From Candidatus Thorarchaeota archaeon (GTDB taxonomy: Archaea; Asgardarchaeota; Thorarchaeia; Thorarchaeales; Thorarchaeaceae), in contig JAEOUG010000156.1 of assembly GCA_016839445.1 (NCBI GenBank), positions 1-23,022 of the forward strand: a DNA stretch of 23,022 bases, given 5' to 3'. The notes below the pieces were generated by a model, which saw only the letters and a list, made by a program, of their open reading frames with translations, had not been told where the DNA came from and made no database searches. The position numbers and the translations under genes were made by a program. The number at the start of each line of letters is the position of its first letter. Within the stretch, counting starts at the first letter, position 1. Positions 1-23,022 of this stretch are shown here, piece by piece.

Positions 1-711
1 GACCTGTTCTTGGATGGTGACCTCCTCTCCAAGAACGACCTTGTGTGTATCGATGATGACAAGCATGCCCAGCTTGGAGTACTTCCCTATTGTTAGCTCG
101 TTGGCACGAATCATACAGGCCATTCCTATGTCCACGTGGTCGCCAATGACAATCTTCTTGCAGTCGAGAATAGAGAGTGGTCCGATGTTGACACCCTCCC
201 CGATCGTTGCACCCCGGCGACGGTAGTCAGCTCTTTTGAGACCTGACGGCAGGAGGCCAATAGTTGCCATCTTCCCTATGGGCATGCTCAGTAGGTCGGG
301 GTCTCCCACGGGAGTCCTCACGAAGAAGAAGGGACCAAAGAGAACCGCGAGAAGAGAGAGCCCTCGAAGCCCTCCAACAAACAAGTTGTAGTCCCCTATT
401 GCTACAGCAAGGCTGTTGCCAAACAGGAGCCACTGGTGCTGCACATCATAGAGCACGAACAGAATCACCCACACTAGTCCCACGAGGAGCATGCCACTTC
501 GCTTGTACTCTGGAACGATTCTGAACACCGTTCTGATGACTATCAAGATCAGCAGGAATAGGCCGAGGGACCTGAGGACATAGGAGAGACCGGTCGCCAG
601 ATACGGTGATGCGAAGCTCTCCCAACTCCATTCAAAGAGCAGAGCGGTAAGAGGAACAACAAGCCCTGCTAGCATTGCGTAGACTCTGCTCTTGGGACTC
701 TGGTCAACCAT
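1..711 (-). CDS. Membrane protein (about 4 TM) fused to a left-handed beta-helix (hexapeptide repeat) acyltransferase-like domain; 3' end runs off the window
   Basis: Own translation of the minus strand, absent from the ORF track because it has no stop in the window: MVDQSPKSRVYAMLAGLVVPLTALLF...LVWVILFVLYD...GDYNLFVGGLRGLSLLAVLFGPFFF...RRRGATIGEGVNIGPLSILDCKKIVIGDHVDIGMACMIRANELTIGKYSKLG...VVLGEEVTIQEQV. Shows [LIV]-G-x4 periodicity. GGAGGT SD precedes ATG 711; an alternative in-frame ATG is at 726. Confidence 0.8.
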   Translation of the reverse strand, partial: MVDQSPKSRVYAMLAGLVVPLTALLFEWSWESFASPYLATGLSYVLRSLGLFLLILIVIRTVFRIVPEYKRSGMLLVGLVWVILFVLYDVQHQWLLFGNSLAVAIGDYNLFVGGLRGLSLLAVLFGPFFFVRTPVGDPDLLSMPIGKMATIGLLPSGLKRADYRRRGATIGEGVNIGPLSILDCKKIVIGDHVDIGMACMIRANELTIGKYSKLGMLVIIDTHKVVLGEEVTIQEQV

Positions 712-850
712 GTGGTGTACCTCCATACAAACGTGATGATTGGGAGTGCCGAGGATTGATTGTCGTATATTACGCTTGCCGTACTGCCTCCGAAGCGCCT
801 AGGAAAGGTTATTACGACCATGAAGGCAGACCGTCTGAGGCGACCTCCAT

Positions 851-2206
851 ATGCTGTCTGCAATCAGTCTGGGCATCTACGAGTTCAGGAAGTACCTGGT
901 ACTCAGCCTCATGATTTCCCTGATTGCGATACCAATCTGTGACGCAATGGTCATCCAGCGTGACAGAAACAGAAACGAGATGTATGGGGAGGCCTTCTGG
1001 ATCTACGGATTCAGTATCTACACTATGAGTGACCGAGAGCTAGCAGAGGCCCTTCCACCAGAGTGGGGCTACAATGACGGGAATCATGTCCTTCCAGAAT
1101 ACTTGGAGAATGTGAACTACGAGTATCCTGTCTTCGGCCTGATCTTCTTTGCCATAGCCACATGGCTGTATCCAGGTACCGGTGGCCTTCAACCCATGTG
1201 GCTCAACTTCCTTCTTGTTCTCGTGTTCAATCTGAATCTGGTTCTAATCGCGATTCTACTTCGGGAAAAGTTGCACAAGGCCAACTGGGCTCGTTTCTTC
1301 TTTGCCGGTTACTTCACGTATGGTCTCTTGATGTCTGCCGGCGGTGGCAAGCTTGAACCAATCGTCGATTGCCTGCTCCTGATGTCACTTGTCCTGTGGA
1401 GGGAGAATCAGAACGGGAAGGCGATGTTCACCCTCGGTCTATCGGTGCAGACGAAGCTGTACACAGCGGTTGCCTTTCCTCTTATGTTTCTGGCGAGTCC
1501 ACTCTCTTCTGTGTGGTTCATCCTCTCCCTTCTGATGACTGTGGTTCCAGTCTTCTTTGGGGCTGACTTCGGATCATTGATCTCTCATCTCTTCAATCTC
1601 TCGAGCTACAGCTCGTACATCGTCAACCCACTCTATCCTGGGCTTGCCTTTTCCACACCTGAACTTGTAGACAATGTGGTGGTTTCCACGTATCCGTGGC
1701 CTCCCGCCCTGATTCCTCTCACAATCTACGCGTTCTTTATGCTGTCCACAATCAAGACCTACATACCCGAGAGGAGAGAGTTTGAGGGCAAGTCATTCCG
1801 TATGAAGCTGCTCACCCTGAGACCATTCTACCTGTATCTCCTACCCGGGATACTCTTTGTCTTCCGCTGGGTGATGCCGTGGTATCTCTACTGGTTAGCT
1901 CCACTTGTTGTGCTATACGACCGGGATGAAAGGGCCAGGGGCTATCTACAGCAAGTCACGCTCATAGGGCTCCTCTACATGCTGGGTCTACTTGCCAACT
2001 GGCCGTACTTCTGGGCTAACCCACTTCCTCAGTTCATGGAGCACTTCCCGTATGGCTTATGGACGATAGGAGGTCTGTTCCTCTTGGTCTTGCTGACCGG
2101 AGTGGCCTTTGTCATCTGGAAATGGGTCTTCTCAAGGAGGTCACGTCTAGATGAGAAGGCTGCGGAGAAACGTGCCGCAGAGATGAGTGGAGAACTCATC
2201 ATATAG
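851..2206 (+). CDS. Multi-pass GT-C fold glycosyltransferase, GT87/DUF2029/PIG-M-like (lipid-phosphate-sugar dependent)
   Basis: 451 aa with many hydrophobic segments. Acidic N-terminal loop ending YEYPVFGLIFF, GKLEPIVDCLLL...LGLSVQTKLYTAVAFP and VMPWYLYWLAPL motifs are typical of GT87-like proteins. Confidence 0.7.
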   Translation: MLSAISLGIYEFRKYLVLSLMISLIAIPICDAMVIQRDRNRNEMYGEAFWIYGFSIYTMSDRELAEALPPEWGYNDGNHVLPEYLENVNYEYPVFGLIFFAIATWLYPGTGGLQPMWLNFLLVLVFNLNLVLIAILLREKLHKANWARFFFAGYFTYGLLMSAGGGKLEPIVDCLLLMSLVLWRENQNGKAMFTLGLSVQTKLYTAVAFPLMFLASPLSSVWFILSLLMTVVPVFFGADFGSLISHLFNLSSYSSYIVNPLYPGLAFSTPELVDNVVVSTYPWPPALIPLTIYAFFMLSTIKTYIPERREFEGKSFRMKLLTLRPFYLYLLPGILFVFRWVMPWYLYWLAPLVVLYDRDERARGYLQQVTLIGLLYMLGLLANWPYFWANPLPQFMEHFPYGLWTIGGLFLLVLLTGVAFVIWKWVFSRRSRLDEKAAEKRAAEMSGELII

Positions 2207-2677
2207 TCACTTTGCACGCCCGTTCTCTCTATAGAACTTCAGAATGCGTTCTCTGATTTGGGTCGAAGAGCAGAGGCCATCTGCTGTCATCTTCCCGAAC
2301 CTCACTATACGTGTCTTGAGCCCCCTCTGAGCAATCGCCTGCCCCAATCTATCTGTGTCTGTGATCTGGTCATATCCGAGGGCTATCACGTCCGGTCTGA
2401 TCATCATGACAATCTCTGAGTGATCCTCAGTATCGAGTCCAATCACTGCTCTGTCAACCATCCAGAGGGATTCGACCAGACGTTTCCTCTGCTCCTGCGG
2501 GAAGACGGGAGGTGCTCCTCTTTCTCGCTCTATGGTCTTGTCTAGAGCGATGACTACAACAAGCTCGCCATCCTCCCCTGCAAGCTCTTTGGCTTGCTCT
2601 AGGTATGCCAAATGGCCTAAGTGGAGAATGTCGAACTTCCCTGCTGCGAGCACAGTTCTTCGGGTCACAGACTTCAC
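2207..2677 (-). CDS. ribL: Archaeal FAD synthase (FMN adenylyltransferase, cytidylyltransferase fold)
   Basis: AAGKFDILHLGH (HxGH), ELVVVIALD, RPDVIALGYDQ, CSSTQIRERI; GTG start. Confidence 0.85.
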   Translation of the reverse strand: MKSVTRRTVLAAGKFDILHLGHLAYLEQAKELAGEDGELVVVIALDKTIERERGAPPVFPQEQRKRLVESLWMVDRAVIGLDTEDHSEIVMMIRPDVIALGYDQITDTDRLGQAIAQRGLKTRIVRFGKMTADGLCSSTQIRERILKFYRENGRAK

Positions 2678-2692
2678 CCTTTTCAGGGTCCT

Positions 2693-2977
2693 CTAGTCCT
2701 CATCAACGGCGAGGAACTCGCTATCTTCAGTGATTACTTCAATTCTCCGCTTCGTCTTCGTAATCTGGCTGACATGTACAAGACCGTTGATTTCCAGTTG
2801 AAGAAGTGCAGAATTGAGTTCAGCATCACTCGGCTCTGTGCCCAGCTCCTTCTTGAGAGCTCTGATTAGCTCGTCATCCAAAATGACGCCGTGTCTTTTT
2901 CTAACGATTTGAACCACCAAGTTGGTGAGAGGGAGTGCGTTCCAGGGTGCCAATCTACTATCACCTTCTTCATCCAT
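2693..2977 (-). CDS. Small winged-helix protein overlapping the cdc48 stop, function unknown
   Basis: [26 protein letters not shown]...[17 protein letters not shown] fits a wHTH pattern; 8-nt overlap with the cdc48 3' end; acidic tail. Confidence 0.7.
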
Positions 2978-5168
2978 AGTGTGCGAGTGTTGCAGCGTCT
3001 GCCTCGGTGCTTCTGCGGAGAACCTGGTCCAGCTTGCTGTACCTGTCCAGCATTTCCTTGGTTACTGATGAGTGTACTCCCTTGAGGGCCTGCTCGAAGT
3101 GCCTCCACGACACCTTCTCGATCTCAGTGTCCTCACGTAGGGCACGCATTCCGGCCTCTCTACACAGGGCTTCTATGTCGCCGCCCACATAGTGTTCTGT
3201 CAGCTCCACCAATCGGGCTAGGTCGACATCATCATCAATGGGCATGTCTTGAGTGTATATCTCGAAGATGGCCTTTCTGCTCGCCGCATCTGGAGCGTTG
3301 ACGTACACAAACCGGTCAAAACGGCCTGTTCGCAGCAGAGCCTTGTCAATAGACTCCGGTCTGTTTGTTGCCGCAATTACGACTATGTCCTTCATGGACT
3401 CAAGGCCGTCCATCTCGGTGAGCAACTGACTGATTACTCTCTCAGTATGATGGAAGTCGCTTGATCCTCCACCACCTCTTGCGGGCGCAATGGCATCAAT
3501 CTCGTCGAAGAAGATGATTGAAGGTGCAGCAGTCCTGGCCTTTCGGAAGACCTCTCTGACCGCCTTCTCGCTCTCTCCCACCCACTTCGAGATGAGTTCT
3601 GGTCCCTTCACGCTGATGAAGTTGGCTTCGCTCTCTGTGGCGACTGCCCTGGCAAGGAGTGTTTTGCCACAACCGGGTGGACCAAAGATGAGAACGCCCT
3701 TCGGTGGCGTAATCCCAATCCTACTAAATGATTCAGGTCGCTTCAGAGGCCACTCGACAACTTCCACGAGTTCCTGTTTGACATCATCCAGTCCGCCGAT
3801 ATCGCTCCATCTCACATTCGGAACCTCTACAAACACCTCACGCACGGCTGAAGGCTGAATCTCCTTCAGAGCCTCGAGGAAATCGCCATTGTGAACCTCT
3901 AGTATGTCGAGGACATCCTGCGGTATCTCTTCATCTTCTAGATTGATTTGAGGCAGGTACCTTCGAAGCGCCTTCATAGCGGCCTCTCTACACAGGGCCT
4001 GAAGATCTGCACCAACGAAGCCATGAGTAGTCTTGGCAAGCTGCTGCAGGTCAACGGCATTTGGGCCTTCTGCAGTGAGCGGCATTCCTCTTGAGTGGAT
4101 ATGAATTACCTCCAGTCTACCAATCTCGTCTGGTACTCCAATCTCTATCTCTCTGTCGAATCTGCCTGGCCTTCTCAAGGCTGGGTCTAGGGCATTGACG
4201 CGGTTGGTTGCACCAATCACCACAACCTGCCCTCTTGCCTTTAGACCATCCATGGTTGCCAAGAGCTGAGCCACAACTCGCCTCTCGACCTCTCCTTGAA
4301 CATCCTCACGCTTTGGCGCAATCGCATCAAGCTCGTCGATGAAGATGATGCTTGGAGCATTCTCTTCCGCGTCTTCGAAGATCTTCCTTAGCTTTTGCTC
4401 TGACTCGCCATAGAACTTCGACATGATTTCTGGGCCGTTGATGTGCACGAAGTTTGCTTCGGATTCTCCTGCTACTGCCTTGGCCAAGAGGGTCTTTCCT
4501 GTTCCTGGCGGACCGTGAAGTATGAGTCCACGAGGCGGATCAATTCCTAGCCTCTTGAAGATCTCAGGATGTCGCATTGGCAGCTCGACCATCTCTCTAA
4601 TCCGCTGAATCTCATCAGCAAGACCACCAATCTCTTCGTAGGTGACCTGTGCGGTGCCAACAATGTCTCCGGTCGGCTTCTCAGCGATGGCTAGCACCGT
4701 TGAGTTGTGGACAACAACAGTCCCTGAAGGCTTGATACCTGTTACTTTGAACGGTATCGCCCGCCCCAAGATAGGGATGAACACCGTGTCCTGAGTTGTC
4801 ACTGGGCAGTTCAGCAGTTTTCGCTTCACGAACTCCTCGAAGCGTGGCTCCGGTCGTATTGGAACTGAAGTGGGCGCCAGTGTGACACTCTTCGCAGGCT
4901 CCTCATTTGCCTTTGATACCGTGACCTTCTCACTTAGGCTCACCCCTGCATTCCTTCTGATTCGCCCATCCATTCGAATGATCTCTCGACCCTTATCACC
5001 TTGATATGCAGGCCAAGCTATGGCCGCAGTAACCCGCTTCCCCTTGATCTGGATGATGTCTCCAGTCCTGACACCCAGCTTCTCCATGGAAACGGCATCG
5101 ATTCTAACAATGAACCTACCGATATCTCGATGCTCAGCCTCTGCAACCTTAAGAACAATCTCGACCAC
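2970..5168 (-). CDS. cdc48: CDC48/VCP/p97 (VAT) AAA+ ATPase
   Basis: N domain plus two AAA modules ([16 protein letters not shown]; [16 protein letters not shown]), RPGRFDRE, C-terminal HYG; GTG start. Confidence 0.98.
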
Positions 5169-5335
5169 TGTTTAGAAGCATCCTCCAGAACTTATGTGAC
5201 GCCAGAAATCGGACGGAATGCCATCAATCATCAGACTCCGTCTTTTATCCGTTATTGAATATTTCCTTAGGACTCAATATAACCCGCTATTAGAAACCTG
5301 ATAAAATGTCCCTGAATGGACAGAATACTGCTGTT

Positions 5336-5602
5336 TCACATTCTCGAGACAATCTCGACTTCGACTTGTGCGACACCTTCCACGGAGCTGATGGCCTTCT
5401 CGATGTCGTCGGTGCCGCCCATGGACTCGTCTCTTGCGAAGTTCATCCTGAGTGCCTGAAGCCCAAAAGCAACAGGTTGCTTCTCAACGGCTCTCAGATC
5501 TGTTCCCTCCGGGATGACTGCCTTGATGTCCTCCAAGAGCTGGTCGAGGTCAATGTCAACGTCCTCTGGCATGACGCGCAGTGTCATTATCACTCTAGCC
5601 AT
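5336..5602 (-). CDS. ef1b: Archaeal elongation factor 1-beta
   Basis: MARVIMTLRVMPEDVDIDLD...PVAFGLQAL...VEGVAQVEVEIVSRM. Start moved from 5683 to ATG 5602 to fit family length (88 aa) and avoid overlap with the upstream gene. Confidence 0.95.
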   Translation of the reverse strand: MARVIMTLRVMPEDVDIDLDQLLEDIKAVIPEGTDLRAVEKQPVAFGLQALRMNFARDESMGGTDDIEKAISSVEGVAQVEVEIVSRM

Positions 5603-5625
5603 CGATGTCGTTCTCCGTATTCCGA

Positions 5626-5802
5626 TTATGGTCCCTCGAAGCCACAGTTGGGGCAGGTGTATCTGTTGGAGAATCTCCTGCACGATTCGCAGCGCCAGAT
5701 TGTGAACTCACCACAGGATGGACATCTGAACTTCACGCTGCTCTCCTGAGGTGACACTGACGCATGGCATGAAGTGCACCTTGTCGCTTTTATCGCTGCC
5801 AA
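5626..5802 (-). CDS. Double Zn-ribbon protein (DUF1610/HVO_2753-like), commonly upstream of aEF1-beta
   Basis: CTSC, FRCPSCGE, IWRCESCRR, YTCPNCGFEGP; probable TTG start at 5802 behind a GGTGA SD. Confidence 0.9.
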   Translation of the reverse strand: MAAIKATRCTSCHASVSPQESSVKFRCPSCGEFTIWRCESCRRFSNRYTCPNCGFEGP

Positions 5803-5868
5803 ATAATCACCAGAATCGGTCAGTAGCGGTACCTTCGGCACCGTTTTTTGGGGCGAGTTGGCGAATCA

Positions 5869-5875
5869 TTATAAA
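5869..5875. promoter_or_regulatory. TATA box, possibly shared by the divergent Zn-ribbon/ef1b and fen1 units
   Basis: Reads TTATAAA on + and TTTATAA on -; the clearest AT-rich box in the divergent gap. Confidence 0.5.
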
Positions 5876-5951
5876 CCTGTCGAAGTGTAGTAGACACTTG
5901 GAGCTTCTTAGGGGTCCAAAACCCATTTGGGGCCCAAAGGGGTGCTGAACC

Positions 5952-6983
5952 ATGGGTACCAAGCTTGGAGATATCGTGGAGGCCAAGGTGATCTCATTGC
6001 GTGAGCTATCTGGGAGGAAGATAGCCATTGATGCTTTCAACACAATCTATGCCTTCTTGGCCTCGATTCGTCAGCCCGACGGGACTCCTCTGATGGACTC
6101 AAAGAAGCGAGTCACAAGCCATCTCAGTGGGCTCTTCTACCGTACGTTGAACCTCTTGGAGCAGGGTATTTACCCCGCCTATGTCTTTGATGGAGAAGCT
6201 CCGCAACTCAAGGCGGAGGAAGTGGCCAGGCGGAGGGAAGCTAGAGAAGAAGCCTATCAGGAGTGGCAGACTGCCAAGGAAGAGGGCCGAATCGATGACG
6301 CACGCAAGGCCGCACAGGCGAGCTCGCGGCTTACAACCGAGATGATTGAGGAGAGCAAAGAGCTGTTGGAGGCCTTAGGGATTCCCACAATCCAGGCTCC
6401 TTCGGAGGGTGAAGCCATGGCTGCACAGATGGCCAGGGCTGGTGATGTCTGGGCCAGTGCCAGTCAGGACAATGACTCTCTGCTTTACAACTGTCCCCGT
6501 ATGATTCGAAATCTGTCAGTTTCAGGAAGGAGGAGGTCAACCAGATCTGGCGGATACAGGACCATCGAACCCGAGTTGATTGAGCTGGACCTCAATCTAC
6601 GAGCTCTCGGGATAAGCAGGGAGCAGCTGATAGATGTGGCCATCTTGGTGGGAACAGATTACAATGAAGGAGTCAAGGGCGTTGGCCCGAAGACCGCACT
6701 GAAGCTCGTCAAGAAGCACGGGAACCTAGAAGCCTTGGAGCCTTCCAAGGGTCCGTTCGACTTCCCCTACAGAGAAATCCGAGACATCTTTCTGAATCCT
6801 CCAGAGTCAGAGCTCGTACCACTCGCCTGGAAGAAGCATAATCCTGAGAAGATTCACGCGATTCTGTGTGAGGAACATGACTTCGGCGAGAATAGGGTCC
6901 AGCGGTCACTTGAACGACTTGAGGCAGCTCTAGAGGAGATACGGGGTTCGACAGAACAGAGTTCACTCACCGACTTCTTCTAG
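5952..6983 (+). CDS. fen: Flap endonuclease 1
   Basis: IAIDAFNTIYAFLASIRQPDGTPLMD, QAPSEGEAMAA, ILVGTDYNEGVKGVGPKTA, C-terminal PIP box QSSLTDFF. Confidence 0.98.
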   Translation: MGTKLGDIVEAKVISLRELSGRKIAIDAFNTIYAFLASIRQPDGTPLMDSKKRVTSHLSGLFYRTLNLLEQGIYPAYVFDGEAPQLKAEEVARRREAREEAYQEWQTAKEEGRIDDARKAAQASSRLTTEMIEESKELLEALGIPTIQAPSEGEAMAAQMARAGDVWASASQDNDSLLYNCPRMIRNLSVSGRRRSTRSGGYRTIEPELIELDLNLRALGISREQLIDVAILVGTDYNEGVKGVGPKTALKLVKKHGNLEALEPSKGPFDFPYREIRDIFLNPPESELVPLAWKKHNPEKIHAILCEEHDFGENRVQRSLERLEAALEEIRGSTEQSSLTDFF

Positions 6984-7020
6984 CAGGTCCGGGAGTAACA
7001 GTCTTAACGAGTTTGTCGAG

Positions 7021-7068
7021 CTGGTGAACACCAGGTTGCGAGATTGATATATACCATTGTCGCGACAA
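7021..7068 (+). promoter_or_regulatory. Putative promoter of the RPA32-like gene: TATA flanked by two palindromes
   Basis: CTGGTG-AA-CACCAG (7021-7034), ATATATA (7047-7053), TTGTCGCGACAA (7057-7068). Confidence 0.45.
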
Positions 7069-7093
7069 GATGTAGAGGTCTGGTGATTCATCC

Positions 7094-7810
7094 GTGCAAT
7101 CATGGCAACCACGACAAATAGCCATCCGAGCGTCTGTTTCCGATATTGTAGAGGGCGAGTTCCTCGAGGATGGAGGAAAGCGAATCCTCTCGCCTCACGG
7201 AGTGGAGATGAGGCGAGTTGTCATAGTTGGCCTCATCACTGAGCATTTCATCAGAGAGGCCGAGGGTGACAAGCAGAGATACGAGACTATCACAGTGGAC
7301 GATGGTTCGGGAGCGATTCGACTGAAAGCATGGGGCGAACGTGGCTCGAACTTGCTGAAGAGTGGTCAGGATGGTGCGTTGGTGCTTGTCGTGGGCAAGG
7401 TTGAGAAATACGGTGAAGAGATCCACATTGACCCAGAGCTTGTAAGGGAGATCAGCGACCCCAACGTCATGAGCCTTCATCTACTCGAAAGGTATGAAAC
7501 CATCCTGAAGAGGACTGGCGTGGTGCTTCCTGAAACCTCTCCATACCAACAGGAATCCTTGGAGGCCGACTACAGTGAATCCGCTCCGAAGTCCAAGGGA
7601 CGCCCGACTATCGGTGGCATAACTGGGGAGATTCTTGGCTTCATTCGTGAGAAGGCTCAGCCCGAAGGAGTCCACATGAAAGACATAGTGGCCCACTTCG
7701 AGAAGAAGGGTCTTGAGTCAAAGGAGATTCAAGAGAAGGTGTTCAGTCTCTATGCAGATGATGCCATAATCGAGGTATCTGCTGCCAGGTATAGAGCCCT
7801 TGATGACTGA
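7094..7810 (+). CDS. RPA32/RPA2-like ssDNA-binding subunit (OB fold, linker, C-terminal winged helix)
   Basis: RRVVIVGLI...ITVDDGSGAIRLKAW...VLVVGKV...ISDPNVMSLHLLE OB fold; low-complexity linker; EILGFIRE..PEGV...IIEVSAARYRAL WH domain. GTG start with GGTGA SD. Confidence 0.82.
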   Translation: MQSWQPRQIAIRASVSDIVEGEFLEDGGKRILSPHGVEMRRVVIVGLITEHFIREAEGDKQRYETITVDDGSGAIRLKAWGERGSNLLKSGQDGALVLVVGKVEKYGEEIHIDPELVREISDPNVMSLHLLERYETILKRTGVVLPETSPYQQESLEADYSESAPKSKGRPTIGGITGEILGFIREKAQPEGVHMKDIVAHFEKKGLESKEIQEKVFSLYADDAIIEVSAARYRALDD

Positions 7811-7864
7811 AGCCATGACATCTGCATCAATACCTTCAATAGCGTAGTTGAGGGACAAACAAGT

Positions 7865-8278
7865 ATGGACGACTATGACAACCTCCTGGATCGCGCACGA
7901 TCACAAGTACCTGAGGATGCATTCAAGCGGTCAGGAGAACGTTTCAGAGTGCCCAAGGTTCAGCTGATGGTCCAGGGGAACCGAAGCATTTGGCAGAACT
8001 TCCAAGATGTCATCAACGCACTTAACCGTCCTGGGAAGGAGGTTCTGAAGTTCGTTTCTGGCCAGCTCGGTACCGCAGGGAACGTCGAGGGTAGCAACGC
8101 CCTGTTCAACGGGAAATTCACTGAGCAGGCACTCTCCGAGGTGATCGACAAGTACATCGAATCGTACGTCATATGTCCAGTCTGTACTCGCCCTGACACA
8201 GACATAATCAAAGACTCCGGTGCATATTATCTTCGCTGCAGCGCTTGTGGCGCTCGTACTTCTATCAGACCTGTCTAG
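7865..8278 (+). CDS. eif2b: Translation initiation factor 2 beta subunit
   Basis: YDNLLDRA, ERFRVP, YVICPVCTRPDT, LRCSACGA zinc ribbon. Confidence 0.96.
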   Translation: MDDYDNLLDRARSQVPEDAFKRSGERFRVPKVQLMVQGNRSIWQNFQDVINALNRPGKEVLKFVSGQLGTAGNVEGSNALFNGKFTEQALSEVIDKYIESYVICPVCTRPDTDIIKDSGAYYLRCSACGARTSIRPV

Positions 8279-8296
8279 TTGGGGGCTTCCTTCGCA

Positions 8297-8596
8297 ATGA
8301 CCCAAGTCTATCTCAAAGTCCGTGAGAACTTCGAGCACTACATTGTAGCAATGTGTGACAAGGCGCTTCTAGGACAGACGCTGAGCCATGGTGAAGTCAA
8401 GTTCAAGGTAAGCGAGGACTTCTACGGAGGCGATCTTGTCGACCTGAAGACCTGCATTGAGCATCTCTCTCGAGCAACAATCGCCAATATGGTCGGGAAG
8501 AGGTCTGTCGATGCCGCCATCCGCGCAGGATTCGTCAATGAGCAGGCCGTTCTATACATTGAAGGGCATCCACACGCGCAATGGGTTAAGCTCTAG
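8297..8596 (+). CDS. DUF424 family protein
   Basis: IVAMCDKALLG, VSEDFYGG, ATIANMVGKRSVDAAI, IEGHPHAQ; ATG 8297 preferred. Confidence 0.9.
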   Translation: MTQVYLKVRENFEHYIVAMCDKALLGQTLSHGEVKFKVSEDFYGGDLVDLKTCIEHLSRATIANMVGKRSVDAAIRAGFVNEQAVLYIEGHPHAQWVKL

Positions 8597-8602
8597 GGCA
8601 AG

Positions 8603-8980
8603 TCAATGGTGAGCTCTTCCGCCACCGCATAGGCCCTCTGCACCCATAGGCTGCGCAGATCCCTCTATGTACATTTCAACAGCTTCTCTCACAGTGCCCG
8701 CTCTTCCTCTTATCACCTTCAGGCCAACTTGCTGAGCCGCCATGAATGGTCTTCCACCCATACCGAGGGTTATCAGGACATTCACACCGTTCTCTGCTAG
8801 AAGGTTCACAGGTTGAGCACAACTTGTGTGTCCGCCATTGTAGATTGTCTCAACATTCACAATCTCACCATTCTCAACAGTCGACACGATGAAGGCCCTA
8901 CAATGACCGAAGTGTCCGCTTATCGGGCTATCAAGCCCGTTGTCAACCTCTGCTGTAACTGCTATTCTCTCAATTGCCAA
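8603..8980 (-). CDS. NifB/NifX (FeMo-cofactor-binding fold) family protein
   Basis: RIAV...SPISGHFGHCRAF...GVNVLITLGMG...GTVREAVE, Cys/His-containing tail (LCGGGRAHH); TTG start. Confidence 0.88.
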   Translation of the reverse strand: MAIERIAVTAEVDNGLDSPISGHFGHCRAFIVSTVENGEIVNVETIYNGGHTSCAQPVNLLAENGVNVLITLGMGGRPFMAAQQVGLKVIRGRAGTVREAVEMYIEGSAQPMGAEGLCGGGRAHH

Positions 8981-8992
8981 TTGGTCGTCACC

Positions 8993-9415
8993 TTATGTTT
9001 CGTCGGATTTCCATCTGAGCCATCGAAGTTTCGTAGAGCCACACTTGCCGCACGTGCTCTTGTCATCTGCCGACATGTCAACCGAAGCTCCACAGTCGAG
9101 GCACTCGAGGACGCCTGTACCATCAGCAAGGATATACCTTCCTCCCTCGATTCGAAGGACGCTGCCCAACACAATTCCTCTGGCAATCTTGCTGCGTGCT
9201 GAGGACAAGATTCGGTTGAATGTGGGCTGGCTGACCTGCATTGCTGCGCTGGCATCTCTCTGGCTGAGCCCCTCGAAATCAGCCATGCGCACTGCCTCGT
9301 ACTCGTCAATTGTTATGAGAATCTCCTCTAGGTCTTTTGCAGGGATGCCTGCAGGCTTGAAGACCGAGATGTGGGGTTCTCGTGTCACAAGTCGCCTTCT
9401 CTTTCTCCGAGGCAT
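8993..9415 (-). CDS. DUF134 HTH protein with C-terminal Zn ribbon
   Basis: MPRRKRRR..FKPAG..DEYEAVRMADFEGLSQRDASAAMQVSQPTFNRILSSARSKIA..LRIEGG; CLDC...CGKCGS. Confidence 0.92.
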   Translation of the reverse strand: MPRRKRRRLVTREPHISVFKPAGIPAKDLEEILITIDEYEAVRMADFEGLSQRDASAAMQVSQPTFNRILSSARSKIARGIVLGSVLRIEGGRYILADGTGVLECLDCGASVDMSADDKSTCGKCGSTKLRWLRWKSDET

Positions 9416-9522
9416 GACTTAGGCTTCATGTGGGGGCCAGAAAAAGTCTTGTGTTCAGCCCCAAATCTACCACAATAGTCCAGATTTTAAAAGCAGAGCG
9501 TTGGTTAGAGGTGGCGATTTCG

Positions 9523-10608
9523 ATGAAGGCTCCCTGTTATCTCTGTGGAGAGGACTCTGTCCTAGATGGACTCTGCGGCAGATGCTATGCCAAAGAGCAT
9601 CCTCTTGCAGGAGTTCCTCGCATGGTTTCCATTGAGACCTGCAAGAGATGTGGGGCCATCAGAGTTCCGGGAGGGTGGAAGCGAATTCCCACATCTCTCT
9701 CAGGAGAGGAGGAGGTCCTAGAGTATCAGCTATGGGACTTGCTCAGCAGAGAAGTGAAGACCACGTCTAAGGATGTGGAGCTCTCCCTCGAAGAACTGAA
9801 CCGACTTGATCGGGTACTTCACATGAGATTGCACATCGAAGGAAGCAGTCATCCCTCTCTTCCTAGACACCATGAGGACTACGACATCGAGATTCGTCAG
9901 TCCTACTCAACGTGCGATACCTGCGGAATGGCGAGCGGAGGATATCACGAAGCGATTCTCCAAGTGCGCGCAGATGGGAGGGGGCTCACTGAGGGAGAGG
10001 AATCCGAGATAGCAGCAATAGTCACCGACATGACTGTGTCGCAATACGAGTCTGATTCAAAGGCCTTCGTGACGAGCACGAGCACAGACCAGTACGGTAT
10101 GGATTTCTACGTAGGCTCTGAGCACTTGGCAAGGAGTCTTGCTGCAGAACTTGAGTCACAGTACTTGGCTGAGCGAAAAGAGAACTTCAAGCTCGTTGGG
10201 CAGGACAAAGGGGGGAAGGAAAAGTACCGAGTGACCATTCTTGTCAGACTCCCTCGCTTCACCACTGGTGACTTTGTGTCTGTTGCGGGAAACCCATGTC
10301 AGGTCATCGCAATGTCGAATGGCGGGCTCACCTGCTTCGACCTACGAGCACGATCTCGGTTCACAATGAACCAGAAGAGCGTCAAGTGGCGGACACTCGA
10401 GTACCTCACCGAGGAGTCAGACAAGCGAGCATTCATGATAGTGACGCATGCATTCGGGAAGCCTGTGCAATTGATGGACTCAAAGACATACGAGACCATC
10501 GAGGTAGACGAAGCGTCACTGGACTTCGAGTTCTCAACCGGGGACACCGTGTATGGAATAGAGCTTGATGATCAGCTCTACATTCTTCCAAGTGCCCCCT
10601 CGGACTGA
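9523..10608 (+). CDS. nmd3: NMD3 family large-subunit maturation factor
   Basis: CYLC, CGRC, CKRC and CDTC pairs, GYHEAILQVR, YRVTILVRLP, C-terminal VQLMD eIF5A-like region. ATG 9523 has a GAGGTG SD and TTTTAAAA at 9485-9492. Confidence 0.93.
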   Translation: MKAPCYLCGEDSVLDGLCGRCYAKEHPLAGVPRMVSIETCKRCGAIRVPGGWKRIPTSLSGEEEVLEYQLWDLLSREVKTTSKDVELSLEELNRLDRVLHMRLHIEGSSHPSLPRHHEDYDIEIRQSYSTCDTCGMASGGYHEAILQVRADGRGLTEGEESEIAAIVTDMTVSQYESDSKAFVTSTSTDQYGMDFYVGSEHLARSLAAELESQYLAERKENFKLVGQDKGGKEKYRVTILVRLPRFTTGDFVSVAGNPCQVIAMSNGGLTCFDLRARSRFTMNQKSVKWRTLEYLTEESDKRAFMIVTHAFGKPVQLMDSKTYETIEVDEASLDFEFSTGDTVYGIELDDQLYILPSAPSD

Positions 10609-10718
10609 GCGTGAAGAGGCTTCTATTGCCCTTATTTCGGTACGCTTAAATGCGCCCCGTCTGTTGAAAACTCGTCAGATGGACTACCGGAGTCCATCAT
10701 CACCATTGGAGGCATTTT

Positions 10719-11051
10719 TTGTCTAGTAGAAAAGGTGGCCGCAGAGGTCAGGATACCAGTCCTGCTGAACCAGTCCGAGTGAGGACTCCCAATCCCAGAG
10801 ATGGGGAGATGTTTGGTGTCATAGTACAGATGCTCGGTTTCGACAGAGTTCGGGTCAGGTGCGAGGATGGTAACATCCGCATCGGAAGAATCCCCGGCAG
10901 GATGAAGAAGCGCGTCTGGATGAGAGTAGGAGACACCGTAATCATTGTACCTTGGGACTTCCAGAGTGAGGACAAGTGTGACGTTGTCTACAGATATCGT
11001 GGTAATGAGCTCGATTGGCTTGAGAAGAAAGGACTTCTCAAGATGTTCTAG
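10719..11051 (+). CDS. eif1a: Translation initiation factor 1A
   Basis: GEMFGVIVQMLG..VRCEDG..RIPGRMKKRVWMRVGD..PWDFQ; TTG start with GGAGG SD. Confidence 0.97.
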   Translation: MSSRKGGRRGQDTSPAEPVRVRTPNPRDGEMFGVIVQMLGFDRVRVRCEDGNIRIGRIPGRMKKRVWMRVGDTVIIVPWDFQSEDKCDVVYRYRGNELDWLEKKGLLKMF

Positions 11052-11121
11052 CGCCAATCCTTTTCTGCAAACTGACGAATACTACCAGTGCAATCCAGCA
11101 CTACGTGGGTGAGGGTCCGCC

Positions 11122-11907
11122 TTGAAGAGAGTCGATAAGGAACACGAGCGGCTCCTGTCCGAACTTGATCGTCGAAAGATGAAGCGGATTAAGGACACAG
11201 ACGAGTTCAAGGTAGTCGAGGGTGTCATCGACCCTCCGACACTCAAGTGCCTCTACAAACTACTGAATCGCGGCACGATCCAAGCTCTACACGGGGCCAT
11301 TAGCACTGGCAAAGAGGCGAATGTCTATCGAGGTGTCGATGCCGATGGGAAGTCAGTCGCTGTCAAGATCTATAGAATCTCCACAGCCGAAACCGACTAT
11401 ATGCTGGAGTACATTGTTGGCGACCCTCGGTTCAAGCGTGTTGGCCGTCGCAGCAGAGTGCTAATTCCGCAGTGGGCCATGAAGGAATTCAAGAATCTCA
11501 CACGATACCATGAAGCGGGTGTCAGGGTTCCCAAGCCCCTAGACATTGAGCGCAATGTTCTTGTCATGGAGTTTATCGGGGACCAGAAGGAAAGCTTGCC
11601 AGCTCCCCTTCTCAAGAATTCTAGAATCGAGAATCCGGTAGACGTCTTTGACGACATCATCAGCATGGTTGAGAAAGGGTACCGGGAGGCCGGTCTTGTA
11701 CACGCGGATCTTAGTGAATACAACATCCTTTGGCACAACGAGCCCGTCTTCATAGATGTCTCTCAGGGGGTGCTGAAAGCGCATCCTGCAGCCAAGAGGT
11801 ACCTTCATCGCGATATCCAAAACATAATCAACCACTTCTCAAAACTGGGAGTGGAATCCGAGGACCCTGTAGAAATAACCAGACACATCATCGGAAACGG
11901 TGAATGA
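11122..11907 (+). CDS. rio1: RIO1 family Ser/Thr kinase/ATPase
   Basis: ISTGKEANVY, VAVKIY, VLVMEFIG, LVHADLSEYNIL, FIDVSQ; TTG start. Confidence 0.96.
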   Translation: MKRVDKEHERLLSELDRRKMKRIKDTDEFKVVEGVIDPPTLKCLYKLLNRGTIQALHGAISTGKEANVYRGVDADGKSVAVKIYRISTAETDYMLEYIVGDPRFKRVGRRSRVLIPQWAMKEFKNLTRYHEAGVRVPKPLDIERNVLVMEFIGDQKESLPAPLLKNSRIENPVDVFDDIISMVEKGYREAGLVHADLSEYNILWHNEPVFIDVSQGVLKAHPAAKRYLHRDIQNIINHFSKLGVESEDPVEITRHIIGNGE

Positions 11908-12479
11908 GAAGAATGCAGTATCACGAAACAATCAAAGTCCCTTCCGAGCGAATCGGAGTAATCGTTGGACGCAACGGCCGTGTAAGGAAGAGGATAGAAG
12001 AGCTCACCAACGTCAAGATTGATGTTGACTCCACTGGCATAGTGACTATCATAAGGTCAGTGGACACAGAAGACCCCGTCTTGGCCTGGAAGGCGAGAGA
12101 CATTGTCCGTGCCATGGCAAGGGGCTTCAGTCCAAAGAATGCATTCGCTCTTGTCGATGATGACACGAGACTAGTCGTGATTTCCCTTCGAGAGTCTGTC
12201 GGCACTTCGCCTACTCAACTGAAACGTGTGGCAGGACGAATCATCGGGGAGAATGGACGCACTCGGCGCTTGATTGAGCAGATTACGGAGACCAAGCTGT
12301 CAGTCTACGGTAAGACTGTATCACTCATTGGGTCTGATCCTGGACTTGACTACGCACAGCGAGCGGTGGACATGCTAGTCAAGGGAGCTCCACATGGTGC
12401 AGTCTACTCTCAACTGGAGCGAATGCGTAGAGAGATGAACAGGCAGAGAGCTGAGCTGTGGGAGCCAACTGACCTCTGA
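11904..12479 (+). CDS. dim2: KH-domain pre-rRNA processing protein Dim2/Pno1
   Basis: Two KH GxxG loops (IVGRNG, IIGENG), ARGFSPKNA, GAPHGAVY; 4-nt overlap with rio1. Confidence 0.93.
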   Translation: MRRMQYHETIKVPSERIGVIVGRNGRVRKRIEELTNVKIDVDSTGIVTIIRSVDTEDPVLAWKARDIVRAMARGFSPKNAFALVDDDTRLVVISLRESVGTSPTQLKRVAGRIIGENGRTRRLIEQITETKLSVYGKTVSLIGSDPGLDYAQRAVDMLVKGAPHGAVYSQLERMRREMNRQRAELWEPTDL

Positions 12480-12528
12480 GTAATACGCTCACTAATAACC
12501 CCAGCAATTCACCCTATTTCTGAGTACC

Positions 12529-14040
12529 ATGGGTCAAAAGGTCGAGCGTGAGCCAGCATTCGAGAGCATCTCTGTAGCTGAGTTCTTCTACAGGAACCGG
12601 CAGATGGCAGGCTTTGGGAACAGCACACAGGCTGTCTACTCGACAGTCCGCGAACTAGTCGAGAACAGCCTAGACTCCTGCGAAGAAGCGCTGAGGTCGC
12701 CGCTTGTCGACATCACCATCAGTTCGCTTGATCCAGAAGTCTGTCATGTTTCGGTATCGGACAACGGCCTTGGAGTTCCTGTGGAATATGCACCGGAAGC
12801 GTTCACACGGGTCCTATATGGGAGTAAGTATCGTCAGCGGCAGAAGCGAGGCGCCTTCGGTCTCGGAGTGACCATGGCAGTACTCTATGGCCAAGTCACA
12901 ACAGACTTGCCAGTAGTGGTTCACACTCAGACTGAGGAAGATGGAGGAACGGAGTTCACACTTCTCATCGACGTGAAGAATAATGCACCAGTAGTTAAGG
13001 CAACTCGACGTCTGCGTCGCGGCAGTGCCGGAACAACGGTCTCTCTCAGCATCAAGGGGGACACAAAGAGAGCTAGGGAGCGGATTATCGAGTATCTCCG
13101 CCTGACTTCGGTGAGCACACCGTATGCTCGGATAAGTCTCTCCATCAATGGAGAAAAGGAGTCCTTTGGAGGAGTATCCCAGGAACTCCCGCGAAATCCG
13201 ATCGAAACAAAGCCTCATCCGAGATCGGCTGACCTTGAGCTGCTGAGAAGGCTCTCTTCAGACGCCATGTCCAGAGGCCTACGGGAGTGGCTGGTCGATT
13301 CATTTCAGAAGGTCGGTGAAAAGACAGCAGCAAGGCTGCTAGAGTTCATATCTCTTGACTCACGCCAGCCTGTGTCGTCTCTCACCAGAGAGCAACTCAC
13401 CGTGCTGGCCGGGGGACTGCGCAAGTTTGACGACTTTGAGGGTCCTGACCCCAGAAGTCTCAATCCAGTTGGGAAGGGACAATTCCTTCTCGGAGTCCAA
13501 TCGACCTTCAGTACCACAGCAACTCAATATGCTGCGCGAGTCCCATCGGAATGGGATGGGCATGCCTTCATTGTGGAGGCGGTCTTGGCCACTGGGGATG
13601 ATTTCCCATGTTCAGATCTTCCCACGGTCTTCAGATTCGCCAATAGGGTACCGCTTCTATACGATGCAAGTGAGGATGTCCTCACAAGAGCATTGAGGAA
13701 GGTGAACTGGAGCCGCTACAGTTTGAGGTCTTCTCCTCCTGCAGCAATATTCGTCAATCTTTCGTCCACGAGGGTGCCATTCAAGGCAGCCGGCAAGCAG
13801 TCGATTGACGCAGTTCCGAGTATCGAAGCTGAGGTGGTTGCACTCTACAGAGACCTAGGCCGTAAGCTCAGAAAAGTGGTGAACCGAGGCCAGAGAGCCA
13901 CCAGAGTCTCACGAAAGAAGAAGGAATTCTCCAAGTCTTTCAGACTCCTTGCCGAATCCAGTGCCAACCTTGCCGAATGTGAGGTGCCTGAGTATGAGGG
14001 TATGATTCAGAATCTATTCGAGGTGGATGAAGATGTATGA
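12529..14040 (+). CDS. top6B: DNA topoisomerase VI subunit B
   Basis: SVAEFF, RELVENSLDS, SDNGLG, VLYGSKY..RGAFGLG (GHKL); H2TH region; RFANRVPLL; VPFKAAGKQ. Confidence 0.96.
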   Translation: MGQKVEREPAFESISVAEFFYRNRQMAGFGNSTQAVYSTVRELVENSLDSCEEALRSPLVDITISSLDPEVCHVSVSDNGLGVPVEYAPEAFTRVLYGSKYRQRQKRGAFGLGVTMAVLYGQVTTDLPVVVHTQTEEDGGTEFTLLIDVKNNAPVVKATRRLRRGSAGTTVSLSIKGDTKRARERIIEYLRLTSVSTPYARISLSINGEKESFGGVSQELPRNPIETKPHPRSADLELLRRLSSDAMSRGLREWLVDSFQKVGEKTAARLLEFISLDSRQPVSSLTREQLTVLAGGLRKFDDFEGPDPRSLNPVGKGQFLLGVQSTFSTTATQYAARVPSEWDGHAFIVEAVLATGDDFPCSDLPTVFRFANRVPLLYDASEDVLTRALRKVNWSRYSLRSSPPAAIFVNLSSTRVPFKAAGKQSIDAVPSIEAEVVALYRDLGRKLRKVVNRGQRATRVSRKKKEFSKSFRLLAESSANLAECEVPEYEGMIQNLFEVDEDV

Positions 14041-15085
14041 GTCAGAGGATGCACTCGCAGTTCTGAGGAAGATGGGCCGGTCTGTAGTTGATTCAATTCA
14101 GAACCAGCAGTTCCCCGCTATTGACATTCCTGACCGCAAGACCAACAACATAGTGTACGACGAGGCATCTGGCAGATTCACCCTGGGTCCCTCGACATCA
14201 AGAAGGGATTCGAGCAACACCAAGCACGTCAGGAGCTTTGCGCAGCTGATGTGGGTAGCGGACTTCGCTAAGCGTCTGCTTGAGTCCTCACGTACGAGCT
14301 CTCTTCGCGATCTCTACTACTCTAGCGAGGCCTTCGGCGTCAAGTTCGCGGATCAATCGGAATCCGACAGAATCGTAACGGACCTTGAATGCTACACAGG
14401 CCACCCTCGGGAGTCGTTCGGCATCTTCCCTGAGGAGCACTCCTCCATCTATGGCGAGATAGTCCTGAGGTACACAGTACCAGGATACGAAGGCCGCGAG
14501 ATTGATCTCACAATAAGCCCGGATGGTCTCCCTGTCGGACCCGCAATCGTATCCGCTGAGCCAGTCCGAAGCGAGGCTCGACTAGTACTAGCTGTTGAGT
14601 CCGGAGGTATGTTCTCCCGCCTCATCGAATCAAGAGCATGGAAACGATTCGGTGCAGTTCTTGTCCAGCTCGGAGGTCAACCACCAAGGGCAACCAGAAG
14701 ACTACTTCGAATCCTTCGAAGCAGACTGGATCTTCCCGTGTACATATTCACAGATGGCGATCCTTGGGGTATGCACATTGCCAAGGTCATTATCAGTGGT
14801 AGCGCCAATTCGGCCCATATATCCGACCTGGCAGTTCCTGATGCCAAGTGGATTGGAGTCACTCCAGATGACATAGAGAACTACTCCCTCCCGAGTGAGC
14901 CTCTGACCAATGCAGATCTCAAACGTCTGGACGACCTTACGAGAGATGTAAGGTATGATTCGTCCAAGTGGGCTGGGTACATCGATGGCTTTCGCCGACT
15001 CAGGGTCAAGGCTGAGCAGCAGGCGTTTAGCAGGTACGGCATGGACTATGTTGTAGACAGATACCTTCAGGACAAGTTGGTCTAG
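14033..15085 (+). CDS. top6A: DNA topoisomerase VI subunit A
   Basis: SLRDLYY (catalytic Tyr), TOPRIM LAVESGGMF and FTDGDPWG, KAEQQA. Start is ATG 14033 (or 14027), overlapping top6B. Confidence 0.96.
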   Translation: MYESEDALAVLRKMGRSVVDSIQNQQFPAIDIPDRKTNNIVYDEASGRFTLGPSTSRRDSSNTKHVRSFAQLMWVADFAKRLLESSRTSSLRDLYYSSEAFGVKFADQSESDRIVTDLECYTGHPRESFGIFPEEHSSIYGEIVLRYTVPGYEGREIDLTISPDGLPVGPAIVSAEPVRSEARLVLAVESGGMFSRLIESRAWKRFGAVLVQLGGQPPRATRRLLRILRSRLDLPVYIFTDGDPWGMHIAKVIISGSANSAHISDLAVPDAKWIGVTPDDIENYSLPSEPLTNADLKRLDDLTRDVRYDSSKWAGYIDGFRRLRVKAEQQAFSRYGMDYVVDRYLQDKLV

Positions 15086-16119
15086 AGCCAGCCAGTGCCA
15101 AAGGGATAGAAGAAGATGAAGAACATCACGGCACCATAGACAAGCAGAGCCTGCAGAAGCAAGAGAATCCTGACGTTCTTCTTCTCAGTCATGTTCCTCG
15201 AGAAGTGGGGCAATAGCCAGTAGATCGTATAGGGGCCCACTACTTGCAGAGTGCCATCTTCCCTTGGAGTGGCGAACTTGACCCAGTCTTGCCCTGTGCG
15301 TCTGACATGTAGTCGATACCATATGTAGAGAAGGAAGTTGATGCCAAAGGGAATGTACATGACGATTGCCAGTCTGTCCATGTTCCCGATTATCAGAGCT
15401 GCCGCGATGGCAGCTCCCATGGGCAGTCTTCCGACGTCTCCCGGTAGGACCTTGGCGGGAAACCTGTTGAAGATAATGAAGCCAATCGCTGCACCAAGCA
15501 GGGCGGCTGCGACAACGGCAGCCTGCATCTCTTTCGGTCCGATTGTGTGGCCATTGATGAAATGAGACATCAGGACATAGACCACAAGCCCTGAGGAATT
15601 AATGATGCTAAGACCAGATTCCAGCCCGTTCATCCCTCCATACATGTTTGTGGCATCTATGATGAAGGTCATCATCAGCGGCACAATCAGGAGGGCATAC
15701 CAGATCCCGAAGTTGACAGTTCCTATGATTGGAAGGGTCATTGTCGGAGTCCCGACACTCATGACCATCATGGGAATAGTAGAAACGAGAGGCAGTGCGA
15801 TCTTCGTTCGAGTCGAGAAGTCCAGATGGTCGTCCAAGAGGCCTATCATTCCCGCCATGAGGATTGAAACGAGGGCCGCGAGGATTCCTACACTCTCAAC
15901 GGAAAGGCTCTGGAAGGTCGTCAGACCTAGCACAATCAGAAGACCGAAGACCAATCCAAAGAGAAGGATGAAGCCTCCACCCTTGGGCACCTCTGGTCGG
16001 TCCGTCTTGTGAACATCGATTCCTGTAGAGCCCCTCTCTCTCAGGACCTTGATTGCGCTGGGTAGGAAGAGGAGCACGGTCAAGAGGGATACCACAAGTG
16101 CCGCCTGAATCTCGAGCAT
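15082..16119 (-). CDS. aglH: UDP-GlcNAc:dolichyl-phosphate GlcNAc-1-phosphate transferase (AglH/ALG7/DPAGT1; MraY/GPT family)
   Basis: About 10 TM; GIDVHKTDRPEVPKGGG, IGLLDD, NMYGGMNGLE, FNRFPAKVLPGDVG. ATG 16119 preferred over TTG 16137. Confidence 0.85.
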   Translation of the reverse strand: MLEIQAALVVSLLTVLLFLPSAIKVLRERGSTGIDVHKTDRPEVPKGGGFILLFGLVFGLLIVLGLTTFQSLSVESVGILAALVSILMAGMIGLLDDHLDFSTRTKIALPLVSTIPMMVMSVGTPTMTLPIIGTVNFGIWYALLIVPLMMTFIIDATNMYGGMNGLESGLSIINSSGLVVYVLMSHFINGHTIGPKEMQAAVVAAALLGAAIGFIIFNRFPAKVLPGDVGRLPMGAAIAAALIIGNMDRLAIVMYIPFGINFLLYIWYRLHVRRTGQDWVKFATPREDGTLQVVGPYTIYWLLPHFSRNMTEKKNVRILLLLQALLVYGAVMFFIFFYPFGTGWL

Positions 16120-16296
16120 TTCACCAACCTCGTGCAACCTCGAGGCTGTCCCCGTTTTGACCTTTTCGGGAAGCTGTGCATGCTTTCAACGTCCGAAATC
16201 TATTTTAGCGAACCCGAAGCTCGAGCGCTCACTCGCTGACCAGTGGATAGTACGTCTACTGGTAGTGAAGTTCCAATCAGCAAACGGTGAAACGGA

Positions 16297-19254
16297 TTGA
16301 GCCTGTTGAAGACAAAGATAGGAACCCTATTCCTGCTCGCGCTGTTCATCACAAGCGCGTTGGCATCTGTTACCCCTATCTCACAAGTAGATGACACGGA
16401 GAGCTTGGCTCAGAGCATAGACGTAGGATCGCTCGTGGCAGAGTCCTCCCTAGATTTCGCCATACCTCATGTTGACGCACACTACGGCTTCTCTGACGGT
16501 ATCATCGATCCGATGGAGTACGCTCACAGTTTCACCGACGAGCAGACTGGAATCACGGCATATGCAGAGCACAATGGAACTCATCTGTATCTGGGGCTTT
16601 CGGCGCCAATCGATGGCTGGATTGGGATTGCCTGGCAGAACTACACAGGGACGTTCACGTCAGCAGGCCTGAACAACAGCGATGTTCTCGTTGGCTATGT
16701 ACCAGGGTCACCAAATGGCAACTACTGGAGGGTCAGACCAACAGATGCTGTGACTGTGCACTACAAGCTCTACCTGCGAAACGGCACTCTGTTTCAGGAG
16801 AGCGACTATCCTGACATCTCGTCAACAGTGGCAGTTGAAGACCTCGGCGTGCTCCCCATGTACAGGGACATGATTCTGGGTATGCGTATTGGCGAGGTGC
16901 GTCACTTCGTGATTCCTGCCGCCCAAGGTTATACCGAAAGAACTGACACTCTCTACGGGGAGGACCTAGTCTACGAGATCAAGTTGACAAGGATCCTCCG
17001 ACAGAGTGTGCAGAGAACGGCCAATCCTGCAGATGGAACATACATCACTTACAGCGACGAACATGGAACAAGCACATTCCAGCACTTGGCCGATGCAGAC
17101 CAGTCAAGGATTGTTGCAGCAGATGGCACTGACAATGGCACACTCATGCAGATTGAATACGAGATTCTCCTGAATTCCACGGATGCCGACGACATTCCTC
17201 TCTTCAACAGCAGTCTAGTGTCATTCCCATTCATATTCATGATGGGGTTGACAGATGAGCTAAATGCCGTACCCCTTGCTCACACCTATTGGGCGGCACC
17301 TGTTGAGGTATCACTCGTACCTAACGCGCCTCCTCTTCTCACCGTTGTAAGTCCCGAGGCGGGATCCACTGTCGAATGGGTGATGAAGCTAGCACTGAAT
17401 GCTAGTGATGACTACATCAGGGAAGCGTCCTATAGGATTGATAGTGGAGACTGGGCATCTCTGCGTTACGACTTCGTGACAACCTACTGGCAGGCGAATG
17501 TAGACTCCGCTGAGTATGACGAGGGTCTCCATACAATCTGGTTCAACGCCACTGACTCGTCAAACGTGACCTCAGTGACCTATGTGAACATCACCGTTTA
17601 CAGACCCTTCCTTCCTCTGCTTGGAATGCGACTAGATGTTGTCCGAGCCCTCACTCCCACAGAGCACTTCGGAACGGAGATCCAGGATGCATTCATTGTC
17701 ACTAACAATGGGTCCGCTCCCATTGGGTCGATTGATATCTACCTCCCGATAGAGTGGGCCAAGAACTTCCTCTCGCTTGAACCATCGGGTGATTCTGAGA
17801 TTCGGATCGTACGCCTTGAGGATGCTGACGGCATGATGCGGTGGAGAGTGTACTTCCCCGAGCCAGTCGGCTTCCGAGAGTCCTACACATTCGAAACTAC
17901 AACCTACATGCACTCCCTGTTCTGGCTGACCGACGAGGAGTCATTCGAGTACCGTATTGAGTACATCAAGTATCCCGTCGTACCCTATGTCCTGAGGAAG
18001 GCAGTATTCGCCTTTGACGAAGACAAACTGGTTCCCTTGGAGGAATCTCCTTCCTCGACTGAGTACAACCTCAACCCGTTGACCATGACCGACTTCAGCG
18101 TACGCCTGAGGCTCTTCACAAAGAACGTTGTGGCGGATCGCGAAACGAGAATAGTCCTGGATGCGTGGGGGTGGCTCGGTTACACAGAGAAGGTTACGTT
18201 GGACAACACAGGCGGCGGCTCTCTCATGAGCTTCAAGTTCACGATACCTGCTTATGCCACCGCCGTGAAGATCTATGATGAGGTGGGTATTCTTGCCCTC
18301 TCCCTGCGAAGTCTGAGCGGCACCTGGAATGAGTCTAGGCAGATTACTGTGTCCCTGTCCGGCGACAGGTTTGGGACCAACGGATTCGAGCCAGGCTTCA
18401 AGTACACGTTCTGGATCACTTATGTTGTCTTGGCCAGTCAGCACCAGACTCCAGCACCCGGTGGGGCAGAACTGACTCCACCCATGGGTCTTCTCGGAGA
18501 CATCTTGGTACGGACCCACACAGTGGATGTTGTGCTGACTGCGACGGTTGGTCTGTCGAGTTCAAGCCCCGGGTATAGGATGTTCTACGGGGTATTTGAT
18601 AGGACATTGAGATACACTGCATACAACTCAACTCTCCGAAATCCCATGGAGATCAACGTAGTCTACACGACGACCATTGGTGCTGCAGCTCGGCCTGCAA
18701 TCTTCACCCTCATTATTGGGGTCATCGCTTTGGCATATGTTGCCTATCGGAAGGTGGATCTACCTGAAGAGATGACTGGTCCTTCTGGTGAGGGTTTCGA
18801 TACGACGCAGGTGAGGCAGACTGGCGCTCCTCCCGAGCTCCTGCGAGACTTTGCCCAAGTCTACTCCCGAAAGACAGCTTTGAACATGGACCTGGAGAAG
18901 CTTGAGGCAGCACGGCGAAGAGGGAAGGTCACAAAGAGGGAGTACATGCTTCGCGAGAAGGATCTCAAAGAGCAGTTGGATGAGATTGATTCCAAGCTCC
19001 CGGGTCTCAAGACCGAGATGATCAAGAACGGGCCTAGGTACCGAGACATTGTTGCCCAACTTGAGCTCCAGGATGAGCGTATCGAGGGTGCGAAAGCTGG
19101 TCTTCGCCAACTTCTCCTCCGGAAGAAGAAACAGCGTATCAGCAGGGTTGCCTTCGAGAAATCAAGGCAGGACTATCTCAAGACCATTCAGAAGGCAACA
19201 AGTGCAACTGACAGGATTCTTCTGTCAGTCCAAGAAGAAGCAGGGGACATCTAG
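16297..19254 (+). CDS. Ribophorin I (OST1)-like type I membrane protein with N-terminal DOMON-like domain, inserted FKBP domain and Ig-like domain
   Basis: Signal peptide aa 1-23; DOMON-like aa ~66-136 and ~248-341; FKBP aa ~146-233; Ig-like aa ~343-435; ribophorin-I-like aa ~445-795 (RIVLDAWGWLGYTEKVTLDNTG, TIPAYATAVKIYDEVG, PGFKYTFWITY); TM aa 801-817; helical cytoplasmic tail. TTG start with GGTGA SD. Confidence 0.78.
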   Translation: MSLLKTKIGTLFLLALFITSALASVTPISQVDDTESLAQSIDVGSLVAESSLDFAIPHVDAHYGFSDGIIDPMEYAHSFTDEQTGITAYAEHNGTHLYLGLSAPIDGWIGIAWQNYTGTFTSAGLNNSDVLVGYVPGSPNGNYWRVRPTDAVTVHYKLYLRNGTLFQESDYPDISSTVAVEDLGVLPMYRDMILGMRIGEVRHFVIPAAQGYTERTDTLYGEDLVYEIKLTRILRQSVQRTANPADGTYITYSDEHGTSTFQHLADADQSRIVAADGTDNGTLMQIEYEILLNSTDADDIPLFNSSLVSFPFIFMMGLTDELNAVPLAHTYWAAPVEVSLVPNAPPLLTVVSPEAGSTVEWVMKLALNASDDYIREASYRIDSGDWASLRYDFVTTYWQANVDSAEYDEGLHTIWFNATDSSNVTSVTYVNITVYRPFLPLLGMRLDVVRALTPTEHFGTEIQDAFIVTNNGSAPIGSIDIYLPIEWAKNFLSLEPSGDSEIRIVRLEDADGMMRWRVYFPEPVGFRESYTFETTTYMHSLFWLTDEESFEYRIEYIKYPVVPYVLRKAVFAFDEDKLVPLEESPSSTEYNLNPLTMTDFSVRLRLFTKNVVADRETRIVLDAWGWLGYTEKVTLDNTGGGSLMSFKFTIPAYATAVKIYDEVGILALSLRSLSGTWNESRQITVSLSGDRFGTNGFEPGFKYTFWITYVVLASQHQTPAPGGAELTPPMGLLGDILVRTHTVDVVLTATVGLSSSSPGYRMFYGVFDRTLRYTAYNSTLRNPMEINVVYTTTIGAAARPAIFTLIIGVIALAYVAYRKVDLPEEMTGPSGEGFDTTQVRQTGAPPELLRDFAQVYSRKTALNMDLEKLEAARRRGKVTKREYMLREKDLKEQLDEIDSKLPGLKTEMIKNGPRYRDIVAQLELQDERIEGAKAGLRQLLLRKKKQRISRVAFEKSRQDYLKTIQKATSATDRILLSVQEEAGDI

Positions 19255-19356
19255 AGCAAGACAACCCTGCCCTTCTTGCCTTCGCCTCCAAATGCCAACT
19301 CAGCAACTCTTATCAAAGGACACGCGCACCCACTATGCCCTTTTGGGGGTACTGCA

Positions 19357-20208
19357 ATGAATACAACAGAATCCTACGACCGTCAGTCCATTCGAGCGAG
19401 AGAGTTCATTGAGCCAGAGTCTCGTGCCTTAGAGATGTATCAGTACCTCACTGGCTCTCCCAAGGTTCAGTCATACCTCCGCACCGCAAACAGAATGGCA
19501 GTGTCGCGACTCGGATACACAGACCATGGACCTGTCCACGCAGAGGTTGCGACATGGAATGCTCTGAAAGCATTTGACATACTAACCCAGACGTTCAATC
19601 CCAATGTCGTCGCTGAGGGAGTTGGCAATCTAGATGATGCCAAGCTTGTTGTGTTGGCTGCGACGTACCTTCATGATATTGGAATGGTCGTCCATCGAAA
19701 CGAGCACTATCAGGCAGCGATTCAGCTAGCTGCTCCTATCTTGGAATCGAAGCTCGAAGACATGTACGAAGACCCCGCAAAAGCCACAGATATCCTGTCT
19801 TTCATACTGCACGGCATCTACGCCCATGATGATGATACACAATGCCTGACGCTCGAGTCTGGAATCACGAAGATTGGTGATGGGTGTGACATGACGAAGG
19901 GTAGGACAATAGTACCGTTCCAGCAGGGCAAGGTGGACATCCACTCAGTCAGTGCTCTAGCAATCAACGAGGTCCATCTAGAAAAGGCCAAGACCAAGCC
20001 ACTTCGCATTACCGTGGCGATGGACAATCCAGCTGGCGTCTTCCAGGTTGAGGCTGTACTGGAGAAGAAGATCTCCACTTCGGGTCTGCGTGATCACGTC
20101 GACATCGATGTTCTCGTCAACGGCGACAGGCTTGTTCTCTCTCATGTGAAGCGGCTCTTCAGAGTCCAGATGAGCGAGTCCCCAGAGTCACTGAGTATGA
20201 AGGACTAG
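19357..20208 (+). CDS. HD-superfamily metal-dependent phosphohydrolase (COG3294-like)
   Basis: GYTDHGPVH, YLHDIG, IYAHD, DGCDMTKGR, DIHSVSALAI; ATG 19357 with GGGGGT SD. Confidence 0.88.
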   Translation: MNTTESYDRQSIRAREFIEPESRALEMYQYLTGSPKVQSYLRTANRMAVSRLGYTDHGPVHAEVATWNALKAFDILTQTFNPNVVAEGVGNLDDAKLVVLAATYLHDIGMVVHRNEHYQAAIQLAAPILESKLEDMYEDPAKATDILSFILHGIYAHDDDTQCLTLESGITKIGDGCDMTKGRTIVPFQQGKVDIHSVSALAINEVHLEKAKTKPLRITVAMDNPAGVFQVEAVLEKKISTSGLRDHVDIDVLVNGDRLVLSHVKRLFRVQMSESPESLSMKD

Positions 20209-20219
20209 CTCAAGTGGAA

Positions 20220-20324
20220 TGGTAGCCCCGCCAGGACTCGAACCTGGGTCTGAGAGGCCAAAACCCTCAATGCTTGACCGGTCTGCGCGAGGCTCATGTG
20301 GGCCTCGCTCTACACCACGGGGCT
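20220..20324 (-). tRNA. tRNA-Gln(UUG) with encoded CCA and a 29-nt D-loop intron
   Basis: Spliced 76-mer AGCCCCG TG GTGTAG^CGGTCAAGCAT T GAGGG TT-TTG-GC CTCTC AGAC CCAGG TTCGAGT CCTGG CGGGGCT A CCA. All four stems form, and the A1-U72 pair is typical of archaeal tRNA-Gln. Confidence 0.92.
20281..20309 (-). other. Non-canonical tRNA intron between positions 15 and 16
   Basis: AGCGAGGCCCACATGAGCCTCGCGCAGAC with a 7-bp stem GCGAGGC/GCCTCGC. Three-nt bulges AG^A and AC^C flank the helix GTGT/GCAG, giving a relaxed BHB. Confidence 0.82.
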
Positions 20325-20333
20325 GTTGCTCTG

Positions 20334-20648
20334 CTACTGAGATAGACCAAATGGAACTCCCTTTTCGATTATGTCCTGACTGATTCTCTCCTTCCACCGC
20401 TCAAGGAAAGCGGTTTCCTCTCTTCGCTGCTTGGCCTCCATTCGAAGGTCATCGGGAAGCATGCACGCGATACCATCAATGACAGGATACCATCTTCCAC
20501 ACTTCGGGCAGGTGATGAGTGCCTCATCAATCTCCTCCACCTCTCCATCTTTGGCATCAATCATATGGGCGTCAAAGATCTCAAGATGTAGCTTGCTCCG
20601 ACAGTCACTGGCAGGGCAAGCCAAGATGTCCATCAGCCAGGCCTTCAT
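20334..20648 (-). CDS. trm112: Trm112 family methyltransferase activator
   Basis: MKAWLMDILACP..C...LITCPKCGRWYPVIDGIACMLPDDLR; ATG 20648; upstream TTTTTAA at 20690-20696 on the minus strand. Confidence 0.92.
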   Translation of the reverse strand: MKAWLMDILACPASDCRSKLHLEIFDAHMIDAKDGEVEEIDEALITCPKCGRWYPVIDGIACMLPDDLRMEAKQRREETAFLERWKERISQDIIEKGVPFGLSQ

Positions 20649-20774
20649 CTTCTGATTCCACCGGTCTCTGCTGGCTTCGCGAGATGTTGTTAAAAAGTAT
20701 TCTAGACGATGCACCTTTCCGAAACCTATTTTGCCGACGGGCATGCGAGAAGGCCAAGTCCGGAGTGGTTAGCC

Positions 20775-22169
20775 GTGTCATTCAGACATCCGTGGATTCC
20801 CACTGACAAAGAGACCGAGAAGGCCATGTTAGAGGCCATCGGCAAGAAGAATATCGACGACCTCTTCTCTGACATCCCAGAGGAGTTTCGCCTACAAGAG
20901 GACCTGCATCTTCCTGACGCACATACCGAATTCGAGGTCACACAGAGGATTCTGGAGCTGGCGGGCAAGAACAAGCCCGCTAATGATGGGCGCATCTTTC
21001 TAGGCTCGGGAGCAGGCCTTCACTATATCCCCTCAGCTGTGCCAGCCCTAGCTGGCCGGTCGGAATTTGTCACATCATATACAAGTTACCAAGCAGAAGT
21101 TAGCCAAGGGATGCTCCAGACTCTCTTCGAATATCAGAGTCTTCTGGCTGAGCTTCTTCTGGTCGATGTTGTGAACTCCTCTATGTATGACATGGCCACG
21201 GGAGTCGCTGAGGCAGCGCGGATGGCTGTCCGGGTGAAGAAGAAGAAGGACAAGTTCCTTGTTCCAGGCACAATCGACCCTGAGCATTACAGCGTCATTC
21301 ACACCTATACCGAACCCGCAGACATCACAGTTGAGCGAGTGAGCTATCATCCTGAAACGGGGTTGATGGATCTTGATGACTTGGAAGGAAAGATGGACGG
21401 CGTCGCCGGTGTCTACATAGAGAACCCTAGTCACCTAGGCTTCATCGAATCCCAGGTCGAGGAAATCGGCAAAATCGCACACAGCAATGACGCATTACTT
21501 GTAGCTGGAGTTGACGTTCTCTCTCTTGGAGTCATTAGACCACCCGGAGACTATGAGGCCGACATTGTAGTTGCAGAGGGGCAGCACCTAGGCTCGCCAG
21601 TCAGCTATGGGGGACCATTGCTCGGAGTGTTTGGCTGCAGAAACGACCGCAAGCTCATCTATCAGCTTCCGGGTCGGTTGGTTGGGATGACTAGGACTCA
21701 GCAGGAGCCCTTTGAGACTGGCTATGTCCTTACACTCAGCCCCCGGGAGCAGCATATCCGTCGTGAGAAGGCGACGAGCAACATCTGCTCAAACCAGGCT
21801 CTGGCGGCAGTGACTGCAGCTGTCTATATGTCGCTACTAGGACCAGCTGGCATTCGGCAGCTTGGCGAAACAATCGCACTGAACTCGAATTATGTTGCTG
21901 CCCGGCTAAACGAGATAGAAGGAGTCCGCGCTCCTGCAATTGGCACATCGATTTGGAAGGAGTTCGTTGTTCAGTTCGAGAGCATGTCCGCCAAGGATGT
22001 TCACTTGGCACTCCTTCGTCGGGGTCTGCACGGGGGCAAGATTCTCACGAACGATTTTCCCGGCCTCGGAGAATCAATGCTGTTTAGTGTCACCGAGATC
22101 CACACGAAGCGGAACATGGACCAACTGGTCGAAGCAGTCAGAGATGTGGTAGAGGGAGGTGCCCGATAA
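20775..22169 (+). CDS. gcvPA: Glycine dehydrogenase (decarboxylating) subunit 1
   Basis: HPWIP...MLEAIG, EFVTSYTSYQAEVSQGMLQTLFEYQS, YGGPLLG, REQHIRREKATSNICSNQAL; GTG 20775 preferred. Confidence 0.96.
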   Translation: MSFRHPWIPTDKETEKAMLEAIGKKNIDDLFSDIPEEFRLQEDLHLPDAHTEFEVTQRILELAGKNKPANDGRIFLGSGAGLHYIPSAVPALAGRSEFVTSYTSYQAEVSQGMLQTLFEYQSLLAELLLVDVVNSSMYDMATGVAEAARMAVRVKKKKDKFLVPGTIDPEHYSVIHTYTEPADITVERVSYHPETGLMDLDDLEGKMDGVAGVYIENPSHLGFIESQVEEIGKIAHSNDALLVAGVDVLSLGVIRPPGDYEADIVVAEGQHLGSPVSYGGPLLGVFGCRNDRKLIYQLPGRLVGMTRTQQEPFETGYVLTLSPREQHIRREKATSNICSNQALAAVTAAVYMSLLGPAGIRQLGETIALNSNYVAARLNEIEGVRAPAIGTSIWKEFVVQFESMSAKDVHLALLRRGLHGGKILTNDFPGLGESMLFSVTEIHTKRNMDQLVEAVRDVVEGGAR

Positions 22170-23022
22170 TGGGTCAGAAGGAGCCAGATTCAAGGCAGGC
22201 GAAATGGAATGAACCCTTGCTCTTTGAGAGAAGCACTCCCGGCGCGCTAGGACATGTGTTCCCCAAGCCGGATCCTCAAGTGAGCAAGTCCGTACGTGAT
22301 GTATCGAAGCTGATACCAGAAGGGATGCTAAGGAAGGACCCTCCTTCGCTTCCGGAGGTTCCTGAGTCTGGTATTGTCCGCCACTTCACTAGGCTGTCAC
22401 AGATGACCTTCGCGCAGAGTGTGGGTACATATCCTCTAGGCAGTTGCACAATGAAGTACAACCCTGTTGAGAACAACTGGGCTGCATCGTTGCCTGGCTT
22501 TGCTTGGCTTCATCCTCTCCAAGACACCTCTACAACTCAAGGTGCCCTTGAATTGATGTGGGAACTAGAGAGATGGCTTGCGGAAATCACAGGTATGGCA
22601 GCGATAAGCCTGCAGCCTGCGGCAGGGGCTCAGGGAGAGTGGACTGGTGTCATGATGATGCGTGAATACCATCGATGCATCACCCAGGAGTGCGAGCAGA
22701 GGAACGAGATGATCATCCCGGATGCTGCACATGGTACTAACCCGGCTTCCGCTGCAATGGCAGGATACAAAGTCGTTGTACTTCCATCCAGCCGCGAGGG
22801 TCTTGTCGACATAGAGGCCCTCAAGTCTGTTGCGGGGTCGAGTACCGCTGGCCTTATGCTCACCAATCCCAACACTATTGGGGTATTTGAGAAGGACATC
22901 AAGGAACTGGCAGGAATAGTCCACGACGCTGGCGGTCTCCTGTACTATGATGGTGCAAACTTCAATGCAATCATGGGAAAGGTTCGACCTGGCGACATGG
23001 GATTCGATGTTGTGCACCTGAA
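22169..23022 (+). CDS. gcvPB: Glycine dehydrogenase (decarboxylating) subunit 2, 3'-partial
   Basis: Own translation, absent from the ORF track. TAATG overlap with gcvPA; EPLLFERS, RHFTRLSQ, YPLGSCTMKYNP, QPAAGAQGE, AHGTNPASAAMAG, MLTNPNTIG, YYDGANFNA. Confidence 0.96.
   Translation, partial: MGQKEPDSRQAKWNEPLLFERSTPGALGHVFPKPDPQVSKSVRDVSKLIPEGMLRKDPPSLPEVPESGIVRHFTRLSQMTFAQSVGTYPLGSCTMKYNPVENNWAASLPGFAWLHPLQDTSTTQGALELMWELERWLAEITGMAAISLQPAAGAQGEWTGVMMMREYHRCITQECEQRNEMIIPDAAHGTNPASAAMAGYKVVVLPSSREGLVDIEALKSVAGSSTAGLMLTNPNTIGVFEKDIKELAGIVHDAGGLLYYDGANFNAIMGKVRPGDMGFDVVHL

Follow-up and report, generated by a model that had tools for sequence, protein, structure and literature searches.

Asgard OST1, an accessory subunit of the machinery for protein N-glycosylation, counts among the 'eukaryotic signature' proteins that are used to argue for an archaeal inheritance of the ER translocon. 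Its eukaryotic relative RPN1 (ribophorin I) faces the ER lumen and possesses neither an FKBP nor a DOMON or Ig extension. Bacteria employ PrsA, FkpA and SurA as extracytoplasmic PPIase chaperones, i.e., as ATP-independent foldases acting where exported proteins leave Sec. None of them belongs to a glycosylation subunit; they occur free or with a lipid anchor, and their homology to the protein described below is limited to the FKBP fold (FkpA). In human cells, FKBP11 docks non-covalently beside OST-A at the SEC61 translocon, where its authors argue for an adaptor and not for an isomerase (PDB 9YGY; PMC12804085). The closest described archaeal protein is the 607-aa OST1 of MK-D1 ('Ca. Prometheoarchaeum syntrophicum'; PDB 8WHN); its cytosolic domain pulls down ribosomes, and the human counterpart binds them as well (PMC11417166).

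We analyzed a window of 23,022 nucleotides, the whole stretch (positions 1 to 23,022) of contig JAEOUG010000156.1 from a Candidatus Thorarchaeota archaeon (assembly GCA_016839445.1). It encodes an OST1/ribophorin I ortholog that is homologous to the MK-D1 protein over the core, the transmembrane (TM) helix and the four-helix tail. The type I topology and the signal peptide of the MK-D1 protein are predicted for the thorarchaeal one as well, and either genome has a single copy. In contrast to the OST1 proteins of MK-D1 and the other Asgard archaea listed, the thorarchaeal protein carries about 420 additional N-terminal residues that form a head composed of a DOMON domain with a nested FKBP and an Ig-like domain, and it would face the exterior of the cell instead of the ER lumen. 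Our literature searches found no published description of an OST1 with such a head, in keeping with the impression of the earlier note on this DNA that the architecture had not been described. Likewise, no DOMON domain hosting an inserted FKBP was found among the listed literature matches that name both domains. Databases name these proteins only 'FKBP-type isomerase'.

Architecture and OST1 identity of the thorarchaeal protein

The gene (positions 16297..19254, forward strand, as are all segments of it given below) starts with TTG and constitutes an uninterrupted frame without internal stop codons that encodes 985 aa. From the N- to the C-terminus, the protein comprises a signal peptide, a DOMON domain with an FKBP nested in one of its loops, an Ig-like domain, the ribophorin I/OST1 core, a TM helix and a cytosolic four-helix tail. 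The predicted signal peptide (aa 1-23; 16297..16365) shows a basic n-region, a hydrophobic core and the motif A-L-A in front of the putative cleavage site. Such a hydrophobic N-terminus with an A-x-A motif, together with one TM helix followed by basic residues, suggests a type I topology. The linker that follows the signal peptide up to about aa 50 is modeled with low confidence (pLDDT below 50 for aa 1-52, with a helix at aa 4-20). The full-length model has a pTM of 0.40 and leaves the placement of the head relative to the core undefined. All domains called in the earlier note were recovered within a few residues by Pfam, structural comparison and the model.

The extracytoplasmic core (aa ~443-793; 17623..18675) is built from two beta-sandwiches, modeled with a pLDDT of about 80-90. 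It is followed by a single TM helix (aa 794-817; 18676..18747), which is a helix in the model, consists of a hydrophobic stretch followed by Y-R-K, and aligns with the TM segment of canonical OST1 proteins. The cytosolic four-helix bundle (aa ~844-982; 18826..19242) is delineated by model helices (four, at aa 846-982) and by homology to the ribosome-binding domain of MK-D1 OST1 (8WHN). This tail matches 8whn_A with E-values of 1.3e-5 (single sequence) and 5.3e-6 (family profile), and it is the most conserved part of the protein, with dense invariant alignment columns.

When the full model was compared with known structures by Foldseek, the top eight matches were all human and yeast RPN1/Ost1 chains (8b6l_O, 8pn9_E, 6s7o_E, 6s7t_E, 8agb_E, 7oci_A, 6ezn_A and 6c26_1). 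Their E-values ranged from 8.7e-25 (8b6l_O) to 9.8e-14 and their TMt values from 0.44 to 0.60 (6s7t_E, 0.60), while the next class of structures reached a TMt of only about 0.12. These best structural matches (8B6L chain O, 6S7O chain E, 6S7T chain E, 6EZN chain A) share just 10-14% sequence identity with the thorarchaeal protein but have the same order of sandwiches, TM helix and cytosolic helical bundle (the bundle in RPN1). Aligned by hhalign with 16 canonical Asgard OST1 proteins, the profile of the gene's family gave a probability of 100% and an E-value of 1.1e-65 over 524 columns. The canonical Asgard OST1 profile in turn retrieved human RPN1 (E 2.4e-49), 8WHN (E 1.3e-42) and yeast Ost1 (E 1.4e-28). 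The link from the family to RPN1 ran via this intermediate profile; searched directly against the PDB, the family profile matched only 8WHN and FKBPs and did not recover RPN1. Pfam Ribophorin_I (PF04597) was matched in 8 of 31 orthologs and in 28 of the 46 distant representatives scanned, and the 985-aa protein itself gave no PF04597 match at E<=1 in a single-sequence Pfam scan. A genome-wide PF04597 search, which yielded no match anywhere, controls included, is uninformative. Since the protein lacks a direct Pfam Ribophorin_I match, its assignment rests on profile and fold evidence, and this evidence firmly indicates that the C-terminal 540 residues correspond to a full-length OST1 with two sandwiches, a TM helix and a bundle of the ribosome-binding type. 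The ribophorin-I-like character proposed in the earlier note is thereby borne out. For aa 445-795, the RPN1/Ost1 fold matched far better in the Foldseek comparison than S-layer or other sandwiches, so that a sandwich of the S-layer or aminopeptidase type was ruled out.

Distribution and integrity of the fused gene

At E<=1e-3, database searches retrieved 211 homologs, far beyond what chance would give. Those listed, 120 in number, share 52-86% identity with the thorarchaeal protein, and nearly all of them are 940-996 aa in length. The earlier note had called for a survey of the architecture across Asgard genomes; we found the fused form confined to one order, where it is present in 81 of the 85 genomes of the family and, besides, in the sister family; frames of 985-1034 aa occur in most of these 81 genomes and in the sister family. 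The other Asgard OST1 frames listed measure about 580-640 aa. As judged by this comparison, the survey shows that the N-terminal head is an addition made by the archaeal order to which our genome belongs; since it is specific to a single order, it is not an ancestral eukaryote-like trait. A search for a stand-alone version of the head among shorter proteins gave 14 matches, all of them apparent fragments of the same family.

An architecture this unusual could in principle stem from an assembly chimera or a mis-called gene, with an FKBP/DOMON gene wrongly joined to an OST1 gene, a doubt that the earlier note had raised as well. Some shorter database entries (P0136, 608 aa; P0139, 565 aa) might be read in this way, but they begin mid-domain and look like truncated calls. 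Moreover, beyond the long frames in most of the family genomes, 60 named loci from independent assemblies carry the fused gene, and contigs of two different studies (covering 17226-18229 and 16292-17670) bridge the junction of head and core with 0 differences; stretches of the gene that such contigs leave uncovered carry no weight either way. The fusion is therefore real, and the probability of a chimera is negligible. In metatranscriptome data, one contig fell inside the head region; it could stem from DNA carried over in the library.

The DOMON, FKBP and Ig-like domains of the head

Modeled on its own, the head reached a pLDDT of 86.2 and a pTM of 0.78, and it is thus a compact unit. It is, by the identities of the aligned proteins, as conserved as the core: the values for head and core are 58/61% (G353), 53/54% (G396) and 36/31% (G311) for three relatives.

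The DOMON beta-sandwich is split by the FKBP insert into a first half (aa ~51-141; 16447..16719) with the invariant residues H92, W108 and W113, and a second half (aa ~239-344; 17011..17328) with the invariant residues H263, M315 and W332; both halves were delineated by structural comparison. Over the entire region (~aa 51-344, spanning the insert), VIA-align gave Z-scores of 12.3-16.2 for 140-173 aligned residues at 10-17% identity. The best matches were the haem-b DOMON subunits of ethylbenzene dehydrogenase (gamma; 2IVF_C, Z 16.2, 167 aligned) and Nxr (gamma; 7B04_C, Z 15.1), followed by the DBH DOMON (4ZEL_B, Z 13.8), the cytochrome domains of CDH (1D7C) and PDH (Z 12.3-12.6) and the sugar-binding CBM9 (1I82, Z 12.5). 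All of these share the beta-sandwich fold, and the thorarchaeal DOMON differs from them in hosting an inserted FKBP. The assignment came from VIA-align; Foldseek of the head returned FKBPs and generic Ig stacks but no DOMON, and an ESM Atlas search with aa 45-345 gave a single weak DOMON lead at 0.75, which is below a meaningful level. Five of the 31 orthologs match Pfam DOMON (PF03351), the best with an E-value of 6e-5, and the 985-aa protein itself has no match. A DOMON family search of the genome gave no match anywhere, controls included.

DOMON cytochromes use His/Met haem ligation, and the residue types of H92, H263 and M315, invariant in all 31 orthologs, would fit such a role. Together with the haem-b subunits at the head of the structural matches and the Pfam DOMON hits among the orthologs, they raise the question of whether the DOMON is the functional center of the head. 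Its ligand would then be either a glycan, recognized in a lectin-like way as by CBM9, or a b-type haem, as in ethylbenzene dehydrogenase gamma, Nxr gamma or cellobiose dehydrogenase. The head would serve in glycan recognition or quality control or in redox chemistry, and the FKBP would be an accessory insert. We regard this as improbable. Proteins of the same fold need not have the same ligand, a head-only paralog in genome G337 appears to lack the equivalents of H263 and M315, and the FKBP is present in every one of the 31 orthologs and strongly constrained, which argues against a mere accessory. The Ig-like (Big_7/E-set) domain (aa ~345-437; 17329..17607) was assigned by Pfam and structural comparison (the latter placing it at aa ~344-437); Big_7 was matched at aa 346-414 with an E-value of 1.3e-3, below the cutoff in this protein, and in 14 of 31 orthologs, and VIA-align Z-scores for the region were 11-13.

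Pfam FKBP_C (PF00254) identifies the FKBP domain (aa ~142-238; 16720..17010, with boundaries supported by fold comparison) at aa 146-230 with an E-value of 5.3e-9 and 36.7 bits against a cutoff of 21.1, and it matches in all 31 orthologs. The fold was recovered by VIA-align with Z-scores of 11-12 (Z 11.6 with an rmsd of 1.9-2.0 over 92 residues). The only NCBIfam match of the protein was a sub-cutoff BamJ match over the FKBP region. The closest solved relative of the FKBP domain is FKBP13/FKBP2 (2PBC, 4NNR; sequence E 5.5e-4, family profile 2e-5, TMt 0.77-0.79, 31-34% identity), a free soluble domain of the ER lumen.

We take the canonical proline-binding pocket to consist, in FKBP12 numbering, of Y26, F36, D37, F46, V55, I56, W59, Y82 and F99. 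Pocket positions were mapped via an FKBP2 alignment and counted over 31 orthologs. The equivalents of Y26, Y82 and I56 are kept (as Y, Y and L), that of F36 is hydrophobic, and Y156, Y189, Y212 and Y226 are invariant in all 31 proteins. FKBP13 has the canonical pocket Asp and Trp, whereas the thorarchaeal FKBP has Gln (31/31) at the position of this Asp (Asp37 in FKBP12 numbering) and Tyr (31/31) at that of Trp59; F99 is likewise replaced by Tyr (31/31), and the F46 equivalent is a Thr that varies among the orthologs. The pocket, as aligned, is hence only partly canonical, and isomerase activity may be weak or absent because of the Asp-to-Gln and Trp59-to-Tyr replacements and the variable Phe46 equivalent.

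These features bear on a reading in which the protein is an OST1 subunit whose FKBP has no catalytic task and serves as an adaptor or scaffold. Instead of turning over prolines in nascent chains, the pocket would hold a fixed partner, for instance AglB, an S-layer protein or another factor of the translocon or envelope. The invariant Gln and the variable Phe46 equivalent would suit such a role, the invariant pocket residues fit a conserved partner interface equally well, and the head is a rigid three-domain unit. In addition, the ligand site of human FKBP11 at the OST-A translocon is buried by CCDC134, and an adaptor role is favored there (PMC12804085). However, the four invariant tyrosines are the aromatic residues that define the proline-binding site. 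Furthermore, no signal peptide is recognizable in the other three PPIase-family proteins that we found encoded in this genome, namely another FKBP, a cyclophilin and a parvulin. Of the PPIase-family domains, that of the head is thus alone in having a predicted extracellular location, which would fit a general folding role. On balance, we consider the adaptor reading unlikely.

The reading that we hold to be the probable one is that the single-copy OST1, by means of its head, assists exported proteins during translocation, as a chaperone that needs no ATP, as a prolyl isomerase, or as both. By homology with eukaryotes, the core would reside beside AglB/STT3 next to the Sec channel, and the cytosolic tail would help to dock translating ribosomes. 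With the core in this position, the head would be kept at the outer side of the membrane, in a space without ATP, where unfolded and newly glycosylated chains emerge. There, the FKBP would most likely serve as the ATP-independent chaperone and/or isomerase, and the DOMON and Ig-like domains could provide a rigid platform and possibly a ligand-binding surface for a glycan or haem. A more far-reaching version is conceivable but, in our estimate, speculative: one Asgard order might have hard-wired a folding and quality-control station into its N-glycosylation machine by equipping OST1 with a foldase of the FKBP type and with a DOMON that binds a ligand (as a lectin-like reader of the new glycan or as a haem site). 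Both would sit directly over the Sec exit and the active site of AglB, and glycosylation would be coupled with folding in one polypeptide. In the ER, FKBP11 and malectin dock on the OST, and such a station, if real, would be the equivalent of this arrangement in a prokaryote, arrived at independently.

Human FKBP11 provides a precedent for an FKBP in such a place. Its FKBP domain (9ygy_A) and that of the head match with a VIA-align Z of 11.0. FKBP11 keeps this domain on the non-cytosolic side beside the OST and touches the ribosome with a basic cytosolic element, and a similar combination is predicted for the thorarchaeal protein. FKBP11 is a stand-alone single-pass protein with a lumenal FKBP and a basic C-terminal helix that binds ribosomes, and it is recruited non-covalently and in a substrate-dependent manner, whereas the thorarchaeal FKBP is covalently built into OST1, within a DOMON. 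The thorarchaeal protein is thus no FKBP11-type translocon accessory factor; its FKBP belongs to OST1 itself, and the likeness lies in the possible mode of action only. The two are probably independent solutions that imply no common descent. The earlier view that ER prolyl isomerases are separate proteins holds for FKBP11 as a polypeptide but needs amending in that FKBP11 docks beside OST-A at the translocon (PMC12804085).

The variant would show that the archaeal OST/translocon itself was a platform for adding accessory functions, here an FKBP beside the OST of the same kind as the non-covalent accessory recently found in human cells. With its restriction to one order, the head speaks to a convergent logic and not to the ancestry of ER quality control. 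It bears on the folding of exported proteins outside the archaeal cell, a process on which, to our knowledge, little experimental work exists. Its covalent attachment makes the head a simple handle for tests of substrate isomerization or chaperoning and of the DOMON ligand.

Genomic neighborhood and probable OST association

The gene is the sole OST1 gene of its genome. Directly upstream, in divergent orientation, lies a gene for an Alg7/AglH-like GT4 enzyme of the dolichyl-phosphate GlcNAc-1-P transferase type (15082..16137, reverse strand; Pfam Glycos_transf_4, E 1.5e-29), whose best PDB match is human DPAGT1 (E 3.2e-14), ahead of MraY (E 3.1e-10). This arrangement recurs in 48 of 60 related loci, the other 12 having at most 111 nt of upstream sequence, and the Alg7-like gene adjoins the fused OST1 gene in the sister family, too. 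Synteny extends well beyond the pair, however, to a conserved block with RIO, KH, topo VI, HD, Trm112 and GcvP, and the adjacency is therefore weaker evidence of functional coupling than it seems. The HD-domain neighbor had no match in the PDB or NCBIfam.

In archaea, AglB is commonly considered to work as a single subunit. The one AglB/STT3 gene of the genome (a 927-aa frame) is located on another contig, and an OST3/6 search of the genome gave only one match, of 32.5 bits, which lies in a thioredoxin-like part of a 149-aa frame and comes from a model that also matches in bacteria. From this perspective, the protein might operate outside any OST complex: a ribophorin-like scaffold with a ribosome-binding tail would then act independently of AglB, be it as a surface protein anchored in the membrane or as a folding factor. 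We deem this very unlikely. The homology to eukaryotic OST subunit 1 runs from end to end, TM helix and tail included; OST1 is single-copy across 342 of 400 Asgard genomes; and its gene is conserved next to the Alg7-like gene, which starts the N-glycan pathway. Moreover, AF2 models of an MK-D1 Sec61/OST/TRAP assembly superpose on the human translocon (PMC11417166). Homology thus leads us to expect that the thorarchaeal OST1 associates with AglB and the ribosome. Between the GT4 gene and the divergent OST1 gene lies a shared region of 159 bp (16138..16296), which presumably contains the promoters.

The OST1 protein and its relationship to ribophorin I

The OST1 gene (positions 16297-19254, forward strand) is a single unbroken ORF with a TTG start that encodes a protein of 985 amino acids, in keeping with the uninterrupted reading frame described in an earlier note on this DNA. 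The DOMON-like, FKBP and Ig-like domains, the ribophorin-I-like region, the transmembrane helix and the helical tail listed in that note were all recovered by Pfam, an AlphaFold2 model and structure searches. The N-terminus, with its basic start, hydrophobic core and A-L-A motif, reads as a predicted signal peptide. Pfam placed FKBP_C at aa 146-230 (E 5.3e-9; 36.7 bits versus a cutoff of 21.1) and, below its cutoff, the Ig-like family Big_7 at aa 346-414. In the full-length AlphaFold2 model (mean pLDDT 73.2; about 80-90 across aa 445-795), a transmembrane helix spans aa 794-817 and four long helices occupy aa 846-982. Among 31 orthologs, Pfam detected FKBP_C in all 31, Big_7 in 14, Ribophorin_I in eight and DOMON in five.

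A single-sequence scan of the window's own protein did not match Ribophorin_I (Pfam), nor did the ortholog-family profile alone reach RPN1 in the PDB. The Foldseek comparison of the AlphaFold model with RPN1/Ost1 proposed in the earlier note was run against the PDB, and the top eight matches were all RPN1/Ost1 chains of the OST from human or yeast, with E from 8.7e-25 (8b6l_O) to 9.8e-14 (6c26_1) and TMt of 0.44-0.60; integrins and adhesins formed the next class at a TMt of about 0.12. A search with aa 440-985 against 1.84 billion representatives yielded 296 proteins at E<=1e-3, the majority of them 550-620 aa long and aligned end to end. When 46 of these distant relatives were scanned, 28 carried Ribophorin_I (27 above cutoff), three were long FKBP-bearing forms, and 15 had no match or matched another family. 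The profile of the 31 orthologs aligned with one built from 16 canonical OST1 proteins of Asgard archaea (probability 100%, E 1.1e-65, 524 columns; positions 446-988 versus 39-580 of 581), and the latter matched human RPN1 (2.4e-49), 8WHN, the cytosolic domain of the MK-D1 OST1 (1.3e-42), and yeast Ost1 (1.4e-28). The window protein is an OST1 ortholog; the Foldseek matches and the profile chain to human RPN1 bear out the ribophorin-I-like region first suspected from the sequence.

The cytosolic tail is the best-conserved part of the family alignment and matches 8WHN directly (E 1.3e-5). MK-D1 and human domains homologous to this tail pull down ribosomes (PMC11417166). The protein contains no cysteine, and its ectodomain is acidic (48 K+R versus 98 D+E among 769 residues). 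Seven of its 14 N-x-S/T sequons are conserved in 31/31 orthologs, and OST1 is itself probably heavily N-glycosylated. Four distant OST1 relatives (P0231, P0204, P0209, P0245) measure 665-703 aa, 60-100 aa above the canonical length, and may carry further small lineage-specific additions.

The DOMON(FKBP)-Ig ectodomain and its possible role

Modeled by itself (aa 40-445), the N-terminal head reached a pLDDT of 86.2 and a pTM of 0.78, and thus appears as a compact unit. Foldseek placed its FKBP nearest to the ER-type FKBP13/FKBP2 (TMt 0.77-0.79, 31% identity) and additionally returned generic Ig stacks. In a second structure search, conducted without Foldseek and numbered according to the aa 40-445 model, residues ~12-305 matched sandwiches of the DOMON superfamily: ethylbenzene dehydrogenase gamma (Z 16.2), Nxr gamma (15.1), the DBH DOMON (13.8), the PDH cytochrome domain (12.6), CBM9 (12.5) and the CDH cytochrome domain (12.3). 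FKBPs were matched by residues ~103-199 (Z 11-12) and Ig-like modules by residues ~305-398. Since the DOMON alignment extends across the FKBP, the latter is nested in a DOMON loop.

We mapped the pocket of the head FKBP via the FKBP2 alignment and counted residues over the 31 orthologs at positions Y26, D37, F46, I56, W59, Y82 and F99 (FKBP12 numbering). Y26, I56 and Y82 are retained, an invariant Tyr takes the place of both W59 and F99, D37 is Gln in 31/31 orthologs, and F46 is variable. The fused architecture is real, and the function that we infer for it places the core beside AglB at the Sec channel, with the tail docking ribosomes. The head would thereby be positioned at the point where chains that are newly glycosylated and still unfolded come out into a space that lacks ATP, and would most likely act on them as a chaperone and/or prolyl isomerase. 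The altered pocket positions are a caveat to this reading. The main rival reading, drawn by analogy, is that the FKBP would serve as an adaptor. Human FKBP11 binds next to OST-A, and its buried ligand site has led to its interpretation as an adaptor (PMC12804085); the FKBP studied here, in contrast, is part of the OST1 polypeptide itself. In a second rival reading, function would center on the DOMON, through haem ligation or a glycan site: its residues H92, H263 and M315 are invariant in the orthologs and are candidates for haem ligands or for lining a glycan site.

A head-only paralog of 586 aa (locus L017:2830-4590, on contig C125 of genome G337; another at G318:C23:20710-21858) consists of a signal peptide, a DOMON with nested FKBP (FKBP_C 6.5e-10), Ig-like domains, a Ser/Thr-rich linker and a C-terminal transmembrane anchor. 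It shares 34-39% identity with the OST1 head; a few genomes of the family therefore also possess the head as a membrane-anchored ectodomain in its own right. Equivalents of Q167, H263 and M315 appear to be absent from this paralog.

The genome (2.9 Mb, 89.8% complete) holds one STT3/AglB, on a different contig, C183, and no second OST1 was found in it. Four PPIase-family genes were found: the head FKBP, a 267-aa FKBP, a cyclophilin and a parvulin; by reading of their N-termini, a signal peptide is predicted only for the OST1-borne FKBP.

Distribution of the fused protein

A word-index search with the OST1 protein returned 211 homologs; the 120 matches listed share 52-86% identity, are nearly all 940-996 aa long and stem from many contigs, and 17 of them carry a precomputed Ribophorin_I match. 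NCBI names the homologs "FKBP-type peptidyl-prolyl cis-trans isomerase" or "hypothetical". The survey across Asgard genomes suggested in the earlier note, run on 400 genomes of the phylum, located the head in 81 of 85 genomes belonging to the window's family, as well as in the sister family's single genome (36% identity, 1034-aa frame); beyond these two families, it gave weak single-domain matches only. The core was found in 342/400 genomes, nearly always in single copy, and the core-bearing frames listed from outside the order measure ~580-640 aa. Head and core are conserved to a similar degree (58/61% identity in genome G353, 53/54% in G396 and 36/31% in G311). These data establish an order-specific DOMON(FKBP)-Ig ectodomain on OST1 that is under purifying selection.

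Contigs of two independent studies bridge the head/core junction with zero differences, which, together with the 81/85 family genomes possessing the head, rules out an assembly artefact. One metatranscriptome contig of 229 nt falls inside the head. Nearly all of the 60 named loci with the fused gene are labeled Candidatus Thorarchaeota. A few orthologs sit in records labeled Pirellulales bacterium, Deltaproteobacteria bacterium, Hermodarchaeota or Sifarchaeia (loci L052 and L056; proteins P0129 and P0058); those with bacterial labels, all on short contigs, look like mis-binned Thorarchaeota DNA.

Asgard OST1 is already known, and the fused sequences are public under a partial name that covers the FKBP only. 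Consistent with the earlier impression that the architecture had not been described, we found no account of it among the open-access papers listed for ribophorin in Asgard archaea and Thorarchaeota, ribophorin with FKBP in archaea, Thorarchaeota oligosaccharyltransferase and DOMON with FKBP.

Gene neighborhood

Upstream and divergent lies a GT4 gene (15082-16137, reverse strand) whose product is nearest to human DPAGT1/Alg7 (3.2e-14), followed by MraY (3.1e-10). This pairing is kept in 48/60 loci, the remaining 12 having <=111 nt of upstream DNA, and holds in the sister family and at loci that lack the topo VI genes. A whole block (11122-22169; loci L020-L079) of RIO kinase, KH protein, topo VI B and A, GT4, OST1, HD, Trm112 and GcvP genes is syntenic across the family, so that the proximity of GT4 to OST1 argues only modestly for coupling; five loci (L035, L037, L038, L039, L079) lack the topo VI genes between KH and GT4.

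The HD-type gene (19276-20208, forward strand; 310 aa) starts 22 nt past the OST1 stop and may be co-transcribed with OST1. It lies downstream of OST1 in 58/60 loci, the other two being without downstream DNA. Its product gave a weak HD-domain match (E 4.4e-4, below cutoff) and none in the PDB or NCBIfam. Three further ORFs without a Pfam match at E<=1e-3, of 451 aa (851-2206, forward), 147 aa (5306-5749, forward) and 141 aa (10632-11057, reverse), sit amid archaeal housekeeping genes (CDC48, FEN1, aIF2-beta, NMD3, RIO1 and topo VI).

Follow-up and report, generated by a model that had tools for sequence, protein, structure and literature searches.

The stretch of DNA analysed here (the window, 23,022 nucleotides in length) raises the question of what kind of protein carries an FKBP domain nested inside a DOMON-like domain, and what such a nested arrangement might do. 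The original prediction placed this module at positions 16492-17319, which correspond to aa 66-341 within a single 985-aa open reading frame on the forward strand (16297..19254, +) that opens with a TTG start codon and has 202 homologues, mostly of ~970-990 aa. Public annotation calls this protein only an FKBP isomerase. The nested module is real, and it constitutes the N-terminal head of a ribophorin I (OST1) homologue, a context that went unrecognised in the original prediction, where only the head was described. The likely function of the module is therefore set by its OST1 context. Among the eukaryote-like proteins of Asgard archaea is OST1/ribophorin I, whose role beyond ribosome docking is, to our knowledge, unclear even in eukaryotes.

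In this Asgard archaeon of Thorarchaeota type, the gene product is a homologue of the ribophorin I (OST1) subunit, in which a signal peptide, a head made of DOMON[FKBP] and Ig domains, a two-sandwich ribophorin body, a transmembrane helix and a cytosolic four-helix bundle follow one another in this order. The predicted signal peptide (aa 1-24; 16297..16368, +), delineated by eye from a K-rich start, a hydrophobic core and ALA-S, lies in a region kept among full-length homologues. The Ig-like domain of the head (aa 346-414; 17332..17538, +) is assigned from a Pfam Big_7 match under the cut-off (E 0.0013, 19.8 bits against 24.1), with the same model matching 12 of 33 relatives at a best E of 1.5e-10. 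The extracytoplasmic beta-sandwich body of ribophorin I/OST1 (aa ~440-790; 17614..18666, +) was located using Foldseek, phmmer and the Pfam matches of relatives, and the single transmembrane helix (aa 794-817; 18676..18747, +) corresponds to hydrophobic sequence and to helix 369-392 in the model of the C-part of the protein. Four long helices in the same model, together with the match of the family profile to PDB 8whn_A, define the cytosolic four-helix domain (aa 846-982; 18832..19242, +).

Several searches converge on the OST1 assignment. The C-part model (pLDDT 87.3) reproduces in prediction the OST1 fold and topology, with two outer sandwiches, one transmembrane helix and a cytosolic helical bundle. 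The top eight Foldseek matches of the C-part all come from OST complexes of human or yeast, ranging from 3.7e-26 (8b6l_O) to 6.6e-15, and the next match stands at 4.9e-8; we take these chains to be RPN1/Ost1, the entry titles naming only the complex. Searched against the PDB, the family profile matched 8whn_A, entitled 'Ribophorin 1 superfamily protein', at 1.4e-5, and phmmer aligned the ribophorin body end to end with proteins of ~550-620 aa. Pfam Ribophorin_I is carried by ~22-23 of 36 sampled phmmer relatives of the C-part (22 above the cut-off), and none of the 36 carries an FKBP or a DOMON domain. Neither of two candidate short relatives of the C-part proved to be a genuine short form: the sequence of P0122 (608 aa) begins within the Ig domain, and P0125 (565 aa) lacks a start Met. 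The Ribophorin_I model (PF04597) does not match the window protein itself and matches 7 of 33 close relatives, at best with 5.5e-8. Applied to the window's own genome, the Pfam Ribophorin_I and DOMON models did not recover the OST1 gene, and they are hence unusable for counting copies there; a search of this 89.8%-complete genome with the protein itself returned no second OST1-like gene.

The guest domain of the head is an FKBP. With its linkers it occupies aa 140-248 (16714..17040, +), as delimited by Pfam FKBP_C, FKBP13, the VIA structure search and the sole gap of a profile alignment described below, and its Pfam core spans aa 146-230 (16732-16986, +; E 5.3e-9, covering model positions 5-93 of 94 and scoring 36.7 bits where the cut-off is 21.1). 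The original prediction, which had read about 16732-16995 as FKBP and had proposed that aa 146-233 be searched for an FKBP match, was thus borne out above the Pfam cut-off. The isolated 88-aa FKBP stretch matches FKBP_C at 1.1e-10, all 33 relatives match the same model (E<=0.01), and a PDB sequence search matched FKBP13 at 1.6e-4. The predicted structure agrees with this assignment: Foldseek aligned the head with 4nnr_A at 5.3e-6, and in VIA the FKBP part (model residues ~98-194) matched 3cgm SlyD (Z 12.5), 4nnr FKBP13 (Z 11.5, 33% identity) and 2pbc (Z 11.4), structure matches that carry the five-stranded sheet around a short helix typical of the FKBP fold. The expected short flap lacking an insert-in-flap (IF) domain was also found, in that the loop following Y212 lacks 3 residues relative to FKBP13 and contains no IF domain, and of the 157 residues of SlyD only 84 were aligned by VIA. 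A word-index search for a donor of the insert, using the FKBP domain alone, yielded no candidate among proteins of 51-165 aa.

The two flanks of the FKBP constitute the halves of a single DOMON beta-sandwich, confirming that the guest was inserted in a loop of its host. The N-terminal half (aa 53-139; 16453..16713, +) and the C-terminal half (aa 249-340; 17041..17316, +) were each delimited using hhalign, half-model matches in relatives and model strands, and the splice site falls in the hairpin between two DOMON strands, after ...VGYVPGSPN and before ...TYITYSDEHG. Neither the whole protein nor each flank searched separately gives a Pfam DOMON match, even at E<=10, which is the failure expected of a single-domain model when its domain is split, and which had been anticipated. 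Half-matches to the DOMON model (PF03351, gathering score 32.7 bits) do appear in 8 of 33 relatives, with the N half (positions 9-66 of 124) matching flank 1 in six and the C half (60-118) matching flank 2 in two, all of them under the cut-off at 16.8-23.7 bits. To compare the head with intact domains we used a template profile built from 11 uninterrupted Asgard DOMON domains in 9 proteins, all of which pass Pfam DOMON at 40.7-173 bits. Against this profile hhalign gives a probability of 99.5% (E 1.3e-22) over 168 columns, covering template positions 8-179 of 181 and query positions 3-87 (flank 1) and 198-290 (flank 2), with a single gap at aa ~139-248.

The AF2 model of aa 45-348 (pLDDT 86.8, pTM 0.79) likewise brings the flanks together into one DOMON-type beta-sandwich, with strands contributed by residues 9-90 (flank 1) and 207-296 (flank 2) in model numbering, in agreement with hhalign and with the outcome that the original prediction had named for a nested domain. 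Over 48,161 chains, the top rows of VIA are DOMON-superfamily folds that span the insert (model residues ~10-298): 2ivf_C (Z 15.8, 168 residues aligned), 7b04_C (15.4), the DBH DOMON 4zel_B (13.5), 6jt6 (12.5), the CBM9 1i82 (12.5) and the CDH cytochrome 1d7c (12.2). Foldseek, run with the head against the PDB, returned FKBP matches only, and the DOMON fold surfaced solely in the wide VIA search.

An error of assembly or gene calling as the source of the nested arrangement has a negligible probability. We found no point in its support, and it is refuted by an uninterrupted frame of ~985 aa in 80 of 85 family genomes, by contiguous alignment of the whole head in 29 of 29 related loci and by insert boundaries that are identical in paralogues and in an ortholog from another family. 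The head is present on OST1 in 81 of 86 sampled genomes of the archaeal order; among the matches listed for other Asgard families, all of which lie in frames of 301-648 aa, no OST1 carries it. Mean pairwise identity is highest in the cytosolic domain (81%); it is 72% in flank 1 and 65% in the FKBP against 51% in the ribophorin body, so that the head is more strongly conserved than the body. Residues W108, W113, Q114, N115, N126, N127 and H263 of the DOMON halves are invariant.

The genomic context fits the OST1 assignment. A glycosyltransferase gene of the GT4 family (AglH/Alg7/WecA-type; 15082..16137, -; Pfam Glycos_transf_4 at 1.5e-29) lies divergent from the OST1 gene and adjoins it in all 29 related loci, one of which ends within it and retains a piece of only 27 residues; it is also present beside the ortholog from the other family (L035). 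The genome also contains STT3/AglB and an OST3_OST6-like match.

The identity of the host domain bears on what the head may do. The best fold matches of the DOMON (2ivf_C, 7b04_C and 1d7c) are heme-b subunits or domains. Of the 11 uninterrupted Asgard relatives, some of which match Pfam CDH-cyt, 10 have a Met and all have a His at positions like those of the CDH ligands, given as Met65 and His163 in PMC11112829. If the window domain bound heme b in the same manner, the head would be an extracellular redox module. We consider this very improbable: every one of the 33 family members has Leu in the Met column, where the ortholog from the other family has Phe, only 27 of the 33 keep H in the His column, and the axial Met/His pair of heme-b DOMON cytochromes of the CDH-cyt type is accordingly missing, with ligand columns equated by position. 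That equivalence is positional only, the profile of uninterrupted DOMONs having given no match to the CDH cytochrome in the PDB.

The same loss of the heme Met equivalent fits a different assignment of roles, in which the DOMON is the working part, a lectin-like CBM9/DOMON binder of lipid-linked or freshly transferred glycan, and the FKBP is accessory. The fold matches both a cellobiose-bound CBM9 (1i82, Z 12.5) and 4jpq, a putative carbohydrate-binding protein (Z 10.9), and flank 1, with its invariant tryptophans, asparagines, glutamine and the histidine of flank 2, is the most conserved extracytoplasmic part of the protein. Heme-binding DOMONs, however, score similar Z values, and several of the invariant asparagines sit within N-X-S/T sequons, where they may just be sites of glycosylation. 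We consider a primary lectin role unlikely.

The FKBP pocket was read from the HMMER alignment to FKBP13; the FKBP12 residue numbers used here (Y26, F36, D37, V55, I56, W59, Y82 and F99) were carried over via FKBP13. The window protein retains Y156, F166, V185 and Y212 as equivalents of Y26, F36, V55 and Y82, and has Q167 for D37, Y189 for W59 and Y226 for F99. These pocket residues had been named correctly for the window protein in the original prediction, yet the F36 and V55 equivalents are not features of the family: the F166 column is F in only 5 of 33 members and the V185 column V in only 2 of 33, and catalysis may for this reason be weak or lost. Y156, Q167, Y189, Y212 and Y226 are each found in 33 of 33 members. 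The position of D37, Q throughout the family, is G or A in two paralogues, and the ortholog from the other family retains the canonical F-D and V-I..F.

Taken with the OST1 context, this pocket suggests that the head is probably an FKBP peptide-binding or prolyl-isomerase module at the translocon-OST site, with the DOMON as its scaffold. OST1 would be positioned beside the Sec translocon and the catalytic subunit STT3/AglB, as eukaryotic structures and the work on MK-D1 suggest by analogy for its assembly with AglB and SecY in the host organism, and this placement would put the FKBP pocket at the membrane's outer face, at the site of nascent-chain emergence and glycosylation. There the pocket could bind proline-containing stretches of emerging chains, and the FKBP could act as a prolyl isomerase, a holdase or both, and in this way link N-glycosylation with early folding. 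The DOMON would serve as a rigid scaffold, possibly with a ligand (glycan) binding surface, and not as a heme cytochrome.

The FKBP might instead be a non-catalytic adaptor, its pocket holding a fixed partner (a further OST or translocon subunit, a protein of the S-layer or cell surface, or a loop of the OST1 protein itself) for assembly or recruitment, as proposed for human FKBP11. The uniform Q at the D37 equivalent and the variable F36 and V55 equivalents are in keeping with such a role; the pTM of the head model may point to fixed packing of the FKBP on the DOMON; and PMC12804085 describes the FKBP11 pocket as buried by CCDC134 at the translocon, a burial from which its authors argue against a role as nascent-chain isomerase. 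The four invariant pocket aromatics (Y156, Y189, Y212, Y226) fit either reading, however, and the canonical F-D pair persists in the ortholog from the other family. We regard the adaptor as a less probable alternative to the peptide-binding or isomerase module.

A more speculative and rather improbable extension of the peptide-binding module would make the DOMON a lectin for new or lipid-linked glycan and let the nested FKBP act on nearby prolines of the very chain that bears or receives the glycan as it emerges, forming a built-in glycoprotein-folding station. If true, the head would match, within one polypeptide, the eukaryotic ER pairs of lectin chaperone or translocon and prolyl isomerase (calnexin/cyclophilin B, FKBP11/OST-A), and glycosylation-coupled folding at the translocon would have arisen in Asgard archaea before the ER. 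Independently of this extension, the lineage-wide, strongly conserved head (aa ~25-345) offers a tractable, soluble handle on the coupling of folding or ligand binding to N-glycosylation at the archaeal translocon, and a clean natural example of single-domain HMMs being defeated by a guest inserted into a beta-hairpin. Our search found no published description of an archaeal FKBP-in-DOMON or of an Asgard OST1-FKBP, an architecture that paper supplements might list.

OST3/OST6 (TUSC3/MagT1) thioredoxin-type subunits provide a precedent for a folding catalyst within OST; they differ in acting through disulfide chemistry, whereas the head described here would act on the prolyl bond and resides on a different OST subunit. 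Like Asgard surface-protein DOMONs (PF03351), the host domain has the same sandwich and the motifs DG..EY, GW.G, GY, H..D and EF/EY, and it shares this sandwich with ethylbenzene dehydrogenase gamma, NxrC, the DBH DOMON, the CDH cytochrome and CBM9. Unlike these domains it is interrupted by a guest of ~109 residues, has Leu in place of the relatives' Met and falls under the Pfam cut-off. With SlyD and archaeal IF FKBPs the guest shares the FKBP fold (3cgm Z 12.5, 3prb Z 10.2, 1ix5 Z 9.1) and an involvement in domain nesting, but here the FKBP is guest rather than host, has no IF domain and is extracytoplasmic.

The protein resembles MK-D1 OST1, human RPN1 and yeast Ost1 (8B6L, 6S7O, 6EZN) in its signal peptide, two-sandwich body, transmembrane helix and cytosolic four-helix bundle, and differs from them in ~400 extra N-terminal residues, the DOMON[FKBP] and Ig head. 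The OST1 of 'Ca. Prometheoarchaeum syntrophicum' MK-D1 has 607 aa and a cytosolic domain solved as PDB 8WHN, and PMC11417166 reports that it binds ribosomes through the cytosolic bundle. A parallel exists in human cells, where FKBP11 (PDB 9YGY/9N9J; fold Z 10.9) was recently described in association with OST-A; according to PMC12804085 it is a protein in its own right that is recruited, beside OST-A, to the translocon carrying the ribosome. Both systems place an FKBP on the lumenal or outer side by OST; FKBP11 is a single-pass protein, dynamically recruited, while the FKBP of the window protein is covalently part of OST1 and nested in a DOMON.

The window protein, an archaeal homologue of ribophorin I/OST1, carries a head in which an FKBP domain is nested within a DOMON sandwich, followed by an Ig domain. 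The range considered in the original prediction (16492-17319) is part of a single ORF (16297-19254, + strand; 985 aa, TTG start), and the gene content around it looks archaeal and Asgard-like, with Cdc48, FEN1, aIF2-beta, NMD3, RIO1 and topoisomerase VI A and B encoded in the window. Upstream and divergent lies a glycosyltransferase gene (GT4, MraY/WecA/Alg7 family; 15082-16137, - strand); it stands head-to-head with the OST1 gene in each of 29 related loci, although one locus ends with just 27 residues of it. Directly downstream is an HD-domain gene (19276-20208, + strand; weak match, 4.4e-4, below the cut-off); both neighbors keep the same layout in L035, the locus of an ortholog from another family of the same order. 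Four window ORFs of 141-451 aa (851-2206, 5306-5749 and 8940-9422 on the + strand; 10632-11057 on the - strand) had no Pfam match at E ≤ 0.001. Searching for homologues of the protein returned 202 matches among 3715 candidates; among the best 120 of these, the closest are ~970-990 aa long, their NCBI source is 'Candidatus Thorarchaeota' or 'Promethearchaeota', and the usual annotation is 'FKBP-type peptidyl-prolyl cis-trans isomerase'.

Four independent lines agree that the sequences flanking the FKBP (flank 1, aa 53-139; flank 2, aa 249-340) constitute one DOMON domain, as originally predicted: split Pfam matches, uninterrupted relatives, profile alignment and model structure are all consistent with the nesting. 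Neither flank by itself gives any Pfam match, and the DOMON model yields sub-threshold half-matches in 8 of 33 relatives, its positions 9-66 falling on flank 1 in six proteins and positions 60-118 on flank 2 in two, which reads as a split-domain pattern. When flank 1 was used as query against 400 genomes of the phylum, 80 of the 85 genomes from the window's family yielded the ~985-aa frame, as did the sole genome of the second family in the order; other families gave weaker matches, at 33-43% identity. The ORFs behind these weaker matches (L036-L044) contain no FKBP, and all nine passed the Pfam DOMON model (40.7-173 bits). Alignment of 16 Thor-type heads to 11 uninterrupted DOMON domains with hhalign gave 99.5% probability (E 1.3e-22), with 168 columns aligned between template positions 8 and 179 (of 181); the only template gap stands opposite query positions 88-197 (aa ~139-248), and the insertion site is a hairpin reading ...GYVNDATGVVVLSD... 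in the uninterrupted relatives. An AF2 model of the head (aa 45-348, 56-row alignment) reached pLDDT 86.8 and pTM 0.79. With this model Foldseek detected FKBP alone, with no DOMON match; in an independent comparison with 48,161 chains, the top matches were DOMON-superfamily folds whose alignments run through the insert, from model residue ~10 to ~298 (2ivf_C, Z 15.8; 7b04_C, 15.4; the DBH DOMON 4zel_B, 13.5; 6jt6, 12.5; the CBM9 domain 1i82, 12.5; the CDH cytochrome 1d7c, 12.2), and FKBP chains were confined to residues ~98-194. Some FKBP chains in the structure search align from model residue 13-20 instead of ~99 (6tz7_C, 13..198; 4dip_A, 18..193), at window 16453-16490 (aa 53-65). The N-terminal 'IPHVD' strand may sit in place of the first FKBP strand; uninterrupted DOMONs, however, share this 'IPYV' motif, so the early start may be coincidental.

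The FKBP expected in the gap was recovered by Pfam FKBP_C at aa 146-230 (nt 16732-16986; 5.3e-9, 36.7 bits versus a cut-off of 21.1), and at 1.1e-10 with the 88-aa piece alone. Its best solved relatives at the sequence level are human FKBP2/FKBP13 (1.6e-4) and FKBP14, followed by bacterial Mip/FkbA types. HMMER alignment to FKBP13, through which the FKBP12 residue numbers were transferred, bears out the pocket mapping previously made by eye: Y156, F166, Q167 and V185 correspond to Y26, F36, D37 and V55, and L186, Y189, Y212 and Y226 to I56, W59, Y82 and F99. The loop after Y212 is three residues shorter than in FKBP13, so that an insert-in-flap domain is absent, again as anticipated. Y156, Q167, Y189, Y212 and Y226 are invariant in 33 family members; the F166 position holds F in 5, I in 18 and L in 8, and the V185 position V in 2 and A in 22. 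In the FKBP of L035 the F-D, V-I and F/Y/F set is canonical, and the ancestral guest therefore resembled an ordinary FKBP. This sister-family ortholog (L035:963-4064, - strand; 1034-aa frame, 32-36% identity) also shows an extra ~20-residue loop ahead of its canonical F-D and V-I-x-G-F motifs.

Since the Pfam Ribophorin_I model does not match the window protein itself, relatives, profile and fold are the basis of its assignment to OST1. A phmmer search with aa 426-985 against 1.84 billion representatives returned 296 matches, many of them ~550-620 aa long and aligned over their full length (22-30% identity). Among 36 sampled from the best 150 of these, Ribophorin_I was detected at E ≤ 0.001 in 23 (22 above cut-off) and not in the other 13, and none had FKBP or DOMON. 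The best PDB match of the family profile was 8whn_A, 'Ribophorin 1 superfamily protein', over the C-terminal 130 residues (1.4e-5). The AF2 model of the same part (pLDDT 87.3) comprises beta-sandwiches, a single TM helix at aa 794-817 and, on the cytosolic side, four long helices. In Foldseek its top eight matches are all OST-complex chains, human and yeast, at 3.7e-26 to 6.6e-15, and an integrin follows at 4.9e-8. The window's own genome (89.8% complete) contains the present gene as the sole match to this part, with STT3/AglB and a short OST3_OST6-like match elsewhere.

Of 400 genomes sampled from the phylum, 318 contain an OST1-like match. Frames measure ~985-1034 aa in the family of the window and in the sister family; in other families, those among the matches listed (176 further matches lie beyond these) are all 301-648 aa, mostly 570-640 aa, and therefore have no head. 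Two genomes of the window's family encode ~590-aa paralogues (L033:2025-3818 and L034:2130-3887, both + strand) of DOMON[FKBP]-Ig-PKD-TM architecture (Ig/PKD-like, C-terminal TM helix) from which the ribophorin body is absent; their heads are 37-41% identical to the window type and carry G or A at the D37 equivalent. Mean pairwise identity across 33 proteins is 81% in the cytosolic bundle, 72% in flank 1, 65% in the FKBP, 63% in flank 2, 51% in the ribophorin body and 50% in the Ig domain, and these figures indicate that the head is constrained more tightly than the OST1 core. The DOMON halves carry invariant or nearly invariant sequons (N-X-S/T) at 16639-16647, 16672-16680 and 17173-17181, the asparagine of N115-Y-T/S and the full N126-N-S and N293-S-T sequons each being present in 33 of 33; the head of this OST subunit is probably itself N-glycosylated.

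The uninterrupted DOMON relatives, some of which are matched by Pfam CDH-cyt, keep a Met in 10 of 11 and a His in 11 of 11, roughly at the positions of the heme ligands Met65 and His163 described for P. chrysosporium CDH (PMC11112829); the equivalence is positional only, because their profile did not match CDH in the PDB. For the window protein, hhalign places L125 in the Met column (Leu in 33 of 33) and H329 in the His column (His in 27 of 33), making heme binding by the head unlikely. Other Asgard families have surface proteins, anchored in the membrane, that bear one or two uninterrupted DOMONs with the ligand-like Met and His (L036-L040 and L043; e.g. L039:1434-3161, + strand); these may be extracellular b-type cytochromes. 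Large Asgard surface proteins (L041:1131-4214 and L042:1433-4249, + strand; L044:3-2699, - strand) combine one to three DOMONs with long fibronectin type III arrays.

Architecture and conservation are established here, and topology by homology; we found no paper on a DOMON[FKBP]-OST1 arrangement in a literature search that covered listings and text passages. The head would lie on the outer membrane face, adjoining SecYEG and AglB, where the FKBP pocket could be offered to emerging chains as isomerase, holdase or both. The main rival is an FKBP serving as a non-catalytic adaptor, the role suggested for human FKBP11; the FKBP11 pocket is buried at the translocon (PMC12804085). At the opposite end of the protein, the cytosolic four-helix domain (18832-19242) is the most conserved part, with 68 of 140 columns invariant, and holds a basic stretch, ...GAKAGLRQLLLRKKKQRISR..., that fits the ribosome binding demonstrated for MK-D1 OST1, of which 8whn_A is the cytosolic domain (PMC11417166).
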